Positions 1-64,000 are shown, counted from the stretch's first letter. The stretch is 64,000 bases of DNA from an uncultured Actinomycetota bacterium (GCA_963746465.1 CAVVAY010000013.1:188934-252933); one strand, 5' to 3'. Notes: generated by a model from the letters alone, not told the origin. Numbers and translations are program-made.

Positions 1-717
1 GGTCTACGAGCGACCTGCCGTTCGAGCGGCTGCGCACCGACCTCGACACGGTCTTCGCGGCCGGCCGCAGCGTCAGCGTCTTCACGACCTGGGCCACCGA
101 CGCCGTCGACCAGGTCTGGGTGAAGCGCGGGGCCGACGACCCGCGTCCGGACCTCGGCGCAGCGTGGCTGGGCGCGCGGGCCGCGACCAGCCCACGTCAC
201 CCGGTCCCGGGGATGTCGCCGGCGAGCTGCACCGAGCAGCTCGGCGTGCCCGGGCCGTGGCACCAGCGGCTGCCGCACTTCCGGCTGGACCACACGCCGA
301 GCAGCGGGATCGGAGCTGCAGACCGAGTACCTCGTCCCGCGCGAGCACGCCGTGGAGGCGCTGGACGCGATCGCTGCGATCCGCGACAGGTGGCGCCGGC
401 GCTGCAGGTCGGCGAGCTGCGCACGGTCGCCGCGGACGACCTGTGGCTCAGCCCGGCGTACCGGACCGATGTCCTCGGCGCTGCACTTCACCTGGGTCGA
501 CGACGTCGACGCCGTCCGGCCGGTCGTGGCTGCCCTCGAGGCCCGGCTGCACGGCCTGCGGGCCCGCCCGCACTGGGGCAAGGTCTTCGGCACCGACCCG
601 GACGAGGTCCGGGGGCTCTACCCGCGGCTGGCGGACTTCGCGGCGCTGCGCCGCGAGCTGGACCCGGGCAACGTGTTCGGCAACGAGATGGTCGACCGCT
701 ACCTCGGGACCGACTGA
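1..717 (+). CDS. FAD-dependent alditol/xylitol oxidase-like protein (ALO/AldO family), 5' truncated, frameshifted
   Basis: Stitched frames give SVSVFTTW..QVWVKR, CTEQLGVPGPWHQRLPHFRLDHTPSSG, ELQTEYLVP, ELRTVAADDLWLSPAY, LHFTW and RPHWGKVF..DPGNVFGN. Indels near 310, 388 and 478. Confidence 0.8.
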
Positions 718-1046
718 CGCATCCGCCAGGCGTCGGTGACCAGCTCCTTCAGGCGCGCGGCGCCGACCTCGGCCAGCCGCACCATCACCAGTGGCCAGCC
801 GTCGTAGCCCGGCGCGGTGAAGAACACCTCGGGCTCGCCCAGCAGGAGGGCCTGCTTCTCGGCCTCGTCGCCGACGAACAGCACCGCGACGTCGGTGCGG
901 ATGAGCCGTCGCTGGCCGGGCCGGCGCTCCGGGTAGGACCAGACGAACCCCTTGCCGGCCACCCGGAAGTCGAACCCCTCGCTCTCGATCTCCTCCACGT
1001 CAGGCAGGGCCAGGGCCAGCCGACGTACGTCATCGGCGTCAGCCAT
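699..1046 (-). CDS. MmcQ/YjbR family protein
   Basis: DVRRLALALPDVEE..FRVAGKGF..FFTAPGYDGWPLVMVRL..ELVTDAW pattern. Confidence 0.8.
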   Translation of the reverse strand: MADADDVRRLALALPDVEEIESEGFDFRVAGKGFVWSYPERRPGQRRLIRTDVAVLFVGDEAEKQALLLGEPEVFFTAPGYDGWPLVMVRLAEVGAARLKELVTDAWRMRQSVPR

Positions 1047-1560
1047 CGCCGGTCGCCCCGGAGCCGAGCGGGCGTTCGTACCACCGGACGTCCCACCACC
1101 GGCCGAGCTTGCGGCCGGCCTCCGACCAGGTGCCGACCAGCCGGTAGCCCAGGTGCCGGTGCAGCGCCTCGGAGGCGTCGTTGGGGACCGCGACGAGCGC
1201 GAACGCCCGGTGCAGGTCCTCGTCGGCGAGGACCTCGAGCAACGCCGACCCGAGCAGGCTGCCGAGACCGCGACCGGTTGCGTTCGGGTCGAGGTACACC
1301 GACGTCTCGACCGACCGCGCGTACGCCGGGCGCGGCCGCAGCGGCCCGCTGGACGACCAGCCGAGCAGCCGGCCGGACTCCTCCGCGACCAGCAACCGGT
1401 GCGGACCGGTCGCTGCGTGCTGCTCCAACCAGCCGCGCCGCGCGCCCAGACTCTGCTCCTCCACGTCGAAGGTGGCGCCGCTGGTACGGACGTAGTGGTT
1501 GTAGATGCGGGTCAGCTCGGGCAGGTCGGCCGGCCGCCCGGTGCGCACCACCGGTGCCAC
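1039..1560 (-). CDS. GNAT N-acetyltransferase (phosphinothricin/methionine-sulfoximine acetyltransferase-like)
   Basis: IYNHYV..ATFD, RPAY..SVETSVYL, GRGLGS, PNDASEALH..LGY, GRKLGRWWDV motifs. Confidence 0.85.
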   Translation of the reverse strand: MAPVVRTGRPADLPELTRIYNHYVRTSGATFDVEEQSLGARRGWLEQHAATGPHRLLVAEESGRLLGWSSSGPLRPRPAYARSVETSVYLDPNATGRGLGSLLGSALLEVLADEDLHRAFALVAVPNDASEALHRHLGYRLVGTWSEAGRKLGRWWDVRWYERPLGSGATGDG

Positions 1561-1600
1561 CGCTAGAACACCTCGAGGATGGGGTTGACGGCGACGATCG

Positions 1601-1987
1601 TCACTCGGCGAGCTCCTCGGCGGTCAGGGCACGCAGGACGCACAGCTCGTTGCCGTCCGGGTCGGCGAGCACCACCCAGGACACGTCAGAGCCCTGGCCG
1701 ACCGAGACCTGCCTCGCCCCCAGGCCCTCCAGCCGGGCCACCTCGGCGGCCTGGTCGTCCGGGCGCAGGTCGATGTGCAGCCGGTTCTTGGTGGCCTTCT
1801 CCTCGGGCACCCGCAGGAACAGCAGATCGGGTGAGACGCCGTCCTCCGGGCTGCCCTCGGGCGGCTCCAGGACGACCTCGTCGGCGGTGTCGTAGGTGCG
1901 CCGCCAGCCCAGGGCCGCCTCCCAGAACGGCGCGAGGCGCGCGGGATCGGTGGTGTCGATGCAGACGCACTGCCAGCGGAGGCTCAT
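1601..1987 (-). CDS. VOC/glyoxalase family protein
   Basis: CIDTTDPARLAPFWEAALGW, VPEEKATKNRLHIDL, WVVLADPDGNELCV. ATG at 1987. Confidence 0.85.
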   Translation of the reverse strand: MSLRWQCVCIDTTDPARLAPFWEAALGWRRTYDTADEVVLEPPEGSPEDGVSPDLLFLRVPEEKATKNRLHIDLRPDDQAAEVARLEGLGARQVSVGQGSDVSWVVLADPDGNELCVLRALTAEELAE

Positions 1988-2049
1988 GGTCCGACCCAAC
2001 CGGAGACCACCGACGATGTCGAACAGGTTCCGCCCTCGCCGGCCGGCTG

Positions 2050-2604
2050 TCAGCGCCTCCCGTAGAGGAAGCGGCGGAACAACCTGGTGATGCGCGGCAT
2101 GACCAGCCAGGTCATCAGGCCGGTCAGGGTGCCCGAGAACACCAGGGTCCGGGCGACCAGCGGCCAGTCCGACAGCAGCGGCAGGACGGTGAGGTTCATC
2201 AGCAGCACCAGCGGGACGATGGCCGTGAGGGTGACGAGGAACATCTTCCAGCGCGGCGGGGCCGGGGCTGTGCGACCGGGCAGCGAGAACCACGTCTCCA
2301 GCCCGGAGACCCGCTCGACGCCGGTCTCCTGGACCAGGTCGTCGGCCTTGTGCAGCCACGCCGCGCGCTCGGGCGAGCTCTCCCAGCGCTCCAGCGACTG
2401 TGGGTCGGCGAACCGGTAGACCACGTGCCAGTCCTGGTCGACGGTGTGCGGCCGCAGCACCCCGGAGCCGAGGAAGCCCGGAAAGCGGCAGGCAGCGCCG
2501 ATGATGCCGTCGTACCACTGCTCGAACTCGCGCTCCCTGCCGACGGCGACGCGCCGCGCCACCGTGACGGTGACCGGTTCAGCGGTGCGGGACAGCAGGC
2601 TCAT
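2050..2604 (-). CDS. Antibiotic biosynthesis monooxygenase (ABM) domain membrane protein
   Basis: [43 protein letters not shown] followed by two hydrophobic helices. Confidence 0.8.
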
Positions 2605-2668
2605 CTCCTCTCCCAAGCGTCCGGCCCGGGTGCATCATCCCGCCGGCAGCGGAGACGATGGTCACACC

Positions 2669-3506
2669 ATGCCCGAGGGAGACACCGTCTGGCTTGCCGG
2701 CCGCCGTCTGCACGACGCGCTCGCCGGCCGGCCGCTGACGCGCTCCGACTTCCGGGTGCCGCAGCTCGCCACGGCCGACCTGGCCGGCCGCACCGTCACC
2801 GAGGTCGTGAGCCGCGGCAAGCACCTGCTGTTCCGGCTCGACGGGACGGCTGACGACCTCTGACCCTGCACACCCACTTCCGGATGGACGGGAGCTGGCA
2901 CCTCTACCGGCCCGGCGAGCGCCGGCGCGGCGGGCCGGACTGGCAGGTGCGGGTGCTCCTGGAGAACGCCGACTGGCAGGCGGTGGGCTACCGGCTGCCC
3001 GGTGGTCGAGCTGATCGCCGCGCGACCGCGAGGCCGAGGCCGTCGGGCACCTGGGCCCGGACCTGCTCGGCCCGGACTGGGACCCGGCCGAGGCGGTCCG
3101 CCGGCTGGCCGCCGACCCGGACCGCGAGGTCGGCCAGGCGCTGCTCGACCAGCGCAACCTGGCCGGCATCGGCAACCTCTACAAGACCGAGGTCTGCTTC
3201 CTGCCGGGCTTCTCGCCCTGGACACCGGTGCGCGAGGTGCGACCTGGACGCGGTCGTCGACGCGCTCGCACCGACTGCTGGACGTGAACAAGGAGCACGC
3301 GTGGCAGAGCACCACCGGCATCCAGCGCCGCGGGCAGGACCACTGGGTCTTCGAGCGGCAGGGCCGGCCGTGCCTGCGCTGCGGCACCACGATCGTCAGT
3401 GCGCACCAGGGCGCCGCGCCCTACCAGCGGATCTCCTACTGGTGCCCGCGCGTGCCAGCCGGGGCCGTCCCCCGAGACCACGAACGCCCGTCCACACCCC
3501 CGTTGA
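2669..3506 (+). CDS. nei: Fpg/Nei family DNA glycosylase (endonuclease VIII-like), frameshifted
   Basis: N-terminal [39 protein letters not shown] (H2TH), zinc finger PCLRCG..YWCPRCQ. Several indels between 2860 and 3450. Confidence 0.85.
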
Positions 3507-3523
3507 CGTGGGGTGGACGGGCG
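3485..3523. terminator. GC-rich hairpin between convergent nei and clgR (putative bidirectional terminator)
   Basis: Perfect 11-bp inverted repeat CGCCCGTCCAC / GTGGACGGGCG. Confidence 0.55.
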
Positions 3524-3557
3524 GTCGTTGGGCAGGTCGTACCCCGCAGGGCCCCCG

Positions 3558-3854
3558 CTATGCGGCGACGTTGGTGACGTGCAGCGTGGTCGGCGCGGCG
3601 GCCGGCACCTCGGGCAGCGTCTCGGCCAGCGCCAGGTTGTCGCTCACCTCGCGCAGCACCTCGGAGAGCGGGACGTCCAACGCCTCGCAGATGGAGCCCA
3701 GCAGCTCGGAGGACGCTTCCTTCTGGCCACGCTCGACCTCGGAGAGGTAGCCGAGGGACACCCGGGCGGCGCCGGAGACCTCGCGCAGGGTGCGGCCCTG
3801 GTCGCGGCGGCGCTCGCGAAGGACGTCGCCGAGCAGGCGGCGGAGCAGGATCAT
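3558..3854 (-). CDS. clgR: XRE-family HTH transcriptional regulator ClgR
   Basis: [45 protein letters not shown]; conserved position after cinA. Confidence 0.85.
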
Positions 3855-3945
3855 CCGGACGCCTCCCTCTCTGCGGTGCGCGATCATCCCGGCGTGTCTC
3901 CACCGTATCCGGTGCGGCACGGTGCGTCCGAGTGTAACGCTGTAA

Positions 3946-4470
3946 TCATCCCGCCGTCGTTCCCGCCGTGGCCAGCGCGTCCCGCAGCAGCGCCAGCGCG
4001 GCCGCACCGTCGCCGCGCCGCACCGCGGCCCGGTCGCCGGGAAGGTCCAGCCGCTCGGAGCGGCCGCCGCCCGGGCCGGCGACCGCCAGGTGCGACCTCC
4101 CCGGGCGGCCGGCCGTCCTGCGGGTCCGGTCCGGCCACCCCGGTCGTCGCCAGCCCCTAGGTCGCACCGAGCCGGTCGCGGACACCGGCGGCCATCGCAG
4201 CGGCGACCTCGCGGGTCCACCGCGCCCGCGCGCGCCAAGCAGCTCGGGGTCCACGCCCGAGCAGTGCCGCCTTGAGGTCGGTGGCGTAGGCGACGACGCC
4301 GCCGCGGAAGGTCGTCGAGGCGCCGGGCACGCCGGTCAGCGCGGCGCCGAGCGCTCCGCCGGTGAGCGACTCGGCGACGGCCACCGTCTCGCCGCGGGCC
4401 AGCAGCAGCGCGTGCACCTCGCCGGCGAGCGGTCCACAGTTCCCGGCGACGTCACCGTGACCGCCGACAT
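3946..4470 (-). CDS. cinA: CinA C-terminal / NMN deamidase family protein, frameshifted
   Basis: [51 protein letters not shown] across frames. Confidence 0.8.
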
Positions 4471-4480
4471 CCGCGTGCGC

Positions 4481-5101
4481 TCACGGCCGCTCGGCGCGCC
4501 GGGCCCGCTTGAGCACGGTGCGCTGGGAGGTCCGGCGCAGGCGTACGGCGCGCTGCCACGTAGTCGACACCGGTCACGACGGTCACCACGACGGCGACGT
4601 ACATGATGAGCAGCGCCACGTCGTCCAGGACGCCACCCAGCGGCAGGATGAGCAGGCCGATCGCCGAGCGACTGCAGCAGCGTCTTCACCTTGCCGCCAC
4701 GACTGGCCGGCATCACCCCGTGCCTGATCACGTACAGGCGCAGCAGGGTGATGCCCGACCTCCCGCACCAGGACGAGCACCGTGACCCACCACGGCAGCT
4801 CGTCGAGCAGCGACAGCCCGATCAGCGCGGCACCGATCAGCGCCTTGTCCGCGATCGGGTCAGCGATCTTGCCGAAGTCGGTGACCAGCCCGCGCTTGCG
4901 GGCGATCTCACCGTCGACCCGGTCGGTCACCGAGGCCACGGCGAACGCGACGAAGGCCAGCACCCGCCACGCGTCGTCCTCCCCGTCGTCGTGGAACAGC
5001 GTGACGAGGAAGACCGGCACCAGCACCATGCGCAGCACGGTCAGGGCGTTGGCGATGTTCCACGCGCTGGCCTGCGGCGACGACGTCTCCGGCAACGTCA
5101 C
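4481..5101 (-). CDS. pgsA: CDP-diacylglycerol--glycerol-3-phosphate 3-phosphatidyltransferase, frameshifted
   Basis: [40 protein letters not shown] (CDP-alcohol motif), [10 protein letters not shown] in a shifted frame. Confidence 0.9.
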
Positions 5102-6523
5102 CTCGCCACCAGGTCAGCGCCCTCGCTCGCCACCACGGTCGCGCGGAACGATCTGCCCGACCGTCAGGTCCGCCACCGCCGAGCAACGTGGTGCTGCCGT
5201 CGACCTCGGGGCCCTGGTGCGCAGCCCGGCCCTCGGCGGTGCCGGCGCCCGGGTCGACCTCCTCGACGAGCACGTCGACGGTCTCGCCGACTCGTTCCTC
5301 GGCGCGTTGCGCGACCAGCTCCTCGGCCAGCCGGGTGATGCGCTCGACCCGATCGTGCACGACGTCCTCGGCGCAGCTTGCCGGTCAGGGTGGCCGCCTC
5401 GGTGCCGTCCTCGTCGGAGTAGCCGAACACGCCCACGACGTCGAGCCGGGCCCCGACCAGGAAGCGCTCGAGCTCGGCGAGGTCGTCCTCGGTCTCGCCG
5501 GGGAAGCCGACGATGACGTTGGACCGGATGCCCGCGGCGGGTGCCGCCGTCGCGGACGGCGGCGACGAGGTCGAGGAACCGATCGGTGTCGCCGAACCGG
5601 CGCATCCGGCGCAGCACCGGGCCGCTCGCGTGCTGGAAGGAGAGGTCGAAGTACGGCAGCACGCCGGGGGTGGTCGCCATCGCCTCGATCAGGCCGGGGC
5701 GCATCTCGGCGGGCTGCAGGTAGCTCACCCGGACCCGGTCGACGCCGTCGATCGCGGCCAGGTCGGGCAGCAGCGACTCGAGCAGCCGCAGGTCGCCGAG
5801 GTCCTTGCCGTACGACGTGGAGTTCTCGCTCACCAGCACGATCTCGCGCACGCCTTGCCCGGCCAGCCAGGCAGCCTCGGCAAGCACCTCGTGCGGCCGC
5901 CGGGACACGAACGAGCCCCGGAAGGTGGGGATCGCGCAGAAGGTGCACCGCCGGTCGCAGCCGGAGGCGAGCTTCAGGGCGGCGGTCGGCCCGTCGCCGA
6001 GCCGCATCCGCAGCGGCTGCGGCCCGGAGGCGGGAGCCACCCCGGCCGGCAGGTCGGGTCGGGCGGGGACCGGTGCCGCCCGGTCGGCGGGGGCCAGCGG
6101 CAGCAGCCGGCGCCGGTCGCGCGGCACGTGCGGCACGTGCGCGGTGCCGTCCAGGATGCTGCCGAGCCGGGCCGAGATGTCGGCGTAGTCGTCGAACCCG
6201 AGCACCGCGTCGGCCTCCGGGAGCGCGGCCGCGAGCTGCTCGCCGTACCTCTCGGCGAGGCAGCCGACCGCCACGACCGCCTGGGTGCGTCCGCCGCCCT
6301 TGAGGTCGGCCGCGGCGAGCAGGGTGTCGACCGAGTCCTTCTTCGCCGCCTCGACGAACCCGCAGGTGTTCACGACCGCGACGTCGGCGTCAGCCGCCTC
6401 GGGCACCAGCAGCCAGCCGTCGGCGGCGAGCCGGCCGGCGAGCTCCTCGGAGTCGACCTCGTTGCGGCCGCAGCCGAGGGTGACCAGCGCGACACGCCGG
6501 CCCGTCGGGGCGGTGGGGGGCAT
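5098..6523 (-). CDS. rimO: Ribosomal protein S12 methylthiotransferase RimO (radical SAM), frameshifted near 3' end
   Basis: [36 protein letters not shown] (CxxxCxxC), [12 protein letters not shown] region. Indels between 5160 and 5545. Confidence 0.92.
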
Positions 6524-6563
6524 TGCGCCAGCCTAACGGCGGTCCGGACCCGCACCCGACGCG

Positions 6564-7319
6564 TCAGCCGGCGGCGGGGTCCTCGGGGGTGAACTGCACC
6601 CGGGCGACCTGGCCGCTGTCGCCCGGTGGGCCGATCTCGGTGCCGTTGACGACGAGGGTGACGCCACCGGCGTTGCCGATCACCAGCCGGAGCCGGGTCT
6701 TGTCGGTGAAGCTCTGCTGGGCACCCGCCTGCAGCAGCCCCTGGAACAGCTCCTGCCCGGTGGCGGTGGTGACCTGCACCCAGCTGCGGTCGGTGGCGTG
6801 CACCTCGACGGTCACCTTGCCGCGCGGCGCCTGCGCCACTGCGCTGCTGCCGCCGCCGGACGGGCTGGCCGAGGCGCTGGGCGACGCGGTGACCGGCGCG
6901 CTGCTGCTGGTGCCGGTGCCGGCCTGGTCGGAGCCGTCCTTGTCGGCGCCGGCGAACGCCTGCACCACGCCGTAGACCAGCACCAGCGCGAGCGCGGCAC
7001 CCATCGCGGCGCTCCAGTTCGGGCCGCGGCGCTCGGCCCGGGCCGAGGTCTCGGACTCGAAGACCTCGGTCGCGCGCGGCGGGGCCGAGTCCGGCCGGCC
7101 GGCGTCGAACTCCGCCAGCAGCGGCGCCGGGTCGAGCCCGACCGCGGCGGCGACGTTGCGCAGGTGGCCACGGGCGTAGAAGTCGCCGCCGCACGCCGAG
7201 AAGTCGTCGTTCTCCATGCCCAGGATCAGGGTGCGACGGATCCGGGTCGCTGCCGCGACCTCCTCGAGAGACAGCCCGGCAGACTCCCTCGCCTCGGCGA
7301 GGGTGGTGCCGATGGACAA
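6564..7319 (-). CDS. rodZ: RodZ-like HTH membrane protein with C-terminal DUF4115
   Basis: N-terminal HTH (SLEEVAAATRIR..GGDFYARGH), one TM helix, SWVQV..IGNAGGV..VNG. Sits between ftsK and rimO. Confidence 0.8.
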   Translation of the reverse strand: MSIGTTLAEARESAGLSLEEVAAATRIRRTLILGMENDDFSACGGDFYARGHLRNVAAAVGLDPAPLLAEFDAGRPDSAPPRATEVFESETSARAERRGPNWSAAMGAALALVLVYGVVQAFAGADKDGSDQAGTGTSSSAPVTASPSASASPSGGGSSAVAQAPRGKVTVEVHATDRSWVQVTTATGQELFQGLLQAGAQQSFTDKTRLRLVIGNAGGVTLVVNGTEIGPPGDSGQVARVQFTPEDPAAG

Positions 7320-7442
7320 CGTGCGCTCCTCCCGTGGTGACGCCTCAGTCTAGGGATCACCCTCACTGTCGGCCAGCCGAGGACCCACCCTGAGTGATCA
7401 CGTTGCTGCAACAGGATGAACCCGGGCGGCTCGCGGCTCCTG

Positions 7443-9908
7443 CTACTCGCCGCGCAGCGTGAACAGGACGCCGTCCAGCTCGTCCGGCTGGACCAGGACG
7501 TCGCGTGCTTTGGAGCCCTCGGAGGGTCCGACGATGCCGCGGCTCTCCATCAGGTCCATCAGCCGGCCCGCCTTGGCGAAACCCACCCGCAGCTTGCGCT
7601 GCAGCATCGAGGTCGACCCGAACTGCGTGGTGACGACGAGCTCGGCCGCCTGGCAGAGCAGGTCGAGGTCGTCGCCGACCTCCTCGTCGACCTCGCGCCG
7701 GCTGGCCTGCGGTGCGGTGACGTCGTCGCGGTAGGTCGGCTGCAGCTGTGCCTTGCAGTGCTCCACCACGGCCAGGACCTCGGGCTCGGTGACCCAGGCC
7801 CCCTGCATCCGCATCGCCTTGCTGGCGCCCATCGGCAGGAACAGCCCGTCACCCTGTCCGACCAGCTTCTCGGCGCCCGGCTGGTCGAGGATGACCCGGC
7901 TGTCGGCCAGGCTCGAGGTCGCGAACGCGAGCCGGGACGGCACGTTGGCCTTGATCAGGCCGGTGACGACGTCGACCGACGGACGCTGGGTCGCGAGCAC
8001 CAGGTGGATGCCGGCCGCCCGGGCGAGCTGGGTGATGCGGACGATGGAGTCCTCGACGTCCCGCGGCGCGACCATCATCAGGTCGGCCAGCTCGTCCACC
8101 ACGACCAGCAGGTAGGGGTAGGGCGCGAGCACCCGCTCGCTGCCCGGCGGCGGTGTCACCTTGCCGGCCTTGACGGCCTTGTTGAAGTCGTCGACGTGCC
8201 GGAAGCCGAAGGCGGCGAGGTCGTCGTAGCGCAGGTCCATCTCGCGCACGACCCACTGCAGCGCCTCGGCCGCCTTCTTCGGGTTGGTGATGATCGGCGT
8301 GATGAGGTGCGGCACGCCCTCGTAGTGCGTGAGCTCGACCCGCTTCGGGTCGACCAGGACCATCCGCACCTCGTCCGGCGTCGCCCGGAGCAGCAGCGAG
8401 GTGATCATCGAGTTGACGAAGCTGGACTTTCCCGAGCCGGTGGCGCCGGCGACCAGCAGGTGCGGCATCTTGGCGAGGTTCGCGACCACGAAGCCGCCCT
8501 CGACGTCCTTGCCGAGGGCGACCAGCATCGGGTGGTGGTCGTTGCGGGCCACCGGCGAGCGCATGACGTCGCCGAGGCTCACGACCTCCTTGTCGACGTT
8601 GGGGATCTCGATGCCGATCGCCGACTTGCCGGGGATCGGCGACAGGATGCGGACGTCGGCGCTCGCGACGGCGTACGCGATGTTCTTGCTCAGGGCGGTG
8701 ACCCGCTCGACCTTGACTGCCGTGCCGAGCTCGACCTCGTAGCGGGTGACCGTCGGGCCGCGGGTGTAGCCGGTGACCTGGGCGTCGATGTCGAACTGCT
8801 CGAGCACCTGGGTGAGCGACTCGACCACCGCATCGCTCGCCTTGGAGCGCGCCTTGTGCGGCGAGCCCTCGCGCAGCACGTCGGCCGGCGGCAGCGCGTA
8901 GGTGACGTCGCCGGAGAGCAGCAGCTGCTCGACCCGGGCGGGCATCGGGGAGTGCACCGGCGGCGGCTTCTCCTCCTCGCCCGGCTTCTCCGGCCCGGCA
9001 CCGACCGGGCCGGCCTCGGTACCGCGAGCGACCACCGACTCGTCGTAGGGGATGTCGGCGGGCTCGTCCTCGTTCATCGAGCCCTGGCGGCGGCGCGGCC
9101 GACGGCGCTTCAGCGGCTCCAGCGGGGGCGCAGCCAGGTCGGTGGTCACGCCGTCGCCGTCGGCCCCGTCCGGCTGCTCCTCGGTGGGCCGGTGCATCAG
9201 CCAGGCGAGGACTGCCTTGGCCCGCTCGGGCAGGGCGTGCAGCGGCGTCGAGGTGACCACGAGCAGGCCGAACACCAGCAGCAGCACCAGCAGCGGGACG
9301 GCGACGTACGTCGTGACCGCCGCCACCACCGGGGAGGACACCAGGTAGCCGAGGTAGCCGCCGGCGGCGCGCAGCTCGTCGTGCTGCGACGGGTCGGGCA
9401 GCCCGCGGGCGATGTGCACCAGCCCGAGCACCGCGAGCACGACGGCGCCGAGACCGATGCCGATGCGACCGCCAGACTCGGCGTCCTGCGGGTGCCGGAG
9501 GATGCGCACGCCCAGGCCGAGCAGGACGAGCGGCAGCACGAGGCCGACCCGGCCGAAGGTGCCGGAGACGACGGCGTGCACGACCTGCCCGACGGGGCCC
9601 TGCAGGTCCCACCACTCGACGGCGGCGACCACGGTCGCCAGGCCGATCAGCGCCAGGCCGATGCCGTCGCGCCGGTGGGCCGGGTCCAGCTCGCGGGCGC
9701 TGCTGCCGATCCGTCGGGCCAGAGCCCCGACCAGGTGGGCGATGCCGAGCCACAGCCCCCGCATTGCCCGGACCGGCAGCGGCGGACCGGCCCGTCGCGA
9801 GGTCCGCTTGCGGGCGGCCGGCTTGCGGGCGGCCGGCTTGCGGCTCGCCGGCCTGCGGGCCGCCGGCTTCACGGGGCCGCGCGGGCGGGTGGGCGTACGG
9901 GTGGCCAT
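7443..9908 (-). CDS. ftsK: DNA translocase FtsK
   Basis: N-terminal TM helices, GPTVTRYE, PHLLVAGATGSGKS, ATQRPSVDV, GAEKLVGQGDGLF, gamma domain STSMLQRKLRVGFAKAGRLMD. Confidence 0.97.
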   Translation of the reverse strand: MATRTPTRPRGPVKPAARRPASRKPAARKPAARKRTSRRAGPPLPVRAMRGLWLGIAHLVGALARRIGSSARELDPAHRRDGIGLALIGLATVVAAVEWWDLQGPVGQVVHAVVSGTFGRVGLVLPLVLLGLGVRILRHPQDAESGGRIGIGLGAVVLAVLGLVHIARGLPDPSQHDELRAAGGYLGYLVSSPVVAAVTTYVAVPLLVLLLVFGLLVVTSTPLHALPERAKAVLAWLMHRPTEEQPDGADGDGVTTDLAAPPLEPLKRRRPRRRQGSMNEDEPADIPYDESVVARGTEAGPVGAGPEKPGEEEKPPPVHSPMPARVEQLLLSGDVTYALPPADVLREGSPHKARSKASDAVVESLTQVLEQFDIDAQVTGYTRGPTVTRYEVELGTAVKVERVTALSKNIAYAVASADVRILSPIPGKSAIGIEIPNVDKEVVSLGDVMRSPVARNDHHPMLVALGKDVEGGFVVANLAKMPHLLVAGATGSGKSSFVNSMITSLLLRATPDEVRMVLVDPKRVELTHYEGVPHLITPIITNPKKAAEALQWVVREMDLRYDDLAAFGFRHVDDFNKAVKAGKVTPPPGSERVLAPYPYLLVVVDELADLMMVAPRDVEDSIVRITQLARAAGIHLVLATQRPSVDVVTGLIKANVPSRLAFATSSLADSRVILDQPGAEKLVGQGDGLFLPMGASKAMRMQGAWVTEPEVLAVVEHCKAQLQPTYRDDVTAPQASRREVDEEVGDDLDLLCQAAELVVTTQFGSTSMLQRKLRVGFAKAGRLMDLMESRGIVGPSEGSKARDVLVQPDELDGVLFTLRGE

Positions 9909-10002
9909 GATGGGGAGGCTACCCGTCCGTCACGCCTGCACCACTGGTCACACGGCTACCAGCCTCCCGCGTGTCGCGCCCTTCGCCCGGTCTGTCGGGC
10001 GG

Positions 10003-10599
10003 TCAGGGGGAGCGCAGCGAGTCGACCCGGGCCCGCAGGGCGGCCACCGCCGCGGTGAGCCGTGGCACGTCGAGCTCGCCGTCGAGCTGGCGCTCGACGG
10101 CGTCCAGGTGCCGCGCGACGTCCTCGACGACCTCCGGGTCGCCCAGCCCGGACACCTGGCTGGCCAGCAGCTCGGCCTGGTCGCGCAGCTGCCGGTTCTT
10201 CCGGTAGAGCTCGACGAAGACCGCGACCTTGGCGCGCAGGACCCACGGGTCGAACGGCTTGGACAGGTAGTCGACTGCCCCGGCGGAGTAGCCGCGGAAC
10301 GCGTGCTGCGGCTCGCGGTTGATCGCGGTGAGGAAGATGATCGGGATGTCCCGGGTGCGCTCGCGGCGCTTGATGTGCGCCGCGGTCTCGAAGCCGTCCA
10401 TGCCCGGCATCTGGACGTCGAGCAGGATCACCGCGTAGTCGTCGGCCAGCAGCGCCTTGAGCGCCTCCTCGCCGGAGCCGGCCCGGACCAGGGTCTGGCC
10501 CAGCGAGGACAGGATCGCCTCGAGCGCGAGCAGGTTCTCCGGCCGGTCGTCGACCAGCAGGATCCGAGCCGGCTCGACCTCGCCGATGGGGGGAGGCAC
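10003..10599 (-). CDS. Response regulator receiver with coiled-coil tail (OsaB-like)
   Basis: [52 protein letters not shown]. No DNA-binding domain. TACAGT lies 6 nt upstream of the GTG. Confidence 0.88.
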
Positions 10600-10622
10600 C
10601 GCGCCACTGTAGCCAGCCGCTC

Positions 10623-14567
<3,945 letters not shown>

Positions 14568-14572
14568 CGGTG

Positions 14573-16258
14573 TTACACCTCGACCACGAGAGGAATGATC
14601 ATCGGACGACGACGATAGGTGTCGCTGACCCACTTGCCCACTGTTCGACGCACCAGCTGTTCGAGCTGTCGCCCGTCGCCGATGCCCTCGGCGGCGGCCT
14701 TCTCCAGCGCCTCCTCGATCCGGCCGCGCACCTCGTCGAAGACGCTGTCGTCCTCGGCGAAGCCACGTGCGTGGATCTCGGGCCCGCCGGACACCTTGCC
14801 GGTCACCGAGTCGACGACGACGACGACCGAGATGAAGCCCTCGTCGCGCAGTATGCGCCGGTCCTTCAGCGACGACTCGGTCACGTCGCCGACGCTGGAG
14901 CCGTCGACGTAGACGTATCCGCAGGGCACCGCACCGACGATGGTGGCGCGGCCGTCGACCAGGTCGACCACCACGCCGTCCTCGGCGAGCACCGTGCGGT
15001 CGCGCGGCACACCGGTCAGCACCGCGAGCTCGGCGTTCGCGCGGAGGTGCCGCCACTCCCCGTGCACCGGCATCACGTTGCTCGGCCGGACGATGTTGTA
15101 GACGTAGAGCAGCTCGCCGGCCGACGCATGGCCCGAGACGTGCACCATGGCGTTCGCCTTGTGCACCACGGTGGCGCCCCACCGGGACAGCCCGTTGATC
15201 ACCCGGTACACCGGGTTCTCGTTGCCGGGGATGAGCGAAGAGGCGAGGATCACGGTGTCGCCCTCGCCGATCCGGATGACGTGGTCGCGGTTCGCGATCC
15301 GCGACAGCGCCGACATCGGCTCGCCCTGCGACCCGGTGCAGACGAGCACGATCTCGTCGTCGCGCAGGTCGTCGAGCGCCTTGACGTCGACCATCAGCTC
15401 GCCGGGCACGCGCAGGTAGCCGAGGTCGCGGGCAACTCCCATGTTGCGCACCATCGAGCGGCCGACGAAGGCGACCTTGCGCCGGTGCCGGACCGCCGTG
15501 TCGAGAACCTGCTGGACGCGGTGGACATGGCTGGCGAAGCTCGCGACGATGATCCGCTTGGTGGCCTGGCTGAAGACCTGGTCGAGCACCGGGGCGATGT
15601 CCCGCTCCGGAGTCGTGAAGCCTGGCACCTCGGCGTTCGTCGAGTCGGCGAGCAGCAGGTCGACCCCTTCGTCGCCGAGCCGGGCGAAGGCCCGAAGGTC
15701 GGTGAGCCGGCCGTCCAGCGGCAGCTGGTCCATCTTGAAGTCGCCGGTGTGCAGCAGCAGCCCGGCCGGGGTCCGGATCGCGACCGCCAGAGCATCCGGG
15801 ATCGAGTGGTTGACCGCGACGAACTCGCAGTCGAACGGACCGAACCGCTCGCGCTGCCCCTCGCGCACCTCGAGGGTGTAGGGCGTGATGCGGTGCTCCT
15901 GCAGCTTGGCCTCGACCATCGCCAGGGTCAGCCGGGACCCGATCACCGGGATGTCGGGCTTCTCGCGCAGCAGGTAGGGCACGGCCCCGATGTGGTCCTC
16001 GTGCGCGTGGGTCAGCACGATCGCGTCGATGGCGCCCAGCCGGTCCCTGATGTAGTCGAAGTCGGGCAGGATCAGGTCGACCCCGGGCTGGAAGTCCTCG
16101 GGGAACAGCACCCCGCAGTCGACGACCAGCAGCCGCCCGTCGTACTCGAAGACGGTCATGTTGCGGCCGACCTCACCCAGGCCGCCGAGGGCCACCACGC
16201 GCAGGCCGCCTTCGGGGAGCGCGGGCGGTGGCCCGAGCTCGGGGTGCGGGTGGCTCAC
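14573..16258 (-). CDS. rnj: Ribonuclease J
   Basis: ALGGLGEVGRNMT, LTHAHEDHIG, HTGDFK, DSTNA, TGSQGEPM, HVSGHA, PVHGE. GTG overlaps the dapA stop. Confidence 0.96.
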   Translation of the reverse strand: MSHPHPELGPPPALPEGGLRVVALGGLGEVGRNMTVFEYDGRLLVVDCGVLFPEDFQPGVDLILPDFDYIRDRLGAIDAIVLTHAHEDHIGAVPYLLREKPDIPVIGSRLTLAMVEAKLQEHRITPYTLEVREGQRERFGPFDCEFVAVNHSIPDALAVAIRTPAGLLLHTGDFKMDQLPLDGRLTDLRAFARLGDEGVDLLLADSTNAEVPGFTTPERDIAPVLDQVFSQATKRIIVASFASHVHRVQQVLDTAVRHRRKVAFVGRSMVRNMGVARDLGYLRVPGELMVDVKALDDLRDDEIVLVCTGSQGEPMSALSRIANRDHVIRIGEGDTVILASSLIPGNENPVYRVINGLSRWGATVVHKANAMVHVSGHASAGELLYVYNIVRPSNVMPVHGEWRHLRANAELAVLTGVPRDRTVLAEDGVVVDLVDGRATIVGAVPCGYVYVDGSSVGDVTESSLKDRRILRDEGFISVVVVVDSVTGKVSGGPEIHARGFAEDDSVFDEVRGRIEEALEKAAAEGIGDGRQLEQLVRRTVGKWVSDTYRRRPMIIPLVVEV

Positions 16259-17163
16259 CGGGCGGCCCCGAGGACCTCGCGGAGGAGGTCGACCTCGGCG
16301 TCGGAGGCGGGCAGCAGCGGCGGCCGGACCGTGCGCTCCGGGATGACGCCGAGCAGCTGGAGGGCGGCCTTGGCCCGGACGGCTCCCTGCGACGAGCGGT
16401 CCATCACGGCGCGCACCGACGGGATCAGCCGCCGGTGGATCGCCAGCGCCTCGGTCAGGTCCCGGCGGTCGACGGCGGCGACCATCGCGGCGTAGTCGTC
16501 GCCGTGCACGTGGCCCACCACGCTGACGACGCCGGTGCCGCCGTGGGTCAGCCAGGCGAGGTTGAGCGGGTCGTCGCCGGAGTAGTAGGCGAGGTCGGTG
16601 CGGTCCATCACCCGGGAGCCCTCGAAGAGGTCGCCCTTGGCGTCCTTGACCGCGAGGATGCGCTCGTGGCCGGCCAGCCGCAGCAGCGAGTCGTACTCGA
16701 TCGGCGTGCCGGTCCGTCCCGGGATGTCGTAGAGCATCACCGGCAGGCCGACGGCGTCGACGGCGGTCTCGAAGTGCCGGACCAGTGCCTCCTGGGGCGG
16801 CTTGTTGTAGTACGGCGTCACCAGCAGCAGCGCGTGCGCCCCGGCCTTCTCGGCGCTCCGGCACAGCTCGACCGTGTGGTGCGTGTCGTTGGTGCCGGCT
16901 CCGGCGACCACCCGGGCCCGGTCGCCGACCGCCTCGACGACCGCCCGGACCAGCCGCTCCTTCTCGTCGTCGCTGGTGGTCGGTGACTCCCCCGTCGTCC
17001 CGCTGATCACCAGGCCGTCGTGACCGTGGTCGACCAGGTGGGTGGCCACCCGCTGGGCGGCGTCCAGGTCGAGGGCGCCGTCGGCGCGGAACGGCGTGAC
17101 CATCGCGGTGAGGACGCGGCCGAAGGCAGCCGCGGCTGCCGGGGAGGGCGCAGTGCTGGGCAT
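16255..17163 (-). CDS. dapA: 4-hydroxy-tetrahydrodipicolinate synthase
   Basis: TAMVTPF, GTTGESPT, GAGTNDT, VTPYYNKP, LYDIPGRT, VKDAKGD, YSGDD. Confidence 0.96.
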   Translation of the reverse strand: MPSTAPSPAAAAAFGRVLTAMVTPFRADGALDLDAAQRVATHLVDHGHDGLVISGTTGESPTTSDDEKERLVRAVVEAVGDRARVVAGAGTNDTHHTVELCRSAEKAGAHALLLVTPYYNKPPQEALVRHFETAVDAVGLPVMLYDIPGRTGTPIEYDSLLRLAGHERILAVKDAKGDLFEGSRVMDRTDLAYYSGDDPLNLAWLTHGGTGVVSVVGHVHGDDYAAMVAAVDRRDLTEALAIHRRLIPSVRAVMDRSSQGAVRAKAALQLLGVIPERTVRPPLLPASDAEVDLLREVLGAAR

Positions 17164-17202
17164 GGCCTCACGCTACCGGGGCCGGCGCCGTCTGGCAGTG
17201 AG

Positions 17203-17272
17203 GGAGACCCGCCGCCGCCCGCTCGGGGGTTCGGGCAGCGACGGGGCTCCGCCCGCACATCGCCGCCCGAAC
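17203..17272 (-). ncRNA. Candidate structured RNA with C-rich loop and alternative pairings (6C-like hairpin)
   Basis: Stem CCCGUCGCUGCCCG / CGGGCGGCGGCGGG around loop AACCCCCGAG, with mismatches that become G-U pairs on the minus strand. Upstream GUUCGGGCGGCGA can pair with the same arm. TAACGT lies 5-6 nt upstream. Confidence 0.4.
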
Positions 17273-17321
17273 CAGCGACGTTACAGATCGCGACGATGTG
17301 GTGCGGATGCACAAGAAGTGA

Positions 17322-17828
17322 TCACCGGGTGTCACCGGCGTCGGCCGGCAGGTAGGTGGTCACCCGGTGGTCCAGCCCGGTCCGGGAGGACAGCCAGCCG
17401 CTGGCCGGGTCACGGCCCGCGACCCGCCAGGCCGGCCCGAGCTCCGGGGCGACGGTGTCACCCTCGAAGGGCTCGGCGAGGTCGGTGACGACCACGATGT
17501 CGGCGAAGGGCAGGGCGGCCCGGTAGACGCTGGCGCCGCCGATCACCCAGACGTCTCCCGGCTGGTCCAGGGCCTCGGCCAGCGACCCGGCCACGACCGC
17601 CCCGGGTGCCTGCCAGCCCGGCTGCCGGCTGAGCACAACGTTGCGCCGGCCGGGCAGCGGCCGCACGGCGGGTGGCAGCGAGTCCCAGGTCGCGCGGCCC
17701 ATCACGACGGTCGAGCCCAGCGTGAGCGCCTTGAACCGGGCCAGGTCCTCGGGCAGGTACCAGGGCAGGCCCCCCGCCGAGCCGATCACACCGTTCGCGG
17801 CCTGGGCCCAGACGAGCCCGACCGTCAT
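17322..17828 (-). CDS. folA: Dihydrofolate reductase
   Basis: VWAQAANGVIG..LPWYLPEDLARFKALT, VVMGRATWDSLP..RPLPGRRNVVLSR, VWVIGG. Confidence 0.95.
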   Translation of the reverse strand: MTVGLVWAQAANGVIGSAGGLPWYLPEDLARFKALTLGSTVVMGRATWDSLPPAVRPLPGRRNVVLSRQPGWQAPGAVVAGSLAEALDQPGDVWVIGGASVYRAALPFADIVVVTDLAEPFEGDTVAPELGPAWRVAGRDPASGWLSSRTGLDHRVTTYLPADAGDTR

Positions 17829-17838
17829 CGCTCTGTGG

Positions 17839-18651
17839 TCACACCGCGACCGGTGCGCGCAGGGCCGGATGGTGCTGGTAGTCCACGACCGTGACGTCGT
17901 CGTAGTCGTACTCGAACAGCGACGGAGCCCGGCGCAGCTCCAGCCGCGGGAACGGGTAGGCCTCCCGGGAGAGCTGCTCGCGGACCTGGTCGAGGTGGTT
18001 GTCGTAGATGTGGCAGTCACCGCCGGTCCAGACGAAGTCACCGACGTCGAGCCCGACCTGCTGCGCGATCATGTGGGTGAGCAGGGCGTAGCTCGCGATG
18101 TTGAACGGCACGCCGAGGAAGAGGTCGGCGCTGCGCTGGTAGAGCTGGCAGGAGAGCCGGCCGTCGGCGACGTAGAACTGGAACAGCGTGTGGCACGGCG
18201 GCAGCGCCATCTGCGGGATCTCGCCGACGTTCCAGGCCGAGACGACCATCCGCCGCGAGTGCGGGTCGGTGCGCAGGGTGTCCAGCAGGGTGCTGATCTG
18301 GTCGACGTGCTCACCACCCGGTGTCGGCCAGGCCCGCCACTGCACGCCGTACACCGGACCCAGGTCGCCGTCCGGGTCGGCCCACTCGTCCCAGATCGTC
18401 ACGCCCTTGTCCTGCAGCCAGCGGACGTTCCGTTCGCCGCGGAGGAACCACAGCAGCTCGTAGGCGATGGACCGGAAGTGCACCCGCTTGGTCGTGATCA
18501 GCGGGAAGCCGCGCTGGAGGTCGAACCGCATCTGGTGACCGAAGATGCTGCGTGACCCGGTGCCGGTGCGGTCCGGCCGGCTCGTCCCGTGCTCGAGCAC
18601 GTGCCGGAGCAGGTCTTCGTACGGGGTGTCGAGGTGCGGGTGTTCGGCCAC
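17839..18651 (-). CDS. thyA: Thymidylate synthase
   Basis: [55 protein letters not shown]. Confidence 0.97.
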
Positions 18652-18692
18652 GCCCCGATCGTAGGCCGGAGCGCTCTGGAAGGATCGCAGGC

Positions 18693-19235
18693 ATGGCCGA
18701 CGCGAGCGTGCGCCCCGCGACCCCCGAGGACGCCGACGAGCTCGCGCGGATCCAATCGGCCGTCTGGGCTGGTGTGCATGGGGGTGAGCTTCCCGACGAC
18801 CTGCTCGAGGCGGTCGGCTCGTCCGAGGCGACCGAGCGCTGGCGGACGGCGATCGCGGAGCCGCCGTCACCGCGGCATCGGGTGCTGACCGCGGTTGCCG
18901 GCGACCGGGTGGTCGGCTTCGCGGCGCTGGCCCCGGCGGCCGACCCGGACACCATCGCGAGCCTGGACGGCGAGCTGCTTGCGCTGTGCGTGGACCCGGC
19001 GGCGGCCGGGCACGGGCACGGCTCGCGGCTGGTCAACGCCGTCGCCGACGTCGCCCGGGAGGACGGCGTCCACCACCTGCACGCCTGGCTGGCTACCGCC
19101 GAGACCGACCTGCGGGCGTTCCTCGCCGGTTCCGGCTGGGCCGACGACGGCGCCACCCGCAGCCTGGACCTGCGCGGCGACGGCGCGGTGCAGGTCGAGC
19201 AGACGCGGCTGCGCACCGCGCTCGTCGACCTGTGA
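18693..19235 (+). CDS. GNAT N-acetyltransferase
   Basis: [44 protein letters not shown]. Confidence 0.8.
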
Positions 19236-19927
19236 CAGCGGACGCTGCGGCCTGGCCGGCGACCCGCGCCCAGGTCCTGCGCACCGCGCTGTCGGTCGGC
19301 GTCGCGACCGGCGCGTACGGCTTGTCGTTCGGGGCCCTCGGGGTCGCCGCCGGCCTGTCGGTGGTCCAGACCTGCGCGCTGTCGGTGCTGGTGTTCACCG
19401 GCGGCTCGCAGTTCGCCCTGGTCGGGGTGCTGGGCGGCGGGGGCTCGGCCGTGTCGGGGACGGCGTCTGCCGTGCTGCTCGGTGCCCGCAACGTGGTCTA
19501 CGGCGCCCGGCTGGCCGGGCTGCTGCGGCTGCGCGGGCTGCACCGGCTGGTCGGTGCCCAGCTGGTGATCGACGAGTCGACCGCTGTCGCGCTCGGCGCC
19601 GAGACGACCAGCGAGCGAGCCGGCCGGCTGGGGTTCTGGGCGACCGGCCTGGCGGTCTTCACGCTGTGGAACCTCGCCACCCTGATCGGTGCCGTGGCCG
19701 GCACCGGCATCGGGGATCCCCGCGACCTCGGCCTGGACGCCGCGGCCCCGGCCGCCTTCCTCGCCCTGCTGGCACCCCGACTGCGCGACCGGCCGACCTG
19801 GCTGACCGCCCTGGTGGCAGCCCTGGTCGCCGTCGCGGTGGTCCCGCTCGTCCCGGCGGGGGTGCCGGTGCTCGTCGCAGCCCTGGTGCCGGTGGTGGCC
19901 GTCCTCGCCCGGCGGCGGTCGCCATGA
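19232..19927 (+). CDS. azlC: AzlC-family branched-chain amino acid exporter
   Basis: GAYGLSFGAL, LSVLVFTGGSQFA, VIDESTA, WNLATLIG, GLDAAAPAAFLALL. Confidence 0.88.
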   Translation: MTADAAAWPATRAQVLRTALSVGVATGAYGLSFGALGVAAGLSVVQTCALSVLVFTGGSQFALVGVLGGGGSAVSGTASAVLLGARNVVYGARLAGLLRLRGLHRLVGAQLVIDESTAVALGAETTSERAGRLGFWATGLAVFTLWNLATLIGAVAGTGIGDPRDLGLDAAAPAAFLALLAPRLRDRPTWLTALVAALVAVAVVPLVPAGVPVLVAALVPVVAVLARRRSP

Positions 19928-20226
19928 CCTGGGCGGCGATCCTGGCCACGGCCGCCGGCTGCTATCTGCTCAAGGTGGCAGGCCTCTGGGTGCCCGAGCG
20001 GGTGCTCGACCATCCCGTGATGGCCCGGGTCTCGGACCTGCTGCCGGTGGCCCTGCTGGCCGCGCTGGCTGCGGTGCAGACGTTCGCGACCGGGACCACG
20101 CTCGTCCTCGACGCGCGGGTGGCCGGGGTGGCGGTGGCCGCGGTCGCCCTGCTGCTGCGCGCCCCGTTTCTCGTCGTGGTGGCCGCAGCGGCTGCCACCG
20201 CGGCGCTGCTCCGCCTGCTGACATGA
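19924..20226 (+). CDS. azlD: AzlD-family exporter subunit
   Basis: MTWAAILA..CYLLK, LLPVALLAAL, LRAPFLVVV. ATGA overlap with azlC. Confidence 0.85.
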   Translation: MTWAAILATAAGCYLLKVAGLWVPERVLDHPVMARVSDLLPVALLAALAAVQTFATGTTLVLDARVAGVAVAAVALLLRAPFLVVVAAAAATAALLRLLT

Positions 20227-20308
20227 GCTGCCACTGACTGGCAACCATCCGGGCCGCTCGATCGTCTAGGTCGTGAGGGACGCATCCGAGCACAGGACGG
20301 GGACCCGC

Positions 20309-22537
<2,229 letters not shown>

Positions 22538-22548
22538 CGACGCGAGGC

Positions 22549-24792
22549 CTAGGCCTCGACGACTGTGCTGTCGGCGGTCTCGGCTGCGGCCGGGGCGTCG
22601 GCGTTGCCGCCGTCGGCCTCGACCGGGATCAGCGAGAGCTTGCCGCGCGGGTCGATCTCGGCGATCTGCACCTGCACCTTGTCGCCGACCTTGACGACGT
22701 CCTCGACGTTGTCGACGCGCTTGCCACCGGCGAGCGCACGCAGCTTCGAGATGTGCAGCAGGCCGTCACGACCGGGCACCAGCGACACGAACGCGCCGAA
22801 GGTGGTGGTCTTGACGACCGTGCCGAGGTACCGCTCGCCGACCTCGGGCATCGTCGGGTTGGCGATGGCGTTGATCATGGCCCGGGCGGCCTCGGCCTTG
22901 GGGCCGTCGGTCGCGCCGATGTAGATCGTGCCGTCGTCCTCGATGCTGATCTCGGCGCCGGTCTCGTCCTGGATCTGGTTGATCATCTTGCCCTTGGGCC
23001 CGATGACCGCGCCGATCTGGTCGACCGGGATCTTGATGCTGATGATCCGCGGGGCGTGCGGGGACATCTCGTCCGGCGCGTCGATCGCCTCGTGCATGAC
23101 GTCGAGGATGTGGAGGCGGGCCTCCTTGGCCTGGGTGAGCGCCGAGGCGAGCACCGAGGCCGGGATGCCGTCGAGCTTGGTGTCCAGCTGGATCGCCGTG
23201 ACGAACTCGCGGGTGCCGGCGACCTTGAAGTCCATGTCGCCGAACGCGTCCTCGGCACCCAGGATGTCGGTCAGCGCCGCGTACTCGGTCTCACCGTCGA
23301 CGGTGTCGGAGATGAGGCCCATCGCGATGCCGGCGACGGGTGCCCGCAGCGGGACGCCGGCCTGCAGCAGCGACATGGTCGAGGCGCAGACCGAGCCCAT
23401 CGAGGTCGAGCCGTTGGAGCCGAGGGCCTCGGACACCTGACGGATCGCGTAGGGGAACTCCTCGCGGGCCGGCAGCACCGGCAGGATCGCCCGCTCGGCG
23501 AGCGCGCCGTGGCCGATCTCGCGGCGCTTCGGCGAGCCCACCCGGCCAGTCTCACCGGTGGAGTAGGGCGGGAAGTTGTAGTTGTGCATGTACCGCTTGC
23601 GGTTCTCCGGGTTCAGCGTGTCGATCATCTGCTCCATGCGGAGCATGTTGAGCGTGGTCACGCCGAGGATCTGGGTCTCGCCACGCTCGAACAGCGCCGA
23701 GCCGTGCACCCGCGGGAGCACCTCGACCTCGGCCGAGAGCGTGCGGATGTCGGAGAGGCCACGGCCGTCGATGCGGACCTTGTCGCGCAGGATGCGCTGC
23801 CGGACGAGCTTCTTGGTGACGGCGCGGAACGCCGCGCTGATCTCCTTCTCGCGGCCCTCGAACTGGCTGGCGAGCTTGTCCTTGGCCGCGTCCTTGATGC
23901 GGTCGAGCTCGGTCTCGCGCTCCTGCTTGGCGGCGATGGTCAGCGCGCTGGCCAGGTCGTCGGAGACGGCACCGGTGACGGCGTCGAGGACGTCGTCCTG
24001 GTAGTCGAGGAACCGGGGGAACTCGGCGGTCGGCTTGGCGGCCTTGCCGGCGAGCTCCTGCTGGGCTTCGCACAGCGCCTTGATGAACGGCTTGGCAGCC
24101 TCGAGGCCCTGGGCGACGATCTCCTCCGTGGGCGCGGTCCTGCCGTCGTCCTTGATCAGGTGCCAGGCGGCCATGGTGGCCTCGGCCTCGACCATCATGA
24201 TCGCGACGTCGTCGCCCGCGATGCGGCCGGCGACGACCATGTCGAAGACGGCCGACTCGAGCTGCTCGTGGGTCGGGAAGGCAACCCACTGGTCGTCGAT
24301 CAGGGCCACCCGGGTGGCGCCGACCGGGCCGGAGAACGGCAGGCCGGACAGCTGGGTGGAGGCCGACGCGGCGTTGATCGCGACGACGTCGTACTGGTCC
24401 TTGGGGTCCAGCGCCATGACGGTGATGACGACCTGGACCTCGTTGCGCAGGCCCTTGGCGAACGTCGGGCGCAGCGGGCGGTCGATCAGCCGGCAGGTGA
24501 GGATCGCGTCCTCGGACGGGCGGCCCTCACGGCGGAAGAACGAGCCGGGGATGCGGCCGGCGGCGTACATCCGCTCCTCGACGTCCACCGTCAGCGGGAA
24601 GAAGTCGAGCTGCTCCTTGGGGTGCTTGCCGGCCGTGGTGGCCGAGAGCAGCATCGTGTCGTCGTCGAGGTACGCGGCGACCGAGCCGGCGGCCTGCAGG
24701 GCGAGGCGCCCGGTCTCGAAGCGGACGGTGCGGGTGCCGAACGAGCCGTTGTCGATCACGGCGTCGGCGGTGTGAATGGTCTGACCCTCCAT
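22549..24792 (-). CDS. pnp: Polyribonucleotide nucleotidyltransferase
   Basis: [59 protein letters not shown] and S1 domains. Confidence 0.98.
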
Positions 24793-24818
24793 GGGTCACT
24801 CTCCTCTTTGTGGCAGGG

Positions 24819-24914
24819 AGAGCGGGTCGCGGCGCCGGTCTTCGATGGAAGCCTGCGGGAGGTAGACCGTCCGCGGGCCACTACCGAGGACCGGTACGCC
24901 GGGGCGAACCGCTC
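24819..24914 (-). promoter_or_regulatory. Long rpsO-pnp intergenic stem-loop (probable RNase III processing site)
   Basis: gagcgggtcgc..ccggtcttcg pairs with cgaggaccgg..gcgaaccgctc. An RNase III-cleaved hairpin is known at this position in Streptomyces. Confidence 0.6.
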
Positions 24915-24935
24915 GTCCTCGTTGGTAGTGCGGGA

Positions 24936-25205
24936 CTAGCGGCGCAGACCGAGCTTCTCGATCAGCGCGCGGTAGCGGTTGATGTCCTTCTTCGCCAGGT
25001 AGTTGAGCAGCCGGCGGCGACGGCCGACGAGCAGGAGCAGGCCACGACGCGAGTGGTGGTCGTGCTTGTGCTCCTTGAGGTGCTGGGTCAGGTCACTGAT
25101 GCGACGCGAGAGCATCGCCACCTGGACCTCGGGAGAGCCGGTGTCGGCCTCGACGCGGCCGTGGTCGGCGATGATCTGGGTCTTCGTGGCGGTGTCGAGC
25201 GGCAC
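24936..25205 (-). CDS. rpsO: 30S ribosomal protein S15
   Basis: [46 protein letters not shown]. Confidence 0.98.
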
Positions 25206-25336
25206 AGTTCTCCCTGAAGGGTCTTGGGTGAGCTCCGCCCGGTATGGGTCACGCGCGGATCAGAATGGCTCACGCCGTGTTCACGGCAGTTCCCGAGGCT
25301 ACCAGCCGGGAGGGCTGGTAGCCGAATCAGCGCAGG

Positions 25337-26359
25337 TCACAGGCTGCGGTGCCGCTGCTCCTGGCCGGCCGGGCCGTACGGGTAGTCGGCGGGCTGCGGG
25401 TCGCTCACCGCGTCCAGCCGATCGGTCTCCTCCTGGCTCAGGTGCAGGCCGACCGCGGCCAGGTTGGCGGTGAGCTGGTCCGTGGTGCGCGCCCCCAGGA
25501 TCACCGACGACACCGCGGGGCGGTCGTGCACCCAGGCGAGCGCCACCGCGGCCATCGACGCCCCGCGGCTCTCGGCGACGGCCTGCACGGCCTCGACGAC
25601 GGCCCAGGTCCGCTCGCTGCCGGCCCGCTTGTCGTAGGCCTCCACGCCGCGGTCGGGGTCCTCGCCGAGCCGGGTGGCGCCGCTGGGCCGCTGGTCGCGG
25701 GTGTACTTGCCGGTCAGCCAGCCGCCCCCGAGCGGCGACCAGGGCAGCAGGCCGAGGCCGTTCTCCTGGCAGGCGGGCACGATCTCCCACTCGATCTCAC
25801 GGCCCAGCAGGTTGTACATCGGCTGGAGGGTCACCGGCCGGGGCCGGTGCAGGCGGTCGGCCAGGTCGACGGTCTTCTGCACCTGCCAGCCGCTGAAGTT
25901 CGACAGGCCGGCGTAGCGGACCTTCCCGGCGCGCACGGCGTCGTCGAAGAAGCCGAGGGTCTCCTCGACCGGCGTGAGCGGGTCCCAGGCGTGCACCTGG
26001 TACAGGTCGATGCAGTCCACCTTGAGCCGGGTCAGCGAGGCGTCCAGGGCGCGGGCCAGGTGCCGCCGGGACAGGCCGGCGTCGTTGTGGTCCTCCCCCA
26101 TCGGGAACCGGGCCTTGGTGGCGAGCACCACCCGGTCGGTCACGTCGGAGGGGCGGTCGTCCAGCCAGCGGCCGACGATCTCCTCACTGGCGCCGGCCGT
26201 GTAGACGTCGGCGGTGTCGACCAGGGTGCCGCCGGCCTCGAGGAACACGTCGAGCTGCTCGTGGCTGTGCGCCTCGTCGGTCTCGTTGCCGAAGGTCATG
26301 GTGCCCAGCGCGTAGCTGGACACTGCTGTGCCGCTCGAGCCGAGGGTGCGGTACTCCAT
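25337..26359 (-). CDS. Aldo/keto reductase
   Basis: LGTMTFG, DTADVY, SEEIVG, VLATK, IDLYQVH, GLSNF, QPMYNL, PWSPLGGGWLTGKY. Confidence 0.92.
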   Translation of the reverse strand: MEYRTLGSSGTAVSSYALGTMTFGNETDEAHSHEQLDVFLEAGGTLVDTADVYTAGASEEIVGRWLDDRPSDVTDRVVLATKARFPMGEDHNDAGLSRRHLARALDASLTRLKVDCIDLYQVHAWDPLTPVEETLGFFDDAVRAGKVRYAGLSNFSGWQVQKTVDLADRLHRPRPVTLQPMYNLLGREIEWEIVPACQENGLGLLPWSPLGGGWLTGKYTRDQRPSGATRLGEDPDRGVEAYDKRAGSERTWAVVEAVQAVAESRGASMAAVALAWVHDRPAVSSVILGARTTDQLTANLAAVGLHLSQEETDRLDAVSDPQPADYPYGPAGQEQRHRSL

Positions 26360-26383
26360 GCCCCGAGACCCTACGTACGCCGG

Positions 26384-27535
26384 TCAGCCGGCGTCGCGGC
26401 GCAGGGCGAGGTAGGCCGCCCGGACGCCGACGGCCCGCTCGAGCTCGGCGGTGATCTCGGAGAAGAACTGCTCGCGGTAGGTCGCGTCGGTCACCGCGTA
26501 GACGGTGAAGTACAGGCCGGAGAAGGCGGCCAGGAAGGTGGACACCTTCAGCAGCTCGCGGGAGAGCCCGATCTCGCCGAGGACCGGCGGGTAGTGCGGC
26601 GCACCGTGGCCGACCCAGCTGTTGATGACGCTGTCCTCGATCGCTACCTGGCCGAAGAGCAGGAAGAACAGCCAGACCGACACCGCGAGCAGCAGGACCT
26701 GGCTCGCCTGGGTGATCAGAAGGACCAGCAGCAGGTTGGTGCGCTGACGGCGGTCCAGCGGCTCGGTGTGCACGTCGGACAGGTCGTCGAGGTGCGACTC
26801 CAGCGGGGTGCCGCGGACCGCGCGGCGCACGACGTCCGGGTCCAGGTCGTCGTTGACGGCGGCCACCTCCTCGGGCAGCCGGGCGAGGAGGAAGCCCAGC
26901 GCCAGGGCGCCGAAGAACGCCACCGTCAGCCACAGCACCGGCCGGGACAGCGCCGAGGCGACCTGCCACACCTCGGTGTTGATGAACAGGAAGGTGATGA
27001 ACAGCAGCAGCATCGGCAGCGCTCGGGTGACCAGCCGGAACAGCGACCCGAGCTCGGCGAACGTGCGCACCATGGCCCAGCGTGCGATCGGCCCGGCGTC
27101 GAGCACCTCGGCGGCCGCGACCACCGCGAGGACCGTGAGGTCGGCCAGCAGGACCGCGAGGACGAGGTCCGGGTCGCGACGAAGCACGGCCACCACCGCG
27201 GCCGGGCCGAGGGCGAAGACCGCGACCTCGACGACGCCGACCCGCCGCGGCCGCTCCAGTGCGCGCTGACGGCGGGCCAGGTTGGCCACCGCCCACACGG
27301 CGACCAGGCCGACCAGGCCGGCGACAGCCAGCAGCAGCCGCTGCGGCCACGGCCGGTCGCCGGGGACCGCCAGGACCAGCGAGCCGAAGTAGACGAGGGT
27401 CAGGACGACGACGGACCGGCCGTGCGCGAGGTCGTCGACCTCGATCCGGCGCCCCTCCACGAAGAACGGCAGGCCGTGCCCGAGGAACCACTGCTCGGTC
27501 TCCCGGGTCGCACGCTGGTGCTCGTGCGCGGTCAC
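26384..27535 (-). CDS. Uncharacterised multi-pass membrane protein coupled to ribF
   Basis: About eight hydrophobic segments, RALPMLLLFITFLFINTEVWQ, FSGLYFTVYAVTD. GTGA overlap with the ribF stop. Confidence 0.75.
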   Translation of the reverse strand: MTAHEHQRATRETEQWFLGHGLPFFVEGRRIEVDDLAHGRSVVVLTLVYFGSLVLAVPGDRPWPQRLLLAVAGLVGLVAVWAVANLARRQRALERPRRVGVVEVAVFALGPAAVVAVLRRDPDLVLAVLLADLTVLAVVAAAEVLDAGPIARWAMVRTFAELGSLFRLVTRALPMLLLFITFLFINTEVWQVASALSRPVLWLTVAFFGALALGFLLARLPEEVAAVNDDLDPDVVRRAVRGTPLESHLDDLSDVHTEPLDRRQRTNLLLVLLITQASQVLLLAVSVWLFFLLFGQVAIEDSVINSWVGHGAPHYPPVLGEIGLSRELLKVSTFLAAFSGLYFTVYAVTDATYREQFFSEITAELERAVGVRAAYLALRRDAG

Positions 27536-28473
27536 GACGCGGCGGTGAGGGCGCGGGCCCGGTCGACGTCGAGGGCCATCTGGACGAGCAGCGGCTCGAC
27601 CCCGTCGAAGGTCACGGTCTCGCGGAGCCGCTCGAGGAAGTCGACGGCCACGTGCTCGCCGTACAGCTCGAGGTCGTCCCGGTCGAGCACGTAGGCCTCG
27701 ACCCGCCGAACGGTGCCGCCGAAGGTCGGGTTGGTGCCGATCGACACGGCGGCCGGCAGCCGGGTGCCGTCGGCGCGGGTCAGCCAGCCGGCGTACACGC
27801 CGTCGGCCGGGATGGCCGTGTCGTCGGGCAGGGACAGGTTGGCCGTGGGGTACCCGAGGCCGCGGCCGCGCTTGTCGCCCTCGACGACCGGTCCCTCGAC
27901 GCGGTGCAGCCGGCCGAGCGCGGCGGCGGCGCTGGTGACGTCGCCCTCGGCGAGGCACTGGCGGACGTACGTCGACGACCAGCGGGCCCGGTCGCCGGCC
28001 AGCGGCACGGCGACCACCTGGAAGCCGTGCCGGTCGCCTTCGGCACGCAGCGTCGTGACGTCGCCGGCGGCCCGGTGGCCGAACCGGAAGTTCTCCCCGA
28101 CGTGCACCTCGCGCGCGTGCAGCGCGTCGACGAGCACCCGGCGGACGAACTCCTCGGGCTCCCAGCGGGAGAGCTCGGCGGTGAACGGCAGCACCAGCAC
28201 TGCGTCGACCCCCTGGTCCGCGAGCAGGGCGAGCCGGTGGTCGAGGGTGGTCAGCCGGGGCGGGGCCGAGTCCGGGTGGATCACGGTCATCGGGTGCGGG
28301 TCGAAGGTCGTGACCACGGCATCCGCCCCCCGCTCGCGCGCTCGCGTGACGAGACCGGCGAGCAGCCGTCGGTGGCCGAGGTGGACGCCGTCGAAGTTGC
28401 CGATGGTCACGACGGAGCCGCTGGTGCCTCCGGCGGCGGCCGGTACGTCGTCGAGCGCACGCCAGACGCGCAC
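27532..28473 (-). CDS. ribF: Bifunctional riboflavin kinase/FAD synthetase
   Basis: IGNFDGVHLGH, TFDPHP, VGENFRFG, SSTYVR, GRGLGYPTAN, SIGTNPTF, VEAYVLD. Confidence 0.96.
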   Translation of the reverse strand: MRVWRALDDVPAAAGGTSGSVVTIGNFDGVHLGHRRLLAGLVTRARERGADAVVTTFDPHPMTVIHPDSAPPRLTTLDHRLALLADQGVDAVLVLPFTAELSRWEPEEFVRRVLVDALHAREVHVGENFRFGHRAAGDVTTLRAEGDRHGFQVVAVPLAGDRARWSSTYVRQCLAEGDVTSAAAALGRLHRVEGPVVEGDKRGRGLGYPTANLSLPDDTAIPADGVYAGWLTRADGTRLPAAVSIGTNPTFGGTVRRVEAYVLDRDDLELYGEHVAVDFLERLRETVTFDGVEPLLVQMALDVDRARALTAAS

Positions 28474-28612
28474 TGCCGGACCTCCCTGCTGGACCCTGGT
28501 CGAGGACCCGGTCAGCGTAGAGGGCGCCGGCACGCCACGTGACCTGCACCGAAGTGCTTACGCCGAGGCACCCGGACCGCGATCATGGCGGGATGCCGTC
28601 GTCCTCGGGGCC

Positions 28613-31600
28613 GTGGCCGTGAGGACGCTGCTCGCGATCACGCTGGCCTCACTGTCCTGGCGGCGCTGGTCGACCGTCGGGCTGCTGCTGACGGCCGCGA
28701 CGGCGTTCGCGGCCGCCTCGGTCGGGCCGCTGTGGGCGAACGCGTCGGAGGACTCGCTGCTGCAGCGCTCGGTGGTCGACACCAAGCCGTCGCGGATGAC
28801 CCTGACCCTGCGGGCCTACGGCAACGACATCCAGCTGGGTTCCAGCATCCCCGCGCTGGCGCTGCGCGACGTCTCCCTGGACGCCGGGATGACGCCGCTG
28901 CTGGACCGCGCCTTCGGCCCGACCCGGCTCGCCCTCACCACCGCCACCCGGCAGAGCGTGACGGTGCCGTCCCGCGGCAAGACGGAGCCGACCCGGGTGC
29001 TGTCCACCCTCGCCTGGGTCGACGGCGGCTGCGAGCGGCTGCACCTGACCGTCGGCCGGTGCCCCGAGGGCGACGGCGAGATCCTGCTGTCGGAGCGGAC
29101 GGCCCGGGCGGTGGGCGCCGTCGTCGGCCGGCCGGTCTCGCTGCCGCTGTTCGCGACCGAGCCGGAGGAGGCGGGGAGCGGCGACCCGTTCCCGACCGAG
29201 CTGCGGCTGGTGGGCGTGTACCGGCGCCCGGACACCGGGACGCCGTTCTGGGCCGGCTCGAGCCTGTTCGACGTGGCTCCGGCAGGGTTGTCGGCCCAGG
29301 ACCCGGTGCCGGCCCGGACCGAGGCCGGGTTCCTGACCCGGGCGCTGATGGAGCGGCTGGCCGAGACCCCGGTCGAGGCGGTCGCCACCCGCCGGTACGT
29401 CCCCCGTGCGCCGCGCGGCGACGTGGTGGACCCGGTGCAGGACGAGCTCGCCCGGTGGGACGCCGCGCACCAGGCCAGGTCGGGGAGCGTGCGGGTCAGC
29501 AACGCGCCGCTGCGGACGATGGCCGGCGTCCGGGACGAGCGCGACGCGGTCCGGCTGGCGTCCTACGTCCTGGGCCTCCAGCTGCTGATGATGGTCTGGT
29601 ACATGCTGTTCCTGCTGACGTCGACGTCGGCTGAGAGCCGCTCGCACGACGTGGCGCTGGCCAAGCTGCGTGGCCTGCGGCCCCGGAAGGTCGCCGTCCT
29701 GGGGCTGCTGGAGCCGCTGGCGGTGGTGACCGCCGCCGTCCCGCTGGGCTTCCTGTTGGCCTTCGTCGTGGTGCGCGCGGTGGCCGGTGCCCTGCTGCCC
29801 GGGTCGGTCGACCTGCGCCCGGACCAGGCGCTGGCCGCCGGGCTGCTGATCGCGATGGCCGGCGCGCTGACCGCCGCCGCGCTCGGGCTGCGGCGCACCT
29901 TGCGCCAGCCGGTGCTGGCGCAGCTGCAGCGCGCCACGCCGGCGACGGCGGTCGGCCGGGTGCTGCTGGCCGAGGCGGTCGTGGTGACCGCGGCGCTGGC
30001 CGCGCTGTGGCAGGTGCGGACCCGCGAGGGCGACGAGGGCCTCGACGGGCTGGCCCTGCTGGCCCCGGGGCTCGCTGCGCTGGCGGTCGGGGTGATCGGT
30101 GGCCGGCTGCTGCACGAGTTCGCCCGGCGGTGGACGCGCCGCACCCGGCACAGCAGCGACGTCGCCGGCTTCCTGGCGTCCCGCCAGATCGGCCGGCGCA
30201 CCGGGGGCACTCGAGCGGCGGTCATCGTGACCGTCACGATGGCGCTGGCCGCCTTCGCCGCGAGCACCTGGGGGCTCGTCGAGCGGCAGCGGGACGGGCA
30301 GGCGGCCATGGAGATCGGGGCCGGCCGGGTCTACCGGGTGGACGCCCCGTCGCCGGCCCGGCTGCTGAGCACGGTCCAGGAGCTCGACCCGACCGGGAAG
30401 GATCTCGCCGCGGCTGTCATCTACCCCTCCACCTTCCCCAGCGACCGGGTGCTGGCCGTCGACAGCCGTCGCCTTGCTGCCGTGTCGGTGTGGCAGCAGC
30501 CGTGGAGCGGCTCCGGCATCGCGCAGGTCGCCCGGCGGATGCGCTCGGACACCGCAGCCAGCCTGTCGCTGATCGGGCGCGACCTCGAGGTGACGTTGGA
30601 CCACGCGGTCCCCAACGGCTCGCCGGACGTCTCGCTGGTGGCGACGGTGGTCGACCGCGACGGTCGCGAGTTCCCGGTGTCGTTCGGCGAGCTGACCGTC
30701 GGGCCGCAGACCGTGACGGCCGAGACGGAGGCCTGCCTGCGCGGCTGCCGGATCGCCAGCTTCGGCCTGGTCCGGAGCCAGGGGCAGCTCGGGGCCATGG
30801 TGGGCCGCACCACGTTCACCGGGCTCACGGTCGACCGGGAGCCGGTCACCGATCCGTTCCGGTCGGCCGACTGGCGGCCGAGCAGGATCAACGAGGACCT
30901 TCCGCTGAGCTCGACGGTGTCGACGATCCGTCGGGCGGTCGACGGCGTGGAGATGCGGTTCAACGTGACCCCGTCGCTGAGTCCCGGCATGAGCCGGGCC
31001 GACGTGCCCGCCGAGGTGCCGGTGGTCGTCACCGCCGCGACCTCCCTGCCGCCGGTCGGCCGTGACGAGCTGGTGATGACCCGCGGGCTGGACGGGTTCC
31101 TGGTGCCGTCGCGGGTCGTGGAGCGGGCCGCGGTCCTCCCCCGCCTCGGCGGAGCGGGCGTCCTGACCGACCTCGAGATCGCCTACCGGGCGGGTCCGGA
31201 CCCGGTGCCCGGCCTGGTGTACCAGGTCTGGGCCAGCGACCAGGCGCCGCGCGGCGCCGTCCTGCGCGACCGGCTGCGGATGGCCGGGCTCCCGGTGACC
31301 CGGGTGGAGACCGTCGAGCGCCGGGCAGAGGCGCTGTCCCGCACCGGGCCCGCCCTGGCGCTGGCGCTGCTGGTCGGGGTCGCACTGGCCGCGCTGGCGA
31401 TCGCCGTACTGGCCCTGCTCGCCGTCGCGCTCGTGCAGGGACGTCGCCGGTCCTACGAGCTCGCCGCGCTCCGCACCGCCGGGGTGTCCGACCGCGTGCT
31501 GAGACGGGCGTCCCTTCGCGAGTACGTCGTGCAGCTGGGGGCCGGAACCGTCGCCGGTGTCCTCTGCGGAGCGACGACCGCTCGGCTGCTCGGCAGCTCG

Positions 31601-31777
31601 GTGGCCGGGCTGGGGCGCAACGGGACCCGGGCTCCGGTGGTCGACGCGGTCGAGTGGGCGACGCTGCTGCCGGTCACCGTCGTGGGGATGGTCGTGTTCG
31701 TCGTCGTCGCCCAGCTCTGCGCCCGCGCCAACGTGCGCTTCGCCGACGTCGACCTGCTGCGGGAGGCGGCGACATGA
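28613..31777 (+). CDS. Large FtsX/MacB-like ABC permease (two periplasmic-plus-TM halves)
   Basis: Two RxxELA(L/A)LR-type FtsX motifs (RSHDVALAKLRG, RSYELAALRTAG), large extracellular loops, several TM bundles. Start approximate. Confidence 0.8.
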   Translation: MAVRTLLAITLASLSWRRWSTVGLLLTAATAFAAASVGPLWANASEDSLLQRSVVDTKPSRMTLTLRAYGNDIQLGSSIPALALRDVSLDAGMTPLLDRAFGPTRLALTTATRQSVTVPSRGKTEPTRVLSTLAWVDGGCERLHLTVGRCPEGDGEILLSERTARAVGAVVGRPVSLPLFATEPEEAGSGDPFPTELRLVGVYRRPDTGTPFWAGSSLFDVAPAGLSAQDPVPARTEAGFLTRALMERLAETPVEAVATRRYVPRAPRGDVVDPVQDELARWDAAHQARSGSVRVSNAPLRTMAGVRDERDAVRLASYVLGLQLLMMVWYMLFLLTSTSAESRSHDVALAKLRGLRPRKVAVLGLLEPLAVVTAAVPLGFLLAFVVVRAVAGALLPGSVDLRPDQALAAGLLIAMAGALTAAALGLRRTLRQPVLAQLQRATPATAVGRVLLAEAVVVTAALAALWQVRTREGDEGLDGLALLAPGLAALAVGVIGGRLLHEFARRWTRRTRHSSDVAGFLASRQIGRRTGGTRAAVIVTVTMALAAFAASTWGLVERQRDGQAAMEIGAGRVYRVDAPSPARLLSTVQELDPTGKDLAAAVIYPSTFPSDRVLAVDSRRLAAVSVWQQPWSGSGIAQVARRMRSDTAASLSLIGRDLEVTLDHAVPNGSPDVSLVATVVDRDGREFPVSFGELTVGPQTVTAETEACLRGCRIASFGLVRSQGQLGAMVGRTTFTGLTVDREPVTDPFRSADWRPSRINEDLPLSSTVSTIRRAVDGVEMRFNVTPSLSPGMSRADVPAEVPVVVTAATSLPPVGRDELVMTRGLDGFLVPSRVVERAAVLPRLGGAGVLTDLEIAYRAGPDPVPGLVYQVWASDQAPRGAVLRDRLRMAGLPVTRVETVERRAEALSRTGPALALALLVGVALAALAIAVLALLAVALVQGRRRSYELAALRTAGVSDRVLRRASLREYVVQLGAGTVAGVLCGATTARLLGSSVAGLGRNGTRAPVVDAVEWATLLPVTVVGMVVFVVVAQLCARANVRFADVDLLREAAT

Positions 31778-32610
31778 GCACCGCACTGGGGGTCGTCTGC
31801 GAGGGGCTGGTGCAGATCTACCCCTCCGAGGACGGCAGCGACGTGGTCGCGCTGCGCAGCGTGGACCTCGACCTCGCCGCAGGGAGCCGGAACGCGCTGC
31901 TCGGTCCGTCCGGGTCCGGCAAGTCGACACTGCTCAACCTGCTCGCCGGCCTGCTCCGGCCGACGGCGGGGACGCTCCGGGTCGGCGACCACGACCTGTC
32001 GGCGATGTCGGAGCGCGAGCTCGTGGGCTTCCGGGCCGGTGGCGTGGGGTCGCTGATCCAGGGCGCCGGGCGCAACCTGCTCCCCCACGCCACTGCCGCG
32101 CAGAACGTGTCGTTCGCCCGGCTCGGCCTGCGGCGTGGGAAGCGGCGCGACCTGATGCCGGCCGGCGACCTGCTCGGCCTCGTCGGTGCCGGCCACCTGT
32201 CCGGTCGCCGGGTTGCCGAGCTCTCCGGCGGGGAGCAGCAGCGGGTCGCGCTGGCGGTCGCGGTCGCCAACCAGCCTGGGCTGCTGCTCGCCGACGAGCC
32301 GACCTCGCAGCTCGGCCTGGAGCACCGGGCCGACATGGTCGACACCCTGAACCGGGTCAACGAGGTCCTGGGGGCGACGGTGATCGTGGTGACGCACGAC
32401 CCGGTCGTGGCGGCCCGGCTCGGTCGCACGGTGACCATCCGCGACGGACGGGTCGGCTCGATGGGCGGCGAGGGCAGCGACTTCGCGGTGGTCGCGCGCG
32501 ACGGGAGCATCCAGCTTCCGCAGTCGGCACGGAAGCGGTGGCCGGCCGGCACGCTGCTCGGGTACGACGACGACGGCACCGAGCTGCGACTGCGGGAGCG
32601 CGAGCCGTGA
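31774..32610 (+). CDS. ABC transporter ATP-binding protein (LolD/MacB-like) with short C-terminal extension
   Basis: GPSGSGKS, LSGGEQQRVA, LLLADEPT, VVTHD, tail VVARDGSIQLP. Confidence 0.9.
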   Translation: MSTALGVVCEGLVQIYPSEDGSDVVALRSVDLDLAAGSRNALLGPSGSGKSTLLNLLAGLLRPTAGTLRVGDHDLSAMSERELVGFRAGGVGSLIQGAGRNLLPHATAAQNVSFARLGLRRGKRRDLMPAGDLLGLVGAGHLSGRRVAELSGGEQQRVALAVAVANQPGLLLADEPTSQLGLEHRADMVDTLNRVNEVLGATVIVVTHDPVVAARLGRTVTIRDGRVGSMGGEGSDFAVVARDGSIQLPQSARKRWPAGTLLGYDDDGTELRLREREP

Positions 32611-33245
32611 GCCGGCGGCTGCTGCTCGAGGCGCGCGAGGTCAGCGTGGTCCGGGACGGCCGGCGCGTCGTCGACCGGGTCTCGCTGTCGGCGTACGCCG
32701 GGGAGGTCGTCGGCATCGGCGGACCCTCAGGCTCCGGGAAGACGAGCCTGCTCACTGTTCTGTCCGGTCTGGCCGGCCCGGACTCCGGCAGCGTCGTGCT
32801 GCACGGGTCGCCGCGGGTCGGCATGGTGCTGCAGGGCTACGGACTGGTCCCGGTCCTGACCGCGGCGGAGAACGTCGAGGTCGTGCTGCAGGCCGAGGGC
32901 CGCGACGCCGCGGAGGTGTCCGCGGCGGCAGCGGCGGCCCTGGAGCGGGTGCTGATCGCCGACCTCGGCGACCGCCTGGTGGACCGGCTGTCCGGCGGGC
33001 AGCAGCAGCGGGCGGCAGTGGCTCGCGGCCTGGTGGCGGACCCCGACGTGCTGCTGGCGGACGAGCCGACGTCCGAGCTCGACGAGGTCTCGCGCGACCA
33101 TGTCGTGCAGGAGCTGGTGGCGCAGGCCCGGTCCGGGTCGCTCGTCGTCCTGGCCAGCCACGACCGCGACGTGCTCGCGGCCTGCGACCGGACGCTGTGG
33201 CTGGTGGCGGGTCGGCTGGTCGACGCACCGGACCTGGTGGGCTAG
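32607..33245 (+). CDS. ABC transporter ATP-binding protein
   Basis: GPSGSGKT, LSGGQQQR, LLADEPTSELD, ASHD. GTGA overlap. Confidence 0.9.
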   Translation: MSRRLLLEAREVSVVRDGRRVVDRVSLSAYAGEVVGIGGPSGSGKTSLLTVLSGLAGPDSGSVVLHGSPRVGMVLQGYGLVPVLTAAENVEVVLQAEGRDAAEVSAAAAAALERVLIADLGDRLVDRLSGGQQQRAAVARGLVADPDVLLADEPTSELDEVSRDHVVQELVAQARSGSLVVLASHDRDVLAACDRTLWLVAGRLVDAPDLVG

Positions 33246-33983
33246 GTGGACGTCGTCGCGCGGCTGCGATCGGTGGCCGCCTCGACGCTGGTGGACCCGC
33301 AGGGCCACGACGTTTCCCTTCGCCTGCTGCCGGGTCTGGACGAGACAGAGCTTGCGGAGCTGCAGTCCCGCTTCTCGGTGCCGCTGCCCGCGGAGCTGCT
33401 GCGGCTCGCTGCGTTCACCCGAGGTGTCGAGGGGCTGCTGGATCTCGACCTGACCGGCGAGCGGCACAGCGTCGAGGCCGCCGAGCTGCTGCCGGCCGGC
33501 CTGCCGGTGGCGGCCGACGGCTTCGGCAACTTCTGGGTCCTCGACCTCACGCCGGACACCATGGACGTAGCACCGGTGTTCTTCCTGGGCCATGACCCCG
33601 CGGTCCTGCTGTACCAGGCACCGGACCTGGCGAGCTTCCTCGACGAGGCGATCACGCGCTACGAGCCGCCGCACCGGTCGCTGGTGGAGGACGTCCGGCA
33701 GGACCGGCTGCACGACGTCTGGAGCAGCCGTCCCGGTGCGCTGCCCCGGGCGGCAGCGCTCGGCTCGCCGGACGCCGCACTCCGCGAGTTCGCCGAGACC
33801 CTGGACGACACCTGGACCGTGGTGGATCTTCGCCACCGTCAGGTCGGCGGTGGCCTCGCATGGGGTCGGCACGGCCCGCGCACCCGGCTGGCCCGGCACG
33901 GCTGGGAGCGGATCTTCGGCTACGCGCCGTACGAGAAGCCACGGCGGTCCTGGCGCCGGCTCGGCCGCCGCGCGAGGGTCTGA
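33246..33983 (+). CDS. SMI1/KNR4 (SUKH) family protein
   Basis: PGLDETELAELQSRFSVPLPAEL..LL, LPVAADGFGNFWVLDL, VFFLGHD, APDLASFL. Confidence 0.7.
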   Translation: MDVVARLRSVAASTLVDPQGHDVSLRLLPGLDETELAELQSRFSVPLPAELLRLAAFTRGVEGLLDLDLTGERHSVEAAELLPAGLPVAADGFGNFWVLDLTPDTMDVAPVFFLGHDPAVLLYQAPDLASFLDEAITRYEPPHRSLVEDVRQDRLHDVWSSRPGALPRAAALGSPDAALREFAETLDDTWTVVDLRHRQVGGGLAWGRHGPRTRLARHGWERIFGYAPYEKPRRSWRRLGRRARV

Positions 33984-34051
33984 CCTGCGAGTGTTCTCCG
34001 AGCTCGGCGCAGGACCGATGACTTCCCGGTGGTACGAGGGTCTGGTGTGGC

Positions 34052-35401
34052 ATGAATGATGCGACGCGAACAAAGCTGGCCGGCTCGCTGGACGGCTCGG
34101 TGCTGCTGCCCGGTGACCCGGCGTACGACGAGTCCCGGACGATCTGGAACGCGATCGTCGACCGGCGTCCCCAGCTGATCATCCGGTGCGCCAGCGTGAG
34201 CGACGTGGTGACGGCGGTCCGGACCGCGCGCGAGCTCGACCTCGAGATCGGCGTCCGGTGCGGCGGCCACAGCGCGGCGGGCCACGCGGTGCCGGATGGC
34301 GGGCTGATGATCGACCTGGCACCGCTGCGTGCGGTCCGCGTCGACCCGCGGCAGCAGCGCGCCGTCGTACAGGGCGGCGCGCTCCTCGGGGCGCTGGACC
34401 GGGCGAGCCAGCAGTACGGGCTGGCCACCACCGCGGGCAACGTGTCGCACACCGGCGTCGGCGGTCTCACTCTCGGCGGCGGGATGGGATGGCTGGCCCG
34501 GCAGGTCGGCCTGGCATGCGACAACGTCGCGTCGTTCGAGGTCGTCACCGCCGAGGGTGAGGTCCTGCGGGCGAGCGAGTCCCAGCACCCCGATCTCTAC
34601 TGGGCGCTGCGCGGCGGCGGCGGAAATTTCGGGATCGTCACCGAGTTCGAGTTCCGGCTGCACGACGTCGGCACCCAGTCGCTGTCCGTCGAGATCGACT
34701 TCCCGGTCGACCAGGCAGCCACCGCGCTGCGCGGGTGGCGTGACCTCAGCGCATCGGCTCCGCGCGAGGCGACGTTCACGGCGGGGATCGGCGGAGGTGT
34801 CGTGACGCTCGGCTTCGTCTGGGTGGGCGACCCAAAGCGCGGCGAGGCCCTGGTTCCCGCTGTGCGCGCACTGGGTCGCCCGTCGGCCGAGCGCGTCGAG
34901 CGCCTCACCTACGTCGAGCTGCAGACCCGCGACGACGTGGTGGACGGGCACGCGCGCCGTCGCTACACCAAGGGGCACTACTTCCGGGGTCTCACCGACG
35001 AGGTCATCGACACCATGGTGACGGTGGTCGCGATCGGGCCGTTCGCTCCCGGCGTCGGGCTGCAGGCGTATGGCGGGGCGATCGCGGACGTGCCCGAGGA
35101 CGACACCGCCTTCAGCCACCGCGACACCGCGTTCGAGCTCGGCGCGAGCACCGGGTGGACCGATTCCGCCGAGGACGAGGTGCGCATCCAGACGGCACGG
35201 TCCTACGCCGCGACGCTCGAGCCGTTCGCCTCGGGCGTCTACGTGAACGTCCTCGGTGACGAGGGTGCCGCCGGCGTGCGCCGCGCGTACTCACCGGAGA
35301 AGCTCTCCCGGCTCACCACCGTCAAGGACACCTACGACCCGCAGAACGTCTTCCACCTGAACCAGAACATCCAGCCCTCGAGCTCGTCGGACCTCGTCTG
35401 A
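34052..35401 (+). CDS. FAD-binding oxidoreductase (VAO/PCMH fold with BBE C-terminus)
   Basis: VRCGGHS covalent FAD His motif, TGVGGLTLGGG, DLYWALRGGGGNFGIVT, YVN, KDTYDPQNVFHLNQNI. Confidence 0.92.
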   Translation: MNDATRTKLAGSLDGSVLLPGDPAYDESRTIWNAIVDRRPQLIIRCASVSDVVTAVRTARELDLEIGVRCGGHSAAGHAVPDGGLMIDLAPLRAVRVDPRQQRAVVQGGALLGALDRASQQYGLATTAGNVSHTGVGGLTLGGGMGWLARQVGLACDNVASFEVVTAEGEVLRASESQHPDLYWALRGGGGNFGIVTEFEFRLHDVGTQSLSVEIDFPVDQAATALRGWRDLSASAPREATFTAGIGGGVVTLGFVWVGDPKRGEALVPAVRALGRPSAERVERLTYVELQTRDDVVDGHARRRYTKGHYFRGLTDEVIDTMVTVVAIGPFAPGVGLQAYGGAIADVPEDDTAFSHRDTAFELGASTGWTDSAEDEVRIQTARSYAATLEPFASGVYVNVLGDEGAAGVRRAYSPEKLSRLTTVKDTYDPQNVFHLNQNIQPSSSSDLV

Positions 35402-35471
35402 CGCAAGACCCTGGCGGTGCGTCGTCCCTCTGTGCGAGGGTCTGCCCCTGGCGCGCTCCCTGGGGGTATCG

Positions 35472-35921
35472 ATGGCACAGCGCAGTGTGGCGAGCTTCAC
35501 CACCACGATCGACCGGCCACCCGAGGTCGTCTTCGACTACCTGGCCGATGTCGGCAAGCACGCCGAGTGGTCGCCGAAGCCCTACCGCGTGGAAGGCTCG
35601 TCCGGGAGGGTCAAGGTCGGCGACACCTTCACCTCTATCGGCACCATCCCCGGCGACAAGAACCACCGCAACGAGGTCACGGTCACCGAGTGCACTCCGC
35701 CACGGCGACTGGTGCTCGATTCGCTCGAGAAGGATGAGCACTTCATCAACACCTTCGAGCTCGAACCGCACGGGGGCGGCACCCGGCTGGTTCGCACCAC
35801 GGACGCACCGAAGCCGCCGTTCCCAGTGTCAGTCGTGTTCCCGCTGATCATGGCGGTCTTCATCCGTCCAGACGTCGAGAAAGGGCTCCGGAACCTCAAG
35901 GCCACGCTCGAACGGAACTGA
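35472..35921 (+). CDS. SRPBCC/polyketide cyclase family protein
   Basis: TTIDRPPEVVFDYLAD..EWSP, VTECTPPRRL, FELEP.GGGTRL, C-terminal helix LRNLKATLE. Confidence 0.8.
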   Translation: MAQRSVASFTTTIDRPPEVVFDYLADVGKHAEWSPKPYRVEGSSGRVKVGDTFTSIGTIPGDKNHRNEVTVTECTPPRRLVLDSLEKDEHFINTFELEPHGGGTRLVRTTDAPKPPFPVSVVFPLIMAVFIRPDVEKGLRNLKATLERN

Positions 35922-36044
35922 ACGGCACGTCGCCGTCCCGCACAGGTCCGATGTCCGGGTTCTGGTGTGACCTTGTCGGATTCGCCGGTCGTCGTTCGTA
36001 GGGTTGGTGACGCGGGCCGTCAGGCCCCAGGAGAAGGAGCGGTC

Positions 36045-36395
36045 ATGCCGGAGTACCTCATCTACTTCAACCAGCAGTGGGTGGGCGACCACACCGAGGA
36101 GTGGTTCCGCGGACGCGGACCGCTCGCCTCGGCGGTCGTGGACGAGATCAAGGCTGCTGGCGCGTACCTCTTCGCCGGAGGACTGGAGGAGGACGGCCCG
36201 GTCTACAGCGCCGACGCGACCAGCGGCACCTTGGTGATCTCCGACGGACCGTACGTGGAGACCAAGGAGTTCCTGGGGGGGTTCACCGTGGTGGACGTGT
36301 CTGATGACGAGACGGCCACGATGTGGGCGGGAAAGATCGCGGAGGCCTGCGGCTGGCCCCAGGAGGTGCGCCGCTTCGGGCACCTTCCCGAGTGA
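36045..36395 (+). CDS. YciI/DGPF-domain protein
   Basis: AGGL, ISDGPYVETKEFLGGFTVVDV, EVRRF. RBS AAGGAG. Confidence 0.88.
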   Translation: MPEYLIYFNQQWVGDHTEEWFRGRGPLASAVVDEIKAAGAYLFAGGLEEDGPVYSADATSGTLVISDGPYVETKEFLGGFTVVDVSDDETATMWAGKIAEACGWPQEVRRFGHLPE

Positions 36396-36419
36396 CTGCA
36401 CCTGCTGACGCCGACGCTG

Positions 36420-38108
36420 TCAGAAGGGTGGGATGTCCGGTCCGAGCGGCGGGTCGGGGTCGGCCGGCTGCTTGCCGCCGCGGTCGGCCGGCTGCGTACC
36501 GCCGTGGTTGCCGGTGCGGGCTTGGTCGGTGAGCTGGTGGATGGCGTGCCGGAGTGGGGGTGGGTGCAGGTCGGGGTGGTCGATGACCTGGTGCGGCGGC
36601 ACCCGGTAGGTGCGCCGGGAGGGCAGGGTCCAGGTGGTGGTGCCGTCGGGGTCGACCCGGACGGTGGTGTCGGTGTGGGTCTTGATCCGGTGGTGCAGCC
36701 GGTGCACGGGGTGCAGGTTGGTCACCTCGGTGGCCCCGGCCGGCCAGGCCCGGACGTGGTCCAGGTCGGATTGGCGGGCCGGGATGCGGCAGCCGATGCC
36801 GCGGCAGGTGCCGTCGCGGGCGACCACGTGTTCGACCATGTCCTGGGGCGGGTCGTAGGTGTCGGCCGAGACCTCGTCGAGGCGCCCGGTGCGCGGGTCG
36901 ACCAGCAGCCGCCGCCAGGTCCCCTCGGCGGCGATCCGCCGGGCCAGCGGTGCGGTGATCGGGCCGGCCCCGGTCAGCTCGCCGGGTTCCTCGTCCAGCC
37001 CGAGCAGGGTGGACGCGGCCACCACCACCCCGATCTGCGGGCGGCGGCCCTTGACCCTGGGCAGCGGCTCGCCGCAGTCGGTCAGAGAGAGGGCCAGCCC
37101 GCGGGCGCCGATGCCGCCCAGCACGTCGGAGCGCCGCTGGTCCAGGGACCGGTGGTCGGTGCCGGCCGGGCCGCGGGCCGCGGTGGCGCAGCCGGTCAGC
37201 CACCGCCAGAACCCGTCCACCTCAGCCACCGGGCCGGTCCACTCCACGGTGGCGGCACCGTCCTGGCCCGGGTAGCGGATCACCCGGCGGGCCTCGACCT
37301 GCGCCTGCTCGCGCTTCTGCGCCGCGGCCGGGTCCGCGGCGATCACCGCCCGGCGCAACGCGGCCCGCAGCCCGGGCATCGTCTGCCCGCCCGCCCGGGC
37401 CAGCACTCGGGCCTCCACCCCGGCCGCCGCCTGGTCGTCGAGCACCGTGACCGCCTCGGCGATCGCCGCCGCCTTGGCCCGGTCGATCCGGCCACCGGCC
37501 AACGCCAGCCGCGTGGCCGGCAACCGGGCCAGGTCGCCGGCCAGGTCCACCCGCAGCAGCGCGCCCGAATGCGAGAGCTGGCAGGCCGCGGCGACCTCCG
37601 CCGCGGCCAGGTCCCGCGCCGACACCAGCTCCGGCGCCCCACCCTCGCCCACCCCGTCGCCCACCCCGCGCCAGCCCCGGGCCCGGCGGGTCAGCTCCGC
37701 CGTCGCCGCCAGCTCCACCCCCGCCGCCCACCCCGCCAGCCGGGACGCCGCCGCCACCGCCGCCACCACCCCGTCATCGGGCAGCTCAGCCAGGTCCACG
37801 GCGGACAGCGCCGCCGCTACCGCCGCACCCTCCAGATCCGCGTCCTGCTCCGGTGCGGCCGCCGCGGTCAGCACCGCCAACGGATCGCGACCCGCTCCGT
37901 GGTCGGGGGCGTCCTCGAACCCCGCCGGCGGCCCCTCGGCCACGATCTGGTCCAAGAACCGGTCCCAGTCCCGCTCCAGCGGATCGACCGGCACCTCTGC
38001 CGCCCACTCCGTGCGTGACTCGAGCGGCAGGTCATCCAGCGGCAGGTCATCCAGCGGCAGGTCATCCAGCGGCTGGTCGGCGGGCAGCGGTGGTGCTTCG
38101 ACGGTCAC
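36420..38108 (-). mobile_element. DUF222 plus HNH endonuclease gene (13E12/REP13E12-like)
   Basis: EVAAAC.LS, LPAT..AL..GRID..KA, DHRSLDQRRSD, GELTGAGPITA..ARR, RDGTCRGIGC..DLDHV..NL..HHRIKTH, WTLPS..Y, C-terminal PPF. RBS GGAGG. Confidence 0.85.
38023..38073. repeat. 15-bp tandem repeat x3 plus partial (AGCGGCAGGTCATCC), encoding PLDDL
   Basis: agcggcaggtcatcc read directly three times in tandem in the DUF222 N-terminal coding region. Confidence 0.9.
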
Positions 38109-38129
38109 GGCTGCCACCTCCCGGCGTAC

Positions 38130-38151
38130 TCGAACGTATGTTCGAATCCTA
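38130..38151 (-). promoter_or_regulatory. LexA (SOS) box TCGAAC-N4-GTTCGA abutting a -10 element TAGGAT
   Basis: tcgaacgtatgttcga at 38130-38145 matches the actinobacterial SOS consensus exactly. The minus strand reads TAGGAT-TCGAACATACGTTCGA just upstream of the RBS. Confidence 0.88.
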
Positions 38152-38167
38152 GCAGCAGCCACTTCTC

Positions 38168-38198
38168 CGACGGAAGACTTGTGCACAGCTTTCCGTCG
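38168..38198. terminator. Palindrome downstream of kynU (putative terminator) with a DnaA-box-like core
   Basis: CGACGGAA..TGTGCACA..TTCCGTCG. The central TTGTGCACA is one mismatch from TTGTCCACA. Confidence 0.45.
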
Positions 38199-38226
38199 CC
38201 CACCAACAGTTCCTCGGCAGCGGTCC

Positions 38227-39465
38227 TCAGGTGACCTTGGTCTGCTCGGCGTACCGCGCGTCGTCCTGCTCCCCCGCCGCGACCACCGCCGCAAGCTGCT
38301 CCACCGCCCGCACCACATCGACGTGCCGGACGTACAGCGGGGCGAAGCCGAGTCGCACCAGGTCGGGAGCGCGGAAGTCGCCGACCACCCGCCGGGCGAT
38401 CAGCGCCTGCACGACGCCGTACGCCGAGGGGTGCCGCAGCGAGACCTGGCTGCCGCGTTCGTGCGCCGCTCGTGGCGTGACGGGCTCGAAGCCCAGCGGC
38501 GCCAGCACCTCGTCCGCGAGCTCCAGGAACAAGGACGTCAGCGACAGGCTCTTGGTGCGCACGTCGCGCATCGACAACCCGTCGAACGCCCCGAGGGCCG
38601 CCTCGAGCGACAGCATCGACAGCATCGGGGGCGTGCCGGTGCGCATCCGGTCGATGCCCGGCGCCGGCCGGTAGCTGTCCTCCATCGCGAACGGCCGGGC
38701 GTGCCCCGTCCACCCGGCCAGTGGCGAGCTCACGGCGTCGTGGTGACGCCGCGCGACCATGACGTACGCCGGGGCGCCGGGGCCGCCGTTGAGGTACTTG
38801 TAGGTGCAGCCGACCGCGATGTCGACGTCGCATCCGCCCAGGTCCACCGGCAGCGCCCCCGCCGAGTGCGAGAGGTCCCACACCATGAGCGCCCCCGCGT
38901 CGTGCACCGCGCGAGTGATGCCGGCCATGTCGTGCGCCCGCCCTGTGCGGTAGTCGACGTGGGAGTAGCAGACGACGGCCACGTCGTCGTCGAGCACCGG
39001 CCCGACCGCACCCGGTTCGATCCGCATCACTCGCAGGCCGAGCAGGTCGCTCACCGCGTCAGCGACATAGAGGTCGGCCGGAAAGTTGCCCGGCTCGATC
39101 ACCAACGTGTCGCGACCGGGCCGCAGCCGCGCCGCCGCGACCAGCACCTTGAACAGGTTGGCCGACGTCGAGTCGGCCACCACGACCTCGTCGGCCTCGG
39201 CACCGACCAGCCGGGCGATCCGGGCACCGATCCGGCGCGGTGCGTCCCACCAGTCGTGGACGTTCCACGAGGTGATGAGGTCCTGCCCCCACTGCTGCTC
39301 CACGACGTCGCGCACCGTCTCGGGCACCGCGGCGGGCAGCGCGCCCAGCGAGTTGCCGTCGAGGTACACGAGACCGTCCGGCAGCACGAAACGCTCCCGG
39401 GCGACGGCAACCGGGTCGCCGGCGTCGAGCTGTTCGGCGCGGGCTCGCGCCTCCGTGAAGTCCAC
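38227..39465 (-). CDS. kynU: Kynureninase
   Basis: YLDGNSLG, DSTSANLFK, NFPADLY, WDLSHSAG, GCTYKYLNGGPGAP, RGSQVS, GDFRAPD. Confidence 0.95.
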   Translation of the reverse strand: MDFTEARARAEQLDAGDPVAVARERFVLPDGLVYLDGNSLGALPAAVPETVRDVVEQQWGQDLITSWNVHDWWDAPRRIGARIARLVGAEADEVVVADSTSANLFKVLVAAARLRPGRDTLVIEPGNFPADLYVADAVSDLLGLRVMRIEPGAVGPVLDDDVAVVCYSHVDYRTGRAHDMAGITRAVHDAGALMVWDLSHSAGALPVDLGGCDVDIAVGCTYKYLNGGPGAPAYVMVARRHHDAVSSPLAGWTGHARPFAMEDSYRPAPGIDRMRTGTPPMLSMLSLEAALGAFDGLSMRDVRTKSLSLTSLFLELADEVLAPLGFEPVTPRAAHERGSQVSLRHPSAYGVVQALIARRVVGDFRAPDLVRLGFAPLYVRHVDVVRAVEQLAAVVAAGEQDDARYAEQTKVT

Positions 39466-39519
39466 CCCCGCACCCTAGGACCCGGCCGGCACCGCCCAGG
39501 GACCTGGCAGCATGCCCGG

Positions 39520-39987
39520 GTGGCCGACAACACGCTCGACGTCCGGACCGTCCGCCCGGGAGAACCGGGCTGGGACAGCCACGTCGGGCTCTTCGCCGAC
39601 TACCGCGCCCACTACGGCCAGGACCGCGAGCCGCAGCAGTGCGACCAGTGGCTGCGCGAGCAGCTCGACGCCGGCCGCTACCACTGCTACCTCGCCCGCA
39701 GCGGGCCCGAGGACGCGACCGTCGGGATGGCCAACGTCGCCGTCTCCCCGGCGTCGATGGTGCTGTCGTTGTTCTGGCAGCTGCGGGACCTGTACGTCGC
39801 GCCGGAGCACCGGCGTCAGGGGGTCGGGCGAGCCCTCCTCGACGTCGTGGTCGCCGACGCGCGGGCCGCCGGTGCAGCCAGGATCAGCCTGCAGACCGAG
39901 ATCGGTAACGACCGGGCAGTGGCGCTCTACCGGAGCGCGGGCTTCGAGGTCGTCAGCGATCTGACGATGCTGAACCTGATGCTGTGA
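39520..39987 (+). CDS. GNAT N-acetyltransferase
   Basis: LFADYRAHYG, QLRDLYVAPEHRRQGVGRALL, LQTE.GN..A..LY...GF. Confidence 0.85.
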   Translation: MADNTLDVRTVRPGEPGWDSHVGLFADYRAHYGQDREPQQCDQWLREQLDAGRYHCYLARSGPEDATVGMANVAVSPASMVLSLFWQLRDLYVAPEHRRQGVGRALLDVVVADARAAGAARISLQTEIGNDRAVALYRSAGFEVVSDLTMLNLML

Positions 39988-39990
39988 CGC

Positions 39991-40866
39991 TCAGACGAAG
40001 ACGGCCAGCGCGCGGGTGACCTCGCCGCGGTCCTCCACCAGCGCCAGGAAACCGCCGTCCGGGCCGAAGACGGCCACCGGGCCCGGAGCACCGCTCGCCG
40101 GCAACGGTCCGCCGTGGGAGACGGCGACGGCGTCGGCCTCGTCGACGTCCCGGGAGGCGAAGGCGGCCCGCGCGGCGTCCGCGATCGGCAGCAGCACGAA
40201 GTCCTCGGCCAACGACTCGAGGGTGTGCGCGACGTCCAGGCCGTAGGGGCCGACGCGGGTCCGGCGCAGCATCGTGAGGTGACCGCCGACGCCGAGAGCG
40301 GCACCGAGGTCGCGGGCCAGCGCGCGCACGTACGTTCCGCTGGAGCAGACGACGTGCACGTCGACGTCCACCGTCGTCCCGGCCCCGGGCCGCATGGCAC
40401 CGATGTCGAACCGGCTCACCGTCACCGGTCGGGCGGCGAGCTCGACCTCCTCGCCGGCGCGGACCCGCTTGTACGCGCGCTGGCCGTCGATCTTGACCGC
40501 ACTGACCGACGACGGCACCTGCAGGATGTCGCCGGTGAGCTCGCGCGCCACTCCGGCGATCGCGTCAGCCGTCACAGCTGACGCGTCGGACGTGGCCACC
40601 ACGTCGCCCTCGGCGTCGTCGGTGACCGTCGTCGCCCCGAGCCGCACCGTCGCCTCGTACGCCTTCTCGGTCAGCGCCAGGTGCCCGAGCAGCCGGGTGG
40701 CGCGGTTGACGCCGACGACAAGGACGCCGGTCGCCATCGGGTCGAGAGTGCCTGCATGGCCGACCTTGCGGGTGCCCGCCAGCCGACGCACCCGTGCCAC
40801 GACGTCGTGCGAGGTCAGCCCGGCCGGCTTGTCGACGACTACCAGCCCGTCACCGGTCGCGGACAT
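39991..40866 (-). CDS. truB: tRNA pseudouridine(55) synthase
   Basis: [61 protein letters not shown]. Confidence 0.97.
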
Positions 40867-41348
40867 CGGCCTCGTCGACCGAAGCGGCGGGCTGCGCGAG
40901 GTCCGACTCGTCGTCGTCCTCGTCGTCCACCCGCGGGCGCCTTGTAGGGGTCTGCCTCGCCGGCATACGTCGCCCCGGCGGCGGCGCGGTGCACCTCGGC
41001 GTCGGCCGCGGCCACCTTGGCCAGCAGGTCCTCGATGTGCGCCGCGTTCTCCGGGATCGCGTCGGCGATGAACGTCAAGGAGGGCGTGAGCCGTACGCCG
41101 GTCTGCTTGCCGACCTCGGAGCGCAGCACGCCGCGGGCGCTCTCCAGCGCCGCCGCGGTGTCGGCCCGCTGGGTCTCGTCACCGAGCACGGTGTAGAAGA
41201 CGGTCGCCTGCTGGAGGTCGCCGGTGACCCGGGCGTCGGTGATCGTGATGAACCCGAGCCGAGGGTCCTTCACTCGCATCTCCAGCGTCTCGGCAACCAC
41301 GACCTTGATCCGGTCGGCCAGCTTGCGCGCACGCGCAGCATCCACCAC
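40850..41348 (-). CDS. rbfA: Ribosome-binding factor A (likely 1-nt insertion near 40935)
   Basis: [49 protein letters not shown]. An acidic tail [10 protein letters not shown] appears in the shifted frame. Confidence 0.93.
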
Positions 41349-41350
41349 GG

Positions 41351-41671
41351 CTACTCGTCCCCTCTGCTCATGACGTCGTCGTCGGTGCCTTTGACCAGCT
41401 GCCTCCGGGCGGAGAGCAGATCCATCTCGGGGTGGCCCGCTACCAGCCGTTCGCACGCGTCGAGCACCTCGACGCAGTGCGCCCGGTCCGCGGCGACCAC
41501 CGCCACCCCGACGAGAGCGCGGCGGTGCAGGTCGAGGTGACCTGCCTCCGCCGCGCTCACGTCGTACTTCCTGCGCAGCTCGGCGACCAGGGGCCGCACG
41601 AGGGAGCGCTTCTGCTTCAGCGACCGGACGTCGCCCAGCAGCAGGTCGAAGGCGACGCTGCCAGTGAACAA
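41351..41671 (-). CDS. DUF503 (YlxP) family protein
   Basis: [33 protein letters not shown]. Between infB and rbfA. Confidence 0.88.
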
Positions 41672-41708
41672 CTCAGCACACGCTTCCTCGCTCTGACCGC
41701 TGGGTGGA

Positions 41709-44462
41709 TCAGGCCCGGGCCTTCTCCCGCATCTCGAAGGTCTCGATCACGTCGTCGACCTTGATGTCGTTGAACGACCCCAGGCCGATGCCGCACTCGT
41801 AACCCTCACGCACCTCGGTCGCGTCGTCCTTGAACCGCTTGAGCGACTCGACGGTGAGGTTGTCCGCCACGATGGCGCCGTCGCGGACCAGCCGTGCCTT
41901 GGCGTTGCGGCGGATCTCGCCGGTGCGCACCAGACAGCCGGCGATGTTGCCGAACTTGCTCGACCGGAACACCTCGCGGACCTCTGCGGTGCCGAGCTGC
42001 GCCTCCTCGTACTCGGGCTTGAGCATGCCCTTGAGCGCAGCCTCGACCTCGTCGATGGCCTGGTAGATCACCGAGTAGTAGCGGACGTCGACGCCCTCGC
42101 GGTCGATCAGGTCGGAGACCCGCTCGGCCGGCCGCACGTTGAAGCCGATGATGACGGCATCGGACGCGACGGCGAGGTTGACGTCGTTCTGGGTGATCGC
42201 GCCGACACCGCGGTCGATGACTCGCAGCTCGACCTCCTCGCCCACCTCGATGTTGAGCAGGGCGTCCTCGAGGGCCTCGACGGCACCCGAGCCGTCACCC
42301 TTGAGGATCAGGTTGAGCGTGTCGACCTTGCTCTGCTCCAGCCAGTCCTCGAGCGAGACGCGCTTGCGGGCCTTGGCCAAGGTGGCATTGCGCTGCATGG
42401 CCTGACGCTTCTCGGCGATCTGACGGGCGATCCGGTCCTCGTCGGCGACGAGGAACTTGTCGCCGGCGCCGGGCACCGAGGTGAAGCCGAGCACCTGCAC
42501 CGGACGCGACGGCAGCGCCACGTCGAGGTTCTCGCCGTGCTCGTCGAGCATGGCGCGGACCCGGCCGTAGGCGTCGCCGGCGACGATCGAGTCACCGACG
42601 GCGAGCGTTCCGCGCTGCACCAGGACGGTCGCGACCGGACCCCGGCCGCGGTCGAGGTGAGCCTCGATCGCGACACCGCGGGCCGGTGCGTCGGCGACGG
42701 CGCGCAGGTCGAGCGCGGCGTCGGCGGTGAGCAGGATCGACTCGAGCAGCTGCTCGATGTTGGTGCCCTGCTTGGCCGACACGTCGACGAAGATCGTCTC
42801 GCCGCCGTACTCCTCGGCCACCAGGTTGTACTCGGTCAGCTGCTGACGGACCTTCGCGGGGTTGGCGCCGTCGCTGTCGATCTTGTTGACCGCGACGACG
42901 ATCGGGACGTCGGCCGCCTGGGCGTGGTTGAGCGCCTCGATGGTCTGCGGCATGACGCCGTCGTCGGCTGCGACCACGAGCACCGCGATGTCGGTCACCT
43001 TGGCACCGCGGGCACGCATGGCCGTGAAGGCCTCGTGACCCGGGGTGTCGATGAAGGTGATCGCCCGCTCCTGGCCCTCGTGGGTCGTGTGGACCTGGTA
43101 GGCGCCGATCGACTGGGTGATGCCGCCGGCCTCGCCGGAGAGGACGTCGGTCTTGCGGATCGCGTCCAGCAGCCGGGTCTTTCCGTGGTCGACGTGACCC
43201 ATGACGGTGACGACCGGCGGTCGCGAGACGAGCTGGTCGTCGTCCCACTCCTCGCCCAGGAAGTCGATGTCGAACGAGTCGAGCAGCTCGCGGTCCTCGT
43301 CCTCGGGGCTGACGACCTGGATCGAGTAGCCCAGCTCGGAGCCGAGCAGCTGGAAGGTGTCCTCGTCCAGCGACTGGGTCGCGGTGGCCATCTCACCGAG
43401 GTGGAACAGCACCGTGACGAGCGACGCGGGGTTCGCGTCGATCTTCTCGGCGAAGTCGGTCAGCGAGGAGCCGCGGGCCAGCCGGACGATCGTCGTGCCG
43501 TCGCCGCGCGGGACCTGCACGCCGCCGATCGACGGCGCCGCCATGTTGTCGAACTCCTGGCGCCGCTGCTTCTTGGACTTCCGGCCGCGACGCGGGGGAC
43601 CACCGGGACGCCCGAAGGCACCTGCCGTGCCGCCACGGCGCGGACCGCCGCCGCGACCGCCACCGAAGCCGCCCGCGGGGCGACCGGCACCGGGACCGCC
43701 GCCGTAGCCGCCGCCACCACCGGCACCGGGTCGGCCGGCACCGCCGGGGGCGCCGGGCCGACCGCGACCGGCCGGTGCTCCCGGACGTCCGCCGGGACCA
43801 CCGGCACCGCCGTTGCGGCCCACGCCGGGAGCCGGCCGGGCCGGCATCATGCCGGGGTTGGGACGCGCGCCGCCGGGACCGCTGGCGCCGCCCGGACGGG
43901 CAGCGGGCGGACGGGGAGCTGCACCGGGACGGGGCATGCCCGTGGCGCCGTCGGTGGAGTACGGGTTGTTGCCCGGCCGCGGTGCGGCGGGGCGGCCCAT
44001 GCCGCTCGAGCCACCCGAGGTGAACGGGTTGTTGCCGGGCCGGGGCTGACCGGCCGGGCGCGGGGCCTGGCTGGGCCGGGCCGGGGCCTCGGGAGCGGAG
44101 GCGGCCGCAGCGGCGGGAGCCACCGCCGGGTCGGCCGGCGCGGGAGCCGCGGGCGCGGCGGGGGCCGGCGCGGGCGCCGGCGTGGCCTCGATCGGCGCGG
44201 GGCTGGGCGCCTCGACCGGGGCAGGGGTGGGGGCCGCCGGAGCGGCGGGAGCCGCCTTCTTGGCGGCCGCCTTCTTCGCGGGAGCCTTGGCCTCGGTAGG
44301 TGCCGCGGCGGGAAGGGCGTCCCGGAGCTTGCGTACGACGGGGGGCTCGACGGTCGACGAGGCCGAGCGGACGAACTCACCGAGTTCGTTCAGCTTGGCC
44401 ATGACGACCTTGCTCTCGACCCCGAGCTCCTTGGCGAGCTCGTAGACCCGGACCTTAGCCAC
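41709..44462 (-). CDS. infB: Translation initiation factor IF-2
   Basis: [12 protein letters not shown], Pro/Gly-rich linker, [26 protein letters not shown]. Confidence 0.98.
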
Positions 44463-44673
44463 ATCTCTCCTGTCTCGGTCCGGGCCGGATCATGGAGACC
44501 GGGGGTCGGACCGTCGTTACTTCACGGGGGCACTCATCGGTGCAGGCTCATCGGGTGCTCATGGCGTCTCGACTCGCTTCCGGATAGGGACGGTCGTGCT
44601 CAGCAGGCCGCGGGCGTGCCAGATCCGCGCCGGACGGCGCAGGGGTGCTCGCGGTCCTGGGCAGTCTAACGCC

Positions 44674-44925
44674 TCACGCTCCCGACAGCATCCCGCGCAG
44701 TGCGGCGGCATCCAGCGGGGGCGGCACGCGCAGAGCCCGCGGGAAGGCCTTCCGCCGCTCGGCCAGCTCCAGGCAGGCCAGGTCGCGGTGCAGGTGAGCC
44801 CCCCGGCCGGGCAGCCGGCGACCCGGGTCGGGCACCAGCGCGCCCTCGCGGGCGACCACCCGCAGCAGGTCGGCGGCGTCGGCGCGCTGCCGGCACCCGA
44901 CGCAGGTGCGGACCGGCGCGCTCAG
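44674..44925 (-). CDS. ylxR: YlxR/DUF448 (RnpM) family protein
   Basis: [34 protein letters not shown]. Probable CTG start overlapping the nusA stop. Confidence 0.85.
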
Positions 44926-45938
44926 ACCGAGCTCTCGGCGTCGCCCACCGGGGCGGCGGCCGCCGGCGGCTCGCGGGTGACGTCCGGCCGGATGTCGATC
45001 CGCCAGCCGGTGAGCCGGGCCGCCAGCCGGGCGTTCTGGCCCTCCTTGCCGATCGCCAGCGAGAGCTGGTAGTCGGGCACCGTGATCCGGGCCGACCGGG
45101 CCGCCAGGTCGACGATCTCGACGTGCAGCACCTTGGCCGGCTGCAGCGCCTCGGCGAGGAACCGTGCCGGGTCCTCCGACCAGTCGACGATGTCGATCTT
45201 CTCGCCGTGCAGCTCGGCCATCACGGCCCGGGCCCGCGCGCCCATCGGCCCGATGCAGGATCCCTTGGCGTTCACCCCGGCCCGGTTGGACTTCACCGCG
45301 ATCTTGGTGCGGTGCCCGGCCTCGCGGGCGACGGCCGCGATCTCGACGGTGCCGTCAGCGATCTCCGGCACCTCCAGCGCGAACAGCTTGCGGACCAGGT
45401 TGGGGTGGGTGCGGGACAGCATGATCGACGGCCCACGGGCGCCCTTGCGCACCTGGACGACGTAGCAGCGCAGCCGGCTGCCGTGCTCGTAGTTCTCCCC
45501 CGGCACCTGCTCGGGCGGCGGCAGCACGGCCTCGATCCGGCCGAGGTCGACGAACACGTTGCGCGGGTCCTTGCCCTGCTGGACCACGCCGCTGACGATG
45601 TCGCCCTCCTTGCCGGAGAACTCGCCGAAGGTCTGCTCGTCCTCGGCGTCGCGCAGCCGCTGCAGGATGACCTGCTTGGCGGTGGTGGCGGCGATCCGGC
45701 CGAACCCGGTGGGGGTGTCGTCCCACTCGCGCAGCACGTTGCCGTCGTCGTCGGTCTCCGCCGCCCAGACGGTGACGTGGCCGTTCTTGCGGTCCAGCTC
45801 GACCCGCGCCCGGGGCTGGTGGCCCTCGGTGCGCTGGTAGGCGATGAGCAGGGCCGACTCGATGGCCTCGACGAGCATCGAGAAGGAGACCTCCTTCTCG
45901 CGCTCCAGCGCGCGCAGTGCGCCCATGTCGATGTCCAC
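44922..45938 (-). CDS. nusA: Transcription termination/antitermination factor NusA
   Basis: [64 protein letters not shown]. Confidence 0.97.
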
Positions 45939-45941
45939 AGC

Positions 45942-46436
45942 TCAGTCCTCCTCTGGTGTCTCGTCAGTGGTCCCCCGCGGACGGTTGAACTCGATCTCGA
46001 CCCGGCCCGAGGAGATCCGGTCCCAGACCAGCCGGGTCAGGACGCCGTCGGACTCGACACCGATGCCGTCGTCGTCGACCTCCACCAGCCGGCCGGCCAG
46101 CGAGGTGCCCTCGACGGTGGCAACCTTCACCAGCCGGGTGAGGTTGCGCCGGAAGTGCCGGGGCTCGGTGAGCGGCCGGTCGACCCCGGGCGAGCTGACC
46201 TCCAGCACGTACGGCGAGCCGCCCATCGGGTCGCGCTCGTCCAGCACCGCGGAGACCGCGGTGCTGACCGCCGCCACGGTGTCCAGCTCCAGCCCGCCGT
46301 CGCGGTCGACGACCACGCGCAGCAGGCGGCGCTTGCCCGCCGGCGTGATGACGACGTCCTCGAGGTCCAGGCCCTCGGCGGCCACCACGGGCTCGAGCAG
46401 CCTGACGAGCGAGTCACGGTCCGATGCCTTGCCCAT
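45942..46436 (-). CDS. rimP: Ribosome maturation factor RimP
   Basis: GLDLEDV, LRVVVDRDGG, YVLEVSSPGVDRPL. Confidence 0.95.
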   Translation of the reverse strand: MGKASDRDSLVRLLEPVVAAEGLDLEDVVITPAGKRRLLRVVVDRDGGLELDTVAAVSTAVSAVLDERDPMGGSPYVLEVSSPGVDRPLTEPRHFRRNLTRLVKVATVEGTSLAGRLVEVDDDGIGVESDGVLTRLVWDRISSGRVEIEFNRPRGTTDETPEED

Positions 46437-46539
46437 GCGGACCTCCTCGCTCTGCTGTTGTCGTCCGGCGCGCTCCGGCGCCGCCGGCCCCGCGTCCTGC
46501 TCCGAGGGTAGCGGGTGCGGCGCATGCGATCATGCCGCC

Positions 46540-47025
46540 GTGCAGGACCGCCTCCCACGCCGCGCGGTGCTGGCGACCGGCACGCTGCTCACCCTGTCCG
46601 CCTGCCTGCCCGACGGTCCGGAACCCGAGCGCCCCGACCCGGACCTCCTGCTGCGGCGTCACGTCGCTGCCGAGGTGAGCGACCTGGTCGCCGCCTACGC
46701 CGCTGTCGTGACGGCCTTCCCCCAGGCCCCGCAGGTCGGCACGCTGCGCGCCCTCGCCGCGGAGCACGAGGCGCACGTGGCGGCGCTGACCGGCCCACCG
46801 CCCAGCCAGGCGTCGGCGTCACCGTCGGCGACCCCGGCTCCCCCGACCGTGCCGTCGACGGTGCCGGCCGCACTCCGTTGGCTGACCGGCCTCGAGCGGG
46901 CTGCCGCCACCCGACGGAGCCGGCAGTCGCTGCGCGCCGGCGCCGACCTGGCGCGGCTGCTGGCGGCCGTCGGCGCCTGCGAGACCACCCACGCCGTCCT
47001 GCTCGCGGGCGAGGCCGGCGGATGA
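46540..47025 (+). CDS. Putative Tat lipoprotein, ferritin-like (Rv2843-like)
   Basis: PRRAVL..LSAC signal/lipobox, AEHEAHVAAL, LARLLAAVGACE..HA. Divergent from rimP. Confidence 0.7.
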   Translation: MQDRLPRRAVLATGTLLTLSACLPDGPEPERPDPDLLLRRHVAAEVSDLVAAYAAVVTAFPQAPQVGTLRALAAEHEAHVAALTGPPPSQASASPSATPAPPTVPSTVPAALRWLTGLERAAATRRSRQSLRAGADLARLLAAVGACETTHAVLLAGEAGG

Positions 47026-47444
47026 CCCGGCAGGCGGACGTGACGGTGCTGCAGCGGGTGCTGGCCGCCCAGCACGCCGTCGTCTACGGGTACGGCGTGG
47101 CCGGCGCCCGGCTGCGCGGTGCCGCGCGGCGCCGGGCCGAGCGCGGGTGGACGACGCACCGGGCCGGCCGGGACGCCCTCGAGGCACAGCTGAGCGACCT
47201 GGGGGCTGATCCCGAGCCGCCCGCCCCGGCGTACGCGCTGCCGTCGCCAGTGGTCACCCCCGAGGACGCCGGCACCCTGCTCACCCTCCTCGAGGAGCGG
47301 CTGGCCGCGGTCTGGGCCGACGCCGTCGCCGACCTGTCCGGGAAGCTGCGAGGGCAAGCAGTGGACGGGCTGACCGAGGCCGCGGTCGCCGCCGCGAGGT
47401 GGCGTGGCGGCAGCGTGCCGTTCCCCGGACTGCCCGAGCGGTAG
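47022..47444 (+). CDS. Ferritin-like DUF4439 protein
   Basis: LAAQHAVVYGYGV, AYALP, A..W....PFPG. ATGA coupling to the upstream gene. Confidence 0.82.
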   Translation: MTRQADVTVLQRVLAAQHAVVYGYGVAGARLRGAARRRAERGWTTHRAGRDALEAQLSDLGADPEPPAPAYALPSPVVTPEDAGTLLTLLEERLAAVWADAVADLSGKLRGQAVDGLTEAAVAAARWRGGSVPFPGLPER

Positions 47445-47447
47445 CCG

Positions 47448-48332
47448 TCAGGGCGCGGTCGCGACCGCCACCGGGGCGAGGTCCGGCCACCAGGGCGACT
47501 CGACCACGCAGCGCGCGAACAACCACAGCCGCAGCCGCTCGGCATTCACCTCGCACAGGTCCGCCATCCGCGCCGTGAGGGCGTGCGGGTCGGCGGTCAG
47601 CCGGCCCGGGCAGTTGAGCATGTGCTGGAGCGGGTCGTACGCCGGGTCGCCGACGTACGGCTTGGGGTCGATCACCAGCCACGGCTCACGCTCGGCTGAG
47701 AGCACGTTGCCGCCGTGCAGGTCGGTGAGCAGCAGCACCTCGGCCTCAGCCGTCCCCGGCAACGACCGCCAGAGCTCCAGCCCGGCCCGGGCCAGACCCG
47801 GGTCGAGGGTCTGCCGGCGGTCCTCCTCGTGCTCCTGCGCCCAGGCCGCGCACATCTCGCCGAGCGGGCGGAAGGGCAGCACCGCCGGCGGCTCGAGCCA
47901 CAGCCGCCGCAGCAGCCCGGCGACGACCCGGTCCTGCTCGTCCTCGGGCAGCGTGCGCCCGAGCTCGGCGCCCGGGCGGGCGCGCTCGAGCAGCAGCGCC
48001 GTCGTGTCGCCGTCGACGAGATCGGCGTGCAGCAACACTGTTCCGCGCCCGCTCCACACCCGCAGTCCGGCCGCCTCGTCGCGGCCCTCGTCGTGCGTCC
48101 AGCCGACCTTCAGCACCAGGTCGCGGCCACCGGCGTCGCTGGCCGGCGCCGTCCACGAGCACTCGCCGCCCGGCTGGAACGGCGGACCCAGGGTCAGATC
48201 CCAGCGTGCCGCCAGCCCCGCGACGATCTGTGGCAGCCGCCCGATCCAGCCACGCCGCCGGTCGTGCAGGTCCTGCGCCGCCGCCTCGACCAGGTGGGAC
48301 GACAGCTCGAGGTCCCCGGTCACGCACCTCAT
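47448..48332 (-). CDS. APH(6)/hydroxyurea-resistance kinase family protein
   Basis: LVLKV, EAAGLRVWSGRGTV.L, LLLERA.PG, LLTDLHGGNVL, WLVIDPKP.VGDPAYD. Confidence 0.85.
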   Translation of the reverse strand: MRCVTGDLELSSHLVEAAAQDLHDRRRGWIGRLPQIVAGLAARWDLTLGPPFQPGGECSWTAPASDAGGRDLVLKVGWTHDEGRDEAAGLRVWSGRGTVLLHADLVDGDTTALLLERARPGAELGRTLPEDEQDRVVAGLLRRLWLEPPAVLPFRPLGEMCAAWAQEHEEDRRQTLDPGLARAGLELWRSLPGTAEAEVLLLTDLHGGNVLSAEREPWLVIDPKPYVGDPAYDPLQHMLNCPGRLTADPHALTARMADLCEVNAERLRLWLFARCVVESPWWPDLAPVAVATAP

Positions 48333-48421
48333 CCTGCCGCGCGGTTCAAGGTCGAGAGCGTTCCGGCCGAATCAGTGCGGAGCCGCTCTCACCACGCGGC
48401 ACGAGGTCACGGGGGCCCACG

Positions 48422-48973
48422 ATGGACGTCACTCTTCCTGCGCCGTGGCTGGCCGGCGGCCAGCTGCCCATGGTCTGCGCGCGGCACGGCGGCCCGTCGA
48501 GCCACCGGGCAAAGCGCTCCATCCACACCAAGACGCCGAGCTGGGTCTTCCTGATCATGCTTTGCTCGCTGCTCATCGGGGCGATCGTCGCGCTGTCGAT
48601 CCGGAAGACCGTGAAGGGTCAGCTGTCCGCCTGCTCGCGGTGCACGACCGACCGACGACGCTTCCGCGCTGCGGTGGTCGCGGCCTGGGTGCTGTCCGCC
48701 GTCCTGCTCGGAGTCGTGGGTTCGTCGCCATCGGACTTCTGGGTGGTCCTGTGGACGCTGTTCGCCATCGGTGCGCTGACTTTCACGTTCTGCGGAGACC
48801 TGTTCCGGGTGCGCGGTCACCTTCGGCCCGACCTGGTCTGGGTGGACCTCAAAGGCGTGCACGAGGACTTCGCCCGACCGGTGATGGAGGCGCTGCGCCC
48901 GCCGGTCCCAGCCGGCGCCGCACCGGTGCTGGGAGCCAGCACCGGCGCGGTCAACGTGCTGCCAGGGGGCTGA
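48422..48973 (+). CDS. Uncharacterised membrane protein with CxxH and CxxC motifs
   Basis: LPMVCARHG, TM segment, ACSRC, two more TM segments, VDLKGVHEDFA. Confidence 0.7.
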   Translation: MDVTLPAPWLAGGQLPMVCARHGGPSSHRAKRSIHTKTPSWVFLIMLCSLLIGAIVALSIRKTVKGQLSACSRCTTDRRRFRAAVVAAWVLSAVLLGVVGSSPSDFWVVLWTLFAIGALTFTFCGDLFRVRGHLRPDLVWVDLKGVHEDFARPVMEALRPPVPAGAAPVLGASTGAVNVLPGG

Positions 48974-48975
48974 TT

Positions 48976-51000
48976 TCAGCGCCGGACGACGGTGAAGCCT
49001 CCCGCCACCACGCTGACCGGGACCTCGCCGGACGCCTTGCTGGTCGACGCACGCACCAGGCGGCCGCGACCGTCGTAGACCTCGATCCGGGCCGGACCAC
49101 TGCCCGGCACCGCGACCTTGGCCCGCTGGTCGGTGGTGGCAGCGCTGCGCAGCAAAGCGGTCCCGTGGCCGTCACCGCCGAGCACCAGCCGGGAGACCAG
49201 GGGCTCGACCATCAGCGCGTCCAGCCGAGCCTCGTCGCCGCCGGTGGCGGTGGTCGTGGCCGTCACCACCTGCTGGCCGGGGGGCAGCGTCACCGGCAGG
49301 GTCACCGGCAGCAGAGCGCCCGGGGCCGGTGAGTCGCCCTGCGGACCGATGTCGCCCGAGCGGACCGTGCCGAGCACGGTGTCCCCCGCCCGGAAGGTGG
49401 TGACTGCGGTGCTGCCGGGCTGCAGGTCCACGACGGCGATGACCAGCCGCTTCTCACCCTTGCCGACCGTCACCCGGGCGGAGCCGCCCGCCGGCAGCGC
49501 GACGTAGCGGCCGCCCTCGTACTGCGACTCCCCTGTCCAGGCGCTCGCCGGCGTGACCACGTGCGCGCCACCGGCCAGCGCCGCGCCCTCGACCGGGACC
49601 TCCCGGGTGCCCACCCGTTCCCGCACGCCGGCGGTCCGGGCGAGCTCGGCGACGTCCGGGTTCGCGTCCAGGGCGAGCATCGAGAGCAGCCCGTGGATGG
49701 TCGACTCGGCCCCCGCGTTGTGGTTCACGGAGCCGTCCGCCTGGATGCCGTCCACGGAACGGCCGGTCGTCGGGTCGTAGGCAGGCTGACCTGACGCGTT
49801 GGCGCCGAAGTACCAGGCCGCCATCACCCCCGCCAGTCGACGAAGCCCGGTCGAGCCGGTGACCTCGGCGGTGGCGAGCAGCGACTGCAGCCGCGAGTCG
49901 ACGCCGTAGGTGATCTGCGAGCGGTCCACCCGCGTCGGCAGCCGTCCGTTGTCCGGGCCGCCGGAGGTCAGCATCCACGGGTCGAAGACCGCGGAGTCCC
50001 GGGTGGCGACCGCGGCCAGCGACGCGTCGCCCAGCGCCACCGAGGCGCGAGCGAGCGCCGCGGGCATCTGCGAGCCCCAGCCGTGCCAGATGGAGCGCGA
50101 CAGCACCCACGGCCGGACGGCACCGAACGGCCAGCTGCGCGCGTCGCCGCCGCCGAGGGCAGCGATGCCGCTCGCCAGCTTGACCAGCGCGTCCCGGGCC
50201 GCGGGAGTCGCCGACCCGGTCCGGACGTAGGCCGAGAGGCCGAGCACCGCCTCTGCGCTGGCGTCGCCGCCGTCGGCGATCAGCCAGGCGGGAGACTGCT
50301 CGCCGTCGATGTTCCTGAACTGGCCGTAGCGTGCCAGCGGCTGTCGCTGCACTGCGCCGACACTGAGGTCCAGCCGGTCCTTGAGGAAGCCGGCGAACGC
50401 GGGGTCCGAGCCACGGAAGGCCGCGTAGCCCTCGCCGAGCGCCCAGACCGTGCGGGCCAGCCAGTAGGACTCGGCGCTGTCCGACGGATCGGGCTCCTCG
50501 TGAACCACCGGGCTCGGGTTCAGGGTGCCGTCGGTCTGCATCCAGAGCACGACGTTGCCGGCGTTGGGGCCGGACGAGGTCTGGAAGTAGGCCACCGCGC
50601 GCAGCAGGTCGAAGGCCTTCTGCCGACTGGTCGCGTCGCCGGTCTGCTGCCAGTGCCGCAGGTACACGACCGCGGCCCGGGTGACGTCGTCGGCGTTGAA
50701 GGCGCCCTGCCCCCAGTTGCCGTCGCCGTCGTCGTCACCGCCGCCACCGATCCGGTCGTAGTGCCCGTCGGCGCGCCGGTCGGCGTAGGTCCAGAGGACC
50801 CCCAGCGGCCGGTCCGGCTGGTAGGTCGTGTGGTTCGCCTGGGCCGGCGGGCTCACGGTGGTGCCGAGGAAGTCCAGGTGGGCGAAGTTGGTCAGAGGTA
50901 CGGCGGCGGACGCCGGCGACGTCGCCTGCCCCATCACCAGCACGGAGCAGACCAGGGCGAGCACGAGAGCGCCGATGGTGCGGCGCGGCGCGCGGGTCAC
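48976..51000 (-). CDS. Secreted putative glycoside hydrolase-like protein (helical catalytic domain plus C-terminal beta/CBM-like domain)
   Basis: Signal peptide ending SPASA, GAFNADDVTRAAVVY, SYWLARTVWALGE, WYFGAN, DGI..NHNAGAESTIHGLL. Last gene of the sugar operon. Confidence 0.65.
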   Translation of the reverse strand: MTRAPRRTIGALVLALVCSVLVMGQATSPASAAVPLTNFAHLDFLGTTVSPPAQANHTTYQPDRPLGVLWTYADRRADGHYDRIGGGGDDDGDGNWGQGAFNADDVTRAAVVYLRHWQQTGDATSRQKAFDLLRAVAYFQTSSGPNAGNVVLWMQTDGTLNPSPVVHEEPDPSDSAESYWLARTVWALGEGYAAFRGSDPAFAGFLKDRLDLSVGAVQRQPLARYGQFRNIDGEQSPAWLIADGGDASAEAVLGLSAYVRTGSATPAARDALVKLASGIAALGGGDARSWPFGAVRPWVLSRSIWHGWGSQMPAALARASVALGDASLAAVATRDSAVFDPWMLTSGGPDNGRLPTRVDRSQITYGVDSRLQSLLATAEVTGSTGLRRLAGVMAAWYFGANASGQPAYDPTTGRSVDGIQADGSVNHNAGAESTIHGLLSMLALDANPDVAELARTAGVRERVGTREVPVEGAALAGGAHVVTPASAWTGESQYEGGRYVALPAGGSARVTVGKGEKRLVIAVVDLQPGSTAVTTFRAGDTVLGTVRSGDIGPQGDSPAPGALLPVTLPVTLPPGQQVVTATTTATGGDEARLDALMVEPLVSRLVLGGDGHGTALLRSAATTDQRAKVAVPGSGPARIEVYDGRGRLVRASTSKASGEVPVSVVAGGFTVVRR

Positions 51001-51419
51001 GGCGCGCTCGTCCCGTTGCGGCCGTACCGGTCCTCGAGCCGGACGACGTCCTCACGCCAGCCCGGGGCGGCGGTGGATGCTTCGACGAACATCGAGTCCT
51101 CCAGTGCTCGAAGCCGGTGCAGCAGACCAGGCGGCACGTGCACCGACGTACCGACCGGCAACGGCACGGCGGTCAGGGCGTCGGCCGCGGTGCCGAGGTC
51201 GAGCTCGGCCCGGCCGGAGACCAGCGCGATCGTCTCGTCCTTGTCCTCGTGGTACTGCAGCGACAGCGACTCTCCCGCTCGCACGGTCAACAGCTTGCCG
51301 ACGTAGCCTCCCTCGACCACGGCAAAGATGTCCTCGTGGCCCCAGGGCTTGTCGACCCGCTGGACGGGTCGCGGTGCCGGGCTCTCGGTGGTCGCGGTGT
51401 GCTGACTGGTCTCGGTCAT
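50997..51419 (-). CDS. Cupin resembling the type II mannose-6-phosphate isomerase domain
   Basis: RVDKPWG, KLLTVRAGESLSLQYH..KDET, PPGLLHRL, EAST, DVVRLEDRYGR. Confidence 0.8.
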   Translation of the reverse strand: MTETSQHTATTESPAPRPVQRVDKPWGHEDIFAVVEGGYVGKLLTVRAGESLSLQYHEDKDETIALVSGRAELDLGTAADALTAVPLPVGTSVHVPPGLLHRLRALEDSMFVEASTAAPGWREDVVRLEDRYGRNGTSAP

Positions 51420-52636
51420 GCGGTCCTCATGTCGTCTCGTCGGTCGATGGTCGAAGTCGTCAGCTCGGGGTGGACGTGCCGTCCCTCGGCGGCGGACCGG
51501 CGCGCCGCGTCCGCGACGGCGACGGCGGCGAGTGCGTGGGCGGCGCCGGAGCGCGGGGGCGGTCCACCGGCCGCGGCGCTGAGCAGGTCCGCGGCCGCGG
51601 CCCGGACGCTCTCGGCGTACACCCGCTGCTTCGCGCCGTCGTCACCCAGCACCAGCTCGAGCACGACGCGGTGCGGCAGGTCGAGGTCGCGGCCCCGCCC
51701 GCAGGCCGACCGCGGCCCGGCATCGCGATGCACCACCGCGGTCACACCGCTCCCCGGGCCGAGCCGGTGCCCGGGGACGTGCAGCAGCCCATCTGCTCGG
51801 GCCGGCAGGCCGTACGCCGTCTCGGCACCGGCGTCGTCGGTCCACGCCTCCACCCGGGCCCGCAGCGGGATCCAGCCCTCGACCCGGACCTCGGCGGCGC
51901 CGTGGTCGAGGCGCAGGTGCTGACGTTCGCACCGGGTGGCGTGGGTGAAGCCGTGGGTGTGGGTCGCGAGTGCGCCACCTGCGTGCCGGGCGGTGGCGCT
52001 GACCAGGTCGGTGGTGCCGTCGGCGCGCTGCGTGGCGACGGCCGAGACGACATCCGGCGCGCTGCCGAGCAGCAGGTGCGCAGCGTCGAAGAAGTGGACG
52101 CCGTGCTCGACGAAGATGCCGCCGCTCACGGCCTCGTCCCAGAACCAGTGACCGGCCGGCAGGTTCTCGTCGCTGGCGTCGTTCTGGAAGCTGAAGACCT
52201 GCACCGGCCCGAGCAGCTCGTCCTGCAGCCGGACCAGCGCCTGCAGCAGCGGGTTGTAGCGCAGCACGTGGTCGACGACGAGCACCTGCCCGGACGCCTC
52301 CGCGGCCGCCGCCACGATCCGTGCGGTCGCGAGATCGGTGGCCAGCGGCTTCTCGCACAGGACGTGCCGGCCGGCGTCCAGCGCCGCAAGGGTGATCTCG
52401 GCGTGCCGGGCCGGCGGTGCCACCACCGCCACCACGTCGACCCGGTCGTCAGTGAGCAGGGCACGCCAGTCGCTGCTCGCCGTCGCGCCGTGCTGGGAGG
52501 CGAGGGTCTCCGCCCGGTCCCGGTCCGGGTCGGCCACCGCGCGCACCTCGAGGCCGGGGAGGTCGGCCACGGCGTCGGCCAGGAAGCCGGCGAACCGACC
52601 GGCTCCTGCAAGGCCGAGGCCGAGGGTGCGCGTCAC
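51416..52636 (-). CDS. Gfo/Idh/MocA family NAD(P)-dependent oxidoreductase
   Basis: GLAGAGRF, AGRHVLCEKPLA, DHVLRYNP, WFWD..SGGIFVEHGVHFFD. Confidence 0.88.
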   Translation of the reverse strand: MTRTLGLGLAGAGRFAGFLADAVADLPGLEVRAVADPDRDRAETLASQHGATASSDWRALLTDDRVDVVAVVAPPARHAEITLAALDAGRHVLCEKPLATDLATARIVAAAAEASGQVLVVDHVLRYNPLLQALVRLQDELLGPVQVFSFQNDASDENLPAGHWFWDEAVSGGIFVEHGVHFFDAAHLLLGSAPDVVSAVATQRADGTTDLVSATARHAGGALATHTHGFTHATRCERQHLRLDHGAAEVRVEGWIPLRARVEAWTDDAGAETAYGLPARADGLLHVPGHRLGPGSGVTAVVHRDAGPRSACGRGRDLDLPHRVVLELVLGDDGAKQRVYAESVRAAAADLLSAAAGGPPPRSGAAHALAAVAVADAARRSAAEGRHVHPELTTSTIDRRDDMRTA

Positions 52637-53703
52637 GTGTGGTCGAGCCTCGCCACGCCGATCTTGGAGTCGGCCATGCCGTAGAACACGAACCGCACCC
52701 CGTCGACCAGCTCGATCGCGGTCGGGAACACCACGTTCGGCACGGTGCCGGCCCGCTCGTCGTCGGTCTCCGGGGCGAGGATCGGCTCGGCCGTGCGGGA
52801 CAGGACCCGCGACGGGTCCTCGGGGTCCAGCAGCATCGCGCCGGCGGCGTACTCGACGCGCTGCGTGGTCGGGTCGAAGCCGACGGGCTGCTCGCCGGTG
52901 ACGCCGTGATGGATGAGCAGCCAGCCCTCGTCGACCCGCAGCGGAGGCGGCCCGGCACCGATCTTCAGCTGCTCGTAGGGGAACTCGGCCAACGCGACGC
53001 ACCGGTGGTCGCGCGGCCGGGCCAGCGCCCGGACGTCGGCCTGCGCCTCGTCGACCGGCACGTAGGAGATCCAGATGCCCGGCCGCTCGTCGGTGGTGCC
53101 GGCCGGCAGGTGCACGGTCTCGCCCTCACGGAACCAGCCCAGGTCCCACATCGGGCGGTGCAGCATGGCGTACGCCGGCCGGCCCTGCGGGTCCGGCACC
53201 GGCTCGGGGAAGAACACCGCGTCCTTGTTGGGGAACATGCACAGGTCGGTGTCGAGGTCGGGCTGGTAGGCGAACTGCACCGGCCCCAGCCGGCGCCAGT
53301 CGCGCAGGTCGGACGACACCGCGAGGGCGAGCCGAGGGCCGAGCGGACCGAACGCGACGTACGTCATGAGGTGCAGGCCGAGCGACGGCACCCAGGTGGT
53401 GCGGGGGTCCTCGACCCCGGCGTTGTGCGCGCCGCGTTCCCAGCCCTCGTCCGGGGCGAGGACCACGCCTCTGCGCTCGACGCCCACCGGCACGCCGTCC
53501 TCGATCAGCACCTCGGCGAGCCCGACCCTGGACACGTTGCCGGCGGCGACGATGCGCGGCAGCAGGTGCAGCCGGCCGTCCGGTGCGCGCCCGCTGGCCG
53601 GGTTGAGGACGCCGAGCTCCTCCAGCGGGTCGTCGGGCTGCGGCGACATGACGACGCCGAGCCGGGTCAGCGCGTAGGGGACGGTGGTCGTCTGGGCGGG
53701 CAC
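52633..53703 (-). CDS. GH130 family glycoside phosphorylase (beta-mannoside phosphorylase-like)
   Basis: GVLNPA, GVEDPR, PNKDAVFFP, MLHRP, KIGAGPPP, WLLIHHGV, LLDPEDP, PNVVFP, FYGMADS. Confidence 0.85.
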   Translation of the reverse strand: MPAQTTTVPYALTRLGVVMSPQPDDPLEELGVLNPASGRAPDGRLHLLPRIVAAGNVSRVGLAEVLIEDGVPVGVERRGVVLAPDEGWERGAHNAGVEDPRTTWVPSLGLHLMTYVAFGPLGPRLALAVSSDLRDWRRLGPVQFAYQPDLDTDLCMFPNKDAVFFPEPVPDPQGRPAYAMLHRPMWDLGWFREGETVHLPAGTTDERPGIWISYVPVDEAQADVRALARPRDHRCVALAEFPYEQLKIGAGPPPLRVDEGWLLIHHGVTGEQPVGFDPTTQRVEYAAGAMLLDPEDPSRVLSRTAEPILAPETDDERAGTVPNVVFPTAIELVDGVRFVFYGMADSKIGVARLDHT

Positions 53704-53705
53704 GA

Positions 53706-54629
53706 TCAGCCCTTCACGCCGGAGCCGAGCTCGGAGGAGGTGAAGTGCCGCTGGAAGGCGACGAACAACGCGACCGCGGGCGCGGCGAGCACGACGGCCC
53801 CCGCGAGGATCGCGCCGTAGGGGTTGCTGGCCCGTCCCGCGACGTTGGACAGGTAGTTCGCCAACGACACGGCCAGCGGCTGGAGGCTGTTGTCCTTGGT
53901 GATGAGGAAGGGCCACAAGAACTCGTTCCACGGCCCGATGAAGGTGAGCAGGACGGCGGTGAGAAGCGCGGGGCGCACCAGCGGCAGGGCGATCGACCAG
54001 AGGATGCGCATCTCGCCCGCGCCGTCGATCCTGGCGGCCGAGAACAGGTCCTCGGGCAGCTGCAGGAAGAACTGCCGGAAGATGAAGACGGCCGTCGAGT
54101 TGATGGCGAACGGCAGGATCATCCCGAGGTAGGTGTCGGCCAGCCCGTAGCTGCGCACGATCATCACGTACAGCGGGATCATCAGCAGCTGAAACGGCAC
54201 GAGCTGCACGAGCAGCATCGACGCGAACAACGCCCCGCGGCCACGGAAGTGCAGCACCGCCAGCGCGTAACCGGCAAGGACGCCGAAGACGATCGTCCCC
54301 AGGATGACGCCCCCGGTGAAGATGCCGGAGTTGAGCAGCGACTGGGCCAGGTCGACGCGTTCGTTGATCTGCTTGTAGTTGTCGAGGGTCCAGCCGCCGA
54401 TCGGGAAGGCGCCCCCGACGGACGTGTCGGACTTCGCCTGCAGCGACCCGACGAGCATGTAGTAGAAGGGAAAGAGGAACACCAACGCGCCCAGGGCGAG
54501 CAGGGCGAAGCGGGCCAGGTAGGGCAGGTCGAAGCGCCGGCGCTCCGGCACCGGCGTCACGGCGCGTGACGAGGTGCTGTCGTCGATCGTGGGCGGCGGG
54601 GTGAGGGCCGTCTGGGTTGGTTCACTCAT
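53706..54629 (-). CDS. Carbohydrate ABC transporter permease (MalG-like)
   Basis: FIFRQFFLQLPEDLFSAARIDGAG (EAA loop), WNEFLWP, FQRHF..G.KG. Confidence 0.92.
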   Translation of the reverse strand: MSEPTQTALTPPPTIDDSTSSRAVTPVPERRRFDLPYLARFALLALGALVFLFPFYYMLVGSLQAKSDTSVGGAFPIGGWTLDNYKQINERVDLAQSLLNSGIFTGGVILGTIVFGVLAGYALAVLHFRGRGALFASMLLVQLVPFQLLMIPLYVMIVRSYGLADTYLGMILPFAINSTAVFIFRQFFLQLPEDLFSAARIDGAGEMRILWSIALPLVRPALLTAVLLTFIGPWNEFLWPFLITKDNSLQPLAVSLANYLSNVAGRASNPYGAILAGAVVLAAPAVALFVAFQRHFTSSELGSGVKG

Positions 54630-54630
54630 G

Positions 54631-55557
54631 TCAGTCCCTCTCCAGGGCACGGCGGCTGAGCAGGGACAGGGCCAGCACGCCGATCACGAGGATCACGCCG
54701 ATGGCGGCGGCGACGTCAGGGTTCCCCTGCTCGATGCCCTTCTGGTACATCACCAGCACCGGTGACGCCGAGGCGCCGTCCGGGCCGCCTCCATTGGTGA
54801 GCAGGTACGGCTCGGTGAACAGGTTGGCGCCGGTGATGATCGCCAGGATGACCACCAGCGCGGTGGCCGGCCGGACGCCGGGAATGGTCACGTTGCGCAT
54901 CTGCTGCCAGCGGGTGGCTCCGTCGACGCTGGCCGACTCGTACAGCTCCTTGGGCACCGACTGCAGGGCAGCGAGGTAGAGCAGGATGTAGAAGCCCAGC
55001 CCCTTCCAGGTGACGAAGATCGCGATGAGCGGCATCGCCAGGGAGGAGTTGACCAGCCAGGACGGGTCCGGGGCGAGGCCGCCGAGCAGCTGGTTGACCA
55101 TGCCGTCCTTGGAGAACAGGAACAGCCAGACGGACACGACCGCGACGCTGGCGCTGATGTAGGGCACGTAGTAGCCGACCCGGAAGAAGGTCCGGCCCAC
55201 GATGGCCGCGTTGAGTGCGTTGGCCAGGATCATGGACAGCCCGACGGTCAACGGGACGTTGATGACCAGGAAGACGCCGACGTTGAAGAACGCGCGCCGG
55301 ACGTCCGGGTCGCTGAGGACCGTCGCATAGTTGTCGAAGCCGACGAACGGTCGCGGCACGCTGGCGCCCGGCGCGGCGAAGAAGTAGTCGTGGAAGCTCA
55401 TCCACACCGCCAGCCCGAGCGGGTAGGCGAACACGGCGGCAAGGAAGAGGGCGTAGGGCGCCGCGAACGCGATGCCCAGCGGCTGGCGACCGAGAACGGT
55501 CGCCAGCCGGCTGCGGCGAGGGCTGCCCGCAGACTGCGTGGGCTGTGCTGTCGTCAT
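54631..55557 (-). CDS. Carbohydrate ABC transporter permease (MalF-like)
   Basis: FVGFDNY, LAALQSVPKELYESASVDGA (EAA loop), FTEPYLLTNGGGP. Confidence 0.92.
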   Translation of the reverse strand: MTTAQPTQSAGSPRRSRLATVLGRQPLGIAFAAPYALFLAAVFAYPLGLAVWMSFHDYFFAAPGASVPRPFVGFDNYATVLSDPDVRRAFFNVGVFLVINVPLTVGLSMILANALNAAIVGRTFFRVGYYVPYISASVAVVSVWLFLFSKDGMVNQLLGGLAPDPSWLVNSSLAMPLIAIFVTWKGLGFYILLYLAALQSVPKELYESASVDGATRWQQMRNVTIPGVRPATALVVILAIITGANLFTEPYLLTNGGGPDGASASPVLVMYQKGIEQGNPDVAAAIGVILVIGVLALSLLSRRALERD

Positions 55558-55570
55558 GGCAGCGGACCGG

Positions 55571-56863
55571 TCAGGACTCGCCGGCGAGGCCGTCGACCTC
55601 GGTGGCAGCCTTCGACAGGAAGTCATCGACCGAGGTCTTCCCGAAGATCACCGCCGAGCTGTACTGGTCGCGGAACTTCTGCCAGACCTCGATGGAGTTG
55701 GGGACGTTGGGCACCTCGACGGTGCGGCTGGCGAACGAGGCGAAGTCCTTGTACTCAGGGTGGCTGGAGAAGTAGTCCGGGTACGCGGCCTCGAGGTCGC
55801 TGCGCAGCGGCATCTGTCCTGTCTTGTCCAGCAGCGCGCCGTCCTGCTCCTTGCTGGTGGCGAACTTCAGGACGCTCCAGGCGGTGCCCTTGGCCTTGCA
55901 GGCCGAGTAGATCGCGACGTTCTTCGCGTCGGAGAAGGTGTGGGTCTCCTCTGCAGTCATCCCCGCGGAGGTCGGGACCGGAGCGGCACCCCACTTCACC
56001 TTGTCGCCGTAGACCGCGATCGCCCACGGGCCGACGATCGACATGGCGGCCTTGCTGTCGGCGAACGAGTCGCCGTTGTACTTCTCCTTCTGCGCGTAGC
56101 CCTTCTCGTACATCGTCGCCCAGAAGTTCGCGACCGCCTTACCGGCGTCGTCGTTGAAGGTGGCCTTGCCGTCCTCGACCAGCTGCTTGCCGCCGGACTC
56201 GGCCGCGTAGAGGGGGTAGAAGTCGAACCAGGACTGGAAGAACTCGCTGCTCGGGGCCGGCCAGATCGCCGCCTGGGCCGCACCGCTGGACACGATCTTG
56301 TCGCTGGTGGCGAGGAACTCGTCGTACGTCGACAGCGGCGGGTTCTCCGGGTCGACGCCCGCCTTCTTCAGCACGTCCTTGTTGTAGAAGATCATCACCG
56401 GGTTCGACTTCCACGGCATCTGGTAGTACTTGCCGTCCGGTGACTTGTACTGCGCGGCGCTGTCACCGGTGCGCGACTCGATGTAGTCCTTGCCGCCGGG
56501 GAAGTCGTCCAGCGGCACCAGTCCGCCCTGCTTCTGGAAGCCAGGCACGGCGGCGGGAGCGGTGTTGAACACCAGGCAGGGGGCGTTGCCGGCGGTGATC
56601 GCCGCGCCGATGACCTCCTCGGAGGTCTTGCCGGCGGGGATCTCCTGGGCGGTGACCTTCTCCTTGGGGTTCTTGGTGTTCCAGGCCGCCACCATCTCCT
56701 TGCCCCAGGCGAGCTCCTCGGGGTTGTTCGACAGCCAGATCTTGATCGCGCCCTTGGTGGCGAGCTCGCCACCGGAGGAGGAGCCACCGCCGTCATCGCC
56801 CCCGCAGGCAGAGGCGCCGAGAGCCAGGGCGAGTAGGACGGCTGCGCTAGCGGTGCGGTTCAT
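55571..56863 (-). CDS. Sugar ABC transporter substrate-binding lipoprotein
   Basis: Lipobox ASACGG, DGKYYQMPW, FYNKDVLKKAG, AAMSIVGPW. TGATG overlap with the lacI-family stop. Confidence 0.92.
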   Translation of the reverse strand: MNRTASAAVLLALALGASACGGDDGGGSSSGGELATKGAIKIWLSNNPEELAWGKEMVAAWNTKNPKEKVTAQEIPAGKTSEEVIGAAITAGNAPCLVFNTAPAAVPGFQKQGGLVPLDDFPGGKDYIESRTGDSAAQYKSPDGKYYQMPWKSNPVMIFYNKDVLKKAGVDPENPPLSTYDEFLATSDKIVSSGAAQAAIWPAPSSEFFQSWFDFYPLYAAESGGKQLVEDGKATFNDDAGKAVANFWATMYEKGYAQKEKYNGDSFADSKAAMSIVGPWAIAVYGDKVKWGAAPVPTSAGMTAEETHTFSDAKNVAIYSACKAKGTAWSVLKFATSKEQDGALLDKTGQMPLRSDLEAAYPDYFSSHPEYKDFASFASRTVEVPNVPNSIEVWQKFRDQYSSAVIFGKTSVDDFLSKAATEVDGLAGES

Positions 56864-57918
56864 CAGTTCTCCGTTTCGGGGACATGCGGTGACGGGGACG
56901 TGCGGGGTGGTGCGGTGGAGGCTCGTATCACGAGGTGCGGCGGGGACAGTCCGACGTTGGTGGTGTCGCGCCCGTCGATGAGGGCCATCAGCTGCACAGC
57001 CGCGGCCTGGCCCCAGGCGTAGGCATCGGTGCGGACGGTGGTCAGGGCCGGCTGCAGGTGCGCGGTGACCTCGGTGTCGTCGAAGCCGGTGATGGACAGG
57101 TCGCCGGGGACGTCGAGCCCACGGGCCGCGGCCGCGGCCATGCCCGCGATGGCCATCAGGTCGTTGGCGTAGACGATCGCGGTGGGCGGGTCCGGCCGGT
57201 CGAGCAGCGCCTTGGTGGCCTCGGCGCCGCCCTGGGCCGAGAAGTCGGAGACGACGCAGGGGCCCTCGGGCAGGCCGGCGGCGACCAGCGCCCCGGCCCA
57301 GGCCTCGCGCCGCGAGGCGCCGTGCACGAACTCGTCCGGTCCGGCCACGTGGGCGATGTTGCGATGGCCGAGCTCCACCAGGTGCGCGACGGCCGCCGCG
57401 ATGCCCGGCCGGTCGTCGACGGCCACGCACGGCAGGCTGCTGCCGACGCAGTCCGGGCCGATCCAGACCGCGGGCAGGCCGGCCTCGGCGAGCAGCGCGG
57501 GGCGGGGGTCGTCGACCCGCAGGTCGGTGAGGAAGACACCGTCGACCCGGCCGTCGGCGGCCAGGCGGCGATACCCCGCCAGCTCGCGCTCGCGGTCCGG
57601 CACGACCTGCAGCAGCAGCGACTGCCCCAGCGGGGCCAGTGCCGACTCGATCCCGGCGATGAACCCGGGAAAGAACGGGTCGGCGCCGAGGGTCTCCGGC
57701 GGGCGGGCGATGACCAGGCCGACCGCCAGCGCCCGGGAGGCCGCCAGCGCGCGGGCCCGGTGGCTGGGCGTCCAGCCCAGGTCGCGGGCCGCGGCCAGGA
57801 TCCGGTCCCGGGTCTCCGGCGCGACCCCAGGCCGGTCGTTGAGCGCGAAGGACACCGCACCCTTCGAGACGCCCGCCTTGCGGGCGACGTCGGAGATGGT
57901 GGGGCGACGCGAGGTCAT
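56863..57918 (-). CDS. LacI family transcriptional regulator
   Basis: PTISDVARKAGVSKGAVSFALN, HLVELGHRNIA, PTAIVYANDLMAIA, VPGDLSITGFDD, LTTV. Confidence 0.95.
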   Translation of the reverse strand: MTSRRPTISDVARKAGVSKGAVSFALNDRPGVAPETRDRILAAARDLGWTPSHRARALAASRALAVGLVIARPPETLGADPFFPGFIAGIESALAPLGQSLLLQVVPDRERELAGYRRLAADGRVDGVFLTDLRVDDPRPALLAEAGLPAVWIGPDCVGSSLPCVAVDDRPGIAAAVAHLVELGHRNIAHVAGPDEFVHGASRREAWAGALVAAGLPEGPCVVSDFSAQGGAEATKALLDRPDPPTAIVYANDLMAIAGMAAAAARGLDVPGDLSITGFDDTEVTAHLQPALTTVRTDAYAWGQAAAVQLMALIDGRDTTNVGLSPPHLVIRASTAPPRTSPSPHVPETEN

Positions 57919-57927
57919 TGGGTCTAA

Positions 57928-57955
57928 TAAAGCGGTTTAGTTACCGGGATGTCAA
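57928..57955 (-). promoter_or_regulatory. Sugar operon promoter: TTGACA -35 with a LacI-type operator TAAACCGCTTTA
   Basis: AT-rich island. The minus strand reads TTGACA-tcccggtaac-TAAACCGCTTTA-ttagaccca-ATG, a quasi-palindrome with central CG. Confidence 0.65.
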
Positions 57956-57980
57956 CCAGCGCCGCCGCTGTCCCGGTCCG

Positions 57981-58754
57981 TCAGTCCCCGCGCAGGATGT
58001 CGTAGCCCAGCCGGACCACCAGGCCGGTGACGACCACCAGGAAGACCACCCGGACGAACCGGCTGCCGCGGCGGATCGCGGTGTGCGCGCCGAGCCAGCC
58101 GCCGGCCACGTTGCACGCACCCATCGCCAGGCCGAGCCGCCACATCGGGGCGCCCTGCGGGATGAACACGAGCAGTGCCCCCACGTTGGTGGCGAGGTTG
58201 ACGATGCGGGCGGTGGCCGAGGCCGGCAGGAACGCGTAGCCGAGCAACCCGACGAGCGCGACCACGAGGAACGCACCGGTCCCGGGACCGAAGATGCCGT
58301 CGTAGAAGCCGATCGTGCCGCCGGCCGCAGCTGCCACCAGGTGGTGGCGGTGCCCGCTGAAACGGAGCCGCTCCTCCAGCCCCATCCGCGGCCGGGCCAC
58401 GGTCCAGGCACCCACGAGGACGAGCAGCACGAGCACCAGAGGACGGAACACCCCGCTCGGCAGCAGCGAAGCACACAGCGCGCCGCCCGCCGCGCCGACC
58501 AGCGCGACGCCGGCCATCGGCAGAGCGGTGCGCAGGTCGGGGCGCACCCGTCTCAGGAAGGTCAACGCGGATGCGGTCGTGCCGCAGACGGATGACAGCT
58601 TGTTGGTCGCCAGCACCGCGGCCGGCGAGGCGCCAGGCAGCACGAGCAGCAGTGCCGGCAGCTGGATCAGGCCGCCGCCGCCGGACACCGCGTCGACCCA
58701 GCCGGCGAATGCCGCAGCGGCGCAGAGCAGCAGCACCTCGTGCAGCCCGGGCAC
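57981..58754 (-). CDS. TSUP (TauE/SafE) family transporter
   Basis: AGWVDAVSGGGGLIQLP, ATNKL, IGFYDGIFGPGTGAFL, NLATN. Confidence 0.9.
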   Translation of the reverse strand: MPGLHEVLLLCAAAAFAGWVDAVSGGGGLIQLPALLLVLPGASPAAVLATNKLSSVCGTTASALTFLRRVRPDLRTALPMAGVALVGAAGGALCASLLPSGVFRPLVLVLLVLVGAWTVARPRMGLEERLRFSGHRHHLVAAAAGGTIGFYDGIFGPGTGAFLVVALVGLLGYAFLPASATARIVNLATNVGALLVFIPQGAPMWRLGLAMGACNVAGGWLGAHTAIRRGSRFVRVVFLVVVTGLVVRLGYDILRGD

Positions 58755-58758
58755 CGGC

Positions 58759-59472
58759 TCAGTGCCGCCACGCGTCGACGACCGCGATCAGGTCGGCGAG
58801 CCGCTGGACGACGGCGTCCGGGTCGCCCTCGACGTGCCCCTTCTGCGCGTCGGGGATGGCACTGTGCGGCACCAGCACGGCGCGCATGCCGACCTGCTTG
58901 GCGCCGTGGATGTCGTCGAACGGCCGGTCGCCGACGAAGACGGCTCGGGCCGGGTCCGCGACGCCGACCGCGGCGAGGGCGGCCCGGAACGCCTCCGGGT
59001 GCGGCTTGGTCCACGGGATCTCGCTGGAGTAGACCGCGCCGTCGATCAGTCGGAGGATGCCGTCGCGGCGGAAGACCTGCTCGTGGTGCTCGCGGGTCCA
59101 CAGGGTGTTCGACAGGACGCCGACCCGGATGCCGCGGTCCTTGAGGGCGGCGAACAGGTCCGGCACGTCCGGGTCGGTGAGCGTGTGCGGCTCCCAGAAC
59201 GCGTGGTAGGCCGCCAGCGCGCGCTCGTGCCGGTCGGTCGAGGTCTCGACGCCGACGCTGCGGAAGATCTCGTCGAGAGTCGCCGAGCGCTGGTGCTCGC
59301 GGCCCGCGCGCCAGGCATCGTCCTCGGCGGACAGGATCTGCGCGGACAGCTCGTCGGCGCGGTCGGGGTCGTAGACCTCGGCGTAGCGCAGCCACTGCTC
59401 ACGCAGGTCGATGGTGTGCCACGGAGTCAGCGTCCCACCCCAGTCGAAGACGACCGCGTCGACCGCCGTCAC
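58759..59472 (-). CDS. HAD family hydrolase
   Basis: [34 protein letters not shown]. Confidence 0.88.
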
Positions 59473-61241
59473 GAGCGAACGGTACGGACCAGGTGCGCCG
59501 CGGCCTCGGCGACAGCGACGTCCTCGCGCTCACCGGTACGCCGGTCGCGCACCTCGACCACGCCGTCGGCGAGGCCCTTGCCGACCACGACCACCGTCGG
59601 CATCCCGAGCAGCTCGGCGTCCTTGAACTTCACCCCCGCCGAGACCCCACGGCGGTCGTCGAAGAGGACCGTCAGGCCCTGCTCCACCATGTCGTCGGAG
59701 AGCGCCTGGGCCGCCTCGAGCACCGCGTCGTCCTTGCCTGCGGCGACCACGTGCACGTCGGCCGGCGCAACCGCGCGCGGCCAGCACAGGCCCTTGTCGT
59801 CGAGGGTGGCCTCGGCGATCGCTGCGACCGCCCGGGACGGTCCGATCCCGTAGGAGCCCATGGTCACGACGACCTGCTTGCCGTTCTCGTCCAGCACCTT
59901 GAGGTCCAGGACGTCGGCGAACTTGCGGCCGAGCTGGAAGATGTGGCCCATCTCGATGCCCCGCGCGGTCACCAGCGTGCCGCCGTCGCCGTTGGGGCAC
60001 GGGTCGCCCTCGAACACCGAGGCGGCCTCGATCGTCCCGTCGCCGGTGAAGTCCCGGCCGGCGACCAGGTCGAAGACGTGCCGGCCGGGCTCGTTCGCGC
60101 CGGTGATCCAGCGGGTGCCCCCGACCACCCGCGGGTCGAGCAGGTAGCGGATGGCCGACGGCTTGTCGGCACCGAGCGCCGCCGGGCCGATGTAGCCGCG
60201 GACCAGCCCGGGAGTCGCGGCGAAGTCCTCCTCGGTGAAGGGCTGGACGACCGACGGGTGCACGACCGCCTCGAGGCGCTTCGCGTCCACGTCGCGGTCG
60301 CCCGGCACCCCGATGGCCAGCAGCTCGGTCTTGCCCGCGGGCGTCCGCAGCTTCACGACGACGTTCTTCAGCGTGTCTCCGGCGGTCCACTCCCGGTCGT
60401 CGCGGCGCAGGTCGGCCCGGGAGTTGGCCAGCGCCACAAGGGTCTCGATCGTCGGGGTGTCCGGCGTGTCCTCGACGTGCGCGGGCGGAACGTCGTCGTA
60501 CGACTGGGCATCGGGCACCAGGGTGCGCAGCGCCTCCACGTTGGCCGCGTAGTCGCAGGTCGTGCAGCGGACGTAGGTGTCCTCGCCGACCTCGGCCGGG
60601 GTGAGGAACTCCTCGCTCTTCGAGCCGCCCATCGCACCGGAGAGCGCGGACACGATGACGTAGTCGAGCCCGAGGCGGTCGAAGATCCGCACGTAGGCCT
60701 CGCGGTGCGCGGCATACGACCGGTCCAGCCCGGCGTCGTCGACGTCGAAGGAGTAGGAGTCCTTCATCACGAACTCGCGACCGCGCAGCAGCCCGGCGCG
60801 CGGCCGCTGCTCGTCGCGGAACTTGGTCTGGATCTGGTAGATCCACAGCGGCAGGTCCTTGTACGACGAGTACAGGTCCTTCACCAGCAGGGTGAAGAAC
60901 TCCTCGTGGGTCGGGCCGAGCATGTAGTCGACGCCCTTGCGGTCCTCGACCCGGAACACGTCGTCGCCGTACTCGGTCCACCGGTTGCTCTTGTCGTAGG
61001 GCTCCTTGGGCAGCAGCGCCGGGAAGTGCACCTCCTGCGCGCCCATCGTGTCCATCTCGTCGCGGATCACCGCCTCGATGTTGCGCAGCACCCGCCAGCC
61101 CAGCGGCAGATAGGCGTACCCGCCGGGGGCCACCCGGCGGATGTAGCCGCCGCGGACGAGCAGCCGATGGCTCGGGACCTCAGCGTCGGCCGGGTCCTCG
61201 CGAAGCGTGCGGAGGAACAGGGTCGACATGCGGAGCAGCAC
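59469..61241 (-). CDS. proS: Proline--tRNA ligase (bacterial type with editing insert)
   Basis: [63 protein letters not shown]. Confidence 0.97.
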
Positions 61242-61292
61242 TGGTGGTCCCCTCGGAGGCGTCGTGTCGCCCGAAGGATAACGACGCGGACG

Positions 61293-61332
61293 CCGGGTGG
61301 CCGACCCGGTTTCGCCCGGCCCGGTCACCCGG
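61293..61332 (-). terminator. Hairpin downstream of the ABC exporter pair
   Basis: CCGGGTGGCCG / CGGTCACCCGG inverted repeat just after the stop at 61343. Confidence 0.4.
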
Positions 61333-61342
61333 GTCGCACCGG

Positions 61343-63160
61343 TCACCGGAAGGCGGTGGCCTGGATGCCGTAGAGCTCGGCGTACCGGCCGCCCAGCGCC
61401 ATCAGGTCGGCGTGGCTGCCGACCTCGGCGACCCGCGCCCCGTCCAGGACCACGATCTGGTCGGCCATCCGGACGGTGGAGAACCGGTGCGACACCAGCA
61501 CCGTGACCCTGCCGTTGGTCACCTCCTCACGGGCGGCCGCCGCGAACCGCTCGAACAGCGCGTGCTCGGTCTCCGCGTCCAGCGCCGCGGTCGGCTCGTC
61601 CAGCACGAGCAGCAGCGGGTCGTCCCGCATGAAGCCGCGGGCCAGTGCGAGCTTCTGCCACTGGCCGAAGGAGACCTCGACGCCGTCGTCCCAGCTCGGC
61701 CCGAGCTGCGTGTCGAGTCCGGCCGGCAGCCGTTCGACCACGTCCTCGGCGCCGGCCCGGTCGACGGCGGTCGAGGCGGCGGCCCGGTCGCCCAGGCGCG
61801 CGAGCTCGCCGAGCCCGATGCCGTCCAGCGCACGCAGCTCGAACCGGAAGAAGTCCTGGAAGGCGCCGGCGAGGCGGCTGCGCCACTCAGGCACCGACAT
61901 CGATGCGAGGTCGACGCCGTCGACCTCGATCCTTCCGGAGTCCGGGTCGTAGAGCCGGGCCAGCAGCTTGACCAGGGTGGTCTTGCCCGCGCCGTTGTCG
62001 CCGACGACCGCGACCACGGCTCCGGCGGGCAGCTCGATGCTGACGTCGTCCAGGACCAGCCGGTCGGTGCCCGGGTAGCGGAAGGACACGTGCTCGAACC
62101 GGATGCCGGTGGACAACGTGCTGGGCGGGGTGCCGTCCGAGCGGGCGTCGACCGCCGCGGCGTAGTCCTCGAGCCAGATCAGCCGGCGCGAGATGTCCAG
62201 CCAGATGCTACGCAGGAAGCCGAGCTCCCCGACCGCCGCACCGACGAACTGGGAGAGCTGGCTGCCGACCACGAGCACCAGCACGACCGACCCGGCGGAC
62301 GCGTCGAGAACGCTGGCCGTGAACACGACCGCACCGACGTAGCCCAGCCCGAAGACCGCCCAGGCCAGGCTGCTCCAGAGCGCGGTCCCCCACTTGGCCC
62401 GCCGCATCGGCTGGTACAGAAGACGCCACTCGGCCCGGCGGCGTTCGGCCAGGTCGAGCCCGTTGCCGGTGACGCGCAGCTCCTTGCCCGGCGGCGCGGT
62501 GGTGCCGAGGACGAAGAGGTGGCGGACCCGCCGCTGGTGCTGCGCCTCCCGGCGGAGCACCGCCTGCTCGACCCCCGGCCGCCAGGTCGCCGCGACCACC
62601 GTCGGCACCGCGAACAGCACGAGCAGGCCCAGCGCCGGGTGCACCCGGGTGACCAGCAGCACCACGACGATCCCCAGACGCAGGACCCAGCCGAGGGTGG
62701 AGAACAGCGACAGGAACAGGTGATCGAGGCCGAAGGTGTGCCGGCGGAGCACCTCCAGCCGGTCCAGGTGCTCCCGACGCTCCTGATGGGCGATCGTGGC
62801 GACGGAGGCGTGCAGCTCGGCGACATGGGCCTCCATCGCGATCGAGATCCGGTCGCGGAACCGCCGGCTGATCCGGTCGAAGACCACCTGCAGCCACCAG
62901 AGCAGGGTCGCGGACATCGCGAGCCCGACCGCGGCGACCATCACCTTGCCGTGGGCGTCGTCGTTGACGCCGTCGACGAGCAGCGCCAGCCACAGCCCGA
63001 CGAGTGACTGCGGCAGCGCGACGGCCAAGGTCATGACCAGTGACACGGCGAGCAGGCGCGGCTCGATCGCGTAGGCGAGCTTGACCATCCGCCACAGCGA
63101 CTCCATCGCCGGGGGCAGGTCGGCGTCGCGCGCCTTCTCCTCCTCAGTCGAGCGACTCAA
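61343..63160 (-). CDS. ABC exporter, fused TMD and ATPase
   Basis: N-terminal TM helices, [41 protein letters not shown]. Probable TTG start after GGAGG. Confidence 0.9.
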
Positions 63161-64000
63161 CGACGACCTCCTCCCCCAGCTCGTCGTACTCGGTGAACCG
63201 GGAGGCCTGCAGCTCGAACATCGTCCGGTAGCGGCCACCGAGCGCCATCAGCTCGTCGTGGGTCCCCAGCTCGGCGACCCGGCCGTGCTCGAGCACGCAG
63301 ATGAGGTCGGCCTTGCGCACGGTGGAGAACCGGTGCGACACCAGGATGGTGGTGCACCCACGGGTCTCGGTGAGGATGCGGTCGAAGATCTCGGCCTCCC
63401 CCCGCACGTCGAGTGCGGCGGTCGGCTCGTCGAGGAGCACGACCCGCGCGCCCTGCCGTACGGCGGCCAGCGCGCGGGCCAGAGCGATCCGCTGCCACTG
63501 ACCGCCGGAGAGGTCGGTGCCGCCCTCGTACCCGCGAGCCAGCACGGTGTCCAGCGCGGCCAGCTGCTCCGCGCCGGCAGCGGTGAGCGAGTCGGTCACG
63601 ACGTCGTCCGGCGCACCCAGCGGCGCGACGTTGTCGCGCAGGGGCAGCTCGTAGCGCACGAAGTCCTGGAAGACGGCCGTGACCGTCGACCGGTAGTCCG
63701 CCAGCGCCATCTCGCGCAGGTCGACACCGCCGACCTCGACCGCGCCGACCTGCGGGTCGTAGAGCCGGCAGAGCAGCTTGGCCAGCGTGGTCTTGCCGGC
63801 CCCGTTCACGCCGACCACCGCCATCGACGTTCCGGCGGGAACCGTGAGATCGACCCCGTCGAGCACGGACGGGCCACCCGGGTAGCCGAAGGTGACGTCG
63901 CGGAACCGCACCTCCGGAGCCTCCGTGCCCCATACGGCCCCTCGTGTGCCGCCGGGCAGGGCTCCGGCGACCGCCATCAGGGCCGGAAGCCGCACGGTGG
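63144..64000 (-). CDS. ABC exporter ATPase domain (5' part outside the window)
   Basis: [34 protein letters not shown]. Confidence 0.9.
   Translation of the reverse strand, partial: TVRLPALMAVAGALPGGTRGAVWGTEAPEVRFRDVTFGYPGGPSVLDGVDLTVPAGTSMAVVGVNGAGKTTLAKLLCRLYDPQVGAVEVGGVDLREMALADYRSTVTAVFQDFVRYELPLRDNVAPLGAPDDVVTDSLTAAGAEQLAALDTVLARGYEGGTDLSGGQWQRIALARALAAVRQGARVVLLDEPTAALDVRGEAEIFDRILTETRGCTTILVSHRFSTVRKADLICVLEHGRVAELGTHDELMALGGRYRTMFELQASRFTEYDELGEEVVVESLD

Follow-up and report, generated by a model that had tools for sequence, protein, structure and literature searches.

A LacI-controlled operon of an uncultured Actinomycetota bacterium with a predicted role in the scavenging of beta-linked manno-oligosaccharides

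An operon of eight minus-strand genes (48976..57955) was analysed in 64 kb of DNA from an uncultured Actinomycetota bacterium (hereafter, the window). We propose that this operon is repressed by LacI and scavenges beta-linked, most likely beta-1,2-linked, manno-oligosaccharides, with the secreted protein P8 supplying the oligosaccharides and a cytoplasmic GH130 enzyme (GH130W) phosphorolysing them. We give this reading a probability of roughly 0.55. It draws on gene content, operator conservation, the co-conservation of P8 and GH130, active-site signatures, and protein folds. These data fit the scheme of the first-pass annotation, in which a secreted enzyme acts ahead of ABC import and GH130 then cleaves a mannoside. 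Its candidate undescribed pathway agrees with the searchable literature, where no characterised pathway had this gene set.

The features are listed in Table 1. The ORF starts of all eight genes were backed by GC3. From lacI to P8, the first pair of genes overlaps by 1 nt, the next three junctions are gaps of 13, 1, and 2 nt, and the last three are overlaps of 4 nt each; hence, the compact arrangement described in the first-pass annotation (junctions of 13 nt or less) was borne out by the ORF starts and coordinates. The operon stops at P8, as the ORF that follows (48422-48973) lies on the + strand in a convergent orientation. The gene identities claimed earlier also hold, as Pfam and NCBIfam confirmed the families of seven of the eight proteins, with P8 as the exception.

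Table 1. Genes and predicted control elements of the operon (window coordinates)
Feature	Position	Strand	Basis
lacI repressor, 351 aa, first operon gene	56863..57918	-	PF00356 + PF13377
CUT1-type solute-binding lipoprotein, 430 aa	55571..56863	-	PF01547
ABC permease 1, 308 aa (MalF/UgpA type)	54631..55557	-	PF00528; NCBIfam
ABC permease 2, 307 aa (MalG/UgpE type)	53706..54629	-	PF00528; NCBIfam
Cytoplasmic GH130 (GH130W), 356 aa	52633..53703	-	PF04041, 105 bits
Gfo/Idh/MocA NAD(P) oxidoreductase, 406 aa	51416..52636	-	PF01408 + PF22725/PF02894
Small cupin, 140 aa	50997..51419	-	PF01050, 32 bits; PF07883
Secreted protein P8, 674 aa	48976..51000	-	No Pfam/NCBIfam match
-35 hexamer TTGACA, operon promoter	57950..57955	-	Read from sequence
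LacI-family operator CTAAACCGCTTTAT, predicted	57927..57940	.	Only match in window; conserved upstream of lacI

The -35 TTGACA and the operator-like palindrome noted earlier are both real. The palindrome-like site CTAAACCGCTTTAT is 14 bp long, ends 8 nt ahead of the lacI ATG, overlaps the -10 region, and differs by two mismatches from the family palindrome CTAAACCGGTTTAG. The regions upstream of lacI were compared in the window and 58 loci. Of the 59 regions, 57 carry a CTAAACCGGTTTAG-like site (two mismatches or fewer) within the 110 nt that precede lacI, against a chance expectation of 0.007 per 110 nt in the same loci; operator conservation is far above chance. The site upstream of lacI is the sole one of its kind in the window. 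In 22 of the 59 aligned regions, TTGAC precedes the lacI start by 35-38 nt. The -10 element is poor (TTTATT, with an 18-nt spacer from TTGACA), and for this reason a strict sigma-70 consensus scan of the region called no promoter. Since the -10 element lies only ~7 nt from the ATG, the lacI mRNA is probably leaderless. The repressor belongs to the LacI/GalR family by its domains (PF00356, HTH_LacI, and PF13377, a periplasmic-binding-protein fold) and by its putative operator, a palindrome centred on CG, and lacI is 51-94% identical in related loci. As the first gene of the operon, lacI is predicted to be autoregulated. The repressor would bind the 14-bp palindrome over the -10 region, and the imported sugar would presumably release it.

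The SBP_bac_1 protein and the two BPD_transp_1 permeases constitute a CUT1 importer with its ATPase outside the locus. No ATPase gene was found in the operon; a profile search revealed three OB_MalK matches elsewhere in the genome, which are candidates for the ATPase of this importer and agree with the borrowed ATPase proposed earlier. In the binding protein, a Gly/Ser/Asp linker comes after the signal, whose last residues are GASAC; the lipobox was read from the sequence. The lipoprotein and the two permeases would import oligosaccharides, with energy from a MalK/MsiK-type ATPase encoded elsewhere. Whatever the architecture of the locus, the binding protein retains 59-93% identity. Its best solved relative by far is Lmo0859 (4GQO; E 1.5e-31, next match 1e-17) of the Listeria lmo0858-lmo0865 cluster, whose L. 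innocua orthologue may include Lin0857, a beta-1,2-mannobiose phosphorylase. The lmo0858-lmo0865 cluster is described as a sugar ABC system by which maltose is not taken up (PMC2860498).

GH130W is the only GH130 protein in the genome (PF04041 cut-off, 26 bits). Its key residues are N34, E98-D99, K160, R183, H266, and D345, and the nearest GH130 structures are Teth514_1789 (7FIP) and Teth514_1788 (9FJ8). N34, D99, and D345 do not vary among 22 orthologues and align with the mannose -1 subsite of solved enzymes, which is formed by N73, D131, and D344 in BfMGP and by N28, D92, and D281 in Teth514_1788 (PMC4264767). E98-D99 and K160 (PNKDAVFFPEP) are likewise invariant and match the E/K pair of the beta-1,2 signature, i.e., a Glu beside the catalytic Asp and a Lys at the K199 position of BT3780 (PMC4599007, PMC7660257). 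This E/K rule comes mostly from work on gut enzymes. In the alignment, R183 (LHRP) falls on the Glu of YWGEEH/YFGEGS, and KIGAGPP and HHGV face LTECGPP/LVEVGPQ and YNGK, respectively; R183 and KIGAGPP occupy the places of Glu227 and Glu268 in BT3780-type hydrolases. The Arg at the position of a BT3780 Glu is a putative phosphorylase mark. No signal peptide was found at the N-terminus, and with the basic phosphate-binding residues kept and the catalytic-base Glu pair absent in the alignment, GH130W has the features of a phosphorylase rather than a hydrolase. Given the mannose-binding residues, the E/K pair, and the Arg in place of the hydrolase Glu, GH130W is predicted to be a beta-1,2-mannoside phosphorylase. 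In the cytoplasm, it would use phosphate to convert oligosaccharides into alpha-mannose-1-phosphate and mannose. GH130W is ~30% identical to characterised enzymes, has a ~50-residue insertion, and aligns poorly in its middle part, where the residues were mapped by motif spacing and a MAFFT alignment. It scored 119 bits against the NCBIfam equivalog NF052550 (beta-1,2-mannobiose phosphorylase; cut-off 450) and 90 bits against NF058598 (BT3780 mannosidase; cut-off 550), reaching neither. Judged from its sequence, GH130W is a separate branch of the GH130 family.

Co-conservation of the genes, as claimed in the first-pass annotation, was confirmed across related loci and class genomes, but the notion of a fixed eight-gene pathway was not upheld. 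The conserved core comprises six genes, which encode the regulator, the transporter, GH130, and P8. GH130 adjoins P8 in 71 of 80 related loci (56 with the window type and 15 with a BT3780-like GH130). Eight of the 80 are P8-only loci, four of which are cut by contig ends, and a window-type GH130 lies elsewhere in the genome in all five tested genomes with such loci. The oxidoreductase occurs in 14/80 loci and the cupin in 13/80, and every combination of the two is seen, also among loci of the family to which the window belongs; 39/80 contain GH130 and P8 alone. Among 401 genomes of the class, P8 is present in 32, the window-type GH130 in 30, and both in 26. The BT3780-like GH130 was found in four, all P8-positive and without the window type, and its gene adjoins that of P8. 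One of the two GH130 types therefore accompanies P8 in 30 of the 32 P8-positive class genomes, and the remaining two are 68-69% complete. The window-type GH130 occurs without P8 in four sampled genomes (G187, a weak match, G328, G351, and G361).

In the sister (Nocardioides-type) loci, a BT3780-like beta-1,2-mannosidase and a mannose isomerase-like protein replace the window-type GH130. Both catalytic-base Glu residues are invariant in the sister-locus GH130 (NF058598, 229 bits; 5A7V, E 2e-56), and the isomerase-like protein scores 500 bits against NF051846 (cut-off 600). With a binding protein 66-78% identical, these loci probably import the same sugar, which would yield free mannose. The pairing of mannosidase and isomerase, together with the loci that have GH130 and P8 alone, makes plain mannose look like the common product. 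The earlier suggestion of a modified or unusual glycan is thus retained in part: a mannoside is supported, but a modification is not needed, since the beta-1,2 signature and the sister loci indicate ordinary mannose. We know of no abundant soil source of beta-1,2-mannan.

The oxidoreductase was assigned to the Gfo/Idh/MocA family by an N-terminal Rossmann domain (PF01408, 89 bits), a C-terminal domain (PF22725/PF02894), and an invariant E95-K96-P97; it also carries E177..H181. Its best solved relatives are 3C1A and glucose-fructose oxidoreductase, and it reached no named NCBIfam equivalog. Orthologues were found in 11/401 class genomes, in all 11 beside GH130W and/or P8. The cupin, described earlier as PMI-like, does distantly resemble the type II mannose-6-phosphate isomerase (PMI) domain, with a marginal PF01050 score (cut-off 23.6) and only 34 bits against the bifunctional GMP/PMI equivalog (cut-off 373). 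Q55, H57, E62, and H101 of the cupin are invariant in the orthologue alignment, and they may be the PMI metal-ligand set. A sequence search found no solved relative of the cupin. Its orthologues occur in 7/39 family genomes, in all seven inside this locus type. The Gfo enzyme and the cupin are variable add-ons, yet dedicated to this locus. As optional enzymes, they would act on either the hexose set free or the reducing end, the cupin as a mannose or mannose-6-phosphate isomerase-like protein.

The dedication of the Gfo enzyme to the locus suggests a pathway-specific substrate. The same layout could serve another beta-mannoside, either beta-1,3- or beta-1,4-linked or with mannose beta-linked to another residue such as an inositol, a uronic acid, or a ketose, and the Gfo enzyme and the cupin would then process the unusual aglycone. 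GH130 spans several linkages and acceptors (PMC8950772, PMC7660257), GH130W is distant from every characterised enzyme, and the best NCBIfam relatives of the Gfo enzyme are inositol dehydrogenases (106 bits, far under the cut-off). We nevertheless regard this reading as unlikely, though credible, because the E/K pair and the closest structures all point to the beta-1,2 type, 39/80 loci manage with GH130 and P8 alone, and a mannose isomerase accompanies the beta-1,2-mannosidase-like enzyme of the sister type.

P8 carries a signal peptide (~1-32; RR in the n-region, cleavage motif ASA-AV), as do its orthologues. Structure models (pLDDT 87.9 and 89.7) predict an (alpha/alpha)6 barrel (~34-455) and two beta-sandwich domains (~459-674), the first of which is CBM6-like; the fold matches of the C-terminal part were to CBM6. 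P8 had no Pfam or NCBIfam match at E 0.01 or better and reached no glycoside hydrolase family (such as GH76, GH8, GH9, or GH88), and its likeness to GH76 is at the fold level only (Z 25-27). The earlier label of an unassigned secreted enzyme stands insofar as no named function or family applies, but P8 does belong to the family of a solved structure, 7TEM. This structural-genomics entry, the putative exported protein YPO2471 of Yersinia pestis, is the only close relative of the P8 barrel. The match spans the whole barrel (E 6e-30 over residues 99-457; Foldseek E 1e-22; Z 47.6, rmsd 2.1, 386 residues aligned), making P8 a member of an unnamed 7TEM/YPO2471-like exported family. Both proteins are exported, share DD and GAESTI motifs, and are 25-26% identical over the barrel, whereas 7TEM (~405 to 427 residues) lacks the C-terminal beta-sandwich domains. 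No function or paper for 7TEM was found in the literature searched. D104, D105, and E432 of P8 are invariant and are candidate catalytic residues. The nearest functional folds include epimerases and isomerases besides GH76. Assignment to the AGE superfamily was not supported, as hhalign against the locus-encoded mannose isomerase family gave a probability of 0.2, with fold alone giving Z 26-30.

A secreted (alpha/alpha)6 barrel with CBM6-like modules is the usual build of an extracellular glycanase, which supports such a role for P8. From this architecture and its genomic context, we infer that P8 is a hydrolase, which would release oligosaccharides from a mannose-containing glycan outside the cell by cutting or trimming it. 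It could instead be an exported epimerase/isomerase-like, lyase-like, or envelope-remodelling enzyme with an AGE/GH76-like fold and an indirect link to GH130. After 7TEM, cellobiose 2-epimerases and a mannose isomerase (Z 28-30) rank above GH76 among the fold matches. The source annotation of one distant homologue reads C5-epimerase C-terminal domain protein, another has cell-wall-binding CWB2 repeats, an Atlas lead pointed toward C5-epim_C, and P8 lies apart from the transporter in some Cryobacterium genomes. This role seems quite unlikely in view of the lack of profile-profile similarity to AGE-type mannose isomerase, the secretion with CBM6-like modules (CBM9-like in relatives), the coupling to GH130 and an oligosaccharide importer in 71/80 loci, and the conserved acidic residues, which are common to 7TEM and typical of glycosidases.

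Among known systems, the cluster of Thermoanaerobacter sp. X-514 (Teth514_1785-1796; PMC4264767) resembles the operon in combining an ABC importer with a cytoplasmic beta-1,2 GH130. Teth514_1788/1789 (GH130_6) and GH130W share PNKDA and LHR motifs besides the E/K pair, with ~30% identity over the aligned C-terminal part and the extra insertion in GH130W. Unlike the operon, the Teth514 cluster encodes ATPases of its own, along with a GH5, a mannose-1-phosphate guanylyltransferase, a GT4, and two GH130s, and it lacks a P8-like protein, a Gfo enzyme, and a cupin. The Bacteroides yeast-mannan loci (BT3780, PMC4599007) likewise combine a beta-1,2 GH130, of the type shared by the sister loci, with (alpha/alpha)6 enzymes (there GH76). 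However, BT3780 is secreted and works with many alpha-mannosidases, whereas the GH130s here have no signal peptide and the loci no alpha-mannosidase. The mannobiose 2-epimerase and mannosylglucose phosphorylase route of Bacteroides fragilis, Ruminococcus albus, and Cellvibrio also imports a beta-mannoside, employs an AGE-fold enzyme, and forms mannose-1-phosphate by GH130 phosphorolysis, but it is specific for beta-1,4 linkages (Y/R pair). A genome search found no AGE-family gene in the window genome, and the AGE protein of the sister loci scores as a mannose isomerase, not as a cellobiose 2-epimerase.

An anabolic or recycling role is very improbable. In it, GH130 acting in reverse or as a weak GDP-mannose transferase would build beta-1,2-mannan, and the cell's own polymer would be the target of P8. 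Reverse phosphorolysis and weak glycosyltransferase activity have been seen with all tested beta-1,2 GH130 phosphorylases (PMC12814180), and the Thermoanaerobacter cluster was proposed to supply GDP-mannose synthesis (PMC4264767). However, the combination of a LacI repressor, a secreted enzyme, and a transporter with an uptake-type binding protein is catabolic in layout, the locus was found to contain no gene for a glycosyltransferase or for GDP-mannose, and the sister loci employ a hydrolase-type GH130. For the scavenging of beta-manno-oligosaccharides proposed here, P8 would be the supplier of the imported sugar. The P8 family is large and almost always accompanies GH130, and it may represent a new glycanase family.

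Eight genes in the same direction are arranged on the minus strand within a high-GC (0.67-0.77) actinobacterial window. The start codons were chosen by GC3, and the gene models are listed in the table. Going from lacI to p8, the first two genes overlap by 1 nt, gaps of 13, 1, and 2 nt follow, and the last three junctions are 4-nt overlaps. The Pfam and NCBIfam matches are LacI, SBP_bac_1, BPD_transp_1 (twice), Glyco_hydro_130 (105 bits), the N- and C-terminal GFO_IDH_MocA domains, and MannoseP_isomer (32 bits)/Cupin_2 (29.5 bits). P8, the secreted product of the last gene, has no Pfam or NCBIfam match. Gene models, junctions, and protein families thus bear out the eight-gene operon described in the first-pass annotation.

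Gene models of the operon and of the convergent open reading frame (ORF)
Feature	Position in the window	Strand	Product
lacI	57918-56863	-	351 aa
Binding protein	56863-55571	-	430 aa
Permease 1	55557-54631	-	308 aa
Permease 2	54629-53706	-	307 aa
GH130	53703-52633	-	356 aa
Gfo/Idh/MocA oxidoreductase (Gfo)	52636-51416	-	406 aa
Cupin	51419-50997	-	140 aa
P8	51000-48976	-	674 aa
Convergent ORF	48422-48973	+	183 aa

The operon is flanked by housekeeping genes, with proS, HAD hydrolase, and TauE genes upstream and an APH(6)-like kinase gene, DUF4439, and rimP-nusA-infB downstream. The operon ends at p8 in the window genome because a convergent ORF follows, terminating 2 nt from the p8 stop codon. 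The product of this ORF has hydrophobic segments and no Pfam match, and the ORF sits in a stretch of approximately 640 nt that is missing from close relatives. In three related loci (L001, L004, and L067), the kinase gene lies approximately 10-20 nt after p8. The kinase gene was rejected as a ninth operon member, since, together with the HAD and TauE genes, it is a conserved flank only inside the window's family, and since the convergent ORF separates it from p8 in the window. The G+C content falls to 0.67 over the binding-protein and permease genes (54000-57000), versus 0.73-0.77 on either side.

On the minus strand 5' of lacI, TTGACA is followed by 9 nt, CTAAACCGCTTTAT, 8 nt, and ATG. A strict sigma-70 scan called no promoter upstream of lacI, because the -10 element is weak. 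The 110 nt upstream of lacI were compared in the window and 58 related loci (n = 59). A site with at most two mismatches to the perfect palindrome CTAAACCGGTTTAG was found in 57 of the 59 regions (no mismatch in 16, one in 28, and two in 13), the two exceptions being L040 and L072; the number expected in the same loci is 0.007 per 110 nt. The whole 64-kb window contains exactly one such site. The operator-like palindrome of the first pass therefore appears to be a conserved LacI-family operator, recognizable in 57/59 regions. In 22/59 regions, TTGAC lies 35-38 nt ahead of the start codon; in these regions, the putative operator overlaps the -10 element, and the mRNA must be nearly leaderless. 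The Arthrobacter and Microbacterium loci have two tandem operators and a longer leader. The operator motif is usable for regulon prediction.

The window genome (3.57 Mb, 92.6% complete) has a single GH130 gene. Among solved proteins, its product is closest by profile to the beta-1,2-mannobiose and 1,2-beta-oligomannan phosphorylases of Thermoanaerobacter (7FIP at 127 bits and 9FJ8 at 114 bits), which rank ahead of hydrolases of the type of BT3780, a Bacteroides beta-1,2-mannosidase; beta-1,4 enzymes are far behind. No NCBIfam equivalog cut-off was reached by the window GH130, which is therefore regarded as a separate branch. According to Chiku et al. (PMC4264767), the mannose -1 subsite of Teth514_1788, a Thermoanaerobacter phosphorylase, includes N28, D92, and D281; the counterparts N34, D99, and D345 of the window GH130 are invariant in 22 orthologues. 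The beta-1,2 determinant is K199 of BT3780, together with Glu rather than Tyr before the catalytic Asp (Cuskin et al., PMC4599007). The residue pair has been put as a rule, in which E/K stands for beta-1,2, E/R for beta-1,3, and Y/R for beta-1,4 (Li et al., PMC7660257). The window GH130 carries E98-D99 and K160, the latter within PNKDAVFFPEP, whose spacing is the same as that of PNKDASLFPE in Teth514_1788 and K-x5-T-E in BT3780.

The two catalytic-base Glu residues of GH130 hydrolases are E227 and E268, which fall four residues later in 5A7V SEQRES numbering, in YWGEEH and LTECGPP. At these positions the window GH130 has LHRP (R183, an assignment that rests on motif spacing and MAFFT, with a central 50-residue insertion that aligns poorly) and KIGAGPP, as in phosphorylases, and it has HHGV where BT3780 carries YNGK. 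By the published rules, the window GH130, which has no signal peptide, is predicted to be a cytoplasmic beta-1,2-mannoside phosphorylase. A third, highly divergent GH130/GH43-like protein of approximately 360 aa is encoded after p8 in 13 Arthrobacter-type loci, including L050 (11962-13044). It matches PF04041 at 46 bits, with EDPK in place of EDPR and without the C-terminal motifs.

The P8 N-terminus, read by eye, consists of a positive n-region with RR, a hydrophobic core, and ASA|AV, and comparable signals were read in all 14 orthologues examined. In the AlphaFold model (pLDDT 87.9, pTM 0.89), an (alpha/alpha)6 barrel at approximately residues 34-455 is followed by beta-sandwiches. Modelled by itself (pLDDT 89.7), the C-terminal part folds into two beta-sandwiches, whose compact matches are CBM6 modules (TM on target 0.63-0.67), the others being glycosidase accessory domains. 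The sole close relative of the barrel is 7TEM, the structure of the uncharacterized exported Yersinia pestis protein YPO2471 (E 6e-30 by phmmer and 1e-22 by Foldseek; Z 47.6 and rmsd 2.1 over 386 residues). Nothing functional was found in the literature for YPO2471 or 7TEM. Cellobiose 2-epimerases and mannose isomerase come next (Z 28-30), then alpha-mannanases of GH76 (Z 25-27) along with numerous further (alpha/alpha)6 enzymes; the likeness to all of these is at the fold level only. Profile-profile comparison by hhalign gave no similarity between P8 and the AGE-type mannose isomerases encoded in related loci. Among the residues that 37 family members keep without exception and share with 7TEM are D104-D105 (FNADD), W305-H306, and GAESTIH (E432, H436), and this acidic cluster would suit a glycosidase, with D104, D105, and E432 as the proposed catalytic residues.

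In a 90% collection, the P8 family numbers over 2,891 proteins with E 1e-3 or better, and every one among the matches listed is named hypothetical protein. At 50% identity, it has 994 representatives at E 1e-3 or better, 249 of them at E 1e-30 or better. Distant members occur in Planifilum, Symbiobacterium, Deinococcus, and Micrococcaceae, and are labelled hypothetical save for single sugar-binding protein and C5-epimerase-domain labels. The Atlas neighbours of P8 are its own unnamed clusters, with weak leads to C5-epim_C, GH76, and GH88. Among 20 scanned representatives, four have CBM9-like domains (P0214, P0235, P0245, and P0256) and one has CWB2 cell-wall-binding repeats (P0130); hence, in other phyla the family has a modular build and is associated with the surface or with glycans. 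Another representative, P0241 (1092 aa), has a GH130 match near its N-terminus and a P8-like region at 534-815, and is either a natural fusion or the product of adjacent genes merged by a sequencing or gene-calling error.

A search with P8 against one genome per prokaryote species yielded 80 loci in Actinomycetota, with carriers that include Nocardioides, Micromonospora, Actinoplanes, Arthrobacter, Pseudarthrobacter, Microbacterium, Agromyces, Cryobacterium, and many MAGs. Arthrobacter sp. FW306-04-A (L050), Micromonospora carbonacea DSM 43168 (L026), and Nocardioides jiangsuensis (L013) are examples of carriers in culture. The loci were classified by tblastn using the window proteins and three locus proteins as queries. 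The commonest architecture is window-type GH130-P8 (39/80, including L040, whose genome is flagged as unpublished). The window architecture, GH130-Gfo-cupin-P8, occurs in seven loci plus one with a broken P8 match, GH130-Gfo-P8 in five, and GH130-cupin-P8 in three plus two partial ones. In 15 loci (one also with Gfo and one cut by a contig end), a different GH130 and an AGE-family gene lie either after or before P8. P8 stands alone in eight loci, four of which are cut by contig ends; in all five genomes tested from this group (one with a cut locus, plus all four whose flanks are complete), a window-type GH130 was found elsewhere at approximately 650 bits. A GH130 gene is thus beside P8 in 71/80 loci, nearly all of which also have a LacI gene and a transporter. 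Gfo was found in 14/80 loci and the cupin in 13/80.

The association was also evaluated at the genome level in 401 genomes sampled evenly from the window's class; the counts are given without a statistic because relatives are not independent. P8 was found in 32 genomes, the window-type GH130 (profile A2) in 30, and both in 26 (31, 29, and 25 of 400 without the double-positive G343, which is flagged as unpublished). Only four genomes have the second GH130 type (profile A5, with E 1e-60 or better); all four are P8-positive, lack the window-type GH130, and have the A5 gene adjoining P8. This leaves two genomes with P8 only, which are 68% and 69% complete. The reverse case, a window-type GH130 without P8, was seen in four genomes: G187 (weak, 328 bits), G328, G351, and G361. 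Of the 22 genomes sampled within the window's own family, the same 12 hold both genes. The joint presence and absence over families and the exact swap of GH130 types are otherwise hard to explain without a functional link between P8 and GH130.

The second GH130 type belongs to 15 sister loci of Nocardioides and related MAGs, in which the transporter is followed by P8, a 324-aa GH130, and an AGE-fold protein. This GH130 is closest to BT3780 (NF058598, 229 bits; 5A7V, E 2e-56); it has no signal peptide, and both Glu residues, the Lys, and the Glu-Asp pair are invariant in 14 sequences. Against the D-mannose isomerase equivalog (cut-off 600), the AGE-fold protein scores 500 bits, compared with only 35 bits against cellobiose 2-epimerase. 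The obvious reading of these sequences is that the sister loci would hydrolyze their substrate to mannose, which would then be isomerized to fructose. Their binding protein is 66-78% identical to that of the window. The two architectures have regulator, operator, transporter, and P8 in common, so they probably import the same sugar. The sister architecture is the strongest indirect pointer that the pathway would free plain mannose from a beta-1,2-type mannoside.

The best solved relative of the window's binding protein is Listeria Lmo0859 (4GQO, E 1.5e-31; next match 1e-17). The L. innocua beta-1,2-mannobiose phosphorylase Lin0857 probably lies in the cluster orthologous to lmo0858-0865. Lmo0859-0861 are part of this lmo0858-0865 sugar ABC cluster, which does not take up maltose and lacks an assigned substrate (PMC2860498).

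The Gfo and the cupin look catalytically intact: the former has EKP and E177..H181, and Q55, H57, E62, and H101 of the latter are invariant. Neither protein reached a named equivalog. The best solved relatives of Gfo are 3C1A and glucose-fructose oxidoreductase; no solved relative of the cupin was found by single sequence or profile. Judged by gap sizes and matches, loci with both genes, Gfo only, cupin only, and neither all occur in the window's family, and the two genes are gained and lost freely. All 11 Gfo orthologues in the 401 class genomes adjoin a window-type GH130 and/or P8, and all seven cupin orthologues in 39 family genomes are inside the locus; the two genes are not passengers of the locus. 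In G361, which lacks P8, a Gfo orthologue immediately follows the window-type GH130 (C17:63594-65830); therefore, the GH130-Gfo pair can exist without P8. Our best guess is that Gfo and the cupin would act on the free hexose that phosphorolysis leaves behind, and that the cupin would take the role of the AGE isomerase of the sister loci.

A role of the cupin as the phosphomannose isomerase (PMI) of the genome was also considered. In the window genome (92.6% complete), the operon cupin is the only PF01050 match, and no type I PMI (PF20511) and no AGE-family gene were found. Among 35 locus genomes, the PF20511 cut-off was reached in 0/13 with the cupin and in 8/8 Micrococcales- or Micromonosporales-type genomes without it (7/7 without the unpublished G025). 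PF01238 was a poor probe, as its control missed Corynebacterium. This distribution was not taken as evidence for such a role, because six cupin-less relatives (G014, G015, G016, G018, G034, and G035) also lack PF20511, because strong stand-alone PF01050 cupins occur elsewhere in some genomes, and because the apparent complementarity between the cupin and type I PMI is confounded by phylogeny. The Arthrobacter, Microbacterium, and Micromonospora carriers have a type I PMI over the PF20511 cut-off. In the Nocardioides jiangsuensis locus (L013:2146-2550, minus strand), a 134-aa stand-alone cupin (PF01050, 121 bits) lies approximately 3 kb upstream of lacI on the opposite strand, and small PMI-type cupins with comparably strong matches are encoded elsewhere in G010, G013, and G033.

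A repressor, a CUT1 importer without its own ATPase, and a cytoplasmic GH130 make up a known GH130-centred layout for mannoside utilization, the nearest cases being the Thermoanaerobacter beta-1,2 cluster and the epimerase/phosphorylase route for beta-1,4-mannobiose. Distinct from these, window-type loci have a divergent GH130 branch and a tightly coupled secreted enzyme of an uncharacterized family (P8), the window operon has two dedicated accessory enzymes (Gfo and the cupin), and phosphorylase-type and hydrolase-plus-isomerase modules are interchangeable among P8 loci. The operon encodes a member of a candidate new enzyme family. The earlier proposal of extracellular cleavage, oligosaccharide import, phosphorolysis, and entry via mannose phosphates is partly supported and sharpened: phosphorolysis is narrowed to a predicted beta-1,2-mannoside, and free hexose is our best guess for what Gfo and the cupin act on.

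GH130 beta-1,2-mannoside enzymes are well characterized in vitro. In a literature search with subscription journals mostly absent from its coverage, no bacterial endo-beta-1,2-mannanase and no report on this locus or the P8 family were found. We consider it a tentative possibility, with a probability of roughly 0.3, that P8 founds a new GH family and is the missing extracellular endo-enzyme for beta-1,2-mannan or for glycans capped with beta-1,2-mannosides, feeding the GH130 phosphorylases and mannosidases of soil Actinomycetota, and that the locus-restricted Gfo and cupin form a previously undescribed side route for the freed mannose. The locus links a large unannotated secreted (alpha/alpha)6 family to GH130 beta-1,2 enzymes across many actinobacterial orders, and this link gives the P8 family, with 994 clusters at 50%, one orphan crystal structure, and no Pfam entry, a concrete testable function.
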